Assembly (NCBI GenBank): GCA_963814585.1
Contig: CAWFDF010000003.1
Coordinates: 288,001 to 352,000, forward strand
Source: an uncultured delta proteobacterium
GTDB lineage: Bacteria; Myxococcota; Myxococcia; Myxococcales; Anaeromyxobacteraceae
Direction: 5' to 3'
DNA length: 64,000 bases
Of the stretch, positions 1-64,000 are shown piece after piece. Under the pieces are notes generated by a model. The model searched no databases, was not told the DNA's origin, and saw only the letters and a program-made list of their open reading frames with translations. The position numbers and the translations under genes were made by a program. Every line of letters starts with the position of its first letter. Positions within the stretch are counted from its first letter, which is position 1.

Positions 1-566
1 CTGAGCGCACGCCCCGGCGTACTTCGCGCCAGGGCGCGGTCGCACTTGCGAGAGGCTCCCGGGAGCGGTGGGGCCCCGCCGGGACCAGGGGAGCCGTCGA
101 GACCCGGCAGCGAGACCACACGCGGCCCCATCGAGAGGCTCCCGGGAGCGGCGGGGCCCTGCCGGCCGGGAGCGAGCCGCGCAGCCCCAGCTCCGCTCGC
201 ACCAGCGGACCGGCAGCTGGCGAGCGGGCGCGCCGCAGGCGGGACGAGCTCCCCGGCCCGGCGGGGCTCCACCGCGACCAAGGGAGCCGTCGTGCCCCCC
301 GGCAGCGAGACCACGCGCAGCCCTTCGAGAGGCTCCCGGGAGCGGCGGGGCTCCACCGCGACCAAGGGAGCCGTCGTGCCCCCCGGCAGCGAGACCACGC
401 GCAGCCCCATCGAGAGGCTCCCGGGAGCGGCGGGGCTCCACCGAGACCAAGGGAGCCGTCGTGCCCCCCGGCAGCGAGACCACGCGCAGCCCCATCGAGA
501 GGCTCCCGGGAGCGGCGGGGTCCCGCCGGCCGGGAGCGAGCCGCGCAGCCCCAGCTCCGCTCGCAC
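1..566. repeat. Mosaic non-coding repeat array with ~85-bp units and a palindromic core
   Basis: CGAGAGGCTCCCGGGAGCGG(C/T)GGGG starts at 49, 132, 326, 411 and 496 (85-bp period for the last three); it contains the perfect palindrome GCTCCCGGGAGC; a second module at 157-202 recurs at 521-566. Confidence 0.95.
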
Positions 567-802
567 AAGCGCCCGAGGGTGCCGGTCAGGCAGCGGGTGC
601 GCTCCTTCCCGCGGCGACTCCGCTTCCTGGCGGCTCGGGATCCGGCCCTTTGCTCGAGGGTGTTCGGCCTCTTCACCCGGGCCGTGCTCGCCTGGCAGCG
701 ACCCGCCTCCCCACCCGACCGTCCACGGATGCTGACGTCATGCCGCCTCCCGCTCCCCTCGTTAGGATTGCCGTACGCTTCCATCCCGAAGGAGACAGCG
801 CC

Positions 803-1423
803 ATGGCCAAGTTGACGATGACAACCTTCGTGTCTCTCGACGGCGTGATGCAGGGGCCGGGCGGGCCGCAGGAGGATGTGAGCGGCGGTTTCCAGCACGG
901 CGGGTGGGTGGTGCCCTACTTCGACCAGGCTTTCGGCGAGTTCATGGCCTCGGTCTTCTCGCGACCCATCGCCTTCCTGCTGGGACGTGGGACGTACCAG
1001 ATCTTCGCCGGCCACTGGCCCAAGGTGACCGACCCGGACGACCTGGTGGCGCGGAAGCTCAACGGGCTGCCGAAGTACGTGGCCTCGCGGACGCTGGAGA
1101 GCGTCGACTGGGCCGGGAGCAGCCTGGTGCGCGAGGTGCCGGTCGAGGTGGCGGCGTTGAAGCGCACCCTCGGTGACGGCGAGCTGCAGGTGCACGGCAG
1201 CCCCGGGCTGGCGCAGACCCTGCTGCACCGCGGGCTGGTCGACGAGCTCAACCTGCTCACCTTCCCGCTGGTGCTCGGGAGCGGCAAGCGGCTCTTCGAA
1301 GGCGGGGCGGCGCCGGCGGCGTTCGAGCTGGTCTCCTCCCAGGTCTCCAGCACCGGCGTGGTGCTGACCCGCCACCGGCTGGTCGGGCAGCCGAAGTACG
1401 GTGAGGTCCCGCCGCCGATGTAG
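803..1423 (+). CDS. Dihydrofolate reductase family protein (RibD C-terminal-like)
   Basis: MAKLTMTTFVSLDGVMQGPGG, LLGRGTY, LQVHGSPGLAQTL, LVDEL..FPLVLGSGKRLF; AAGGAG RBS before ATG 803. Confidence 0.92.
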   Translation: MAKLTMTTFVSLDGVMQGPGGPQEDVSGGFQHGGWVVPYFDQAFGEFMASVFSRPIAFLLGRGTYQIFAGHWPKVTDPDDLVARKLNGLPKYVASRTLESVDWAGSSLVREVPVEVAALKRTLGDGELQVHGSPGLAQTLLHRGLVDELNLLTFPLVLGSGKRLFEGGAAPAAFELVSSQVSSTGVVLTRHRLVGQPKYGEVPPPM

Positions 1424-1495
1424 TCGGGCGGCCGGGCGCCAGTCATGGCGCCCGGGCCTCTGGCCAGCACCTCCAGCCCGCGCTGGAAGCGCGGC

Positions 1496-2797
1496 TCACC
1501 CCGAGTCGCGCGCTCCGTACTCCGCCACCGTCTCCCTCACGCCGCGGTACCGCGCCATGAACCGCTCGCCGAACGCCTGCCGCGCTGCGAGCCTGTTATG
1601 AGCGGCGCAGACGAGCCGAAGGTCGGCCTCCGTCTCGCCGCCCCACTTCGCCCAGGGGACGATGTGGTCGAGCTCCAGCCGGTGCGTCGAGCCACAGCAG
1701 CCGCCGCCGTCGAGCGGCCAGCTGCAGCGGCCGGCGTCGCGCTGCCAGACGGCGCGCTTCACAGCGGCCGGGATGGCTGCGCGGGGGGCGTCTCTGCGGT
1801 GAGGGGGCGGCTCGGTCAGGATCGGAAGGGCGGTCGTGTCCAAGGCGGAAATCGGCTGCGAGGAGGGCGCCTGCTGCGGGGCAGGCGTTGGCTGCGAGCT
1901 CTCGGTCGGGGACGCGGTGATGGTCCATCGCGGCCGCTTCACCAGCGCCCGCGCCCTCGCCTGCTTGTCGAGGAGCAGGTCGACCGCCGCGTCGATCACC
2001 TGGTCCAGCGTCGCGCCCGGGATGGCGTGGCCGAGGCCCGACCGGGCGGCCTCGAGCTTCTTGAGGAGCTGCCGCGAGACGGTGATGTGAAGCCGGCGCA
2101 AGTCGGCGGTGAGGGGTTCGGTCTCGTCACGCGGGGCCTGCGGCCTTCCGCCTCCCCCATTCGCAACTTCTGACGTCAGAAGTTGCGGAAGAGGGACCAC
2201 ATCCAGGTGCGCCTGATCTCTGGCGGCCAGGGAGAGTAGCGGCGGCCCGCCGAATGACTGCGGCACGACCGGCTCGGATCGCGATGGCGCCGCCGGCGCT
2301 TCCACTCTCGTCACGACCACCCTGGTCGCGGGGACCTGGCGCGGCTGGAGCTCGGCCACCAGCTCCTGCGCCTCGCGGGCCGAGAGGCCGAAGAAGCGCG
2401 GCGCCACCTGGGCATGGTTCTCCTCGGTGAGTACCTTGGCCAGCTCGGCGGTCGTGGAGAGACAGAGCCGGCCGTCGGCGAGCGGCTCGACGAGCTGGGG
2501 GAAGCGCTGGAGCAGGCGCGCGCCGTTCATCCGATGGAAGGCGGCGCTGTTGGAGAGCTTCAGCTCGACGTGGAGGAACGCGAAAAGGCTCGCATGCCCC
2601 AGCGGCTCCCAGCCGCGGTGGGCGTCAAACCGGGCCAGCGCGACCAGGAAGTCGGCCATCGCCGACCGCTCCGTGAACAGGAGCGACCTGAGTTCGTCGC
2701 GCAGCCGGCGTGCTTCCAGGAGCTCGAGGGGACGGCTGGCCGGAGCGTGAGCTTGCGCCGCGGCCGAGGAAGGGGTCGGGTGGGCGGTGGTCATCAT
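1496..2797 (-). CDS. HNH endonuclease with DUF222-like helical N-terminus
   Basis: C-terminal AIPAAVKRAVWQRDAGRC..CGSTHRLELDHIVPWAKWGG..LRLVCAAHN; N-terminal SLFAFL..LKLS..AFHRM..ARLL. Confidence 0.88.
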   Translation of the reverse strand: MMTTAHPTPSSAAAQAHAPASRPLELLEARRLRDELRSLLFTERSAMADFLVALARFDAHRGWEPLGHASLFAFLHVELKLSNSAAFHRMNGARLLQRFPQLVEPLADGRLCLSTTAELAKVLTEENHAQVAPRFFGLSAREAQELVAELQPRQVPATRVVVTRVEAPAAPSRSEPVVPQSFGGPPLLSLAARDQAHLDVVPLPQLLTSEVANGGGGRPQAPRDETEPLTADLRRLHITVSRQLLKKLEAARSGLGHAIPGATLDQVIDAAVDLLLDKQARARALVKRPRWTITASPTESSQPTPAPQQAPSSQPISALDTTALPILTEPPPHRRDAPRAAIPAAVKRAVWQRDAGRCSWPLDGGGCCGSTHRLELDHIVPWAKWGGETEADLRLVCAAHNRLAARQAFGERFMARYRGVRETVAEYGARDSG

Positions 2798-3075
2798 TCA
2801 CGGAGCGTCTCACGCCGGTCTGACGTTCTCTGGGCGCACGGACCACCGTGGAACCCAGCAGGGACGCTACTTTCCTGGTAATGGGCGGCGCCGCTGTCCC
2901 TCGCCCGGGTAGGCTCCGCGCATGGTCGCCAGCGCGCAGGTCACTCCTCAGCCCCGCGCCCGGGGTCGCTTGGTCGATGGCTGGATGCGCGGCGAGGTCT
3001 ACGGCGACCTGAACCCGCAGGCCCAGGTCACCGGGCTGCATGCCGTCGGACTCGTGCGGCGGGTTGAAGATCCCG

Positions 3076-3098
3076 CTACTTGCCTGCGCAGGCCTTCT
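3076..3098 (-). pseudogene. Orphan copy of the 3' end of the redoxin-TPR genes (KACAGK-stop)
   Basis: ctacttgcctgcgcaggccttct encodes KACAGK* on the minus strand, the same C-terminus as 3447..4268 and 4325..5149. Confidence 0.7.
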
Positions 3099-3146
3099 CC
3101 GGAGCTGTGCGAGCGGCTCCTCGACGGGGCCTCCCTCAAGAGCTGA
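3099..3146 (+). pseudogene. Orphan gene 3' end resembling the D-Ala-D-Ala ligase C-terminus
   Basis: PELCERLLDGASLKS* with G/C at every third position; resembles myxobacterial Ddl C-termini as recalled; 3143-3224 repeats window positions 1-82. Confidence 0.6.
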
Positions 3147-3430
3147 GCGCACGCCCCGGCGTCCTTCGCGCCAGGGCGCGGTCGCACTTGCGAGAGGCTC
3201 CCGGGAGCGGCGGGGCCCCGCCGGCCGGGTGCGAGTTTCGCAGCCTCAAGACGACCGCCCGGGCGGAATCGCACCTGGCGAGAAGGCGCGCCGCAGGCGC
3301 GGCGAGCGCCCCGGCCCGGCGGGACCTCGCCGCGACCAGGGGAGCCGATGCAGGTCACCGAGAGGCTCCCGGGAGCGGCGGCGCTCCGCCGCGACCACGG
3401 GAGCCGTCGTGGCCCCGGCAGCGACCGAGG
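3143..3430. repeat. Second, shorter and diverged copy of the mosaic repeat cluster
   Basis: 3143-3224 is nearly identical to 1-82; palindromic core at 3191 and 3359; the other modules are present in degenerate form. Confidence 0.92.
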
Positions 3431-3446
3431 CCTCCGGTGGCCGCCG

Positions 3447-4268
3447 TCACTTCCCCGCGCAGGCCTTCTTCCCCGCCAGGGCGTGCTTCTCGGTGGGGTC
3501 GAGCTTGAGGGCCTGGTCGTACTGCTTCACGGCGGCGGCGCAGCCTCCGCGCGCGGCGTGGACGTCGCCGATGAGGGCGAAGGCCGACGCCAGGGGGGCC
3601 TTCTCCAGGGCCTTGCCGGCGCTGGCCAGGGCCTTGTCGTACTGCTTGATCTCGAGCTGGCGGCGGCCGAGGTTGACGTCGCGCCGGGCCACGTCGCGGA
3701 TGTCCTCGCCCGGCAAGGTCCCGCGGGCCGGGTTGAGGATGCCTTCCATCCCGGCGGCGTCGAGCTCCCCGAGCAGCACCTTGATGCGCCCCTTGACGAC
3801 GTCGCAGTAGTCGATCTGCCGGTACATCTCGATGGTGGAGAGCCTGAACGCGCCGTCGGCGATCGCGACCATGGGATGGAGCCGGATGCCCAGCGCCCCG
3901 TAGATCTTGTCGTCCTTGTCGACGAGCACCGGCATGGCGATCCCGGTGCGGGCCACCAGGTCCTGGACCTCGGCCGGGATCTCGGAGGAGGAGACCAGCC
4001 CGACCCAGTGGACCGGCTTGCCGGCCAGCGCCTTCTCGCAGGTCGCCAGCATCCTGAGCGCGTCGTAGGAGCGCTCCTGGCCGGTGCGGAAGAAGACCAG
4101 GATGTTGGCCCTGGCCTTGGCCGAGAGCAGGCGCGCCTTGCCTCCGGTGATGGTGGCCAGCTCGACGTCCTCGATCAGGGTGCCGGCCGCGGCGTGGGCA
4201 TCGGCGGCCAGCGGCGCGGCCAGGACCAGCGCGGTCGAGACCAGGGCGAGGCGGAGTGGAGCGTTCAT
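3447..4268 (-). CDS. Exported redoxin-fold (AhpC/TSA/TlpA-like) plus TPR protein, no CXXC
   Basis: Signal peptide; GTLIEDVELATITG..ILVFFRTGQERS..PVLVDKDDKIYGALGIRLHP; C-terminal TPR (YDQALKLDP). Confidence 0.75.
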   Translation of the reverse strand: MNAPLRLALVSTALVLAAPLAADAHAAAGTLIEDVELATITGGKARLLSAKARANILVFFRTGQERSYDALRMLATCEKALAGKPVHWVGLVSSSEIPAEVQDLVARTGIAMPVLVDKDDKIYGALGIRLHPMVAIADGAFRLSTIEMYRQIDYCDVVKGRIKVLLGELDAAGMEGILNPARGTLPGEDIRDVARRDVNLGRRQLEIKQYDKALASAGKALEKAPLASAFALIGDVHAARGGCAAAVKQYDQALKLDPTEKHALAGKKACAGK

Positions 4269-4324
4269 GGCACGGCGGATGTTCGCACCCCGAGGGACTG
4301 GATGGTGGACGAAGTGGGGGCCGG

Positions 4325-5149
4325 CTACTTCCCGGCGCAGGCCTTCCTGCCCGCCAGGGCGTGCGGTTCGGCGGGATCGACCTTCAGCGCCTGGTCGAAC
4401 TGCTTCACGGCGGCCCGGCAGTCTCCCCGGGCCACGGCGATCTCGCCGAGCAGCGCGAAGGCCCCGGCGCTCGGTGCGACCCCGAGCGCCCTGCTGGCGC
4501 TGGCGGCCGCCTTGTCGTACTGCCCGATCTGGAGCTGCTTGCGGCCCAGGTTGACGTCGCGGTTGGAGACGTCCCTGGCGTCGTCTCCCGGCATGGAGCC
4601 CCGTGGCGGGGCCTCGACCCGGTCGAGCGCGGCCTGGCCGATCTCGCCGAGCAGGAAGCGGATGTGCGCCGTCACCACCTCGCCGTAGTCGATCTGCCGG
4701 TACTGCTCGAAGTCGGCCACCCGGGCCCTGGCGTCCAGCAGGAAGACGACCGGGTGGAGCCGGACGCCGAGGTGGTCGTAGAGGGCGTCGCCGGTGTCGA
4801 GGACCAGCGGCATCCTCACCCCGGTGCTGCTGGCCAGGGCCCTGGCCTCCACGGGCGTGGTGTCGGCCGGGATCACCCCGATGAACCGGACCGGCTTGCC
4901 GGCCAGTTCCTTCTCGCAGCGGGCCATGGCCTTGAGGGCGTCGATGGAGCGGTCCTGCCCCGCCTTGACGAAGACCAGCACGCTCACCCTGGCGAGGGGA
5001 TCGAGGAGGCGCACCTTCTCCCCGCTCGCCGCGGACAGCTCCGCCTGGGCCACCTGCGTCCCGACCTCGGCGTGCGCGCCGGCCAGGAAGGGGGCCGCCG
5101 CCAGCCCGGTCACGGCGGCGAGGATCAGGAGCGCGAGGTGTCGACGCAT
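4325..5149 (-). CDS. Paralogous exported redoxin-fold plus TPR protein, no CXXC
   Basis: Colinear with 3447..4268 (YRQIDY, RDVNLGR, QYDKA, KACAGK); VLVFVKAGQDRS at the CXXC position. Confidence 0.75.
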   Translation of the reverse strand: MRRHLALLILAAVTGLAAAPFLAGAHAEVGTQVAQAELSAASGEKVRLLDPLARVSVLVFVKAGQDRSIDALKAMARCEKELAGKPVRFIGVIPADTTPVEARALASSTGVRMPLVLDTGDALYDHLGVRLHPVVFLLDARARVADFEQYRQIDYGEVVTAHIRFLLGEIGQAALDRVEAPPRGSMPGDDARDVSNRDVNLGRKQLQIGQYDKAAASASRALGVAPSAGAFALLGEIAVARGDCRAAVKQFDQALKVDPAEPHALAGRKACAGK

Positions 5150-5252
5150 GGGTGACCTCTCGGTGCGAGCCGGGCGGCCTGGCGGCGGAGGTCGCCGGCG
5201 GCGCTGGCCCCGCCCGTGGGCGCGAGGGAGGAGGCGGCCTCGACGCGCCGGC

Positions 5253-6344
5253 CTACCTCGGCGCGGGCCGGGTGGGCGTCTTGTTGTCGTACGACCTGGT
5301 GTCGTGGCAGGTCTTGGAGCACGATCCGCCGGTGGGCAGCCGCGTGTAGTTGATCTTCAGCACGAAGCCCTTGGTGCCGTAGGGCACGCCCTCGCGGATG
5401 TGGTGATCCTGCTTGGAGGCGTGGACCTCGTGGCAGGCGCGGCAGGTGCGGCCGCGCTCCTTGTGGACGTGCAGGTAGTGCAGGTTGCGGGAGCCGTCGC
5501 GGAAGCCGGTCAGCGTGGTGGTCTCCGGGACCGAGACCACCTTGTCGTTGTGGCAGCCGTAGCAGAGCGCGTACGCCTGCTTCTCGTAGGGGGCGTAGAA
5601 GGCCGGCGGGTACGGCGCCACCAGCAGCCGGAAGTTGCTGCCCCCGTGGGTGCGGTGACACGCCGAGCAGTCCTTGGCCTTGACCGGCTCGTGCCAGACC
5701 TTGTTGCTGGTGAGCCAGGCCTTGAAGTTGGTCATGGGCTTGCCATCGCCGTCCACCATGCCGTCCTTCGAGTGGCAGGTGACGCACAGGTCGAAGGGCA
5801 GCTGGATGAGCAGCTTCTCGATGTTGGCGGCGTGGGGGTTGTGGCAGTTGGAGCACTTCTCGCCGGTGGTGATGGCGTCATGCCGGACCTTGGCGTTGGC
5901 GATCTGCTCCTTGACGCCCTTGTGGCAGCCCGTGCACAGCTGGACCATCTCGCCGACCAGCAGCTTCCTCTCGGTGGCGTTGTGCGGGTTGTGGCAGTTG
6001 GTGCAGGCCTCCAGGGCCGGCCGGTGCTTGACCTTGCGGGCCAGGATCGCCTGGAACTCGTCGTGGCACTGGAAGCAGGTCTCGTTGACGCCCAGGCTCA
6101 GGGGGCCGGGGCTGGCGCGGTCGTTCCGGGCGTGGCAGATGCCGCAGTCGCCGGCCTCGTAGGGAGCGTGGGACCACCTGACGCTGGGTCCAGGTGGCAG
6201 GGGCGCCACCGCGACGCCCCGGCGGGCCGCCTTCCTGGTCACCTCGGTCTTGAGCGGCGCCGCGACGGCTGGGGCCGCCAGCGCCAGGGCCGGCAGCAGG
6301 AGGAGGCGGGAGGCGCGCGCGAGCCGCATCATCATCGGGTCCAT
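5253..6344 (-). CDS. Periplasmic multiheme cytochrome c (9 CXXCH plus 1 CX3CH)
   Basis: Signal peptide; CGICH, CFQCH, CTNCH, CTGCH, CSNCH, CVTCH, CSACH, CYGCH, CRACH and CSKTCH; doubled CXXCHxPH pattern. Confidence 0.93.
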   Translation of the reverse strand: MDPMMMRLARASRLLLLPALALAAPAVAAPLKTEVTRKAARRGVAVAPLPPGPSVRWSHAPYEAGDCGICHARNDRASPGPLSLGVNETCFQCHDEFQAILARKVKHRPALEACTNCHNPHNATERKLLVGEMVQLCTGCHKGVKEQIANAKVRHDAITTGEKCSNCHNPHAANIEKLLIQLPFDLCVTCHSKDGMVDGDGKPMTNFKAWLTSNKVWHEPVKAKDCSACHRTHGGSNFRLLVAPYPPAFYAPYEKQAYALCYGCHNDKVVSVPETTTLTGFRDGSRNLHYLHVHKERGRTCRACHEVHASKQDHHIREGVPYGTKGFVLKINYTRLPTGGSCSKTCHDTRSYDNKTPTRPAPR

Positions 6345-6354
6345 TCCCGCATCG

Positions 6355-6699
6355 CTAGAGAAGCAGCTTCGCCTTCGTCGAGTTGTGGGGGTTGTGGCAG
6401 CTGGTGCAGGCGCCCTTCCCGGTGGGGTGTGACCGGCCCTTCCCGATCCTCACCGGGGCCTTGCCGGCGAACTCGTCGTGGCAGTCCAGGCAGGTCTGGT
6501 CGCTCACCCGGGCCCGGCCGGGGTTCCCGGCATCCGCCCGCTCGTGGCAGGTGTCGCAGGCGCCCTGCTCGTAGGGACCATGGACCACCGTGGCCCGATC
6601 CCTGGGGAGCGGCGCGAGCCGGCTCTCGCCGGCCTCGCCGGGGACCGCCGCCAGCAGCAGGAGGGCCAGGACGGCGTGGTGGATGACGAGGAGGCGCAT
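6355..6699 (-). CDS. Small triheme cytochrome c
   Basis: Signal peptide; CDTCH, CLDCH, CTSCHNPH. Confidence 0.9.
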   Translation of the reverse strand: MRLLVIHHAVLALLLLAAVPGEAGESRLAPLPRDRATVVHGPYEQGACDTCHERADAGNPGRARVSDQTCLDCHDEFAGKAPVRIGKGRSHPTGKGACTSCHNPHNSTKAKLLL

Positions 6700-6941
6700 G
6701 CGGTGAGGCTCCGATTCGGATCGTTGGGTGAGACCCGGCCGCCTGTTGCCCTCTCCTCTTGGCCCGGCCGCGTCCGATGGTCAAGAAACGGGGCGGGCAC
6801 CGGCCCGCCACGCCAGGCCCGCACCGCGCCGGGCGGCGGCGAAAACTTTACAGGGTGGGGTTCTGCGGCAAGGTGAGCCACTGGGCGATAGCGCCCGGAA
6901 GCGGCCGGCAGCCCGGCCGCCCTCCGGGCCAGGAGCGGCGG

Positions 6942-7793
6942 GTGGCGCGGGGTCGAAACCGGCGAACGGTGGAGAGGAAGCCAGGCGAGACGGCCCGCCG
7001 TCTCCGCCGTGCCGTGGCGCTGCTGCTCCCCACCTTCGTCACCCTGGCCACCATCGGCGGCGCCGGCTGGGCCACCTGGGCCTGGGGCGTGCAAGGCGAC
7101 CTGCTCCGCATCCGCGAGGTCCGCTACCTCGGCCTCTCGCAGATCTCCGGATCCGCGCTGGCCGAGCTGTCCCCGGTGCGACCGGGCGACCACCTGCTCT
7201 TCTCCGACACCGAGGTGATGGCCAGGGCCCTGCGCCGGAACCCGTGGGTGGCCACGGTGGAGATCCACCGGCGGTTCCCTCCCGCGCTCGAGGTGGTGGT
7301 GACCGAGCGCCAGGCCGCGGCGCTGGTCGACCTCGGCGGCCTCTACCTGGTGGACACCAGGGGGCAGGTCTACAAGCGGGCCGCCGCCGGCGACGGGCTG
7401 GACCTGCCGGTGGTGACCGGCCTGGCCCGGGAGGCCTTCGAGGCGCGGCGCGACGAAGGCGCCGAGGAGCTGCGGCTGCGGAGCGCGCTCGGCCTGCTGG
7501 GGCGCTGGCGGGAGGTCGGGCTCGATCAGCGCGCCGCGGTCTCCGAGGTGCACCTCGATCCGGTGCTGGGGACCACGGTCTACGCGGGCGACGAGGGGAT
7601 GGAGATCCGGCTCGGGCAGGGCGACCTGCCGCGCAAGCTGGATCGGCTGGACCTGCTGCTGGCCCGCCTCGAGGCGGACGGCGTGCAGGGCGAGGTGATC
7701 CACCTCGACAACCGGCGCCACCCGGACTGGGTGGCGGTTCGGGTCAAGGGGCGGACGGGGATGGTGGATGGGCGGGGTCCGAGAGGGCCCTGA
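6942..7793 (+). CDS. ftsQ: Cell division protein FtsQ/DivIB
   Basis: Single TM then POTRA (NPWVATVEIHRRFPPALEVVVTER); directly upstream of ftsA; AGGAG before GTG 6942 (start uncertain). Confidence 0.9.
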   Translation: MARGRNRRTVERKPGETARRLRRAVALLLPTFVTLATIGGAGWATWAWGVQGDLLRIREVRYLGLSQISGSALAELSPVRPGDHLLFSDTEVMARALRRNPWVATVEIHRRFPPALEVVVTERQAAALVDLGGLYLVDTRGQVYKRAAAGDGLDLPVVTGLAREAFEARRDEGAEELRLRSALGLLGRWREVGLDQRAAVSEVHLDPVLGTTVYAGDEGMEIRLGQGDLPRKLDRLDLLLARLEADGVQGEVIHLDNRRHPDWVAVRVKGRTGMVDGRGPRGP

Positions 7794-7844
7794 CGAAGCG
7801 CATCGGCGTGGGCGCGGCGCGCCTTCCGCCTGGAGGAGTCAGTC

Positions 7845-9074
<1,230 letters not shown>

Positions 9075-9092
9075 CCCGTGGGAGACCGGCAC

Positions 9093-10289
<1,197 letters not shown>

Positions 10290-10295
10290 CCGCCT

Positions 10296-10314
10296 GGCGC
10301 CGCCGGGCGGCGCC
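10296..10314. terminator. GC hairpin between convergent genes
   Basis: GGCGCCGC-cgg-GCGGCGCC, 8-bp stem, no U tract. Confidence 0.35.
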
Positions 10315-10875
10315 CTAGAAGTCGAAGCCGAGGCCGATCTTCAGGCCGGCCCAGCCCAGCTCGCCGCGCAGCGTGAGCGCGTCCCCGATCAGCAGCCGGC
10401 CACCGACGGCCAGCTCCGGGTACAGGCCCCCGTACTCGGTGTGGCCGTAGCCCGCCGGCCAGCCGGGCGAGTAGTCGTAGCTGGCGAAGGAGTACCCCAG
10501 CCCGGCCTTCGGGTAGACCGCCGCCTTGGGCGTGAGCCAGAAGTTCCAGATCACGCCGGCGTGCAGGTTGAACTCGGAGACGTCGTAGGAGTAGGGGCCC
10601 GAGTGGTAGGTGTTCCAGTAGCTCAGGTAGTCGAGGCCGAGGTCGAGATCGAGGCTGTCGTGCAGCTTGAAGCCGGGATCGTGGATCAGCCCCTGCGGCA
10701 CCAGCGGCAGCTGGAGCGAGACCCCGAGGCCGATGGAGCTGCTCCAGCCGAGGATGGCCCAGCCCACCGCCGACTTCGCGCTGGCCCCGCTGGCCGCCGG
10801 GGGCGGATCGGCCGCCAGGGCGGGGGACGCGGAGAGGAGGGCGGCGGCGACGGCCGCGGCGATGATTCGGCGCAT
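10315..10875 (-). CDS. Exported small outer-membrane beta-barrel-like protein
   Basis: Signal peptide MRRIIAAAV..ALA; aromatic-rich alternating strands; C-terminal GLGFDF. Confidence 0.7.
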   Translation of the reverse strand: MRRIIAAAVAAALLSASPALAADPPPAASGASAKSAVGWAILGWSSSIGLGVSLQLPLVPQGLIHDPGFKLHDSLDLDLGLDYLSYWNTYHSGPYSYDVSEFNLHAGVIWNFWLTPKAAVYPKAGLGYSFASYDYSPGWPAGYGHTEYGGLYPELAVGGRLLIGDALTLRGELGWAGLKIGLGFDF

Positions 10876-11011
10876 GCGGTGGCTCCTGGCTGGGTTGGTG
10901 CCACTCCATACTCCGGATGGCCGCCGTCCTGCCACCGCCGCGCCCTCCCGGCCACCATGGCGCCGGGGGCCCGGCCCGATCGCGGCAGCGACCGGACCGC
11001 TCGTGCCGGCC

Positions 11012-12025
11012 TCAGCCGCGCGCCAGCCGGCTCCCCAGCAGCCGCAGCGAGCGGTCGTGGCGGTAGTTGATCCCGGTGTGGCCGTCCTCGAACTCCTCGT
11101 GGATCACGGCCACGCCGCCCTGGCGCAGCGCCTCGGCCACCTGGCGGGCGCCCCAGCGCAGGTGGAACTCGTCGCGGGTGCCGCAGTCGAGGAAGACCGT
11201 GGCCAGCCGCCGGTAGGCGTCGATCGAGCGGGGCACGAAGTGGACCGGGTCGTTCTCCAGCCAGCGCGCCCAGATCTCCGGGCGCATCCGTCCGCTGGGC
11301 AGCTCGAACGGCAGCGCGGCGCCGAGCGGAGCGGCCGGATCCGGCGAGTAGGCAGCGCTCATGGCGACGACGTTGAGCACCGGGTGGTCGGCCCCGTCGA
11401 GCCTCCGCTCCCGGGCCCGGCGCACCGCCGCCGCGTGCCAGGACGCCGCGTCCCCGGCGGCCAGCAGCGCCGCCGCGGCCCGGGGCAGGTCGGGGCCGTA
11501 GCACCAGTCGAAGCCGGCATCGCCGGCGTGGCAGGCCAGGTGGGCGAAGACCTCAGGCCGGTCGCGCCCCAACCGCAGCGCCCCGTAGCCGCCCGAGCTC
11601 TTGCCGACGACCGCGCGCGACTCGCGGCGCGGCCGGGTCGAGAGGGTCCGCTCCACGAACGACACCACGTCGTCGGCCACGTAGTCCTGGTACCGGCCGA
11701 GCGCCGGCGAGTTGGTCCACTGGCTGCCCCCCAGCGCCGTCCAGCCGTCGACGAAGACGCCCACCAGCGGCGGCACCTCGCCGGCCGAGACCAGCGCGTC
11801 GAGCCGCTCGGGCACGGTCGGGCTCCAGGGGGAGACGTTGAGCCAGCCCCGCCCGCTCCCGGTGAAGCCGTGGAGGAAGTAGACGGCGGGCAGCCCGGCG
11901 CCGTCCTCGCGGCCGGGGGGCAGGTAGGCGAAGAGGGGACGGCGGCTGGGATCGCCGAGCGCATTGCCGGCGAGGGCGGGGGCGTCGAGCTCGAGCTCGA
12001 GGAGGCGGCCGTTCATGCGCCGCAT
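11012..12025 (-). CDS. Alpha/beta hydrolase, putative esterase (Fes-like)
   Basis: YLPPG, YFLHGFTG, GKSSGGYGA nucleophile elbow, LDCGTRDEF, EEFEDGH. Confidence 0.88.
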   Translation of the reverse strand: MRRMNGRLLELELDAPALAGNALGDPSRRPLFAYLPPGREDGAGLPAVYFLHGFTGSGRGWLNVSPWSPTVPERLDALVSAGEVPPLVGVFVDGWTALGGSQWTNSPALGRYQDYVADDVVSFVERTLSTRPRRESRAVVGKSSGGYGALRLGRDRPEVFAHLACHAGDAGFDWCYGPDLPRAAAALLAAGDAASWHAAAVRRARERRLDGADHPVLNVVAMSAAYSPDPAAPLGAALPFELPSGRMRPEIWARWLENDPVHFVPRSIDAYRRLATVFLDCGTRDEFHLRWGARQVAEALRQGGVAVIHEEFEDGHTGINYRHDRSLRLLGSRLARG

Positions 12026-12046
12026 GATGGCATGGGCCCCGCCGCC

Positions 12047-13918
12047 CTACCTCAGGACGAGCGTCTCCAGCAGCGTGATGGTGACGCCCACCAGCGAGCC
12101 GCCGGCGATGATCCCGGCGCAGAGCGTCTCCCGCTCCTCGACGAAGACCCGGTGGCCCGGGGAGGCTGGCAGCCGGAAGCGCACGCCCAGGCCCCAGAAG
12201 AGCAGCGCCCCCAGCGCCATCGAGAACGCCACCGGGAACTGGATGGTGGTGGCGAGCCCGATGCCGACCGCCGAGAGCGGGAACTTGCCCCTGGTCCGGC
12301 CACTGGCCCATTCCATGGCGAGGCCGAGGGCGCCGCCGATGAGCATGGCCCAGCGCGCGCTGGGGTGGAGCGCCGAGAACCCCGTGGCCACCAGCTCGGC
12401 GATGGCCTTCCACACCTGGGCGGCCGGCATGGGGAGGCTGGCCGACCCGAGCCGGGAGACGTCCGGCCCCATGAGCAGGTAGAAGACCGGGACCACGGCC
12501 GCGGCGCCGGCCAGGATGCCGAGCAGGTGGCCGACCGCCTGCTGGCGGGGCTTCGCGCCCAGCATGTAGCCGGGCTTGATGTCCATGAGCAGGTTGCTGG
12601 CGTTGGAGACCGCCTCGGCGGTGATGCTGGCGGTGGCCACGTTGGTGGTCATGTTCCCGGGGGCGATGGCGCCGTAGGTGAGCTGGGTGAGCTTGGCCAT
12701 GGGCCCGATGGGCGTGGTGCCGGTGAGCCCGGTGGCGTTCACGGCGACCAGGGCGAAGACGAAGATCATGGGGATGGAGAGGGCCGCCATCCACCAGGCC
12801 ACGCCGAAGAACCACGAGGCCATCACCACCACCGCGGCCCCCACCAGCGGCACGCCCCAGAGCGAGGCCCGCAGCGGGAGCTCGATGTGGGCCAGCACGT
12901 CCACCTCCCGCCTGGACCCGAGCAGCTTGCGGAAGGCGCCGGCGATCACGGCCGGCTTGGAGAGGAAGGCATACAGGGAGGCGGTGGTCATCATGGCCAC
13001 GCCCCACCACAGGGACCACCGGGTGATGTTGCGGAAGCCGGGGCCGGAGATGATGCCCAGGCCCATCATCCAGGGGGCCAGGAGCACGTAGTTCAGCAGG
13101 GCGCCCAGCAGCACCGAGGCGCCGGCCCTGACGCCCATGAGACCGCCGGTGCCGATGAAGATCAGCGAGGTGTCGAGGCGGACGTCCAGGTCCTTGAGCG
13201 GGATGCCATTGAGCCGCGGGACCACCAGCCGGTAGAGCAGCGCGTCCCAGAACTCGGGGATGGCCAGGAAGGGAGCGCGCAGGACCTGCAGGACCTTCTC
13301 CGAGCGGAGCAGCTCGACCAGGCCGGCGAGCAGCGCGCCGGCCCCCAGGATCTTGGCCTTGAGGACGCCGGCCGAGCCGACGCCCTGATGGATGCTGTCC
13401 ATCACCACGCCGGCCGCGAAGCCCTCGGGGAAGGGGAGCTGCTCGTCGTTGATGAAGCGCTTCTTCAGGGGGAAGGCGAAGAGGACGCCCAGCGCCGCCA
13501 GCGCGATCATCCAGGGGACCACCTGCCACCAGGGCAGGGGCCGCCCGGTGATGAGCATGTAGGCCGGCAGCGAGGAGCAGAGCGGGGTGACCATGTAGCC
13601 GGCCGCCGTGGCGATGGACTGCATGGCGTTGTTCTCGAGGATGGTCATCTCCCGTCCCAGGCCGACGCCGTGCAGCAGCTTGAAGGCGGCGAAGGCCAGG
13701 ATCACCGAGGTGATGCCCACGCCCAGCGACCAGCCGGCCTTGATGGCGACCTGGAGGTTGGCGACGCTGAGGATGGCGCCCAGGACCACGCCGGTGAGCG
13801 CCGATCGCAGCGTGAGCTGGGGCATGTCGCCCCGGTAGACGTTCTCCAGCCACCAGCGGTCCTTCTGCTCCACCGTCCAGGTGCGGACCTGCTCCTCGCT
13901 GAGGTGCTGGATCGCCAT
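12047..13918 (-). CDS. OPT family oligopeptide/metal-chelate transporter
   Basis: QLTLRS, LENNAMQSIATAAG, LPFPEG, DIKPGYMLGAKPRQQ, LPMPAAQVWKA; many TM segments. Confidence 0.93.
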   Translation of the reverse strand: MAIQHLSEEQVRTWTVEQKDRWWLENVYRGDMPQLTLRSALTGVVLGAILSVANLQVAIKAGWSLGVGITSVILAFAAFKLLHGVGLGREMTILENNAMQSIATAAGYMVTPLCSSLPAYMLITGRPLPWWQVVPWMIALAALGVLFAFPLKKRFINDEQLPFPEGFAAGVVMDSIHQGVGSAGVLKAKILGAGALLAGLVELLRSEKVLQVLRAPFLAIPEFWDALLYRLVVPRLNGIPLKDLDVRLDTSLIFIGTGGLMGVRAGASVLLGALLNYVLLAPWMMGLGIISGPGFRNITRWSLWWGVAMMTTASLYAFLSKPAVIAGAFRKLLGSRREVDVLAHIELPLRASLWGVPLVGAAVVVMASWFFGVAWWMAALSIPMIFVFALVAVNATGLTGTTPIGPMAKLTQLTYGAIAPGNMTTNVATASITAEAVSNASNLLMDIKPGYMLGAKPRQQAVGHLLGILAGAAAVVPVFYLLMGPDVSRLGSASLPMPAAQVWKAIAELVATGFSALHPSARWAMLIGGALGLAMEWASGRTRGKFPLSAVGIGLATTIQFPVAFSMALGALLFWGLGVRFRLPASPGHRVFVEERETLCAGIIAGGSLVGVTITLLETLVLR

Positions 13919-13982
13919 CACCGCCCTCCGGGCCCGGGGCCGCCGGGGAGGGAGCGTGGCCGTGGACGCCCCACGCCTGCGC

Positions 13983-14363
13983 TCAGTGCCCGCGTGCGAA
14001 GACCAGGCCGGTGCGGCTGGTGAGCTTGGTGGTGCGGGCCAGCAGGTCGCGGGCCTCGGCGTAGAAGGCCTCGGCGTCGGCGGCGGCGGCCGGGCCGGCC
14101 AGCTCGCCGATCCGGAGCAGCAGGTCGCCGACCCGGAGCAGGTGCTGGTGCGCCAGCAGGAGATCGCGCCCCAGCCGCGCCCCCTGCCGGGTGAACACCA
14201 GGCCAGTCTGGTAGAGCCGCGCCAGCGCCTTGCGGTTGAGCTCGTCGACGGCGCGGGCGCGGGCCTGGAACTCGCGCAGCCGGCGCGCCTCCCGCGCCGC
14301 GCCGAGATCGACGACCGGGAAGTCGCGAACGCTCTGCGTGGTGGCGGTCCGGGCGGCGGGCAT
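13983..14363 (-). CDS. Hypothetical helical protein
   Basis: GC3-biased ORF filling the gap between alaS and the OPT gene on the same strand. Confidence 0.7.
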   Translation of the reverse strand: MPAARTATTQSVRDFPVVDLGAAREARRLREFQARARAVDELNRKALARLYQTGLVFTRQGARLGRDLLLAHQHLLRVGDLLLRIGELAGPAAAADAEAFYAEARDLLARTTKLTSRTGLVFARGH

Positions 14364-14451
14364 CGACGCGCGGAAATGTAGGCACCGCCCGCGGCGGCGG
14401 TCAACGGCCTCCTGGCGCCGCGCCGCCGCTCCAGCGGACGGCGCGCGGCGG

Positions 14452-17130
<2,679 letters not shown>

Positions 17131-17264
17131 GGTGTCTTCTTGGCCTTGCGGCAGGGGCTCCGGGGACCCGTTGGAATAACAGAGTCCGGGGGGCGGGCGC
17201 CACCGGCGTCGGTGTGCGGCCGGGGGCGGCCCGGGCCGGCGACGCCGGCTGGTCCCCCGCTCGC

Positions 17265-18113
17265 TCATCCAGAGATGAGCGCGATCGCCCCCAGCGCCGC
17301 GGCGAGGCCCAGCGCCTGCGTCCCGCCCAGCCGCTCGCGGAGCAGGATCGCGGCCAGCAGCACCGTGCTGGCCGGGTACATCGAGGAGAGCACCGCCGCC
17401 ACGTCGAGCCGCCCGGCCTGCGCCGCCAGGACGAAGAGGGCGTTGCCGCCCGCGTCCAGCGCGCCGGAGAGCAGGATGAGCGGCACGGCCGCGGCCGCGG
17501 GCCGCCAGGCCCGCCCCCGGGCCAGCGCCGAGGCCAGGTAGAGCAGGAGCGCCGTGCCGCGGGCCGCGGCCAGCGGACCGAAGGTGCCTCCCCGGGCGCC
17601 GAGGTGCGTGAAGACCAGGAAGCCGCCGAAGCCCACCCCTGCGAGGAGCGCCAGCCCGAGCCCGGCGCGGTCGCCAGCGTCACGGCCGGCGTCGCCGGGG
17701 CGTGCCACCAGCCAGATCCCGAGGAGGCCCAGCCCGAACCCGGCCAGCCGGAGCGGCGGCGGCAGCCCCTCGGAGACCGCACTCCAGGCCACCGGGATGG
17801 CCGCCGAGAGCACCGCCGAGACCGGCGCGACCACGGCCATGCGCCCCACCGCGAGGCCGCGGTAGAGCGCCCCCAGCCCCACCGCCCCCGAGGCGCCGGC
17901 GGCCACCGCCCAGGCCAGCGACGCCGCCGGCGGCCACCCCTCGCCCGCCAGGAGGGCGGTCGCGGCGATCAGCGTGGTCCCGGCCGCCTGGCCCAGCACG
18001 AGCACGCCGAGGAGCGGGGAACGCTTCGCCGCCAGCCCGCCGCTGAAGTCCCCGGCACCCCACGACGCCGCGGAGGCCAGGCCGAGGAGCGCGGCGGCGA
18101 GTTCGGAGGACAC
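17265..18113 (-). CDS. DMT/EamA family transporter
   Basis: About 10 TM segments; SWGAGDFSGG, MAVVAPVSA, AAVLSSMYPASTVLLA..LRERL; GTG start inferred. Confidence 0.88.
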   Translation of the reverse strand: MSSELAAALLGLASAASWGAGDFSGGLAAKRSPLLGVLVLGQAAGTTLIAATALLAGEGWPPAASLAWAVAAGASGAVGLGALYRGLAVGRMAVVAPVSAVLSAAIPVAWSAVSEGLPPPLRLAGFGLGLLGIWLVARPGDAGRDAGDRAGLGLALLAGVGFGGFLVFTHLGARGGTFGPLAAARGTALLLYLASALARGRAWRPAAAAVPLILLSGALDAGGNALFVLAAQAGRLDVAAVLSSMYPASTVLLAAILLRERLGGTQALGLAAALGAIALISG

Positions 18114-18121
18114 GGCGCGTC

Positions 18122-18733
18122 CTACCCCCCCGACCGCCGCATCCGCAGCCGCCAGACCCGCTGGCCGGTCTGGAGGTAACGCTTCTCGCGCGTCGAGGGG
18201 ATCTCGTCGGGCGGCGCCTCGCAGAAGGACCCCGGCCCGGCCTCGTTCCCGAAGCCGACCTCCTCGAGGCGGGCCACCGCGTCGAGCGCGTAGCGCTCCA
18301 CGTCGGTGCGGAAGTCGAGCAGGCCGCCCGGCTTCAGCAGCCGCAGCAGCAGCGTCGACATCCGGTCGTCCACCAGGCGGCGCCGCACGTGGCGGCGCTT
18401 CCACCACGGGTCGGGGAAGTGGACGTGGATGGCGGACAGCGAGCCGGCCGGGAAGAGGCGCGGGGCCAGCAGCCGGCCGTCGCCCTGCAGGACCAGCACG
18501 TTGGCGAGCCCGCGCCGCGCCACCTTCTCGGCCACCATGGTGGCGAACTTCCTGCGCTGCTCGATCCCCACCAGCGCCCGGTCGGGGCGCCGCTGCCCGA
18601 AGGCGACCGCGTAGCCGCCGTGGCCGCAGCCGATCTCCAGCTCCAGCCGGTCGGCCCGCTCGCCGAAGCGCGCCCGCCAGTCGGGGAAGCGGTCGATGGC
18701 GATGGGGGCCTGGTCGGCGCCGGAGAAGATCAT
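18122..18733 (-). CDS. trmB: tRNA (guanine-N7)-methyltransferase
   Basis: LEIGCGHG, HFPDPWWKRRH..RRL, LKPGG..FRTD..Y; start uncertain. Confidence 0.93.
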   Translation of the reverse strand: MIFSGADQAPIAIDRFPDWRARFGERADRLELEIGCGHGGYAVAFGQRRPDRALVGIEQRRKFATMVAEKVARRGLANVLVLQGDGRLLAPRLFPAGSLSAIHVHFPDPWWKRRHVRRRLVDDRMSTLLLRLLKPGGLLDFRTDVERYALDAVARLEEVGFGNEAGPGSFCEAPPDEIPSTREKRYLQTGQRVWRLRMRRSGG

Positions 18734-18765
18734 CCGGGCGCTCTCTACCATGATAGATACCGCCC

Positions 18766-20421
18766 GTGCGCCGCTCCAACCTGACCTCCGCCCTCGCCGT
18801 CCTCGCCCTCCTCTCCGGCTGCGCCCGCTGCGGGGCGCCACGCGTCCAGCCGCCGCCGGAGCGCTTCGTCCCGGCCACCAACGCCGGCGCCGTGATCATC
18901 CCGGTGGTGGCCGAGTTCTCCCGGCAGGCCGCCGCCCTGCACGGGGCGCTGGCGGCCCGGCCCGGCGGCGACGAGCTGGTGGCCATGCGGGCCGGGCTCC
19001 GGCAGCAGCTCACCTTCGACCTCCTCGACCCCGAGTCGCTCCAGGACGCCGGGCTCGACAGCCGGCGCGGCCTCGCCATCGCCGAGCTGGCCACGCGGCC
19101 GGGCGAGCCGGGCACGCCGCTGCTGGTGCTGCCGATCGGTGACGCCGGCAAGCTCGAGGCCCAGGTGACCCGGCTGGCCAGGGAGCGGCTCGGGGCCGGC
19201 GATCGCGCCGAGCAGGCCGCCGGCCGCACCACCTTCACGGTCTGGCGGCGCGCCCCCGGCGAGGCGGCGCTCCTCTCCGTCGCCCAGGCCGAGGGCTCCA
19301 TGCTGGTGGCCATCGGCCCGACGGGTCCGGACGTCCTCCGCGTGGTGCTGGCGCTCGACCCGGGCGTCTCGCTGGCCGAGAGCCCGAGCTGGAAGCGTGG
19401 CCGGGCGGCGCTGGGCGACGGCGCCCCGTTCCTCCTCTTCCTGCCGCGCGACTCCCCGGCGGTCCTCGACCTGCCGGCCACCGACGGCGTGGCGGCCGGC
19501 CTGTCGGCCACTGCGACGGGCGTGCGGCTGTCGGTGGCGATCATGCTCGGCTCGCAGGAGCCGCGGCTGCGGCCGCTGGCCGGCGCCGGCGACGGCTCGA
19601 GCCAGCCGTCGGCGCTCGACCCGTCCACGGTGGTGGCCCTGCGGCTCTCCGCCGATCCGGTGACGGCGCTCCGGCTCTCGGCCGAGCAGCGCGGCCTCCC
19701 GGTGGTGGAGCCGGTCGCCGCCATGGCGGCGCAGCTGGCCCCGCCCATCGAGGTGGGCGCCGGGCTGTCTCCGAGGGCGGACCTGGGCTCGCTGATGGGC
19801 GGGCGGGCGCTCTCCCAGCCACTCGGGCTGGCGCGCCTGGAGGCGCAGGCGGGGCTCAAGGATCCGGCCGCCTTCACCGCCGCCTGCGACCGGCTCATGG
19901 CGCTGCTGGGCGCGCCGGCCGGCCGGGGGACCTGGACCGTGGGCGGCGGCGACGCCGAGGTCGCCTGGGCGGTCCGGGGCAGGTCGGTGGCGCTCTCGGC
20001 CGGACCGTCGGGCGGCCTGCGACCGCTGCTCGAGCGGCTCCAGGCCGGCGGCCGCGGCTTCGACCCGCCCCCGGGGACGGCGGCCTCGCTGGCCGGCGGG
20101 CTGGGCGGCCTGGTGATCCACGGTGACAACCTGGTGGCGGCGCTGCGGGCCCTCCCGCCGTCGGCCTTCGGCGCCGGGCCCGACGCCGTGGTGGGCCGGT
20201 CGCTGGTGGAGAAGCTCACCTCCTCCCTGGGCCAGGGGGCGGCGGTGGCGCTCCGGGCCGACCTGCCGGCCGGGGCGCTCCGGGTGACCCTCGACCTGAA
20301 GCTCGGAACCCCGTCGATGCCCCCCGATGATCCGGCTCACCGCCATCACCCGCTCGTTCGTCGAGGACGGGCGGGAGCTCGAGGTGCTGCGCGGCCTCGA
20401 TCTCGCGGTCTCGCCGGGTGA
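18766..20421 (+). CDS. Hypothetical lipoprotein
   Basis: Lipobox LLSGC; GC3 bias to about 20310; 3' end overlaps the next gene by 95 nt, so the true stop may be earlier. Confidence 0.7.
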
Positions 20422-21001
20422 GGTGGTGGCGGTGGTGGGTGCCTCCGGCGCCGGGAAGTCGACGCTGCTGGCCATCGCCGGGGCGCTCGACGCCGGGTTC
20501 GGCGGCGAGGCGGTGGTGGCCGGGCAGCGCCTGCGCGGCCTCTCGGCGGAGGCGCTGGCCAGGCTGCGAAACCGGAGCATCGGCTTCGTCTTCCAGTCCT
20601 TCAACCTGGTGCCGGCCTTCCCGGCGCTGGAGAACGTGCTGCTCCCGGGCCTGCTGCGCCATGGCGACGGGGAGCCGCTCGACGAGCTCCGGGTGCGGGC
20701 CCTCCAGGCCCTCGACCGGGTCGGCCTGGCCGCCAAGGCCCACGCCCGCCCCGCCCGGCTCTCCGGCGGCGAGCGGCAGCGGGTGGCCATCGCCCGGGCC
20801 CTGGTCACCCGGCCGGCCTTGCTGCTGGCCGACGAGCCGACCGGCAACCTCGACGTCGCCACCGGCGAGGCGATCATCCAGCTCTTCGGCGAGCTGGCCC
20901 GCGAGGGAACGGCGGTGCTGGTGGTGACGCACGAGGAGCGGGTGTCGCGAGTCGCCTCCCGGGTCCTCACGCTCCACGAGGGGAGGCTCGAGCACCCATG
21001 A
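20327..21001 (+). CDS. ABC transporter ATP-binding protein (LolD/MacB-like)
   Basis: [45 protein letters not shown]. Confidence 0.95.
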
Positions 21002-22284
21002 CCTGGCGCGCCTTGCTGCGGGTGGCGTGGGCCAACCTGCGGGCGGACCCGGGGGCGGCGCTGATCGACGCCCTGGCCGCGGCGGTGGGGGCCGCGGTGC
21101 TGGCGGTCTTCGTGGCGCTGGGGCTCGGCGTCGGCGAGGCCGCCAGGCGCATGTTCCCGGCCGACGCCAGGCTGGTGGAGGTGGTGCCGGCGCAGGTCTC
21201 GCTGGGCGGGCTGATCGGCGGCGGCCGGCTGGACGAGCAGGCCCTGCGCCGGCTGGCCGCGCTGCCGGGGGTGCTGGCCGCCTGGCCCCGGCAGAACCTG
21301 GTGGTCCCGGTGGCCGCCCCCGAGCCGCCGCGCGGCCTCGAGGCGGCCTGGCCGGAGGGGATGACGCTGCAGATCCCGGTGGTCGGCATCGATCCCACCA
21401 TGGTGGCGGCGGACACGCGCTCCGGCGTCGCCTTCACCGACCCGGTCGGCGACGGCCCCATCCCGGTGGTCCTGTCGCGGCGGCTGGTGGAGATCTACGA
21501 CAAGACCATCGCGCCCACCTGGGGCATCCCCGGCCTGCCGGCCGGGCTCGACCCGGTCGGCATCGAGCTGCCGCTCCGCATCGGGGTCTCCATCATCCCC
21601 GGCAAGTCGGAGCGGCGGGTCATCGAGGTGCGGGTGCGGCTGGCCGGCCTCTCCGACCGCGTGCCGCTCTACGCCATGGCGGTGCCGCTCGGGACGGTGC
21701 AGCGGCTCCACCGGCTCTACAACCGCTCCGACCCGGGCTACGGGCAGGTGACGCTGCTGGCCGACCAGCCCGCCGACGCGCCGGCCATCGCGGCGGCCGC
21801 CCGGCGCATGGGCTTCGGCGTCGACCGGACCGAGCAGGCCACGGCGGAGCGGGTGGGGACGGTGGTGGGCCTGACCACCGCCGCGCTCACCGGCCTGGCC
21901 CTGCTCATGACCGGGCTGGCGGCGCTGGCCATCGCCCGCTCGCGCGCCGCCAGCGTCACCGCCCGCTCCCGCGAGATCGCCCTGCTCCAGGCGCTCGGCG
22001 CCACGGCGCGCGACATCCGGGCCATGGTCCTGGTCGAGGCCCTGCTGCTGGGGGGCGGCGGCGGGCTGGTGGGCATGGCGGTGGGACGGGGGCTCGGCCT
22101 GCTCGGCGACCTCGCCTGGCACGACTTCCTCCCCGACTTCCCCTACCGCCCCGAGGCCATCCTGATCTTCCCGACCTGGCTGCTGGTCGCCAGCGTGGCC
22201 GTGGCCGCGGCCGCGGCCGTGATCGGCGCGCTCACGCCCGCGGCGGCGGCGGCCAGGGTCGATCCGGCCCGGGCGCTGTCCTAG
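20998..22284 (+). CDS. ABC transporter permease (FtsX/MacB-like)
   Basis: 1+3 TM layout; [35 protein letters not shown] overlap. Confidence 0.9.
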
Positions 22285-22341
22285 CGCCCACCGGCGGGGA
22301 CCTGGTGGAATGGCTCGACATCCCTGACCCGGCCGTGATTT

Positions 22342-22361
22342 ATTGCGTCGCCATTGCGTCG
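22342..22361 (+). promoter_or_regulatory. Direct repeat ATTGCGTCG x2 with 11-bp period, putative regulator site
   Basis: ATTGCGTCG at 22342 and 22353, about 65 nt upstream of ATG 22426. Confidence 0.45.
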
Positions 22362-22425
22362 ATCCCCTGGGAGCGATGACTCCCGCCGGCGCAGGCAGCG
22401 CCCCCCACAACTCGAGGATGACCCC

Positions 22426-22611
22426 ATGAAGAAGCTGCTCGCCGTCGTCGTTGCCTTCGCCTTCGTCTCGCCCGCCTTCGCCGAGGAGAAGAAGGCTGCC
22501 GCCCCGGCCGCCGCCGCCGCTCCCGCCAAGGAGGAGAAGAAGGCCGACGACAAGAAGGCCGCTGCCCCGGCCGCGAAGGCCGACGAGAAGAAGCCCGAGG
22601 CGAAGAAGTAG
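22426..22611 (+). CDS. Small secreted Ala/Lys/Glu-rich low-complexity protein
   Basis: MKKLLAVVVAFAFVSPAFA signal then EEKKAAAPA repeats; GAGG RBS; hairpin downstream. Confidence 0.85.
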   Translation: MKKLLAVVVAFAFVSPAFAEEKKAAAPAAAAAPAKEEKKADDKKAAAPAAKADEKKPEAKK

Positions 22612-22636
22612 CCTCGCTTCAGCTCCTGGATGCACC

Positions 22637-22660
22637 GCGGGCCGCCTCCGGGCGGCCCGC
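22637..22660. terminator. Hairpin terminator
   Basis: GCGGGCCGCC-tccg-GGCGGCCCGC, perfect 10-bp stem between convergent genes. Confidence 0.7.
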
Positions 22661-22738
22661 TCCATTTCCGGAAGGCGTCCGCCCGGCGCAGCCCGGCAGC
22701 GTGCGCCGCAGCAAGGCTCTGGCCAAGCGCGGGCGCCG

Positions 22739-24394
22739 TCAGCCGCGGGTGCTGGAGACCACCAGCGTGGCGCCGACCTGCAGCGTGTGGCGCCGCGGGT
22801 TGCCGATGCCGTTCAGCCGGCAGAGCTCCTCGAGCGGCAGGCCGGTGTTGCGCGAGATCGACCAGAGCGTGTCGCCCGGCTTGACCCGCCAGACGCCGGC
22901 GCCCGGGTCGGCGGCCACGATCGGGGCGGCGGCCACCAGCGTGGCCGCGGCCGGTGCCGATGGCCGAGGCGAGGGCCGAGCGCTGGCCGGGGCCGGCGCC
23001 GCGGCGGCCGCCTGCGCCCGGGCCTGGGTGGCGACGCGCGGGATGACCAGCTCGGTCCCGGGGCGCAGGGCTCGCGGGTTCAGCCTGGGGTTGAGCGCCA
23101 GGACCCCCTCGAGCGACACGCCGTACCGGACGGCGATGCCGGAGAGCGTCTCGCCCCGCTGCACCACGTGCCCCTCGAAGATGGCGACGCGCACCCGTGT
23201 CTTCATCTCCGGCCAGCTGGCGGCGAAGGTGGCGGCCGAGGCGGCCGGCAGCTTGAGCCGGTAGGGGCGCGGCGGCGTGATGGCCCGCCGCAGCTCCGGG
23301 TTCAGGTCGATCAGCTCGGCCTCGCCGACGCCGGCCGCCGCGGCGATCAGGGCCAGCGGCGCCGCGTCGGGGATGGTGACCTCCTCGACGTCGGGCCAGC
23401 GCTCCGCCTCGATCTCCTCCGGGCGGAAGCCGAAAGCCTCGGGGTGGCGGGCCAGGATGGCGGCCGCCATCAGCTTCGGCACGTAGCCCTTGGTCTCGGC
23501 GCGCAGGGCGCGGCGACCCTTGGCCGCCGCCATCGACCAGTAGTCCGGATAGCCGCGGGCCTGCGCCCTCTGCACGGTGCCCAGGCCGGCGTTGTAGCCG
23601 GCCCAGGCCAGCCTCCAGTCGCCGGTCTGCTGGTGGAGCTCCTTGAGGAAGCGGGCGGCGGCGCGGGCCGACTTCTCGGGATCGCGCCGCTCGTCCACCC
23701 AGAAGTCCTGCTTGAGACCGTAGAGCCTGCCGGTCGGGGCGATGAACTGCCAGGGACCGACCGCCTTGGCCCGGCTGGTGGCGTAGTTGGCGAAGCCGCT
23801 CTCGATCATGGCCAGGAAGACGGTGTCCTCGGGGACGCCCTCCTCGCGCATGATCTGCTGGTAGCGTGGGATGTAGCGGTGGCCGCGGCCCAGGTACTTC
23901 AGGTAGTGGGGTCGCATCAGCGGCAGCTGGAAGAACCGGACGTAGCTGACCACCGCCTCGTTGACGTCGATGGGGATGTCGTACTCGGCGCGGAGCTTCT
24001 CCAGCCCGTGGTCGAGCTCGGGCAGGAGCGCGATCCGATCGGCCGACTCGGCCAGCGGCGGCGTCACCTCGCGGGTGAGCGCCCCCTCGAGCCGGTCTCG
24101 CAGCGGCGAGCCGAGCCCCAGCCCCTCGGCCGCCTCGGCGGCCCGCGACTCCAGGCTGGGGACCTCCTGCACGCGCGCGGCGCTCTCGGCGGCGCGGACC
24201 TCCTCGAGCTCGGCCGAGGCCGCGTCGATCTCCCGGCCCTGGGGACCGGTCTCGGGCGGATCGCCGGTCGGCTCGCCGCTCCCCGGCGCCGGGATCCCGG
24301 CCTCCGGCGCGCCGGCGACCACGCCGGCCGCCGGCCCGGGAAGGGCCTCGCCGGGAGCCAGCAGCGCCAGGGCGATGAGGAGCGGGATGCGCAC
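22739..24394 (-). CDS. MltD-like lytic murein transglycosylase with LysM domains
   Basis: LAMIESGF, AVGPWQFI, DERRDPEKS, AGYNAG, ETKGYVPK; two clear LysM repeats (VQRGETLSGIA, VKPGDTLWSIS). Confidence 0.93.
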   Translation of the reverse strand: MRIPLLIALALLAPGEALPGPAAGVVAGAPEAGIPAPGSGEPTGDPPETGPQGREIDAASAELEEVRAAESAARVQEVPSLESRAAEAAEGLGLGSPLRDRLEGALTREVTPPLAESADRIALLPELDHGLEKLRAEYDIPIDVNEAVVSYVRFFQLPLMRPHYLKYLGRGHRYIPRYQQIMREEGVPEDTVFLAMIESGFANYATSRAKAVGPWQFIAPTGRLYGLKQDFWVDERRDPEKSARAAARFLKELHQQTGDWRLAWAGYNAGLGTVQRAQARGYPDYWSMAAAKGRRALRAETKGYVPKLMAAAILARHPEAFGFRPEEIEAERWPDVEEVTIPDAAPLALIAAAAGVGEAELIDLNPELRRAITPPRPYRLKLPAASAATFAASWPEMKTRVRVAIFEGHVVQRGETLSGIAVRYGVSLEGVLALNPRLNPRALRPGTELVIPRVATQARAQAAAAAPAPASARPSPRPSAPAAATLVAAAPIVAADPGAGVWRVKPGDTLWSISRNTGLPLEELCRLNGIGNPRRHTLQVGATLVVSSTRG

Positions 24395-24544
24395 TGGCCC
24401 AGGTTGTACAGGATGGACCGGCCGAGGGAAAGAATGCCGCGGGGACGGGGCCCGGCGCCCCCGGAGCCGGGCCCGCGGGGCGGCGAAGCCAGGCTCCCTC
24501 GCGGCGGCCGGTGGCCCGTGCTAGGTACCCGCCCGGCCCACCCC

Positions 24545-25603
24545 ATGCGCATCGGTCCTCACCACTTCTCCGGCCGCTTCTTCCTCGCGCCCCTCGCCGG
24601 CGTGTCGGATCGCCCGTTCCGCACCATCTGCCGCGAGATGGGGGCGTCGTTCGCCTACACCGAGATGGTGAGTGCCCACGGCCTGCTCCACGGGACGGCG
24701 CAGACGCTCAGCTACCTCGACCGCGATCCGGCCGAGGTGCCGTTCGCCGTCCAGATCTTCGCCTCCGAGCCCGAGGTGCTGGCGCGCGGCGCCGAGGCGG
24801 CGGTGCGGGCCGGGGCCGGGATGGTCGACATCAACATGGCCTGCCCGGTCCGGAAGGTGTGCGGCTCCGGCGCGGGGGCGGCGCTGGCGCGGGATCCCTC
24901 CGCGGTGGGCGGGGCGGTGGCGGCGGTGGTGGCCGCCGTGCCGGGCATCCCGGTCACCATCAAGATCCGGGCCGGCTGGGAGGAAGGGGCCGTCAACTGC
25001 GTCGAGGTGGCTCGGGCCGCCGAGGGGGCCGGCGCCGCGGCGGTGGCGCTCCACGGCCGGACCCGCTCGCAGGGCTACTCGGGGAGGGCCCGGTGGGACC
25101 TGATCGGGGCCGTCAAGGCGGCGGTGGGGATCCCGGTGCTGGGCTCCGGCGACGTCTGGACCGCCGCCGACGCCCTGCGGATGCGGGCCGAGACCGGCTG
25201 CGACGCGGTGCTGGTGGCGCGCGGCGCCTGCGGCAACCCGTGGATCTTCCGCGAGCTCAGGGCCGCGGAGCGGGGCGAGTCGATCCCGGCCCCGCCGACG
25301 CGCGAGGAGTGGGTGGAGGTGGTGATGCGCCACGTCTCGCTCCAGATCGAGCACCGCCTGCGGCAGCGTCCCCACCAGCCGCTCCCGGCGGTGGAGGAGC
25401 ACGCCGTGCGCGAGCTGCGCCGCCACCTGCTCTGGTACTCGCGCGGCCGGCGTGGCGGGGTGGCCTTCCGGCGCGGCGGCACGCTGGTCAGGACCGCCGC
25501 CGAGGTGCGGGCGCTCATCGACGTGCAGTTCCCGCCGGACGCCGCGTGGGAACTCGACGCCGGGGGGGGCCGGGCGCAGGATGTCGGCGGCGAGGACGAA
25601 TGA
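24545..25603 (+). CDS. dusB: tRNA-dihydrouridine synthase
   Basis: LAPLAGVSD.PFR, YTEMVS, DINMACP, PVTIKIRAGW, LHGRTR.QGYSG. Confidence 0.92.
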   Translation: MRIGPHHFSGRFFLAPLAGVSDRPFRTICREMGASFAYTEMVSAHGLLHGTAQTLSYLDRDPAEVPFAVQIFASEPEVLARGAEAAVRAGAGMVDINMACPVRKVCGSGAGAALARDPSAVGGAVAAVVAAVPGIPVTIKIRAGWEEGAVNCVEVARAAEGAGAAAVALHGRTRSQGYSGRARWDLIGAVKAAVGIPVLGSGDVWTAADALRMRAETGCDAVLVARGACGNPWIFRELRAAERGESIPAPPTREEWVEVVMRHVSLQIEHRLRQRPHQPLPAVEEHAVRELRRHLLWYSRGRRGGVAFRRGGTLVRTAAEVRALIDVQFPPDAAWELDAGGGRAQDVGGEDE

Positions 25604-26409
25604 GCGAGCTCCAATCCCTCACGCTCTACACGGGCGCCATCCTGGCCGGGGCCGTCGCCGGCGGCGTGCTGCCGCTGGTCGGCCCCATGCGCCGCAGCGA
25701 CCTGCTGCTCTCCTTCTCGGGCGGCGTCATGCTGGGGGCCGCCTTCTTCCACATGCTCCCCGAGGCCATCGAGCTGGGCGGGGCGCGGGTGGTGCCATGG
25801 GTGCTGCTGGGCTTCCTCGCCCTCTACCTGCTGGAGCGGTTCGTCCTCATCCACATCTGCGGCGAGCCGGGCATGAACCAGGCCCTCTCCACCGCCACCG
25901 TCCACCAGCCGCACGATCACCCCGGCCACGTCCACGGCGACGAGGCCGGCTGCGAGGTCCACACCCTGGGGCTGGCGGCCTGGGTGGGGATGTCGATCCA
26001 CACCATGGTGGACGGCTTCGCGCTGGGTGCCGCCAACCACGAGGCCGGGCTGGGGCTGCTGGTCTTCATCGCCATCCTCGCCCACAAGATCCCGTCGAGC
26101 TTCTCGCTCTCGGCCATCCTGCGTGGCGAGGGGTACGGGCGCCTCAAGGCGCTCTGGATGAACGCCTTCTTCGCCCTCATGGTGCCGGTCGGCGCGGCCG
26201 TCTACGTGGGCCTGCGCGAGCTGGTGGCGGTGGACCGCTTCACCGCCTTCGCGCTGGCCTTCTCGGGCGGCACCTTCCTGCACCTGTCGCTCTCCGACAT
26301 CCTGCCCGACCTGCACCGGCGCGCCGGCTCCAAGTGGCGGCTCACCGGGGCGCTGCTGGTGGGGCTGGCGCTGATGTGGTCGCTCAGGCTCATCAACCAC
26401 GAGCACTGA
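25600..26409 (+). CDS. ZIP family metal transporter
   Basis: FSGGVMLG..HMLPEA, His-rich loop, HTMVDGFALG, HKIP, GTFLHLSLSDILP. Confidence 0.92.
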   Translation: MSELQSLTLYTGAILAGAVAGGVLPLVGPMRRSDLLLSFSGGVMLGAAFFHMLPEAIELGGARVVPWVLLGFLALYLLERFVLIHICGEPGMNQALSTATVHQPHDHPGHVHGDEAGCEVHTLGLAAWVGMSIHTMVDGFALGAANHEAGLGLLVFIAILAHKIPSSFSLSAILRGEGYGRLKALWMNAFFALMVPVGAAVYVGLRELVAVDRFTAFALAFSGGTFLHLSLSDILPDLHRRAGSKWRLTGALLVGLALMWSLRLINHEH

Positions 26410-26419
26410 CCCGGGCGCC

Positions 26420-27625
26420 TCAGCCCTCGCTGGTCACCAGGAAGAGCGGCTTCATCTCGAAGCTCTTGAACTGCGGGCGCAGCCGCTCGGTGCTGTAGTG
26501 GTCCTTCACGCTGACCAGCTTCTTGCTGGCGGTCACCACGTCGAGCGGCACGTTGTCGTAGCGGCCGTTCTTCAGCACCACCAGCCGCCCGTGGATCCCC
26601 TTCATGATGAGGTCGAGCGCCAGGTTGCCGTAGGCCATGGGCACGATGGAGTCGATGGCGTCGGGGTCGCCGCCGCGCACCAGGTAGCCGAGCTTCTGGT
26701 TGATGCACTCGATGGTGCGGCCGCCGTTGTACCTGGCCGAGAGGTCCTTGAGGTGCGAGGCGACCACGTCGCCGATGCCGCCCAGCTTGGCGTGCCCGTA
26801 GGCGTCGGTGGACTCGTCGGCGATGACCATCTCGCCGCCGGAGAACCTGGCCCCCTCGGACACCAGCAGCACCGAGTACTTGGATGGGTTGCGGTTGCGG
26901 TCCTCCACCATGAGCTGGGTGAGCAGCTCCATGTCGAACTTGTGCTCGGGGATGACGCAGCGGTTGGCGGCGCCGGCCATGGTGGGCAGCAGCGCGGTGA
27001 AGCCGGCGTACCGGCCGAAGACCTCCATGACCAGGAAGCGCTCGTGGGAGCCGGCGCTGGTGCGCAGCCGGTTGGTCATCTCGATGGTGCGGGTCACGCA
27101 GGTGGAGAAGCCGATGCAGTAGTCGGTGCCCGGCACGTCGTTGTCCATGGTCTTGGGGATGGCCACCACCTTGACCCCCTCCTGGTAGAGCCGCACGCCG
27201 TAGGAGAGCGTGTCGTCGCCGCCGATGGGGATGAGGTGGTCGACGCCGAGGAAGGCCAGGTTGGCGAGGACGTGCGGCGTCAGGTCGTTGACCTCCGCCG
27301 TGTAGCGGTCCTTGAGGTGGGCCGGGACGGCGGACCGCTTCACGTGGCTGGGACGGGTGCGCGAGGAGTGGAGGAAGGTGCCGCCGGTGCGGCCGGCGCG
27401 GTTCACCACCTCGTTGGTGAGGACCTGGTAGTGCTCGCCGTTGTCGGCCTGGGCGTCGGGGATCATGTCGATGAGGCCGCCCCAGCCGCGCCGGATGCCG
27501 ATGACCTCGTAGCCCTCCCGCCGCGCCGCGATGGTGACGGCGCGGATGGCCGGGTTGAGGCCCGGCACGTCGCCCCCGCCGGTGAGGATGCCGATGACGC
27601 CCTTCCTGGAGTTCACGTTGGCCAC
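26420..27625 (-). CDS. 6-phosphofructokinase (PfkA family, PPi-type signature)
   Basis: ILTGGGDVPGLN, GGDDT, PKTMDND, EVFGR, LGYLVRGG. Confidence 0.93.
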   Translation of the reverse strand: MANVNSRKGVIGILTGGGDVPGLNPAIRAVTIAARREGYEVIGIRRGWGGLIDMIPDAQADNGEHYQVLTNEVVNRAGRTGGTFLHSSRTRPSHVKRSAVPAHLKDRYTAEVNDLTPHVLANLAFLGVDHLIPIGGDDTLSYGVRLYQEGVKVVAIPKTMDNDVPGTDYCIGFSTCVTRTIEMTNRLRTSAGSHERFLVMEVFGRYAGFTALLPTMAGAANRCVIPEHKFDMELLTQLMVEDRNRNPSKYSVLLVSEGARFSGGEMVIADESTDAYGHAKLGGIGDVVASHLKDLSARYNGGRTIECINQKLGYLVRGGDPDAIDSIVPMAYGNLALDLIMKGIHGRLVVLKNGRYDNVPLDVVTASKKLVSVKDHYSTERLRPQFKSFEMKPLFLVTSEG

Positions 27626-27812
27626 CGGGTGCCCCCTGTCGTTGGGCGCCGCGCGAGCGGCGTGTCCGCCAGCGTGTCGGAATCGCGCCCGGGGATGAAG
27701 AGCCCCAAATGGTCGTGCGGCGGGAACGGCGCTCCTGGCGCCCGCGACTGGCCTGGTGCCGCACCCCAGCCACTCGTCCGGCTGCAGGGATCGAGCCGAG
27801 CGGGTGGCGCCT

Positions 27813-28199
27813 TCACGCCACCGTCACCTTCCTCACGCCCCGCTTCACCAGCCAGGCCCCGACCCGCTCGCGGGTGTCTCCCTGCAGGACCAGCGCCCCG
27901 CCCTCGACCACGCCGCCGCAGCCGAGGGCGCGCTTCAGGTCGCCGAGCCAGGCCTCCAGGTCCCGCGGCCGCAGCTCGAGCTTCTCCACCACCGTCACCG
28001 TCTTGCCGCCACGCCCGGCCCGCTCCATCCGGACCACGGCGCGCGCCGGCGGCGGGGGGCCGGCCGGCTTCGGGGCTGGCGCCGCGGGGGGCGGCGCCTC
28101 GACGCCCGGCATGGCCTCTCGGCGGGCAGCCAGCCCGGCCAGGGCGGCGTTGAATGGAGGCGGCCGCGAGGCTGGCGGGGGCTGGTCTCGCTTTCCCAT
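27813..28199 (-). CDS. Translation initiation factor SUI1/YciH family
   Basis: ERAGRGGKTVTVV, LKRALGCGG, LQGD.R. Confidence 0.9.
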   Translation of the reverse strand: MGKRDQPPPASRPPPFNAALAGLAARREAMPGVEAPPPAAPAPKPAGPPPPARAVVRMERAGRGGKTVTVVEKLELRPRDLEAWLGDLKRALGCGGVVEGGALVLQGDTRERVGAWLVKRGVRKVTVA

Positions 28200-28277
28200 G
28201 CGGCGGCCATGTTGGCACGACCGCGGGTCGCCCGGTCCTCCGGTGCGTGCACCCCGACGGCGGCCCCGCGCCCCGCG

Positions 28278-28323
28278 ATTTTACCCGGATGGAATGGACC
28301 GTCGCATTTCCTCCGGGTATAAT
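28278..28323 (+). promoter_or_regulatory. Sigma70-type promoter overlapped by an inverted pair of 18-bp boxes
   Basis: TGGACC (28295)-17 bp-TATAAT (28318); boxes 28278-28295 and 28306-28323 match 15/18 as an inverted repeat. Confidence 0.65.
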
Positions 28324-28330
28324 TCCCGCC

Positions 28331-28933
28331 ATGGACCCGACCCCGACCTTCAGCGCCTTCGCCGGCGACCGGCTCATCGCCGCCGGCCCGCTCGCCACCG
28401 TCCTCGCCGAGGCCAGGGGCTGGCTCGACCGGAAGGAGCGGGCGGCGCTCCTCATCTTCGACGACCAGTCCGGCCGCGCCGTCGACTTCGACCTCCGCGG
28501 CAGCGTGGCGCAGGTGCTGGCCCGGGCCCTGCCTCCCCCTGACGCCACCCCGCGCCCCGGCCGCCCCCGGCTCGGGGTGGTGGGCCGGGAGGTCTCGCTG
28601 CTCCCCCGTCACTGGGAGTGGCTGGAGCAACAGCCCAACGGGATCTCGGCCGCCCTTCGCCGGCTGGTGGACGAGGCGCGGAAGCACGAGCCGGGCCGGC
28701 AGCGGGCCCGGGCCATCCGGGACGCCGCCAGCCGGTTCATGACCGCGATGGCCGGCGACCTTCCGGGCTTCGAGGAGGCCACCCGGGCGCTCTTCGCGGG
28801 TGACGAGCGCGGGGTGGAGCGGCGGGTCCGCGGCTGGCCGGCCGACGTCCGGAGCCACGTCCTGCGCCGGGTCCGGGAGGCGGCTCGCCTGGAGCAGGGC
28901 GACGGGGCGGCGTCCCCCGCCACCCCCGACTGA
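28331..28933 (+). CDS. DUF2239 family protein
   Basis: LIFDDQSGRAVDFDLRG, GRPRLGVVGREVSLLPRHWEWL, FMTAMAGDLPGFEEATRALFA. Confidence 0.88.
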   Translation: MDPTPTFSAFAGDRLIAAGPLATVLAEARGWLDRKERAALLIFDDQSGRAVDFDLRGSVAQVLARALPPPDATPRPGRPRLGVVGREVSLLPRHWEWLEQQPNGISAALRRLVDEARKHEPGRQRARAIRDAASRFMTAMAGDLPGFEEATRALFAGDERGVERRVRGWPADVRSHVLRRVREAARLEQGDGAASPATPD

Positions 28934-28995
28934 GCGGCCGGCGGCGCGGATTTGCTAGGATGGCGGCTCCCTCGCCGTCCGAACGGAGCCCGCCG

Positions 28996-29610
28996 GTGCA
29001 GATCGTCTGCCTCGACCTCGAAGGGGTGCTGGTCCCCGAGATCTGGATCGCCTTCGCCGAGCGCACCGGGATCACCGAGCTGCGCCGCACCACGCGCGAC
29101 GAGCCCGACTACGACAAGCTGATGCGCTTCCGGCTCGACCTGCTGCGGCGCCACCGGCTCGGGCTGCGCGACATCCAGCAGGTGATCGCCGGCCTGGCCC
29201 CCGAGCCGGGCGCGCGCGCCTTCCTCGACGCCCTGCGCCGCGACTTCCAGGTGGTGATCCTCTCCGACACCTTCTACGAGTTCGCCGGACCGCTCATGGC
29301 CCAGCTCGGCTTTCCCACCCTGTTCTGCCACCGGCTCGAGGCCGACGCCGAGGGCTTCGTCGCCGCCTACCACCTGCGCATGCCGGACCAGAAGCGGGCC
29401 GCGGTGAAGGCCTTCAAGGAGCTGCAGTTCAAGGTGATCGCGGGCGGCGACTCCTACAACGACACCGCCATGCTGGGCGAGGCGCACGCCGGGATCCTCT
29501 TCCGCCCGCCGTCCAACGTGGCGGCGCAGTTCCCGCAGTTCCCGGTGGTCCGCGAGTTCGACGCGCTCCGCGCCGCCATCGACGCCGCCGGCGCCCGCCT
29601 CGGCGGCTGA
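28996..29610 (+). CDS. thrH: Phosphoserine phosphatase / homoserine phosphotransferase (HAD)
   Basis: CLDLEGVLVPEIW, TTRDEPDYD.LM, ILSDTFYEF, GDSYNDT.ML; GGAG before GTG. Confidence 0.92.
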   Translation: MQIVCLDLEGVLVPEIWIAFAERTGITELRRTTRDEPDYDKLMRFRLDLLRRHRLGLRDIQQVIAGLAPEPGARAFLDALRRDFQVVILSDTFYEFAGPLMAQLGFPTLFCHRLEADAEGFVAAYHLRMPDQKRAAVKAFKELQFKVIAGGDSYNDTAMLGEAHAGILFRPPSNVAAQFPQFPVVREFDALRAAIDAAGARLGG

Positions 29611-29626
29611 CCCGGGAGGAGTGCCC

Positions 29627-31040
29627 ATGCGGCTCGACGGAGAGCTCCTCGACGGTCCCCGCACCAGCGGAGCGCGCGTGCTGGCGCTGGGCCGGCTCGC
29701 CGACGCCGAGGAGGCCGCAGCGCGGCTCGCCACGCCGGGCGACGCCGAGGCGCTGCACGACTTCCGCGTCGCGGTCCGCCGGCTCCGCTCCACGCTGCGG
29801 CTGCTGGCCCCGGCCCTGGAGGGGACCCTCACCGCGAGGCAGCTGCGGCGGCTCGCCAAGGTGGCGCGGCGCACCGGGCCAGCCCGGGACGCCGAGGTGC
29901 TGGTCGCCTGGCTCGAGCAGGCACGCGGCCGCCTGGGCGCACCGTACCGCGGCGCGCTCGACTGGCTCCTCGACCGGATCGAGCGGCGCCGCGCCGAGGC
30001 CACGCGCCGGGTCCTCGAGGAGGCGCTGCCCCGCTTCCGCCGGCTGGCGCCGCGCCTCTCCCGTCGGCTCTCGGCCCGTCCGGCGCCTGGCCCGGACGGC
30101 CCGGCCACCCTGGCGGCCCTCCTGGCCGGCGCCGTCCGCGCCCAGGCGCGCGCCCTCCGCGAGGCGCTCGGCGCCGTGGTCGGCGGCGAGGACGCGGTGG
30201 GCCTGCACCGGGCCCGCATCGAGGGGAAGCGGCTGCGCTACCTGCTCGAGCCGCTGCGCGGACTGCCCGGCCTCCGACGCCACCGAGGCGGTGGCCGCGC
30301 TCAAGGGGCTGCAGGACCTGCTCGGCACCTGGCACGACCTGCACCGGGCCCGCGAGACGCTGGCCGGGACGCTGGTGGAGGCGGCCGCCGACCGGGCTCG
30401 CCGGGGCCGCGACGCCGGGAGCGGCGACCTGCGCCCCGGGTTGCTGGCCATCGACCAGCTGGCGGCCCGCCAGGCGGCCGAGGTCTTCGGCCAGCTCGCC
30501 GAGCGCCACCTGAGGTCGCGCGCCTCCGCCATCCTCGACCTCGCCTACGCGGTGGTGGCGGGCCTGGAGGGCCCGGCGGACCAGGACCCGGCCCCGGAGG
30601 CCGCCGCGGAGCGCCGGCTGCTCCTCACCGGCCTGCCGGTGGAGGCCTCGGGCGGCCAGGTCGAGGAGGCGGCGCTGGGCTGGCTCCCGGGCGAGCGCGA
30701 GCACGTCGGGCGGGTCCACTCGGCCCTGGGCGAGGGGTGGTTCCGGGAGCGCCCCTCCTCGCGGGGCTCCGTCGAGATCTCGGCGATCGCCCGCTCCGAC
30801 TTCGAGGCCTGGTGGCCGCTCACCGAGGGGCGGCGGCTCACCCGCCGCAGCCACCGGGTGGCGGCCCTCCCGGGCTGGCGCTTCGACGAGTTCACCGACC
30901 GGCGGCTGGTGCTGGCGGTGATCGAGCCGGGCGGGGAGCCGACGCCGCCGGCGTGGCTCGAGCCGGTGCTGGTCCGCGAGGTGACCGACGAGCGCGGCTA
31001 CCGCGACGAGGCGCTGGCCCGGCGCGCCCCTCGGAGCTGA
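29627..31040 (+). CDS. CHAD domain protein with CYTH-like C-terminus (frameshift near 30270)
   Basis: EALHDFRVAVRRLRS, LHRARIEGKRLRY, then LKGLQDLLGTWHD in another frame; ERRLLL..LVREVTDE..Y. Confidence 0.8.
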
Positions 31041-31130
31041 CAGGGCCCTCGCCTGGCCCCAGGCCGGCGAGGGCCGCCGTGCGCGGGGCGTGACCGGAGA
31101 GGCGCCGCCGGTCTATACCGGCGCGGCGCC

Positions 31131-33187
31131 ATGCCGTTCACCTTCCAGCCCGGGGCCCGCGACGCCGCGACCAACGCCCGCCGCGGCGCCTTCACCACGC
31201 CCCACGGCCGGGTGGAGACCCCGGCCTTCATGCCGGTCGGGACGCGCGGCACCGTCACCGGCCTCACCCCCGCCGACCTCGACGCCCTGGGCGTCGAGAT
31301 CATCCTCGGCAACACCTATCACCTGCTGCTCCGCCCCGGCCCCGAGGCCATGCGCGGCTTCGGCGGGCTCCACCGCTTCATGGGCTGGGACCGGCCCATC
31401 CTCACCGACTCGGGCGGCTTCCAGATCTTCTCGCTCCCCGGCTCGCGCACCATCAGCGAGGAGGGGGCGCGCTTCCAGAGCTACGTCGACTCGAGCTACC
31501 ACCGGCTCTCGCCCGAGACCTCCATCGCCATGCAGGAGGCCATCGGCTCCGACGTGATGATGGTGCTCGACGTCTGCGTCCCGTCCACGGCGGGCGAGGA
31601 CGGAGATCCGGGCGGCCATGGAGCGGACCCACCGCTGGGCGGTCCGCAGCCTGGAGGCCCGCACCAGCCGGGAGCAGGCGCTCTTCGCCATCGTGCAGGG
31701 CGGCCTCTCCACCGCCATGCGCCAGGCCTCGGCCCGCTTCCTCACCCAGCACCCGTTCGACGGCTTCGCCATCGGCGGGCTGGCGGTGGGCGACACCCGG
31801 GCCCAGCGGTTCGACGTGGTGGGCACCGCCGCCGGCCTGCTGCCCGCCGACAGGCCGCGCTACCTGATGGGCGTGGGCACGCCGCCCGACCTGCTCGAGG
31901 CCATCGCCCACGGCGTCGACATGTTCGACTGCATCATCCCCACCACCCTGGCCTGGCAGGGGACCGCCTTCACCGGGACCGGCCGGGTGCGGCTCACCCG
32001 CGCCGAGTACCGGCTCTCCGACGCGCCGCTCGACCCGGACTGCCGCTGCCCCACCTGCCGGCTCCACGGCCGCGGCTACCTGCACCACCTGATGAAGTGC
32101 CGGGAGCCGCTGGCGCCGCGGCTGCTCTCCATCCACAACGTCCACCACTACCTCGCGCTGATGCGGTCCGCCCGCGCCGCCATCGAGGCGGGGCGCTACG
32201 GCGCCTTCATGCGCGAGACGCTGGCGCGGATCGACCGGCACGAGCACGACTCGAGCGGCCGCTCGCCGGGGCGCCGCGCCGCCGCCCCGCCCCCGGCCGC
32301 AGCGCCCACCCCGCCCACCCCCGGGCTCCGCTTCGAGATCGTCGCCACCGCGAGCGGCGAGCCGTCGATGCGCGACGCCGAGGCCGGGGAGGTGATGCAC
32401 CCGGTGATCGGCGCCGCCGTCGAGTCGGAGCGGCTCTACGTGGCCCAGTCCCGCCTGGCGGCCCGGCTCCTCGAGCCCGGCCACGGCCCGCTGGTCCTCT
32501 TCGACGTCGGCCTGGGCGCCGCCGGCAACGCGCTGGCCGCCATCCGGGCCGCCCGGGCCGCCGGGCCCGGCCACCGGCCGCTCGCCGTGGTCAGCTTCGA
32601 GCGGGAGCTGGGGGCGCTGGCGCTGGCCGCCTCGCCCGAGGGGGCGGCCCGGCTCGGCTGGCCGGCCGCGGACGCCGCGGCGGCCGCGGGCGCTGCTGGT
32701 GGCGGGTGCCACCAGGAGCCGGGCGTCACCTGGCGGCTCCGCCTCGGCGACGCGCTGGAGCGGATCGACGCCGAGGCCTGCCCGGGCCGACCTGGTCTTC
32801 TGGGACCCCTTCTCACCCAAGGTGAATGGCGCGCTCTGGACCGCGGGCGCCTTCTCGCGCCTGGCCGCCCGCTGCGCGCCGGGCGCCGCCCTCTTCACCT
32901 ACTCGACCGCCACCGCCACCCGGTCGGCGCTGCTGCTGGCCGGCTTCACGGTGGGGCACGGCGACGCCTCGGGCCCGAAGGAGGAGACCACCGCCGCGAC
33001 CCTGCCGCCGGCCCTCCCGGCCCGACCGCTCGACGACCGCTGGCTGGCGCGCCTGGCCCGCTCCTCGGCCCCCTTCCCGCCCGACGCGCCGGTCGATGCC
33101 CTGGCCCGGATCGGCGCCTTGCCGCAGTTCCGCCAGGCCGACCGCGGCCGCCCGGCCGGGGCGGGACGGGGAGCGTCCAGGATTTAG
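31131..33187 (+). CDS. tgt: tRNA-guanine transglycosylase fused to an MnmC-like SAM methyltransferase (frameshifts near 31600 and 32785)
   Basis: ETPAFMPVGT, NTYHL, LTDSGGFQ, IVQGG, AIGGLAVG, PRYLMGVG, DMFDC, CRCPTC..HN; then FDVGLGAAGNA, DLVFWDPFSPKVN..LW, TYSTA..RSALLLAGF. Confidence 0.85.
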
Positions 33188-33219
33188 CGCGTGCCGGCCC
33201 GCTCTGGTACTGGAAGGGC

Positions 33220-34674
33220 ATGCGAACCGCACCTGCCCGGGTCCTGCTCCTGCTGTCCCTCGCCCTCTCGGCCTGCGTCGCGCACGACAAGGCCGGCGAC
33301 CGCGCCGCCGCCCTCGGCGACTGGAAGGCCGCCTACACCGAGTACCGCCAGGCGGTGGCCGACGAGCCGAACGATCCGGCGCTGAAGCAGAAGTACGATC
33401 GGGCCCGCGCCGAGGCGCTCGCCGGCGCCACCGCCGCGGCCAGGGGGTGCCTGGCCCGGCGCGAATGGGCCTGCGCCGTGAGCGAGGCCGACTTCGCCCT
33501 CTCCATCGACCCCGGCAACACCGAGCTCTCCGACCTGCGGCGCAACGCCGGGCGGGAGGCGGCGCTGGTGCAGGTGGAGCAGGCCCGCGGCCTGGTGGCG
33601 CAGGGGCAGCTGCAGCGGGCCGACGCCACCCTCCGCGAGGTCCAGCGCCTGTCCAGCGATCCCAGGGTGCAGCAGGCCGTCTCCCCGGTGGCCGGCGCGC
33701 TGGTCACCGCCGCCGTGGCCGAGTCGGACCGGCGGCGCGCCGCGCGCCAGTTCCCCGAGGCGCTGGCGGTGCTGCAGCTGGCCCTCCCCTACGAGCCGGC
33801 CATGCGAGAGCGGATCGAGATGGTGAAGCGCGAGCAGGCGGCGTTCCTCAAGGCCGAGCACGACCGGCTCATGGCGGAGGGCGACCAGCTGCTGACCCGG
33901 AGCGCCTGGACCGAGGCCGCCGCCCGCTTCAAGGCGGCGCAGGCGGCCGTCCCCGACGAGCGGGGCCGCGCCGCCGAGCAGTACTGCCGCCTGGCGCTGG
34001 CCGCCGACGCCGCCGTCGAGCGTGGCGACTGGCCGGCCGCGACGCGCGGCTACCAGGAGATGATCGACCTGCGGGTGGAGCGGAACGGCTACGCCGCCGC
34101 CCAGCTCGGGCGCGTCGCCATCCGCCCCTGGGCCATCCGCATCCGCTCGGTGCTGGTCTCGCCGCTGCGCCCCGACGGCGTCCCCTGGGTGGGCCCGCCG
34201 AGCCGGTCGGCGGTCAAGGTGGCCCACGAGGTGGTGCGGATCGGCGGCGGGGAGCTCACCGTGCCGTTCCTGCTGCTGCTCAACCAGCTGCCTCGCGAGA
34301 ACCAGCCGAGCGTGGTGATCGAGGTGACCGCGCCCGGGGCCAGGCCGCTGCTCACCCAGCCCCACCGCGGCCTCTACACGACCCTGGCCAGCTCGGTGGT
34401 GGTCGGCGCCAACGCCTTCGAGCGGCGCACCGTCCGCCTCCGCGTCTTCCACGTCGAGCGAGGCGGCGTCGCCGAGGACATGGGGGTGATCGAGGCCTCG
34501 ATCGGCGACCTGATCACGCGCGGGAGGCTCACCCTCCAGTCCGAGTCGGTGCCGGCCCTGGAGCTCTCGGCCGAGCCGGCCCCCGGCGTGGCGCTGGGCA
34601 GCGTCGTCGACCTGACGCCGGCCGCGCCGCCCCCGCCGCCGCCCGCTCCGGGTCCGCGGCCGCCGGGGCGGTGA
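33220..34674 (+). CDS. Lipoprotein with TPR-like helical repeats and a C-terminal beta domain
   Basis: Lipobox LSAC; repeated helical motifs (GDWKAAYTEYRQA, ALSIDPGN). Confidence 0.75.
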   Translation: MRTAPARVLLLLSLALSACVAHDKAGDRAAALGDWKAAYTEYRQAVADEPNDPALKQKYDRARAEALAGATAAARGCLARREWACAVSEADFALSIDPGNTELSDLRRNAGREAALVQVEQARGLVAQGQLQRADATLREVQRLSSDPRVQQAVSPVAGALVTAAVAESDRRRAARQFPEALAVLQLALPYEPAMRERIEMVKREQAAFLKAEHDRLMAEGDQLLTRSAWTEAAARFKAAQAAVPDERGRAAEQYCRLALAADAAVERGDWPAATRGYQEMIDLRVERNGYAAAQLGRVAIRPWAIRIRSVLVSPLRPDGVPWVGPPSRSAVKVAHEVVRIGGGELTVPFLLLLNQLPRENQPSVVIEVTAPGARPLLTQPHRGLYTTLASSVVVGANAFERRTVRLRVFHVERGGVAEDMGVIEASIGDLITRGRLTLQSESVPALELSAEPAPGVALGSVVDLTPAAPPPPPPAPGPRPPGR

Positions 34675-34684
34675 GGGTGTAGCG

Positions 34685-34699
34685 CCCCCCCCCCCCCCC
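34685..34699. repeat. Poly-C tract (C15)
   Basis: 15 consecutive C residues in an intergenic region. Confidence 0.85.
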
Positions 34700-34800
34700 G
34701 CGATGGGTAGGCGTCCATCGAGGGGCGATCCCAGGGCGGGCGTCGGGCGTGTCACAGTCCGGACCCCCGGTGGCTCTCAACAACAGCCAGCGGGGGTCTC

Positions 34801-34992
34801 ATGATCGCCATCCACACGTCCGACTGGAGATGGCCGCCGTGGCGCTTCCTCAAGTCACTGCTGGCGATCCTGGTGAGCCTGCTCCTCCTCGCCGGTGCCG
34901 ACATCGAGACCGGGCAGTGCCTGGTGCCAACTGGTCAAGTCCTCAATGGCCGGCTGGCTAGCGTGGGGTCACCACCTGGGGGACGGGCGTGA
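34801..34992 (+). CDS. Possible small membrane peptide or gene remnant
   Basis: 63-aa ORF with one hydrophobic stretch; its stop overlaps the GTG of the sigma fragment. Confidence 0.25.
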   Translation: MIAIHTSDWRWPPWRFLKSLLAILVSLLLLAGADIETGQCLVPTGQVLNGRLASVGSPPGGRA

Positions 34993-35385
34993 CCACCGCG
35001 AAGGAGAACGCCGCGGCGGGGACAACCTCGAGGTCGAGGCTCGCGTCGCCGAGGCCGTCGCCAGGCGCGACTTCGAGTCGGCGGCCAGGGCCCTCATCGA
35101 GGGCTACGGTCCCCAGGTGCTGGGCTACCTGCGGGTCGTCGTGAAGGACGGCGAGGAGGCCGAGGATGCCTTCTCCCTCTTCGCCGAGAACGTCTGGCGC
35201 GGCCTCCCGACCTGGCAGGGGCAGGCCAGTGCCCGGACCTGGGCCTACAGCATGGCCTGGAACGCCGCGGAACGCCTCTTCCTCGACCGCCGGCTGGTCG
35301 ACGAGGGGCCACCCCATGGGGGACGGGCGTGACCACCGTGAAGGAGAGCGCCGCGGCGGGGAAGAACCTCGAGGTCGGGGCCCGC
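34949..35385 (+). repeat. ~96-bp imperfect direct repeat, 340-bp period (34949-35044 and 35289-35385)
   Basis: Core TGGGGGACGGGCGTGACCACCG(C/T)GAAGGAGA(A/G)CGCCGCGGCGGGGA..AACCTCGAGGTCG present twice; about 14 differences by manual alignment. Confidence 0.9.
34989..35288 (+). pseudogene. Truncated ECF sigma factor (region 2 only)
   Basis: LIEGYGPQVLGYL..EAEDAFSLFAENVWRGL..ASARTWAYSMAWNAA; no region 4; 1-nt deletion near the start relative to the second repeat copy. Confidence 0.75.
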
Positions 35386-35593
35386 TCTCGGGCCTCCGCC
35401 GGGTGCTGCGCTTGCCTCCCCATGGCCCCATCCTCTCGAGCACTGGACCCTCCGGGAAGCCCGGGGCGGTTCACCCCCATCTCCGCCCGTCCATCGAGGA
35501 GGCGCTTGCCCCAACGCCCGCCGCGCTGCCACGCTGAAGCGCCGCCTGGCGCTCCTCGAGGCGTCCGTGGTGGAGCCGATCAGGCGCCGAGCG

Positions 35594-36037
35594 CTACGGC
35601 CCGGCAAACCTCTTGCCGAAGGTGAAGGTCTTGCGCTTCGGCTCCCAGAGCCAGGCCCACCAGAAGTCACGCTTCACGTCGCCCATGAAGCAGCGGAAGT
35701 CGACGTGGCCGTCCCCGTCCAGGTCCCTGAACTGCCAGCGCGAGGCCTTCTCCATGTCATCGACGCCCGACTCGAGCCGGTTCTCGCCGTGGCCACCGAA
35801 GATCTTCCCGGTGGCGTTGTCGGTGATCACGTAGTCGTAGACGTAGAGCCGCCGGGCCTGGGCGCCGGTCCCGGTGACGCGGGTCTCCTTCAGCTTGACC
35901 TGGACGCTGAAGCCCGGACCGGGGACGAGCTGATAGCCCTCGCTGGCCCGCCGCTCCCGGGTGGTGGTCCTGGGGGGACCGGCGGCGGCAGCGGCGGCGG
36001 TGAGCAGGAGGGCGGCGAGGAGCAGTCGTCGGGGCAC
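35594..36037 (-). CDS. Exported hypothetical protein with a DxDGDG calcium-binding-type motif
   Basis: Signal-like PRRLLLAALLLTAAAAAA; FRDLDGDGHVDF; GC3 bias. Confidence 0.65.
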   Translation of the reverse strand: MPRRLLLAALLLTAAAAAAGPPRTTTRERRASEGYQLVPGPGFSVQVKLKETRVTGTGAQARRLYVYDYVITDNATGKIFGGHGENRLESGVDDMEKASRWQFRDLDGDGHVDFRCFMGDVKRDFWWAWLWEPKRKTFTFGKRFAGP

Positions 36038-36279
36038 TGGCGTCTCCGGGGACCAGGGGCCTGCCCATTCAACCACGAACCCGATGCCGGCCGGCACCTG
36101 TCACGAGCGGCCCGGACCGGCCGCGCCCCCGCGAGGGTGGAGCGACGTGGTGGTGACTGCCCCGGCCGGGCCGGGGGCCGCTGGGTCGCCGCCGGGAAGG
36201 GCCGGGCCCGGTGGGCTGTTCACCGGGACGGGCGGCGGCTATCTTCGCCCGTTCCTGGACGACCACGCGTGGAGGGTGC

Positions 36280-37273
<994 letters not shown>

Positions 37274-37316
37274 GCGGCGGCGTGGCACGCCGCCGCCCTC
37301 GCCGTCCGCCGCACCG

Positions 37317-38207
37317 ATGAACACCCGCGAGCTCATCCAGCGCATCCGGCGCATCGAGATCACCACCCGCCGCGCCGTCGAGGACTCGCTCGGCGGCCAG
37401 TACCACTCGGTCTTCAAGGGGCGCGGGATGGACTTCCACGAGGTGCGCGCCTACGCGCCCGGCGACGAGGTCCGCACCATCGACTGGAACGTCACGGCCC
37501 GCACCGGCCAGCTCCACGTGAAGCGGTTCGTCGAGGAGCGCGAGCTGACGGTGATGGTGCTCTGCGATCTCTCGGCCTCCACCGACTTCGGCTCGGGGGC
37601 GCGGACCAAGGCCGAGGTGGCGGCCGAGATCGCCGCGCTGCTGGCCTTCTCGGCGGTGCAGAACGACGACCGGGTGGGCCTGTGCCTCTTCACCGACGAG
37701 GTGGAGAAGTTCGTGCCGCCGCGCAAGGGGCGGCGCCACGCCCTGCGGCTGGTCTCCGAGATCCTCCGGTTCCAGCCTCGCAGCCGCCGCACCGACCTCG
37801 GCGCGGCCCTCGACCCAGCTGCGGCGGACCATGCGGAGGCGCTGCGTGGCCTTCGTCCTCTCCGACTTCCTCGACGACGAGGCCCGCTTCGAGCGGCCGC
37901 TGCGCGTCGCCGCCGCGCAAGCACGACCTGGTGCCGGTCCGGATCGAGGACCGGCTGGAGCGGGCGCTGCCGCCGGCCGGGCTGGCGCTGCTCGAGGATC
38001 CCGAGACCGGCGCCACGCTGCGGGTCGACCTCTCCGACCGGCGCGTGCGCGACGCGGCTCTCCACCCAGGCCGACGCCGCCGAGCGGCGGCTCACCCGGC
38101 TCTTCTCCCGGCTCGACCTCGACCATGCCCGGGTCCAGGCCGACGACGCCGACTACGTCGGGCCGCTGCTGGCCTTCTTCCAGGCCCGGGCGCGGAGGCA
38201 CGGATGA
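37317..38207 (+). CDS. DUF58 family protein (frameshifts)
   Basis: YHSVFKGRGMDFHEVRAY.PGD..R.IDWNVTAR, VEEREL, DLSAS, SDFLD. Confidence 0.88.
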   Translation: MNTRELIQRIRRIEITTRRAVEDSLGGQYHSVFKGRGMDFHEVRAYAPGDEVRTIDWNVTARTGQLHVKRFVEERELTVMVLCDLSASTDFGSGARTKAEVAAEIAALLAFSAVQNDDRVGLCLFTDEVEKFVPPRKGRRHALRLVSEILRFQPRSRRTDLGAALDPAAADHAEALRGLRPLRLPRRRGPLRAAAARRRRASTTWCRSGSRTGWSGRCRRPGWRCSRIPRPAPRCGSTSPTGACATRLSTQADAAERRLTRLFSRLDLDHARVQADDADYVGPLLAFFQARARRHG

Positions 38208-39198
38208 GCGCCGCCGGCCTGGCCCTGGCGCTCGGCCTGGTGGCGGCCCCACCGGCTCCGAGCACGCCGGCGCCAGCCGCGCCGGAGCAGGCGGCGCCGC
38301 GTGAGGTCCACTCCCGCACCTCGGCCCCCTCCGCCAGGCTGGGCGAGCCGTTCGAGTGGGCGTGGAGATCAGGCACGCGCCGGCCGAGCGCTACCAGTTC
38401 GGGGCGCCGCTGCCCGAGGGGCCGTACCGGGCCGAGCCGCTCGGCTGCCAGCGGCGTCGAGGCGTCCGGAGAGGCCACCACCACCTGCCGGCTGCGCCTG
38501 GCCCTGCTCGCGCTCGGCCCGGTCGACCTGCCGCCGCTCCGGCTCACCGCGATCACGCCCGGAGGCCCGCGGGTGCTCGACGTGCCCGGGCCCCGCCTCA
38601 CCGGGAACGGCGTCATCGACCCCGGCGTGCCGGCCGACCAGCTGCAGCTCAGGCCGCTGGCCCCGCCGGTGCCGCTGCTGGTGCCGAGCTGGCGGCTGGC
38701 CTGGTGGGCCCTGGGCGCGCTGGGCCTGGCGCTGCTCGGCTGGCGGCTGTGGCGATGGTGGAAGGCGCGGCGCCGCGCCGGCGAGGCGCCCGCCGCCGCC
38801 CATCCCTCCGGAGCTTCGCTTCGCCGCCCGGCTCGACGCGCTCGAGGCGGAGCGGCTCGGCGAGCAGGGGCGCGGGCGGGAGCACTGGTTCCGGCTCTCG
38901 GAGGCGGTGCGCGACTACCTCGGCGCCGTCACCGGCCTGAACGCGCTCGACCTCACCACCGCTGGAGCTGCTGGAGGCGCTGGCCCGGCAGCCTGATCCG
39001 CGCCTGCCGCTCGAGCCGGTGCGCCACTTCTCCGAGATCGCCGATCTCGTCAAGTTCGCCCGGCTCGCCGCCGACGGCCGCTCCTGCGCCGAGGGCATCG
39101 CCTTCGGGCGGGAGCTGCTGGCGCGCACCCGGCCGCCGCCGGAGGCGCCGCCGCCCGCGTCCCCTCCCGCCCCGCCCGGCGCCGGAGCCGCCTCGTGA
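38204..39198 (+). CDS. Membrane protein of the MoxR/Bat cluster (frameshifts)
   Basis: ATGA overlap; signal peptide, central TM, LSEAVRDYL..ALDLTT.EL, ADLVKFA across frames. Confidence 0.7.
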
Positions 39199-40209
39199 CC
39201 GGCGACGCGCTCCAGTGGGCCCGGCCCTGGGCCCTGCTCCTCCTGCTCGCCATCCCGCTGGCGGTGCTGGCGCTCCGGCTCGACCTGCAGGCGCTCCCCT
39301 CGCCTCCTCCACCCCCGCCTCGCCGCCATCGCCGCCGGCCCGCGCGGCTGGGTGGCACGGGCCTGGTGGCTGCCGCAGGCGCTGCTGGTGACGGCCCTGG
39401 CGCTGGTGGCCGTCGGGCTGGCCCGGCCGCAGGCCGACCGCCGCGAGCCGGAGCGGCGCAGCATCGAGGGAATCGACATCGTCATCGCCCTCGACCTCTC
39501 CACCTCCATGCTGGCGGCCGACTTCAAGCCGGAGAGCCGCGTCCACGTCGCCAAGGAGGTCCTCAAGGACTTCATCGGCCGGCGGCGGACCGATCGGATC
39601 GGCCTGGTGGTCTTCGCCGGCGAGGCCTACACCCAGGCGCCGCTGACCCTCGACCAGGGGCTGCTCCGCTCGCTGGTGGACCGGCTCAAGATCGGCGTCA
39701 TCGAGGACGGCACCGCCATCGGCAACGCGCTGGCCACCGCGGTGAACCGGCTGCGCGAGTCGGACGCCAGGAGCAAGGTCGTCATCCTCATCACCGACGG
39801 TGACAACAACCGCGGCCAGATCTCGCCGCTGGAGGCGGCCCGGCTCGCCGCCGCCATGGGCGTCCGCGTCTTCCCCATCCTGGTCGGGAAGGGCGGCGTG
39901 GTGCCCTACCCCGACGGCGTGGACCTGCTGGGACGCCCCAGCTACCGCCAGGTCCAGCTCGACGTGAACCCCGAGCTGCTGCGGGAGATCGCCGCCACCA
40001 CCGGCGGCGCCTTCGCCAACGCCACCGACCGGGCCGAGCTGGAGGGCGGGCTGCAGGCGGTGCTCGACCGGATGGAGAAGACCCGGATCATCGAGACCAC
40101 CGGGGGCAGCCAGGTGGCCGAGCTCTTCCCGCGCCTGCTCGGTCCGGCCTTCGCGCTGGTGGCGCTGGGCCTGCTGCTGGGCCTGACGCGGTGGAGGGCC
40201 TTCCCGTGA
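39195..40209 (+). CDS. BatA-like vWA domain protein (frameshift near 39290)
   Basis: GLARPQ, GIDIVIALDLSTSM, DRIGLVVF, GTAIGNALA, ILITDGDNN. Confidence 0.88.
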
Positions 40210-41288
40210 CGCCGGCGTCCCCGCTGACCTTCCAGGTGCTGGGGGCCCCGGCGCGGCTGCTCGCGCCGGCCGCGCTCTGGCTGCTGCTGCTCGTCGCCGC
40301 GCTGGCCGCCCTGGCGGCCTGGCGGCTCCTCGACCGCCGCGCCCTGCTGCGCCGCACCGCCGGGGCGCAGGCCGCCCGCCTGGCGCCGCGCGCCGGCCTG
40401 GTCCGGCCAGCCGGCCGGGTCTCGCTCTGGCTCGCCGGCCTGCTGCTCCTGGCGGTGGCGCTGTCGCGTCCCCAGTGCGGGACCCGCACCGAGCTCTCCC
40501 GGCGGTACGGCGTGGACCTGGTGGTGCTGCTCGACGTCTCCCGCTCCATGCAGGCCCGCGACGTCCCCCCCGACCGGCTCACCCGCGCCACGCTGGAGGT
40601 GGGGAGCCTGCTCGAGAAGCTCGCAGGCGATCGGGTCGGCGTGGTGGTGTTCGCCTCCGAGGCGTTCGTGCAGTGCCCGCTCACCACCGACTACCAGGCG
40701 GCCCGCCTCTTCCTCCGCTCGGTGGGGCCGGGGAGCGTGCCGCAGCAGGGCTCCGACCTGGGCCGCGCGCTGCGGGCGGCGCGGGAGGTGCTGGAGCAGG
40801 GGGAGAGCTCGAAGGGACGAGGCCAGGTGGTGCTGCTGGTGAGCGACGGCGAGGACCTCGAGGGGGAGGCCGGCGAGGCGGCCCGTGCCCTGGGCGAGGC
40901 CGGCATCCGCCTGCACGCGCTGGCGGTGGGGACCACGGCCGGGGAGCCCATCCCGCTGCTCGACTCCAGCGGCCACGTCACCGGCTACCGCAAGGACCCG
41001 GCGGGGCGGCCGGTGGTGACCCGGCTCGACCTGCCCACCCTCCGCGAGATCACCTCGCGCGGCGGCGGCGAGGTCTTCGAGCTCGGCTCGCCCGACCACG
41101 GCCTGGACGCCTTCCGGGCGGCGCTGGACGGGCTGGCGAAGAGCGAGCTGGAGAGCCGGCTCACCGTCCAGTTCGAGGATCGCTACGCGCTGGCGGCCTT
41201 CCCCGCCTTCCTGCTGCTGCTGGCCGGGCTGCTGCTGGGCGACGCCGGCCCGCGCCAGGCCGCGGCGGGCGAGGAGGGCGCGCCGTGA
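40206..41288 (+). CDS. BatB-like vWA domain protein
   Basis: ALSRPQ, LLDVSRSM.ARDV.PDRL, CPLTTDY, VSDGED. Confidence 0.88.
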   Translation: MTPASPLTFQVLGAPARLLAPAALWLLLLVAALAALAAWRLLDRRALLRRTAGAQAARLAPRAGLVRPAGRVSLWLAGLLLLAVALSRPQCGTRTELSRRYGVDLVVLLDVSRSMQARDVPPDRLTRATLEVGSLLEKLAGDRVGVVVFASEAFVQCPLTTDYQAARLFLRSVGPGSVPQQGSDLGRALRAAREVLEQGESSKGRGQVVLLVSDGEDLEGEAGEAARALGEAGIRLHALAVGTTAGEPIPLLDSSGHVTGYRKDPAGRPVVTRLDLPTLREITSRGGGEVFELGSPDHGLDAFRAALDGLAKSELESRLTVQFEDRYALAAFPAFLLLLAGLLLGDAGPRQAAAGEEGAP

Positions 41289-42079
41289 CCATCGCCCTCC
41301 CGCTGGCGGCGCTCCTGCTGGCCGCCTCCCCCTTCGAGGCAGAGCATCCCGAGGTGCGCGCCGGCAACCAGGCGCTCCAGGCCGGCGACCCGGCGGCGGC
41401 GCTCCCGCGCTACGACGCCGCCGAGCGCGAGGCCGGGTCTCGCCCGGAGATCGACTTCGACCGCGGCAACGCGCTCCACGAGGCGGGGCGAGCCGAGGAG
41501 GCCAGGGCGGCCTGGAGGCGGGCGGCCGAGCGGGCCCCGGCGCCGCTCGCCAGCCGCGCGCTCCAGAACACCGCCAGCGCGCTCGACGCCGCCGGAGACG
41601 GGGCCGGTGCGATCCGCGCCCTGGCCGAGGCGCTGCAGCGAGACCCCGCCAACGAGGACGCACGCTATAACCTCGAGGTGCTCCTGCGCCGCCAGGCGGA
41701 GGGGAAGGGCGCGCCCAGGGAGCAGGGCGAGCAGGGAACGAAGCGGGACGACGGGGCGCCGCAGGCGGGGGCGGGAGGGAAGCAGGACCAGCAGGAGGCC
41801 GGGTCGAAGGGCGACCGCCCCGAGCCGCGAGAGGGCGAGCCGAAGCAGGACGGCCAGCAGCAGGACCGGCCACAGGAGCAGCCACGGCGTGACGCGGGGA
41901 CGGGACGAGCGGGTGACGACCGGGGCCAGGATCGCGACGGCGCGGCCGGGAAGCCCGATCCGGTCGGGAAGCGGGACGCCGAGCGGCTGCTCGACGCGCT
42001 CCGCTCGCGGGAGCGTGCCATGCCGCTCGGGCCGGCCGGGAAGCCGCCGCCGCGGAAGGAGGGCGCCCGTGACTGGTAG
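41285..42079 (+). CDS. BatC-like TPR protein
   Basis: TPRs, DARYNLE, Q/E/G-rich linker, AERLLDAL, terminal DW. Confidence 0.85.
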   Translation: MTIALPLAALLLAASPFEAEHPEVRAGNQALQAGDPAAALPRYDAAEREAGSRPEIDFDRGNALHEAGRAEEARAAWRRAAERAPAPLASRALQNTASALDAAGDGAGAIRALAEALQRDPANEDARYNLEVLLRRQAEGKGAPREQGEQGTKRDDGAPQAGAGGKQDQQEAGSKGDRPEPREGEPKQDGQQQDRPQEQPRRDAGTGRAGDDRGQDRDGAAGKPDPVGKRDAERLLDALRSRERAMPLGPAGKPPPRKEGARDW

Positions 42080-43916
42080 GGCGAGCCTGCTGGCCGCGGC
42101 GCTGCTCCTGCTCCCGGCCGCCGCCGGGGCGGCCGGCATGGCCATCTCGGCGTCGCTCGACCGCGACGAGGTCGCTCTCGACGGGCTGGTGACGCTGGAG
42201 GTCCGGATCGAGGCGGGCGAGGCGCCGACCCTGTCGCTCCCCTCGCAGGGCTTCGAGTTCGACGTGGTCTCGCGCGGCAGCTCGAGGAGCACCTCCATCA
42301 ACATGGGCGGGGGAGCCGGGATGAAGGTCCAGCACACCTTCGTCTTCCAGTTCGGGCTGCGGCCGCGGCGCGCCGGCGACCTCTCCATCCCTCCGGTGGA
42401 GGTGGTGGCGGGCGAGGCCCGCGGCGAGACCCAGCCGCTCTCGGTGAAGGTGCTCCCGGCCGGCGCGCCGTCCACCCGGCCCGGCCGGCCGGGTCCGCCC
42501 GTGCCCGGCTTCCCGTCGTTCCCGGGCGGGCCGGGCGGCGCGCCCGGAGGCGGCTCCAGCCGGGCCTGGAGCGGCTGGGAGCGCGACCTGCAGCTCAGCG
42601 TGGAGGTCGACAAGACCGAGGTCTTCCTCGGGGAGCAGGTGACCGCCTCGGTCTGGGTGCTCTCTCCGGTCGGCGTGGCCGAGACCGGGAACTTCAAGCC
42701 GCCGGCCTACGACGGCTTCTGGACCGAGCAGCTCGAGCTGCCCCGGGAGCCCACCCAGCAGATCCGCCGGAAGGACGGCGTGCCGCTGCGCGCTTACCTG
42801 CTGCAGCGGATCGCGCTCTTCCCGACCCGCTCCGGCCAGCTCGAGCTGGGGGCGCACGCCATCGACCTGCTGGTCCGGGTGTCGTCGTCCGACGCCTTCT
42901 ACCCCTTCGGCGACGTGCAGCGGGTGTCGCGGCGCAGCCAGCCCGTGCCCATCACGGTGAAGCCGCTCCCGCCCGCCGCGCCGGCCCGCTTCGATCAGGT
43001 CAACGTCGGCACCGCCACCTTGAGCGCCAGCCTCTCGCAGAAGACCACCGCCGTCGGCCAGCCGGTGACGCTCCGGCTGGTCGCCGAGGGCGAGGGGAAC
43101 GTGAAGGCCTGGTCGCTCCCCGTGCCCCCCGCCATCCCCGGGGCCCGGGCCTTCACGCCCACCTCCAGCGACCAGCTCAAGCCGCGCGGCGCGAAGTTCG
43201 CCGGATCTCGCACGGTGGAGTCGGTGCTGGTCCCGGAGGTGCCCGGACCGCTGGTGATCCCGCCGCTCACCTGGGCCGTCTTCGATCCGAAGGTCGGCGC
43301 CTATCGCGAGCTCAGGACGCCGGAGCTGCGGCTCGAGGTGACCGGCGGCGCCCCGGCGGCCAGCTCCACGTCGGCGCCGGCCCAGAACACGCTCTTCCCG
43401 GGCCTCCGCCCCATCCGGCCGGCCGGCCCGCTGGCGCGCGTGTCCGCGCCCGGGACCGACTGGCCGCTCTGGGCCCTGGTGTTCGGCCCGGTGGCCGCCT
43501 TCCTGGCGCTCAGCGGGGTGGACCGGTTCCGCGAGAGCCGGCTGGCCGACGGCGGGGCGCGGCGGGTCCGGATCGCCGGCCGGGTGGCGCGTCGGAGGCT
43601 GGCCGGGGCGAGCCGGCTGCTCGCCGGCGCCGACGCGGCGCCCTACTTCGCCGAGGTGGAGCGGGCCCTGGTGGGCTACTGCGCCGACAAGCTGGGGCGG
43701 CCTGCCAGCGGGCTGACCCGCGACGAGCTGGCCCTGGCGCTCACCGAGGCCGGCGCCCACGTGGCGGCCCAGCGGGCCCTCGCCGCCGCGCTCGACGCCT
43801 GCGACGCTGGCCGCTTTGGCGGCGCGGTGGCGCGCGAGGAGGTGCTGACGCTGGCGGGCCGGGCCATGGCCGTCCTCGAGGAGGCCCACTGGCGCCCCCC
43901 GGGAGGTGGCCGGTGA
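42069..43916 (+). CDS. BatD family protein
   Basis: Signal peptide, repeated Ig-like modules (VDKTEVFLGEQV, VGQPVTLRL..EGEGN), C-terminal TM. Confidence 0.85.
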   Translation: MTGRASLLAAALLLLPAAAGAAGMAISASLDRDEVALDGLVTLEVRIEAGEAPTLSLPSQGFEFDVVSRGSSRSTSINMGGGAGMKVQHTFVFQFGLRPRRAGDLSIPPVEVVAGEARGETQPLSVKVLPAGAPSTRPGRPGPPVPGFPSFPGGPGGAPGGGSSRAWSGWERDLQLSVEVDKTEVFLGEQVTASVWVLSPVGVAETGNFKPPAYDGFWTEQLELPREPTQQIRRKDGVPLRAYLLQRIALFPTRSGQLELGAHAIDLLVRVSSSDAFYPFGDVQRVSRRSQPVPITVKPLPPAAPARFDQVNVGTATLSASLSQKTTAVGQPVTLRLVAEGEGNVKAWSLPVPPAIPGARAFTPTSSDQLKPRGAKFAGSRTVESVLVPEVPGPLVIPPLTWAVFDPKVGAYRELRTPELRLEVTGGAPAASSTSAPAQNTLFPGLRPIRPAGPLARVSAPGTDWPLWALVFGPVAAFLALSGVDRFRESRLADGGARRVRIAGRVARRRLAGASRLLAGADAAPYFAEVERALVGYCADKLGRPASGLTRDELALALTEAGAHVAAQRALAAALDACDAGRFGGAVAREEVLTLAGRAMAVLEEAHWRPPGGGR

Positions 43917-44713
43917 GGGCGCTGCTGATCCTCTGGCTGGCGGCCGCCGCGCCGGGGGCCGCGACCGCCCCGGCCGCGCCACCGGCCGCGCCGGCCCAGC
44001 CGGCCCAGCCGGCCCAGCCGGCCCCGCTCGCCGATCCCGGGGCGCGGGCGGAGCAGGCCGGCGCCCTCTACCTGGCCGGCGACCACGAGGGCGCTGCCCG
44101 GGCCTGGCGGACGCTGGTCGACGAGGGCTGGGAGAGCGTGGGACTCCACTTCGACCTCGGCAACGCGCTCCTGCGACTGGGATTCCGCGGCCGCGCCATC
44201 GCCAGCTACCTGCGGGCGCTCCAGCTCGATCCCGGCGACCCCGACGCGCAGGCCAACCTCGACCTGGCCCGCGCCCAGAACGTCGACCGGCTGGTGGGAG
44301 AGACCCAGCCGCCCCTCCACGCCCGGCTGCTGGCGCGCACGCCGGACGCGGTGGCGCTGGCCCTCTTCGGCGGCTCCTGGGGAGCCTTCTGGCTCCTGCT
44401 CTGGCTGCGCAGCCGCTCCAGCCGGAGCGCGCGCCGCTGGCTCGGCCCGGCGGCGCTGGCGGCGGCGCTGCTGGCGGTCGGCGGCGGGGCGCTGCTGGCC
44501 GGGAAGGCGGCCGACCGGCGAACCCCCACGGCGGTGGTGGTCGCGCCGGTGTCGCCAGTCCGCGAGGGACCGTCGCGGACCCTCAAGGCCGCCTTCGAGC
44601 TGCACGAGGGGACCACCGTCCGCATCCTCGAGGCCCAGGGCGACGTGGCGCGGGTCCGGCTGCTCAACGGCCTGGAGGGCTGGGTGGCCTCGTCGGACCT
44701 GGAGGTCATCTGA
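43913..44713 (+). CDS. BatE-like TPR/SH3 protein
   Basis: FDLGNA..AIASYLRAL.LDP..ANL, two TM segments, FELHEG..GLEGWV. Confidence 0.85.
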   Translation: MRALLILWLAAAAPGAATAPAAPPAAPAQPAQPAQPAPLADPGARAEQAGALYLAGDHEGAARAWRTLVDEGWESVGLHFDLGNALLRLGFRGRAIASYLRALQLDPGDPDAQANLDLARAQNVDRLVGETQPPLHARLLARTPDAVALALFGGSWGAFWLLLWLRSRSSRSARRWLGPAALAAALLAVGGGALLAGKAADRRTPTAVVVAPVSPVREGPSRTLKAAFELHEGTTVRILEAQGDVARVRLLNGLEGWVASSDLEVI

Positions 44714-45222
44714 TGGCCTCCCCGGCCCCGGCCCTCCGGCTCACCGAGGCGGTCGAGGCCGCCGACCTCGACCGGGCCCGCGCCCTGTTCGGCGAGTACC
44801 AGCAGGCCATCGGCGTCGATCTCTGCTTCCAGGGGTTCGAGGCCGAGCTGGCGGCGCTCCCCGGCGCCTACGCCCGGCCCGCGGGGCGGCTCCTGCTGGC
44901 CTGGCGCGGCGAGGACCTGGCCGGCTGCGGCGCCCTCCGGCCGCTCGGCCCGGGGGTGGCCGAGCTGAAGCGGATGTGGACCCGGCCCGAGCACCGCGGC
45001 CATGGCGTGGCGCGGGCGGTGGCCGTGGCGCTGCTCGGCGCCGCGCGGGACCAGGGGTACCGGACCGTCCGCCTCGACACGCTCGACTGGATGAAGGCGG
45101 CCCGCGCCCTCTACGCCTCGCTCGGCTTCGTCGAGATCGGGCCCTACTACGCCAACCCGCTGCCGGGCGTGGTGTACATGGAGCTGGGGATCCAGTTCCG
45201 CGCCCCAGGCAAGATGACGTGA
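44713..45222 (+). CDS. GNAT family N-acetyltransferase
   Basis: DLCFQGFEAELAALPG.Y, AELKRM..RPEHRGHGVA, RLDTL..M..A..LY.SLGF. Confidence 0.92.
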   Translation: MASPAPALRLTEAVEAADLDRARALFGEYQQAIGVDLCFQGFEAELAALPGAYARPAGRLLLAWRGEDLAGCGALRPLGPGVAELKRMWTRPEHRGHGVARAVAVALLGAARDQGYRTVRLDTLDWMKAARALYASLGFVEIGPYYANPLPGVVYMELGIQFRAPGKMT

Positions 45223-45372
45223 CGAGAGAGCCGAGACCGAAGCGAGGCTGGCGCCCGAGGAGGGAGCAGCGGAAGCGTAGCAGCGCTACGCTGAGCAGCG
45301 GACCGACGAGGCCGCCTGCCGCAGCGAGAGGATCGGCTCTCGCAGTAGGCATCCTGCCTGGGGCGCGGCACT
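45194..45372. mobile_element. MITE-like long palindromic element
   Basis: Terminal inverted repeats 45194-45216 / 45350-45372 (21/23), inner IR 45226-45234 / 45333-45341, central hairpin 45274-45292, all centred near 45283. Confidence 0.7.
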
Positions 45373-45757
45373 AATACCCGTTGCAGACGCAGATGTCGTA
45401 GGGACCACCCGCCGTGACGTTGTCGTCGCCGGCGTCGCGCGTCCCGTTCGGACAGCCACAGGGCTTCTTGACGGGTTGCCCGGTGAACTGGATCCCGCCG
45501 CTGGTGGTCCCGCACCTCGAGACCCACGACGTGTCGCAGCCACCCCCGCCTCCGCCGTCGGTCCCGCACGGGTTGCAGGCATCGACGCAGGCACCGGTGC
45601 AGTAGGTGCACATGCCGGCGTGCGGATTGCTGCTGGTGACCCGATCCAGGCTGCAGTAGCCGCACTCGTTGTAGCCGGACTTGGCCGGGCAATCCGGCTT
45701 GCCGCAGGCCGCGAGCGCGGCCACGGCGGCGAGGAGCACGGCGAGCAGGACTCTCAT
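45371..45757 (-). CDS. Small Cys-rich lipoprotein
   Basis: Lipobox LAAC plus 14 further Cys in about 110 aa. Confidence 0.8.
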   Translation of the reverse strand: MRVLLAVLLAAVAALAACGKPDCPAKSGYNECGYCSLDRVTSSNPHAGMCTYCTGACVDACNPCGTDGGGGGGCDTSWVSRCGTTSGGIQFTGQPVKKPCGCPNGTRDAGDDNVTAGGPYDICVCNGY

Positions 45758-45923
45758 GAAGCGACGCTTACCACCCGGACGGGGCGTCATCCAGTTTGCG
45801 GACTCGCTCCGGCCTCGACCGCCCGAGAGGCGCGGCGCCGCCCCGCAGCCGGTTCACCCGGAGCTGGTGGAGCCGGCGTACCGCCCGGAATGGACGGGGT
45901 GCCGCGGAGCGAGCCCGGGCCCG

Positions 45924-46412
45924 CTACTCCAGCTTGACGGTGGCGGCGACCCGCTCTCCGTCGAGCACCGCCACGGTGGTGAGCCCGTGGCGCGGCAGCG
46001 CCACCACCAGGCAGGGGCTGGTCATCACCTGGGCGCTCAGCGTGCCCGCCGGTGGCGAGGAGAAGATGACGCGGAGGCCGGCCGCCCCGTCCTTCACCTG
46101 CGCCCGGGTCGAGGCGAGCGCGACCCCGTACCCGGCGCTGGTGCGCCGGCCGCCGGCCACCAGCACCACCGCCTGGGTCCCCCAGTCCAGGGCCGGCAGG
46201 GCCGGCCCCGGGCCGAGCTCGGGCGAGAGCGCCGCGGCCACCTCCGAGGAGGTGACGAGCCGCCTCGCCGAGGGCCCCTCGCCAGGACCTCCGCACTGGA
46301 TGCCGACGCCGAGCGGCCGGACCTCGACCTCCCGCTCGCCCGAGCAGCCGTCCGGCCCCGCGCCGGCCAGCAGCACCCCGAGCAGCCCCAGGACCGCGCC
46401 GCGTCGGCTCAC
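45924..46412 (-). CDS. Protease complex subunit PrcB-like exported protein
   Basis: LDW..QAVVLVAGGRRTSAGYGV..AQVMTSPCLVVALP; GTGA overlap with the S8 gene stop. Confidence 0.75.
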   Translation of the reverse strand: MSRRGAVLGLLGVLLAGAGPDGCSGEREVEVRPLGVGIQCGGPGEGPSARRLVTSSEVAAALSPELGPGPALPALDWGTQAVVLVAGGRRTSAGYGVALASTRAQVKDGAAGLRVIFSSPPAGTLSAQVMTSPCLVVALPRHGLTTVAVLDGERVAATVKLE

Positions 46413-49015
46413 GGAGAGCCTCCGAACTGCTTCTGCGCCCGGTCGAACCGGCGATAGCCCTGCGCCGGCCTCGCCGGCCCAGGGACGGCCGACTGGATCC
46501 CGGCACCGGTGCCGAAGCCGACGGTGAAGTCGAGCCCGCTCACGCTGGCGTCCTTCACCACCACCGGCGTCGCCGTTCCCATGGTCGGCCAGGCGCCGCA
46601 GGCCTCGCCGTCGTCGCAGATGAAGCCGTCGTCGTTCTGGTCGGTCCCGGCCACCAGGTAGTAGGACCCGGCCGTCGCGCCGCTGAAGAGGAAGTCGTAG
46701 GCGCCGCTCGTGCCCCGCCCCTCCGCCTGGCCCTTGGTGGCGAAGGCGTCGTCGAGGACCAGGACGTAGAGGTAGCCGGCGTCGCCGGTGGCGGGCGCGT
46801 CGGCGCCGACCCACATCGCCACCTGGACCACCACCGACGTGCCGCCGGCCGCGAAGGTGATGCTGGTACGGTAGCTGCCGTTGGCGAGCCCGTCGCGGCT
46901 CACGGTGGCCGTGTAGGTGCCGAGCCCGCTGGCGTCGACCGAGGCCGGCGCCACGGTGAGCCAGGCCGCGCCGGCGGCGACGCCGCTCACCGAGAGCGCC
47001 CCGGTGCCGACCTTGGAGGCGGTCAGGACCAGCTGCGTCGAGGCGTTGCCGAAGTCGAGCGCCGACGGGTCGACCTTGAGGGCGGTCGCCACGGCCTCGC
47101 CGCACTGGGCCTGGGCGGCCTGGACCGCCTTGAAGGCGTTGATCAGCCCGTGTCCGAAGTCGTCGTCCTTCCCGGGCGCCCCGAGGTCGTCGGTGATGCT
47201 TCCCGCGGCGATGAGCGTGTCGAGCTGCGCCGCGGTGAGGGTCGGGCAGACCGCCATCATGAGCGCGACCACCCCGGCCACGTGGGGCGTGGCCATCGAG
47301 GTCCCGTCCTTGAACGACCAGCTGGGCGTGATGGCGTCCTGGTTGGCCACCGTCGAGAGGACACCGTCGACGTAGCCGTTGCCGTCCAGGTCCACCGAGT
47401 TGTCGCCGCCCGGCGCCGCCACGTCGACGGCGTTGTTGTGGTTGGAGTAGGGGGCCCTGGCCTTCTGCGAGTCGATGGCCGACACCGACACCACGCCGGC
47501 GTACGACGCCGGGTAGAAGAGCAGCGGGGAGTTGTTGTTGCCGGCCGCGGCGACGAGGATCGAGCCGGCGTTCCGCGCCGCCGTGTACTCGCCCTGCTCG
47601 GTCGCCGAGAAGCAGTCCTGGCAGCCGAGCGAGAGGTTGATGATGTCGGCCCTGGCCCGCACCGTGCCCGAGTCGTTGCTGAGGCCGGCCGCGTAGCGGA
47701 CCCCCTGGATGATGTCGTGGGAGGTGCCGCCGCCCTTGCCGAGGACGCGGACCGGGATGACCTTGGCGCCCCAGGCGACGCCGGCCACGCCCGAGGCGTC
47801 GTTGCTGCGGGCCGCGACGGTCCCGGCCACGTGGGTGCCATGGAAGGTGGAGGCGCTGGTGCCGTTGCTGTCGCCGGGATCGCTGGGATCCGGGTCGATC
47901 CCGTTGCCGTCGTTCGACATGGCGGTGCTGGAGACGAAGTCGTAGCCGGGGAGGAGCTGTCCGGCGAAGTCGGGGTGAGCCAGCATGACCCCGGTGTCGA
48001 CCACCGCGACCTCGACGGTCCCGCTCGACGGCGTGCCGGTGGTGATGTCCCAGGCCTGCGGGAGCTGGATGAGCGGGTAGTGCCACTGGAAGCCGTAGTG
48101 GGTGTCGTTCGGCACCATGGTCGGCTCGAAGATGAAGTTGAGATCGGCGCTGGCGACGTCGGCCCGGGCCCGCAGGGCGGTGACCAGGGCGAAGGTCTCA
48201 CGCCGGGCCTCGGCCTCCGGCGAGGGGTAGAGGTCGGGCCGCGGGGCCCCGGGCTTGGCGCCGGCGGCGACCAGCGCCCGGGCGCGGCCCGCCGCGTCCG
48301 GCGGCAGTCCGAGCAGGGCGGAGCGGCCCTGGACCGCGCCTCCGAGCGGGAGCAGGGCGAGGCTGGCCGCCTTGGCGGCCAGGGTGGCCGGGCCACCGGC
48401 GGCGGCCGCGGCGGTGATGGCGCTGTCCTTGAAGCGGACCAGCACCTCGCCCGGCACGAAGCGGGGGCCGAGGACGAACCCGCCGGGCGCGGCGTTGGGC
48501 GCCTGGCCGAGCACCAGCGTGTAGTTCGACGAGCCGGTGACCGCGTTGACCTCGATGATCACCTCCAGGCCACCGGCCCCGATGGAGATCTGCTCCGACT
48601 GCCCCGGGGGGTTGGTCGAGCAGGCCGCGTTGGCGAGGTTGGTGGCCTCGGCGACGCAGAGCTCCAGGTCGGCGGCGGGATCGGCGGGGACCAGCGTGAC
48701 CACCTGGCCGGCGCCGAGGCCGGCGTGGAAGTAGTCGAAGGGGTCAGCCGTCACCGACGCCCAGCCGCCGACGGTGGCGGCGCTGGGGAGCGCCTGGGCG
48801 GCGGCCGTGGTGTCGTTGTTCCCGGCGGAGGCGTTCGGATCGGCGGTGTCCAGGTCGGCGAACTGGCTCGACGCGGCCTGGGCCCGGCCGCCGATGGAGT
48901 AGGTCGGCGGGGGCGGGGGCGGGGGCGGCGTGGTGTCGCCGCCGCCACTACCGCCACCACAGGCCGAGAGACCGGCTACCAGCACCGCACCGAGCACCGC
49001 GGACCGACGAAGCAT
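46409..49015 (-). CDS. Subtilisin-like S8 serine peptidase, lipoprotein
   Basis: Lipobox LSAC; VAVVDTG, HGTHVAGT, AAAGN, GTSMATPHVAG; GGAGG RBS. Confidence 0.95.
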   Translation of the reverse strand: MLRRSAVLGAVLVAGLSACGGGSGGGDTTPPPPPPPPTYSIGGRAQAASSQFADLDTADPNASAGNNDTTAAAQALPSAATVGGWASVTADPFDYFHAGLGAGQVVTLVPADPAADLELCVAEATNLANAACSTNPPGQSEQISIGAGGLEVIIEVNAVTGSSNYTLVLGQAPNAAPGGFVLGPRFVPGEVLVRFKDSAITAAAAAGGPATLAAKAASLALLPLGGAVQGRSALLGLPPDAAGRARALVAAGAKPGAPRPDLYPSPEAEARRETFALVTALRARADVASADLNFIFEPTMVPNDTHYGFQWHYPLIQLPQAWDITTGTPSSGTVEVAVVDTGVMLAHPDFAGQLLPGYDFVSSTAMSNDGNGIDPDPSDPGDSNGTSASTFHGTHVAGTVAARSNDASGVAGVAWGAKVIPVRVLGKGGGTSHDIIQGVRYAAGLSNDSGTVRARADIINLSLGCQDCFSATEQGEYTAARNAGSILVAAAGNNNSPLLFYPASYAGVVSVSAIDSQKARAPYSNHNNAVDVAAPGGDNSVDLDGNGYVDGVLSTVANQDAITPSWSFKDGTSMATPHVAGVVALMMAVCPTLTAAQLDTLIAAGSITDDLGAPGKDDDFGHGLINAFKAVQAAQAQCGEAVATALKVDPSALDFGNASTQLVLTASKVGTGALSVSGVAAGAAWLTVAPASVDASGLGTYTATVSRDGLANGSYRTSITFAAGGTSVVVQVAMWVGADAPATGDAGYLYVLVLDDAFATKGQAEGRGTSGAYDFLFSGATAGSYYLVAGTDQNDDGFICDDGEACGAWPTMGTATPVVVKDASVSGLDFTVGFGTGAGIQSAVPGPARPAQGYRRFDRAQKQFGGSP

Positions 49016-49086
49016 GGATGGACCTCCCCTTGAGCCTGGTTGAAGTATCGACCCGGCAGGCCGGGAGATGTGACCGGCGCCGGGGC

Positions 49087-50448
49087 TCACGCGCACCGCA
49101 GGTGTTCCGCCAGCGCCAGGTCCCCGCCGCGCCTGAAGACCTCCAGCGCCTCGTCCGCCGGCGTCCGGCCGCTGTCGGCGCGGGCCCGGAGCGGGGCCAG
49201 GAACTTCCGCTCGTCCTCCCCCTGCTCCCCGCAGGCGTGCTGCCGGCACAGCCCCGCCTCGGCGGCGTCGAGCAGCGTCCCGGCCAGCTGCGCCAGGGTC
49301 CGGCCGTCCGGCGTCCGCGCCGAGAGGCCGTGCTGGCCGGCGGCCACCATGAGCGCCCGGCGCTCGCCCACCGTGAAGCGCTTGACGGCGTCCCAGGCCC
49401 AGTCGCGCGCCTGCTGGTCGTAGAGCAGCCCCTTCCAGAGGGCCAGCACCGCCCGTGTCATGCCGGCGTCGCAGGCGTCGGCGCCGCGCACCTCCACCAC
49501 CCCCTTCACCCGCACCTCGGGGAAGAGGGTCGAGAGGTGATCCTCCCAGTCGAGCAGGGTGGGGCGGTGGCCGTGGAGCCCCTCGGCCAGGAAGCGCCGG
49601 AAGCTGCCGCCCCCCGGCAGGTAGCGCCCCTCGCGGCGCAGGAAGATCATGGGGACGTCGAGCGCCCACTCCACGTAGCGACGGTAGGCGTCGTCGTCGA
49701 AGCCCGGCTCGAAGGCGAAGCCGAGCAGGCCGCTGCGAGCCGGATCGGTCTCCTCCCACACGGCGACCCGGTAGCTCTGCCACCCCGACTCCCGGCCGTC
49801 CACGATCGGCGAGTTGGCGCAGAGCGCGGTGACGGCCGGCTGCACCGCCAGCGCCACGCGCAGCTTCTCGGCCATGTCCCGCTCGCCGGAGAAGTCGAAG
49901 GAGGCCTGGGTCGAGGCGGTCATGGCCATCATGTCCTCGGCCAGGCGCCCCCGCGCCCTGAGGTAGGGGCGCATCACCGTGTACCGGTCCTTCGGCATCC
50001 ACGGCACCTGGCCGGGGCGGCCCCAGGGGCGATAGCCGGTGGCGAGCAGCGTGAGCCCGAGGGCGCCGGCCACCTCGCGGCACTTCACCAGGTGGCGGTC
50101 CAGCTCCGAGGCCACGGCGTGGACGTCGGCGAAGGGTCGCCCCGACAGCTCGATCTGTCCGCCCGGCTCGATGGAGACGGTCAGGCCGGTCCGCTGGGCG
50201 GCGATGATCCGCCCGTCCTCGAGGAACGGCTCGTAGCCGAAGCGCGTGAAGGCCAGCAGGGCCGCGCCGATGCCACGCGGGCCCTGGTACGGGACCGGCT
50301 CGAGCGTCCCGGCCAGGAGCGGGATCTTCTCGTGCTCCAGCCCGACCTTCCAGCCGGCCCGCGGGCGTTCGCGCTGGCGGAACCAGCCGGTGAGGTCGTC
50401 CACGCCACCGACGGGCGGGCTCTCCTTCACCTTGGCATCGAGCGACAC
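49087..50448 (-). CDS. gshA: Glutamate--cysteine ligase (GCS2 / plant-like type)
   Basis: VGLEHEK, SIEPGGQIELSG, WMPK.RY..M, ANSP, HLSTLFPEVR, EVRGAD; start uncertain. Confidence 0.9.
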   Translation of the reverse strand: MSLDAKVKESPPVGGVDDLTGWFRQRERPRAGWKVGLEHEKIPLLAGTLEPVPYQGPRGIGAALLAFTRFGYEPFLEDGRIIAAQRTGLTVSIEPGGQIELSGRPFADVHAVASELDRHLVKCREVAGALGLTLLATGYRPWGRPGQVPWMPKDRYTVMRPYLRARGRLAEDMMAMTASTQASFDFSGERDMAEKLRVALAVQPAVTALCANSPIVDGRESGWQSYRVAVWEETDPARSGLLGFAFEPGFDDDAYRRYVEWALDVPMIFLRREGRYLPGGGSFRRFLAEGLHGHRPTLLDWEDHLSTLFPEVRVKGVVEVRGADACDAGMTRAVLALWKGLLYDQQARDWAWDAVKRFTVGERRALMVAAGQHGLSARTPDGRTLAQLAGTLLDAAEAGLCRQHACGEQGEDERKFLAPLRARADSGRTPADEALEVFRRGGDLALAEHLRCA

Positions 50449-50692
50449 GCGGGGGCCGCCTTTCCGGAGCGGGGGACGGCCCGGGTGGACCGCCCGGGTG
50501 GTGGAACCTAACCCGACGCCCCACGTCGTCCAAGGCCCGGATGGCACTCACCGCTCCCTTCTGGGGAGTCCAGCCGCCCCCCGGGCATGCTTCGGGCGGT
50601 TCCCTTGTTTTCCCCCTGGGCTCCTCCTATCCTCGAATGTCACTCGGTTTTCCCTCCCCCCCCGCTCCACGCTCCCGGGAAAGCGAAACACA

Positions 50693-53600
50693 ATGAACCG
50701 CCCGTTCCGGCTCGTCGCCACCCTCGCGGTCGCCACCGTGCTCGCCCTCGGCGTCGCCGTCCGCTTCGTCCGCGCCGATGCGGCCCTGGCGACCGCCCCG
50801 GCCACGACGGCCGCCCCGCCGGCCCCACCGCCGGCCGCCGCGCCCCGCGCCGCCGACGAGCTGGCCTACGGCTCCAGCGCCGCGGCCCACGGCAAGGCGC
50901 CCGCCGGGAGCGAGGACTACCGGCTCGACCGGCTCCCCATCCTCGGCTTCGTCTTCAGCAAGGTGCACCAGGCCTACGTCGATCCCACCCGCATCGACCC
51001 CAAGGCCATGGTGGTGGCGGCGCTCGAGTCGGTCGAGCGGACGGTGGCCGAGGTCATGGTGAAGGGGGACGCCAAGAGCGATCGGCTCACCGTCACGGTC
51101 GGGAACGCCACCCGCGACTTCCAGATCAAGGACGTCGACACCATCTGGAACGCCCGCCTGCTGCTGGGCGAGGTGATGGGGTTCGTGCAGGAGAACCTGG
51201 TCGCCCACGCCGACCTCCGCGAGATCGAGTACGCCGCCGCGGCCGGGGTCCTCTCCACCCTCGACCCGCACTCGGTGGTGCTGGAGCCGAAGTTCTTCAA
51301 GGAGATGAAGCTGCAGACCCGCGGTGAGTTCGGCGGCCTCGGCTTCGTCATCGCCATGCGCGACGGCAACCTCACCGTGGTGCGGGTGCTCAAGAACACG
51401 CCGGCGCAGCGGGCCGGGGTCCGCTCCAAGGACGTCATCGCCCGCATCGGCGAGCAGTCGACCGTCAACATGGACCTGCAGGACGCGGTCGATCGGCTGC
51501 GGGGCAAGCCCAGCACCCCGGTCTCCATCACCGTGTCCCGGGCCTCCTGGCCGGAGCCGAGGCGGCTGAACCTGGTCCGGGAGACCATCAACGTCGAGAC
51601 CATCCCCCAGGCCAAGCTGCTCGACCAGGGCGTCGGCTACCTGCGCCTGGCCGGCTTCTCGCGCAACGGCACCCGCGACGTGCTCAAGGCGGTCCAGCAG
51701 CAGCGGGCCAAGGCCGGCGGCGCGCTCAAGGGGCTGATCCTCGACCTGCGCGGGAACCCCGGCGGCCTGCTCGACGAGGCCGTGGAGCTCTCCGACCTCT
51801 TCCTCTCCCAGGGCGTCATCGTCAAGACGGTGAGCGACGGCGCGCAGCGACAGCGCGAGGTGCGTGAGGCCACCAGCGACGCGAAGGACCTGATCGGCCT
51901 GCCCCTGGTGGTGCTGGTCAACGGCAGCTCGGCCTCGGCCAGCGAGATCGTGGCCGGCGCGCTCAAGAACAACGGCCGCGCCATCATCGTCGGGCGGCCC
52001 ACCTTCGGGAAGGGATCGGTCCAGACCCTCTTCGACTTCACCGAGCCGGGGCGCCCGAACGAGGATGCCGCCCTCAAGCTGACCATCGCCCAGTACCTCA
52101 CCCCGGGTGACGTGTCCATCCAGGAGGTGGGCATCCTCCCGGACGTGGCGCTGTTCCCGGGCCGCGCCCTCAAGGACCAGGTCAACGTCTTCGCGCCTCC
52201 GCGCGCCATGGGCGAGGCCGATCTCGACCGCCACCTCTCCAACCCCGGCGGCGCCAAGGCGGCCGAGCTGAAGAGGCGCCGCGCCGAGAAGTCGCCGCTC
52301 GAGCTCCGCTACCTGCTCGACGAGAAGGAGGACGCGGTGGCTCGGGCCATGAAGCGCGAGGCCGCCCGCGACGCCCACGGCGAGGACGCCGCCCTCTCCG
52401 CCGAGCAGCAGGAGGACGAGGAGATCGACGCCGATCCGGACCAGGTGAAGGAGGACTACCAGATCCGCTTCGCCCGCGAGCTGCTGGTCCGGGCGCCGTT
52501 CCCGGACCGGGCCCGGCAGCTCGAGGCCGCCGGCGGGCTGGTCGGCGAGCGTCGCGCCGAGGAGGAGAAGCGCCTGGAGGCGCGGTTCGCCCAGCTCGGC
52601 GTCGACTGGTCGGCGCCGCAGGGTGTGGCGCCCGGCTCGCCGCGCGCGGTGGTGACCGTGCTCCCGCCGGCCGGCCGCGCGCAGAAGGCCGGCGAGGCGG
52701 TCTCCTGGACCGTGACCGTGGAGAACCGCGGCGACGCCCCCTTCCGCCGGCTCCGCGCCTGGACCCTGGACGAGAAGAACTACTTCCTCGATCGGCGCGA
52801 GTTCGTCTTCGGCACCATCCGTCCTGGCGAGCGCCGCAGCTGGTCCGTGCCCCTCAAGCTGCCGCGCAGCTTCGACAGCCGGCGCGACGAGGTGACGATC
52901 CACTTCGAGGACGAGCAGGGCAAGGCCCCGGCCGACGTGCTCACCTCGCTCGACGTCGTCGAGGTGCCCCGTCCCCTCTTCGCCTACAGCGTGCAGGTCG
53001 ACGACCGGAAGGGCGGCAACGGCGACGGCCTCCCGGCGCGCGGCGAGAGCTTCACCGTCCGGCTCGACGTCCGCAACGTCGGCCCCGGCGCCAGCGGCGA
53101 CAAGACCTACGTGACCCTCAAGAACCTCGGCGACGAGAAGCTCTTCATCAAGAAGGGGCGCGAGGTGATCGGCGCCATCAGGCCGGGCGAGAGCCGGGCC
53201 GCCACCATGGAGATCGAGCTGAGGCCCGGGCCGGGGACCACGCTCCCCATCCGCGTGCAGGTGGTCGACGAGAAGAGCGGCGAGTACCTGTCCCAGAAGC
53301 TGGACCTGCCGGTCGCCCCCGGCTCGGAGAAGGTGACCGAGGAGGCCGGTGGGGTCCGCGTCGAGAAGGCCGAGGTGGTCATCCGCGGCGGCGCCAGCGC
53401 CACCGCCCCGGTGGTCGCCACGGCCAGGAAGGGCGCCGTCCTCCCGCTCACCGGCCAGGTGGCCGGCTTCCGGCGGGTGGAGTGGTCGAAGGGCCGGTTC
53501 GGCTTCCTGGCCAGCGCCGACGTGGCGCCGAGCCGGGCGCCCCGCTCCGGCGGCGCGCTGGAGGCCTGGCAGCACGAGCCGCCACGCATCACGCTCTCGC

Positions 53601-53965
53601 CGGACCCGGCCCGCGGCGCGCCGGTGGTCGAGGCCGAGACCTACCGGCTCACCGGCTCTGCGCTGTTGCCGCCGTCGGCCGACCCCGACGCCCGGCTCCG
53701 GGACGTCTACGTCTTCGTCAACGACGAGAAGGTCTTCTTCCGCGTGGTGCCCGACGCCGCCAACGGCGCAGCGACGGCCAAGGCCAACGGCCGGCTCGAC
53801 TTCACCGCCGACCTGCCGCTGAAGCCGGGGCAGAACCTGGTGACCGTCTTCGCCCGCGAGGACCAGGAGCTCCAGACGCGCCGATCGGTGGTGGTCTACC
53901 GCAAGGGTGGCGCCGACGTGGCCCAGGGGAACGACGCCCACAAGGCGGCCACCCGGACGCCATAG
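50693..53965 (+). CDS. Large S41 C-terminal processing peptidase with PDZ (myxobacterial MXAN_5808-like)
   Basis: LDPHS, GEFGGLG, LILDLRGNPGGLL, SASASEIVAGALK, TFGKGSVQ; extra C-terminal Ig/SH3-like domains. Confidence 0.92.
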   Translation: MNRPFRLVATLAVATVLALGVAVRFVRADAALATAPATTAAPPAPPPAAAPRAADELAYGSSAAAHGKAPAGSEDYRLDRLPILGFVFSKVHQAYVDPTRIDPKAMVVAALESVERTVAEVMVKGDAKSDRLTVTVGNATRDFQIKDVDTIWNARLLLGEVMGFVQENLVAHADLREIEYAAAAGVLSTLDPHSVVLEPKFFKEMKLQTRGEFGGLGFVIAMRDGNLTVVRVLKNTPAQRAGVRSKDVIARIGEQSTVNMDLQDAVDRLRGKPSTPVSITVSRASWPEPRRLNLVRETINVETIPQAKLLDQGVGYLRLAGFSRNGTRDVLKAVQQQRAKAGGALKGLILDLRGNPGGLLDEAVELSDLFLSQGVIVKTVSDGAQRQREVREATSDAKDLIGLPLVVLVNGSSASASEIVAGALKNNGRAIIVGRPTFGKGSVQTLFDFTEPGRPNEDAALKLTIAQYLTPGDVSIQEVGILPDVALFPGRALKDQVNVFAPPRAMGEADLDRHLSNPGGAKAAELKRRRAEKSPLELRYLLDEKEDAVARAMKREAARDAHGEDAALSAEQQEDEEIDADPDQVKEDYQIRFARELLVRAPFPDRARQLEAAGGLVGERRAEEEKRLEARFAQLGVDWSAPQGVAPGSPRAVVTVLPPAGRAQKAGEAVSWTVTVENRGDAPFRRLRAWTLDEKNYFLDRREFVFGTIRPGERRSWSVPLKLPRSFDSRRDEVTIHFEDEQGKAPADVLTSLDVVEVPRPLFAYSVQVDDRKGGNGDGLPARGESFTVRLDVRNVGPGASGDKTYVTLKNLGDEKLFIKKGREVIGAIRPGESRAATMEIELRPGPGTTLPIRVQVVDEKSGEYLSQKLDLPVAPGSEKVTEEAGGVRVEKAEVVIRGGASATAPVVATARKGAVLPLTGQVAGFRRVEWSKGRFGFLASADVAPSRAPRSGGALEAWQHEPPRITLSPDPARGAPVVEAETYRLTGSALLPPSADPDARLRDVYVFVNDEKVFFRVVPDAANGAATAKANGRLDFTADLPLKPGQNLVTVFAREDQELQTRRSVVVYRKGGADVAQGNDAHKAATRTP

Positions 53966-53993
53966 GGCCCCGATCCCGTCGCCGGGAGGCGAT

Positions 53994-54028
53994 AGCGCCC
54001 CCCGATCCACGATCGGGGGGCGCTTTTT
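53994..54028 (+). terminator. Rho-independent terminator
   Basis: AGCGCCCCCCGATC-cac-GATCGGGGGGCGCT, perfect 14-bp stem followed by a T run. Confidence 0.9.
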
Positions 54029-54065
54029 CGCGCCCCCGAGCGTTTCCCGCTAGGATTTCGGACGC

Positions 54066-57000
54066 ATGGCGGAGGTGGACCCCACCGCCTCGACGGCCTC
54101 ACCAGCCGCCGGGACCCGGACCGGAAACGGCTTCGAGCTCCGCCTCGAGCGAGGCGGTGCCCACGTCCGCCTCGGCGCGCCCACCGCCATCGCCGGCCTG
54201 CTGGTCGAGCACCTCGACCTCAAGGTGCCGGACATCGCCCTCCCCTTCGACGCCGGCGGCGGCCCCGCCCAGTTCCGCCACCGGCTCTGCGACCTCGACG
54301 CGCTCACCGTGCTGGCCGGCCAGCCAGCGGTGTCGGCGGCGGCGGCCCGGCTCGATCTCGGCGAGCTCGGGCTGGGCTCGCTGGAGGTGGCGCTCCGCGA
54401 CGGCTTCGCCGAGGTGGGCGGCCGGCTGGCCAGCGGCCCTGCCTTCACCATGCGGCTCGGCCTCCTGCCCGGCTTCGAGCGGGGCGTGACGGTGGTGCCC
54501 TACGCGCCCCGGCTCTACGGCCCCGCCAGCATCCCCGCCGCCGCCCTGCCCCACCTGGCGGCCCGGGCTCTCACCGCCCTCGGCTTCCCCGACGACCCGC
54601 TGCCGCTGCTGGTGCGCCGGCTGCTGGTGAGCCGGGGCTGGAAGGTCCCGCGTGAGGGCGGCGTCCGGCTGGCCGCCGCCACGGTGGCTCCCTCCGGCGT
54701 CCGGCTGGCCTGGGCACGCGAGACGCAGGGGCCACCCCCCGCCTCCACCGATCCGGACCTGCTGGCCGCGCTGGAGGGCTCCGGCGCCTTCGCCGAGGTC
54801 GAGGCGATGGCGGCCGCCGGAGACTGGACCGGGGCCCGCGAGGCCTGGCTGGCCTCGGCGGCGCCCACCACCCACGCCTTCGCCGCCGACCGGCTGCTCT
54901 CGCTCCTCTGCCTCGACGAGCGGTTCCACGACGAGGCCCTCGACCTGGCCGCCAGCTGGCTGCAGCGCCGCCCCGGCTTCGCGCCGGCGCTGGCCGCCGA
55001 CGCCTGGGTGCGGACGGCCCGTGGCGAGCACGGCCGGGCTGCGGCGGCGCTGGTGGCGCTGGCGGAGGGCTCGGCGGCCGCCGGCGAGCGGCTGGCCACG
55101 GTGATCGCCGCCGATGCGGTGCTGGCCCTGCCCGGCATCGACGGCGAGCTCACCGCGCGCGCCGTCGACGCGGCGCTGGCCGTGAAGCGGGACCACCTCC
55201 CGGCGCTGCGGGCGCTGCGGGCGCTGGCCAGGGAGCGCGGGGACAAGGGCGGCCAGATCCGGGCGGCCCGCCGCGTGCTGGCCTACGCGCCGACCGACCT
55301 GGAGAAGGCGCGAGCCCACGCCGAGCTGGGGGAGCTGCTGCTGGAGAGCGATCCGCCCGGGGCCAGGCTCCACCTCGACCGGGCCCTGCGGCTCGCCCCC
55401 GACGACGCCGACTCGCTCTCGGCGCTGGCCCGCGCCTGCGCCGCCGCCGGCGAGCACCTGCGCGTGATCGGCGCGCTCGACCGGCTCCGGGCGCTGCGGC
55501 TGCGGGCCGGCGACCTGTCCGGCGCGGTGGCGCTGGCGCTGGAGGCGGGGGTGACCTGGGACCAGCGGCTCGGCCACGTCGAGAACGCCCTGCTCCGCTA
55601 CCGCGAGGCGGCCGAGCTCGGCCCACGGGCCGCCGAGGCCCATCGCCTCGCGGCCTCCTGCGCCGCGCGGCTGGGACGCTGGACCGAGGCGGCCGACCAC
55701 CACGCCGCGGCCCTGGCGGTGCTCGACCGGACCGCACCCGACGCCGGCCCGCTGGCGGCCGCGCACCACCTCGCCCTGGCCGACGTGGCCGAGCGGCACC
55801 TCGACGACCTGGCCGGGGCCGCCACCCACCTCGAGGCGGCCCAGGCCACGGCGCCGCTCGACGCGGCCCAGCTGGCGCGGCTGGCGACGCTGCAGCGCCG
55901 GCTGGGCCGCCACGCCGAGCTGCTCCATGCGCTCGACCGGCTGGCGCCGCTCACCGGGGATCCCCTGGCCCGCGCCGCCCTGCTGGCGGAGGCCGGCGAC
56001 CTCGCCCACGGGCCGCTCCGCCGCCCCAATCTCGCCACGGCCCGCTACGCCGCCGCCCTCCAGCTCGACGCCGCCTGCCGGCCGGCCATCGAGGGGCTGG
56101 CGGCGCTGGCGCAGGCGCGTGGCGACGGCCCCGCCGAGCGTGACGTGCTGCTCAAGCTGCTGCCGCTGGCGCGTGACCGGGCCGAGGAGGCGTCGATCCA
56201 CGACCGCCTGGCCGCCGCCAGCGCCCGCGCCGGCGACCTCTCCGCCGCGGCCCGCGCCCTGGCCGCGGCCCGTCGGGCGGCGCCGTCGCGCGACCGGCTG
56301 GCCGCCGCCGCCGGGCTGGCGCGCCGGTCGGGCGATCTCCCGGGGCTGGCCGCGCTCCTCGCCGAGGTGGCGCAGGCCGCCGGCGCGGCCGGCGACCGGG
56401 CCGCGGCCGCCGCGGCGTGGCGCGAGCGGGCCGAGCTGCTGGCCGAGAGCGATCCGGCGCTCGCCCTCACCGCCCTCGACGAGGCCATGGCCATCCTCCC
56501 CGGCGATGCGGGGCTGGTGCACCTGGAGGCCACGCTGGCGGAGCGGACCGGCGACCACCACCGGGCGCTCGGCGCGCTCCGGACCCGCCTGGCCAGCGCG
56601 CCGCCCGACGCCGGGGCGCTCGAGCTTCGCGCCGCGCGGGCGGCCCTGGCGGCCGACGAGATCCCCTCGGCGCGGGCCCATGCCGAGCGGGCGCTGGCCT
56701 CCGGCGAGCGCGGCGCGAGCGACGTGCTGGTCGGCGCGCTGGAGCGGAGCGGCGACCCGGCCGCCCAGCTCGAGGCCCTCGCCCGGGCCGGCCGCCACCT
56801 CGAGGCCGCCGCCCTGGCGGAGCGGCTCGGTGACGTCCCCGCCGCCGTCCGCGCCCTGGAGCGGGCCGCGGAGGAGAGGTCGTCCGCCGGCGAGGCGCTG
56901 CGCCAGCTCCTCCGGCTGCACGCCGCCGCGGGCGATGCCCGGGCCGCCGCCGCGGTGCTGCTCACCGCCGCGCGCCGCACCGGCGAGCGCGAGGGTGCGG

Positions 57001-60000
57001 CGCTGGCCTGGCGCGCCTTCTCGCTCACCGGCGACTCCTCCGCGCTCGACCTGGCCGCCGAGTGCGATCCCTCCTTCGCCCCGGCCCGCGCCGAGCGCGC
57101 CGCCCGCCGCGCCGCCTCCGACCCGGCCGGCGCCCTCGCCGACGCCGAGGCGGCCCTGGCCGGCGAGGGGCTCGACGCCGCCCGCCGCCCGGAGCTGCTC
57201 GGTCTCGCCGCCGATCTGGCGGAGCGGACCGGCGACCTGGAGCTGGCTCGCCGCCGGCTGGCCGCCGCCTGCCAGACCGGAAACCCCACCGACTCCGAGC
57301 TGGCCCACCTCGCCGGGCTCCACCGCGCCGCCGGCGATCTCGAGCGCCTGGCCGCCACCCTGATCCGCCGGGTCTCCAGCGCCCCCCTGGCCGGGGTGCA
57401 CCGGGTCCACCTCGAGCTGGCGGACCTGCTGGCCAGGCTGGGGCGCGAGCCGGAGGCGGTGGAGAGCTGGCGCGCCGTGCTGCGCGTCGATCCGGTCGCG
57501 CTGGAGCCGATCCGCGCCCTGGCGGCCCCGGCGCGAGCCGCCCTGCTCCACGACGGCGAGCGCGAGCCGCTGCTGAGGACCCTCGCCAACCACGACGGAG
57601 CCGGCGAGGCCGAGCGGGCCGAGGCCTGGGAGGGCGTGGCCGAGATGCGCCGGGCCGCCGGGGACTCCGCCGGCGCCGCCGAGGCGCTCGGCGCGGCGGC
57701 GCGTTGTCGCGGCGACGACGACGAGGGGCTGGAGCGGCGCGCCCAGGCGGCCGTCGCGGCCGGTGACCACCTGCAGGCGGCCCAGCTCCAGCTGCGGCGG
57801 GCGCACCGGGCGCTGGCCGCCGGCGAGGCGGGCGGGGCCGAGCGGCTGGTCGAGGCCGGGCTGGCGCTGGTGGAGGCCGGCCATCCCGCCGACGGCGAGG
57901 CCGCCCTGCGCGAGGCGCTTCGACTGGACCCCGAGCCGGAGGAGGCGCGCGGTGCGCTCACCGCGCTGGTGACCCTGGCGGCGGATCGGGCCGACCAGGC
58001 GGCCGAGGCCGAGGCGCTGGCCGCGCTGGTGCCGCTGGTGCCTGCCGGCGAGCGCTCCGACCGGCTCATCCGGCTGGCCCGGCTCCGCGCCTTCGCCGGG
58101 GACCTCGCCGGCGCGCTGGAGGCCGCCGAGCAGGCGCGCGCGCTGGCGCCGCGGACCCTGGGCGCGGTCCGGCAGGCCCGGCTGGCGGCCGCCGCCGCCG
58201 GGGACGAGCGGACGGTGGCCATCCGCCTCGAGGAGGAGGCGCGGCTCGACGACTCGGAGGCCGGCGCGCTCCTGCTGGAGCGGGCGCGGCTGCTGGCCCG
58301 GCTCGGCGACGTCGAGGCCGCCGACGTCGCCTTCACCGAGGGTCTCCAGCGCCTGCCGCCGGACCAGGGGCTGGCCATCGAGCAGGCTCGCCTGCGGCGG
58401 GCCCACCTGCCCGGGAAGCCGCCCTCCGAGCCCATGGAGCGCTACGCCGGGCGGCTGGAGGACCAGGCCGCCGCGGCCAGGGCCCAGGCCGCCGCCGCGG
58501 CGCTGGCGTGGGAGGCGGGCGACGGCGGGGCCGCGCTCCGCTGTGCCCGGCGCGCCTTCGGCCGGTCTCGCCAGACGCCGGCGCTGGCCGGCCCGCTGCT
58601 GGCCCGGCTGCTCTACGCGCAGGGCTCCTACGCCGAGGCGCTGGTGGTCCACCGGACCCTGCTGGAGCTCGGCTTCCCCGGCTTCGACGAGGGCGAGGTG
58701 ATCACCCTGTGCCGGCAGCTGGCGGAGCTGGCGTCCGAGGCGCAGGACACCGCCCTGGCCCTCCAGGCCTTCGACCGGCTGCTGGCGCTCCGCCCCCAGG
58801 AGCCGGGCGCCGCGCTCGAGCGCTTCCGGCTCGATCCCGATCGGCGGCGCGCCGTGACCGCGCTCGAGGCGGTGGCGGGCCAGGTCCGCTCCCACGCCTC
58901 GCGGATCGAGCTGCTGGCCACCGCCGCCGAGAGCGCCCTGATCGAGCTGCGCGACAGGCGGCTGGGCGAGCGGCTCTTCCGGGAGGCGCGCGCCGAGGCG
59001 GCCCTCACCCCCGGGCTCGCCGTGACGCTGCTGCGGCGGCGGGCCGTGGCGACGCGGCTCGGCGAGCTGGGACCCGAGGCGCTGCTCGGCGCGCTCCACG
59101 ACGCGGCCGAGTCGGCGCTCGCCATGGGGGACGGCGCCACCGCCCGCGGGCTGCTCGAGGAGGCGGTGGCCGAGCAGCGGCAGCGCGGCATGGACGCGGG
59201 GGCCGGGCGCGACCAGCTCGCGCTGGAGAAGCTGGCGCCCGCACCGGAGCCCGTGCCGGTACTGGAGCCCGTGCCCGAGCCGGTGCCGGAGTCGGTGGTG
59301 GAGCCGTCGCCCCATCCCCTTTCCGAGCCCGTGACCGGGCAGGCCTTCGACGCGATGGCCGGGCGGACGACCCTCGAGTTTCCGGCGCTGGGTCGCCCGG
59401 CCGCCGAGATGCCATCGGCCGGGCCCGCGGACGGCGAGCCCGAAGCTGCCCCGACGCCCGACTTCGAGCCCATCGTCGGGCCGAGGACGCTCGAGTTCCA
59501 GGCGCCCCGCCGCCCCATCACCCTCGACCTGCCCGCCCCCGAGCCCCTCCCCGACCTGTCTCCCGGGCCCGGACAGCCCGACGCCGCGCCGACGCCCGGC
59601 CTCGAGCAGGACGTCGGACCGGGCTCTCTCGAGTCCCCGGCGCCCCGCCGCCCCATTACCCTCGACCTGCCCGCCCCCGAGCCCCTCCCCGACCTGTCTC
59701 CCGGGCCCGGACAGCCCGACGCCGCGCCGACGCCCGGCCTCGAGCAGGACGTCGGACCGGGCGCTCTGGAGTCCCCGGCGCCCCGCCGCCCCATCACCCT
59801 CGACCTGCCCGCCCCCGAGCCCCTCCCCGACCTGCTGGCCGGAGAGCCGGCGCCGCCCGACCCGCGGGCCCAGGCCCACGAGCTGGCCCGACAGGCCGAG
59901 GCCGCGGCCGACCCGGCCGCGCGGGCGGCCGCCTGGCTGGCGTCGGCCGACGCCGCGCACCGAGCCGGCGCGGCGCTCGAGGAGGTGCGGCTGGCCATCG

Positions 60001-62085
60001 CGCTGGCCTGCGAGGCCGACCCGGACGCGCCTGCCCCGTGGGCGGCGCTGGCCGACCTGGAGCTGGCGCAGGGCGATCCCCTCGCCGCGGCGCGGGCTCG
60101 CCTGGCGGTCTCGATCCGGACCGAGGGGCCGGCGGCCGCCGACGCGGCGCTGGTCGCGGCCCGGCTCTTCCTCGAGCAGGGGCAGCCCGCCGACACCGCC
60201 CGCGCGCTGCGCGCCGCCACGCTGGGCGACCCGGGCGCCGTGCCGCCCGAGCTGGTGCAGGCGACCGAGGGGCTGGCCGGCGGGCGGCCGGCGGCCGCCG
60301 CGGACCTGCTGGCGCGCCTCGACCCTTCCAGCCTCGGGGCGCTCTCCCGCGCGGTCCACGACCAGCTTCGACTGATGGTCGACTGGAGCGCCGGTGTCGA
60401 CGAGGTCGCGGCGCTCGAGCTGGCACCTCCGCCGCTGCCGGATCTTCTCGCTGGAGCCTGGGTCCGGTGAGGTGGAGGTCGGCAGCGAGTTCGGCGCCGC
60501 GCTGGACGCCGCCTTCGGGAGCTTCCTCGACTCGCCCCCGCCCGAGCTCCCGCCGGAGGCCGCCCACCAGCTCATCGGGCCGCCCCCCGAGCCAGGCGCC
60601 GAGGCCGCCTTCGGGCCGGCGGACCCTGCCCGCGGTCCCGGAGACCTCGCCACCGCCGGGCCGGCCTCCGCCCTCCCGCCCACGGGGCCGGGCCCGTCCA
60701 TCCCCAGCGCCGGATCCCTGGCGCCCGTCGAGCCCGAGTCCCCCCCGGAGCAGGCGGCCCTGGTGGAGGCCGCAGCGCCGCGGCCCCGTGGCGCCGACCC
60801 CGTCCTCGCCCATCTCCGCGCCGAGGCCGACGCCGCCTCCGGCTCCGGGCGAGCCAGCGCCCTCGAGCAGCTGGCCGCCATGCTGGAGCGCCAGGGCGAG
60901 CCGGGCGCCGCCGCCGACGCGCTCATCGAGGCCCTCTCCGCCGACGCCGACCGGGAGCTGACGTGGGGCTGGCTCGACTCGCTGGTGGCCGGCGACCCGG
61001 AGCGCGCGGCCCGGGTGGCGGCGCTCCGCCCACCGCTGGCGCCCCCCCCGGCCCCGGCCGTCCCGCCGACCGAGGTGCTGGCGCGAGCCCTCGCCGCCGC
61101 CCGCCAGGACCCGTCCGACGCCGACGCGCTGCTGCAGGTGGCCGAGCTGGCCGGCCAGCTGCTCGCCACCGCCTCCCCCCTCGACCGCGATCGGCTGGCC
61201 GAGCTGGCCCGCGTGGCCCACTCGATCGCCGCCTTCGTGGCCCCCGGTCGAGCCCGGCCGCCGCAGGCCCCGCCGCTCGCCACCGCGCTCTCCACGGCGG
61301 CCCGCGATCGCGCCGCCCTCGCCGGGACCATCGGCCCGCTCGGCAAGCTGCTGGAGCTGCTCGCCCCGCACCTCGAGCCGCTCTTCCCCGCCGACCTCCA
61401 GCGGCGCGGCGCCAGCGCCGCCGACCGACTGGTCCCACCGCGAGCCCCGGAGGTCCTGGGGCCGCTGGACGACGCCGCCGCCCTGCTCTCCTCCCGACGC
61501 TTCGCCACCTTCCTCGTCGATCGCCCGGGCGCGGCCATCGCCCTCGAGAACACCAGCCCGCCGGCGCTGGTCGTCCCCAGCGGCTTCGCCGCGCTGCCGC
61601 TGGGCGCTCGCCGCTTCCTCGCCGTCCGCGCCCTCGACCAGCTGGAGCGGGGGGGAGCGCTGACCGGGAAGTTCGCCCCGCGCGACGTCGGCATCCTGCT
61701 GGAGCTGGCGTGCCGCTTCGCCGGAGGCCAGCCGCCGCCGCTCGGCCTCCCCGCCGCGCGCGCCGGCGCCTTCCTCTCGGCCATGGCCCGGGGCGTGCCT
61801 CCGGTGGTGGCGGCGCGGGCGGCCTCGCTCGGCCCCCGGGCGGCGGTCGAGCTGGCCGGGATCGACCTCGGTTCCCTGGCCGCCGAGCTGCTGCGGACCA
61901 GCGGCCGGGTGGCGCTGCTGGCCACCGGCGATCCAGCCGCCGCCTTCAGCGCGCTGCTGGCCACCGATCCGCCGGCGCGGCCGCTCGGGGGCGCCGAGGC
62001 CCTCCGCCTCCCCGCCCTGCGGGACCTGGCGACGCTGGCCCTCTCCGAGCCCTTCCTCGCCCTCCGGGCGGCGGTGGTAGGCTGA
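54066..62085 (+). CDS. Giant Ala-rich TPR-like protein (~2670 aa), split by an apparent frameshift near 60455
   Basis: ORFs 54066..60470 and 60394..62085 overlap and share composition; degenerate TPR motifs (ALRLAPDD, ALQLDAAC..A.EGL, VLRVDP). Confidence 0.75.
59501..59834 (+). repeat. Intragenic tandem repeat, 138 bp (46 aa) x ~2.4
   Basis: Units begin at 59501, 59639 and 59777; RRPITLDLPAPEPLPDLSPGPGQPDAAPTPGLEQDVGPG(S/A)LESPAP. Confidence 0.95.
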
Positions 62086-62092
62086 GCGGGCC

Positions 62093-62626
62093 GTGGCTCG
62101 CCCCGCTCCTGCCCTCCTGCTCCTGTCCCTCGTCGCCGCCGGCTGCAGCGAATCGGTGGACACGGTGGCCTGCCCCGGCGTCCCGATCGCCACCTTCCTC
62201 TTCAACGGGACGCGGACGCTGGTGGGCTGCACCGGTGGCGAGCCGCTCACCGGGGCCAACACGCTCTACCCCCCCACGGTCTCCTTCACCGGGACCATCT
62301 CCTCCACGGCCTCGGGCGCCACCGCCGCGCTCTGCGTCGCGCACCCGTGGGCCGAGCCGCTGGTCGGTACGCGGGCGGCCGACCAGCTCGACCTCTCGCT
62401 GGAGACCCGGGGCGCGCTGCTCGGCGACTGCAACAGCCGCTGCGCCGTCACCGTCCGCCAGCAGGTGACCGGATCCCTGCAGCGCGCGGCCGGCGGCGAG
62501 CCCTCCGGCTTCACCGGCACGCTGGTCGACCAGGCCACGCTGGACGCCACGGTCACCGGGGCCGACTGCCAGCCCTGCACCACGCCCTGCCAGGCCACCT
62601 ACGCCATCACCGGTCTCCCGCCGTGA
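62093..62626 (+). CDS. Cys-containing hypothetical lipoprotein
   Basis: Lipobox AAGC; several further Cys; GTGA overlap with queC. Confidence 0.75.
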
Positions 62627-63339
62627 CCAGGGCCCGTCCCGTCCGCGCCGTCGTCCTGCTCTCCGGCGGCCTCGACAGCACCACCTGCCTGGCCGCGGCG
62701 CTGGCCGCGGGCCGGGAGGTCCACACCCTCTCGGTCGACTACGGCCAGCGCCACCGCGGCGAGCTGGGCCGGGCCCGGGCGCTGTCCGGCGCGCTCGGCG
62801 CCGCCGGCCACCACGTCGTCAAGGTCGATCTCTCCGGCTTCGGGGGGTCGGCGCTCACCGACGCCACCATCGCGGTGCCGAAGGGACGTGGCGCCAGCGC
62901 CATGGCCAGCGACATCCCGGTCACCTACGTGCCGGCGCGCAACACCGTCATGCTCTCGCTGGCGCTGGCCTACGCCGAGGTGATCGGCGCCGAGGAGATC
63001 CACGTCGGCGTCAACGCCGTGGACTACTCCGGCTACCCCGACTGCCGGCCCGAGTTCCTGGCCGCCTTCGAGCGGCTGGCGCGGGTGGCCACCCGGGCCG
63101 GCGTCGGCGGCCGACCCATGCGGATCGTGGCCCCGCTGCTGCGCCTCTCCAAGGCCGGGATCATCGGGCTCGGCACCCGTCTCGGCGTCCCTTACGGCCG
63201 GACGCAGTCCTGCTACGATCCCGTCCGCGGCCGGGCCTGCGGGCGCTGCGACGCCTGCCAGCTCCGCCGCAAGGGCTTCGACGAGGCGGGCATCCCCGAT
63301 CCGACCCGCTACGCGCGGGCCACCAGGCGGAGGGCGTGA
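62623..63339 (+). CDS. queC: 7-cyano-7-deazaguanine synthase
   Basis: [47 protein letters not shown]. Confidence 0.97.
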
Positions 63340-63626
63340 TGGCGACCAGGATCATCGAGCAGGCGTACCCGGGCAAGACCGCCGACCAGCTCTGGGTCGA
63401 GGCCGAGAAGATCCTGCGGAGGCTGGGGGAGAAGTACGGCATCGCCTGCCAGTTCGACGCGGCCGGCCGGCGGGTGGTGGTGCCGGAGAAGATGGGGCTG
63501 AAGGGGCTCTGCACCGTGAGCGACGGCAAGATCCGGATCGAGCTGACCCACGGCCTGCTGGGCGGCGCGCTGGTCGGGACCGTGGAGGACTACGTCGAGG
63601 AGAAGCTGGACAAGCTCTTCGTCTGA
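63339..63626 (+). CDS. Small protein resembling the polyhydroxyalkanoic acid system family
   Basis: 95 aa; L.EKYGI, G...V.DGKIRIEL..GLL pattern; coupled to the queC stop. Confidence 0.6.
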   Translation: MATRIIEQAYPGKTADQLWVEAEKILRRLGEKYGIACQFDAAGRRVVVPEKMGLKGLCTVSDGKIRIELTHGLLGGALVGTVEDYVEEKLDKLFV

Positions 63627-63639
63627 GGGGTCCCGCCGC

Positions 63640-63942
63640 TCACTCGTCGAGCGCCACCACGATGGCGCCGGCCCGCTCGTTGAGCCGCTCCACCGCCGCG
63701 CAGATGGCCGCCAGGGGCGAGTCGCCGGTGCCCCGCGCGGTCCGCGTGACCGGGCTGCGCCGCCGGGACCGCGGTCCGGACACGATGCGCGCGCTGGCCT
63801 GGCCGCTCAGCCCGTCGGGCGTGACGTGGATCTCCAGTCCGGCGCGGTAGAGCGCCAGCAGCACCCGCCCGGTCTCGGCGGCGACACGTTCCTCGGCGTA
63901 GGTCATCGAGCTTCCCGTCTGGGTCCGGCCGCGTCGAGCCAT
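63640..63942 (-). CDS. Hypothetical protein
   Basis: GC3-biased ORF, GAGG upstream of ATG 63942, TAGGAT -10-like box near 63985. Confidence 0.65.
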   Translation of the reverse strand: MARRGRTQTGSSMTYAEERVAAETGRVLLALYRAGLEIHVTPDGLSGQASARIVSGPRSRRRSPVTRTARGTGDSPLAAICAAVERLNERAGAIVVALDE

Positions 63943-64000
63943 CCGATCCTCGCTGCGTGCGAAGGCTGCGCAGACCCCTGGCATCCTACTGGCGCCGGCT

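Follow-up and report, generated by a model that had tools for sequence, protein, structure and literature searches.

Bacterial Tgt inserts preQ1 at G34 of the tRNAs for Tyr, His, Asn and Asp. In the window analysed here, a stretch of 64,000 nucleotides from an uncultured delta proteobacterium (contig CAWFDF010000003.1), a gene on the + strand (31131–33187) joins a Tgt domain to an MnmC2-like methyltransferase, and the question raised by this locus is which base, and in which nucleic acid, such a pair modifies. A sequence-only reading had proposed that the fusion could insert preQ1 and then N-methylate it, giving a non-queuosine wobble base, with a different nucleic acid as another candidate target and two independent wobble enzymes in one chain as the plainer alternative. 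Based on profile searches, trees, structural models and genome comparisons, the account considered here to be reasonably probable is that the Tgt domain, a second Tgt hereafter termed Tgt2, would insert preQ1 at an RNA hairpin-loop site other than the GUN wobble position, where the methyltransferase would then N-methylate it.

Gene Structure and Assembly Errors

The locus corresponds to a single gene encoding a protein of 684 aa once the indels are read through, as evidenced by Pfam, tblastn and short-read contigs. PF01702 matches positions 31131–31604 and 31606–32688 and PF05430 matches 32786–33184; using an intact 669-aa homolog as query, tblastn found three reading frames spanning the gene. 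Short-read contigs from near-identical strains, all belonging to runs of one study that is possibly the source campaign of the assembly, identified the extra base at 31601 as an assembly error (absent in two of the four runs) as well as three further assembly indels in the interval 32687–32780, namely bases at 32687 and 32780 that the contigs lack and one base after 32703 that they have in addition (three of the four runs). The corrected frame contains no internal stops and is 86–89% identical to intact homologs. The Pro/Ala-rich linker (32245–32328, + strand), the length of which varies, is covered without gaps by one short-read contig (32226–32418) and holds neither a stop nor an indel. Thus, the proposal of a fusion with no stop between its domains was borne out, as was the placement of the frameshifts outside the linker; the count of two frameshifts has to be revised, as two of the four indels are net shifts and the other two, which had been overlooked, compensate each other.

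Both Pfam domains are present in all 120 long homologs among the matches listed, the named ones being mostly Anaeromyxobacter-like. The fusion is real and a chance joining is rejected. A pseudogene and a programmed frameshift were also ruled out, because the frame is open again in the short-read contigs and because this assembly has a frameshift in its canonical tgt, too.

In a structural model of the fusion (pLDDT 92, pTM 0.63) both domains are well folded and the linker is of low confidence, and the arrangement of the domains is not readable from it; a complex prediction for a split pair of Tgt2 and methyltransferase reached a score of 0.02 vs a mark of 0.32. Only PF05430 clusters were retrieved from the ESM Atlas, a promoter and terminator scan for the fusion gene found none, and RNA runs contained no more than small shares of the fusion-gene words.

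Directly upstream of the fusion lies a CHAD-domain gene (29621–31040) that is split over two frames, probably by another assembly indel, and its second part has no Pfam match. Genes for a Dus-family tRNA dihydrouridine synthase, a phosphofructokinase, SUI1/YciH, DUF2239 and thrH are located within 7 kb upstream (24551–29610) and are not conserved beside the homologs. The lipoprotein-like ORF located downstream (33220–34674) matches TraC of myxobacterial outer-membrane exchange only weakly (E 4e-5), with a score well under the cut-off.

Tgt2 Is a Second, Divergent Tgt

A canonical tgt separate from the fusion was found on contig C14, where it adjoins queA, followed by a gene which, recognised by eye from its translation, we take to be yajC-like; queF, queG and queC are also present in the genome. 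The last of these, encoding the preQ0 synthase that supplies the precursor, lies in the window as had been noted (62644–63288, + strand), 29 kb from the fusion gene and unlinked to it, and therefore its presence says nothing on linkage. Among the matches listed, a second Tgt was detected in 72 of the 74 genomes carrying Tgt2, and the R..R motif of canonical Tgt was confirmed in the 12 of these genomes in which it was checked; queA was found in 73 of the 74. Regarding the Myxococcota with a single Tgt (about 85 genomes), the canonical motif is present in all of the best 16 by score. One myxobacterial genome (G113) encodes three Tgt2 paralogues, one fused and two stand-alone, in addition to canonical Tgt.

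A tree with 181 Tgt domains, built like all trees of this work with FastTree only and from sampled genomes that are kin, places the fused and the partnered Tgt2 in one clade of 73 rows (SH 100). Profiles, alignment and a homolog model assign the Tgt2 domain of the fusion (31131–32244, + strand) to a Tgt paralogue with a TIM barrel, a Zn site and a preQ1-type pocket. All the motifs quoted for it in the sequence-only reading were recovered (TDSGGFQ, LDVC, QGG, GGLAVGD, FDCIIPTTLAWQG and CxCxxC...H), and the catalytic Asp residues are encoded at 31407 and 31927 on the + strand. A set of 46 non-redundant Tgt2 domains shows no exception (100%) at either catalytic Asp, at the base-binding Asp/Gln/Gly/Met, at Val233 or at the acid (Glu/Asp) in position 235; Cys158 is conserved at 98% and the Zn ligands lie within 98–100%. 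In a numbering that is partly our assumption, the pocket residues Asp156, Cys158, Gln203, Gly230, Val233 and the acid at 235 are those of a bacterial Tgt. In the subclade of this gene position 235 is occupied by Asp instead of Glu, which may alter base choice. The intact homolog P0002 scored 446.8 vs a cut-off of 306.75 for TIGR00430, and its model superimposed on Z. mobilis Tgt with a TM(target) of 0.95 and an rmsd of 1.2–1.6. QTRT2-like accessory subunits are inactive and have lost the catalytic Asp and the base pocket; this identity was rejected for Tgt2, which keeps all of them.

The clearest losses among the positions that are near-invariant in canonical Tgt are two Arg and an adjacent Val, while Lys52 is variable. 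Based on the alignment and tree, the FDCIIPTTLAWQG motif (31924–31962, + strand) has Thr and Trp at the two invariant Arg positions of canonical Tgt. The two Arg of PTRxxR(N/H)G are kept in none of the 73 Tgt2 rows vs all 108 canonical rows, which extends to the whole clade the loss that had been reported for the single gene. The corresponding residues of Z. mobilis (R286, R289, V282 and K52) are those that, presumably, read U35 in its Tgt-RNA structure (1Q2R). As their replacements differ among the Tgt2 subclades, specificity may have been relaxed rather than switched. PMC10164549 states no more than that the Tgt insertion at issue makes sequence-specific contacts with the anticodon loop and that the placement of Val233 admits preQ1. 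Considering the conserved catalytic and pocket residues together with the lost Arg, Tgt2 looks able to catalyse the exchange and to use preQ1, but to read its RNA in a different way.

It is conceivable, although unlikely, that the same product is made at the ordinary site. In that case the G34 preQ1 of GUN tRNAs, either all of them or a part, would be N-methylated and thereby diverted from QueA, and Tgt2 would either insert the base or form a pair with canonical Tgt and so tether the methyltransferase. The retention in Tgt2 of positions which we take to form the dimer interface (Tyr330, His333, Phe92 and mostly Glu339), the nearly constant co-occurrence of canonical Tgt and QueA with Tgt2, and the fact that preQ1-34 tRNA is a known intermediate are consistent with this possibility; however, all 73 Tgt2 have lost the two Arg that GUN-specific Tgts invariably carry, conservation of both catalytic Asp and the base pocket at 100% would be surprising in a mere tether, and the modification would be in competition with the complete Q pathway. 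Since Tgt and QueA already act at the GUN wobble position, a non-GUN site makes the best sense of a separate, dedicated Tgt whose RNA contacts have changed. The tRNA set of the genome was examined and gave nothing pointing to the target.

Distribution and Co-inheritance of the Two Halves

Among the genomes sampled, Tgt2 was detected in 33 of the 121 from Myxococcota, 32 of the 111 from Bdellovibrionota and 2 of the 131 from Verrucomicrobiota; Riflebacteria and Steroidobacteraceae contributed single cases. The methyltransferase of the fusion family accompanies it in 72 of the 74 Tgt2 genomes (in one of the two misses Tgt2 sits at the end of a contig) and in 32 of the 33 Tgt2-bearing Myxococcota (the exception being at a contig end), and no case of this methyltransferase without Tgt2 was found among the 121 Myxococcota genomes. 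The two halves occur fused, adjacent, about 11–16 kb apart or on different contigs, and the fused or unfused status switches at least four times on the methyltransferase tree. Split pairs, which often overlap their stop and start codons, are the usual form in the sampled Myxococcaceae; Myxococcus xanthus DK1622 carries the methyltransferase half (ABF88137.1).

Beyond close kin, no conserved neighbouring genes were detected in 41 loci plus the window. Relatives of the Tgt2-methyltransferase pair were found neither in viral contigs nor in phages, and in plasmids no match exceeded 52% coverage. In two unrelated genomes a DTW-domain gene is located near the fusion (L012, 5442–6098; L125).

These observations bear on whether the pair acts on a different base or nucleic acid, such as another amine-bearing 7-deazaguanine, rRNA, a non-tRNA hairpin or, as in the Dpd systems, DNA, which is decidedly unlikely. 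The altered RNA-contact motif, the Glu235-to-Asp replacement in this subclade, the patchy occurrence across phyla and the existence of a genome with three Tgt2 copies would suit a target of this sort, but the pocket residues are those of the preQ1-using Tgt, and the lack of conserved neighbours of any kind in these loci argues against it, as does the lack of relatives in viral contigs, phages and, over that coverage, plasmids. DNA, which had been left as a candidate target, is thus unsupported, with neither conserved neighbours nor viral or phage copies. Membership in the Dpd DNA modification systems was examined and rejected, as there is no dpd cluster or phage context and the PF05430 domain lacks the CxxxCxxCC motif of DpdM. 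Insertion of preQ1 into an RNA loop remains the preferred reading, and the properties of the partner enzyme are considered below.

A Methyltransferase Clade Apart From MnmC2

The C-terminal half of the fusion (32329–33187, + strand) was assigned by Pfam, Foldseek and tree to the class I SAM methyltransferases with the MnmC2/DUF752 fold, within a Tgt2-associated clade. It contains EVMHP, DVGLGAAGN, SFE, WDPFSP and TYS motifs together with a family-specific C-terminal extension, and the stretches FDVGLGAAGN, WDPFSP and TYST that had been pointed out earlier are all present. The nearest structure is that of Aquifex MnmC2 (PDB 3VYW; best Foldseek match, E 1e-16, TM 0.74). The class I fold, the GxGxxN SAM loop, the motif II Glu, the DxF Asp, the motif VI Tyr and the RNA-binding Lys are kept, in line with the SAM, amine-activating and RNA-binding Lys features of MnmC2 as described in portions of PMC3648344 and PMC3527978.

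Of the profiles, PF01702 and PF05430 were matched and the cut-off of the MnmC2 profile NF033855 was not reached: four family members scored 55.6–82 bits, one of them 69.5, against a cut-off of 136. In an unrooted tree a branch (SH 99) separates the clade of family methyltransferases (78 rows) from the MnmC2-like sequences (20 rows), and the scores across genomes are bimodal, with the main intact copy above 230 bits vs MnmC2-like genes below 80 bits. The methyltransferase of the fusion is the sole PF05430 match in this genome. A further MnmC/MnmC2-like gene occurs in 16 of the 32 Bdellovibrionota carriers, and one full-length MnmC-like gene of this phylum that was scanned scored above both MnmC domain cut-offs. 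Within the Tgt2-associated clade, nine stand-alone methyltransferase paralogues of Bdellovibrionota make up their own sub-branch; none of them is near a tgt gene, which counts against the proposed reading, and most belong to genomes in which a fusion exists already.

The genes that would provide the substrate of MnmC2 were surveyed in the same genomes. mnmG is present in 57 of the 74 Tgt2 carriers and was not found in the other 17, and both mnmE and mnmG were not found in 15, this genome (92% complete) included. These 15 carriers comprise three single-contig genomes, members of all three Tgt2 subclades and all 11 other sampled genomes of the subclade of this gene; the two carriers with mnmE and without mnmG probably reflect assembly gaps. 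In five of the 15 the best GidA-like matches correspond to TrmFO. Where mnmE and mnmG were not found, nm5U, the substrate of MnmC2, should therefore be absent. Against this reading stand the 57 carriers that do have mnmG and the lack of MnmM, which was detected in none of the 74 carriers. As the family methyltransferase is the only MnmC2-like gene found in Myxococcaceae, where MnmM is lacking too, a second role on nm5U is possible in this group. On the side of preQ1, queF was found in 72 of the 74 carriers (one match being weak) vs 73 of 80 non-carriers from Myxococcota and Bdellovibrionota, and it does not discriminate because it is near-universal in carriers and non-carriers alike.

Some genomes depart from the general pattern. 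One carrier (G011, 92% complete) has Tgt2, the methyltransferase and canonical Tgt, with queF and queA not found. In family f1 mnmE and mnmG were not found in the nine carriers and mnmE was also not found in the one non-carrier, and in family f10 mnmE was not found in any of the nine genomes.

That the methyltransferase is simply the MnmC2 of the organism, converting nm5s2U34 to mnm5s2U34 next to an independent or tRNA-binding Tgt half, as database names imply, is very unlikely: Aquifex MnmC2 is the nearest in fold and sequence, no other PF05430 match exists in the genome, MnmM is missing from all carriers and the main text of a preprint (10.1101/2023.12.21.572861) places the architecture among MnmC2 fusions, but mnmE and mnmG were not found in this genome and the whole sampled subclade among the 15 carriers, 69.5 bits fall below the cut-off of 136, and the separate clade is tied to Tgt2 and coexists with MnmC-like genes. 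The alternative of two independent wobble enzymes is similarly weakened by the presence of a canonical tgt, by mnmE and mnmG not being found and by a separate methyltransferase clade that tracks Tgt2 even when unfused.

Proposed Modification Pathway

To our knowledge, tRNA has no bases with an aminomethyl group other than nm5U and preQ1. Since nm5U seems to be unavailable and the methyltransferase is constantly paired with a transglycosylase of the preQ1 type, the simplest reading is that preQ1 is inserted and then N-methylated. Tgt2 would swap G for preQ1 by means of its conserved Asp pair, and the methyltransferase would then apply SAM and the DxF Asp to the primary amine, a chemistry equivalent to that of MnmC2 on nm5U. 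The product would be 7-(methylaminomethyl)-7-deazaguanosine in RNA; the reverse order, in which free preQ1 would be methylated and then inserted, would give the same product. N-methylation would cap the preQ1 amine against QueA. The weakest step of the proposal concerns the target, which would have a non-U base 3' of the G and might most simply be a tRNA with G34 followed by A, C or G35. The insertion and N-methylation suggested in the sequence-only reading fit every comparative test made here. As for the site, the loss of the arginines argues against GUN anticodons, so that the “wobble base” is a candidate only.

In a broader and more tentative formulation, which we regard as possible though somewhat short of an even chance, the pair might represent a third branch of bacterial 7-deazaguanine biology, in which preQ1 is directed to a non-GUN G34 or another RNA loop and capped by a repurposed MnmC2 as N-methyl-preQ1, a purine counterpart of mnm5U. 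This branch would operate alongside queuosine in Myxobacteria, Bdellovibrionota and some Verrucomicrobiota, with the subclades possibly reading different neighbouring bases. The TGT subtypes known to us are fixed to G34 of GUN tRNAs, archaeal G15 or DNA. If the proposal is true, a conserved, apparently active paralogue and its partner methyltransferase would add a new TGT target class and a modified ribonucleoside, and many myxobacterial “MnmC/MnmD” genes and second “tgt” copies would be mis-annotated.

Comparison With Known Systems

Neither a functional study of the fusion protein nor N-methyl-preQ1 in RNA was found in the part of the literature searched. The available parts of PMC4033218, PMC10639084, PMC12632869, PMC13602947 and PMC12313893 do not mention the fusion. 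The architecture itself is already known, since TGT-MnmC2 fusions with the same domains appear in the main text of 10.1101/2023.12.21.572861 as one clause within a list of MnmC2 fusions, drawn from genomes pre-selected for MnmAGE; function, paralogue status and split forms were not found in that main text.

N-methyl-preQ1 is likewise already known from phage DNA, where DpdA and DpdM make mdPreQ1 according to the sections consulted of 10.1101/2023.04.13.536721. The logic and the base proposed here are the same, namely a transglycosylase that inserts preQ1 and a methylase that adds the N-methyl group; however, the phage target is DNA and, as described in those sections, DpdM is a DUF3109 Cys-rich metal protein whose fold is unrelated to the Rossmann methyltransferase of the fusion.

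Compared with the bacterial tRNA-guanine(34) transglycosylase (TIGR00430; Z. mobilis 1Q2R, E. coli 10FB), Tgt2 shares the fold (TM 0.95) and about 44% identity, having the catalytic Asp pair, the preQ1-type pocket and the Zn site in common and an HMM score over the cut-off. It differs in being a second copy outside the queA-tgt-yajC locus, in its own clade and coupled to a methyltransferase, and in lacking both Arg of the PTRxxRN motif. With MnmC2/MnmD and Aquifex DUF752 (3VYW; NF033855; PF05430) the methyltransferase has the class I fold and the SAM and amine motifs in common, whereas it is 24% identical, scores below the family cut-off, belongs to a separate clade with its own C-terminal extension, has lost the Arg after the RNA-binding Lys and is kept where mnmE and mnmG were not found. 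Altogether, the Tgt2-methyltransferase pair would appear to work like Tgt plus MnmC2, yet judged by sequence comparison it falls outside what defines both the GUN-specific Tgt and MnmC2.
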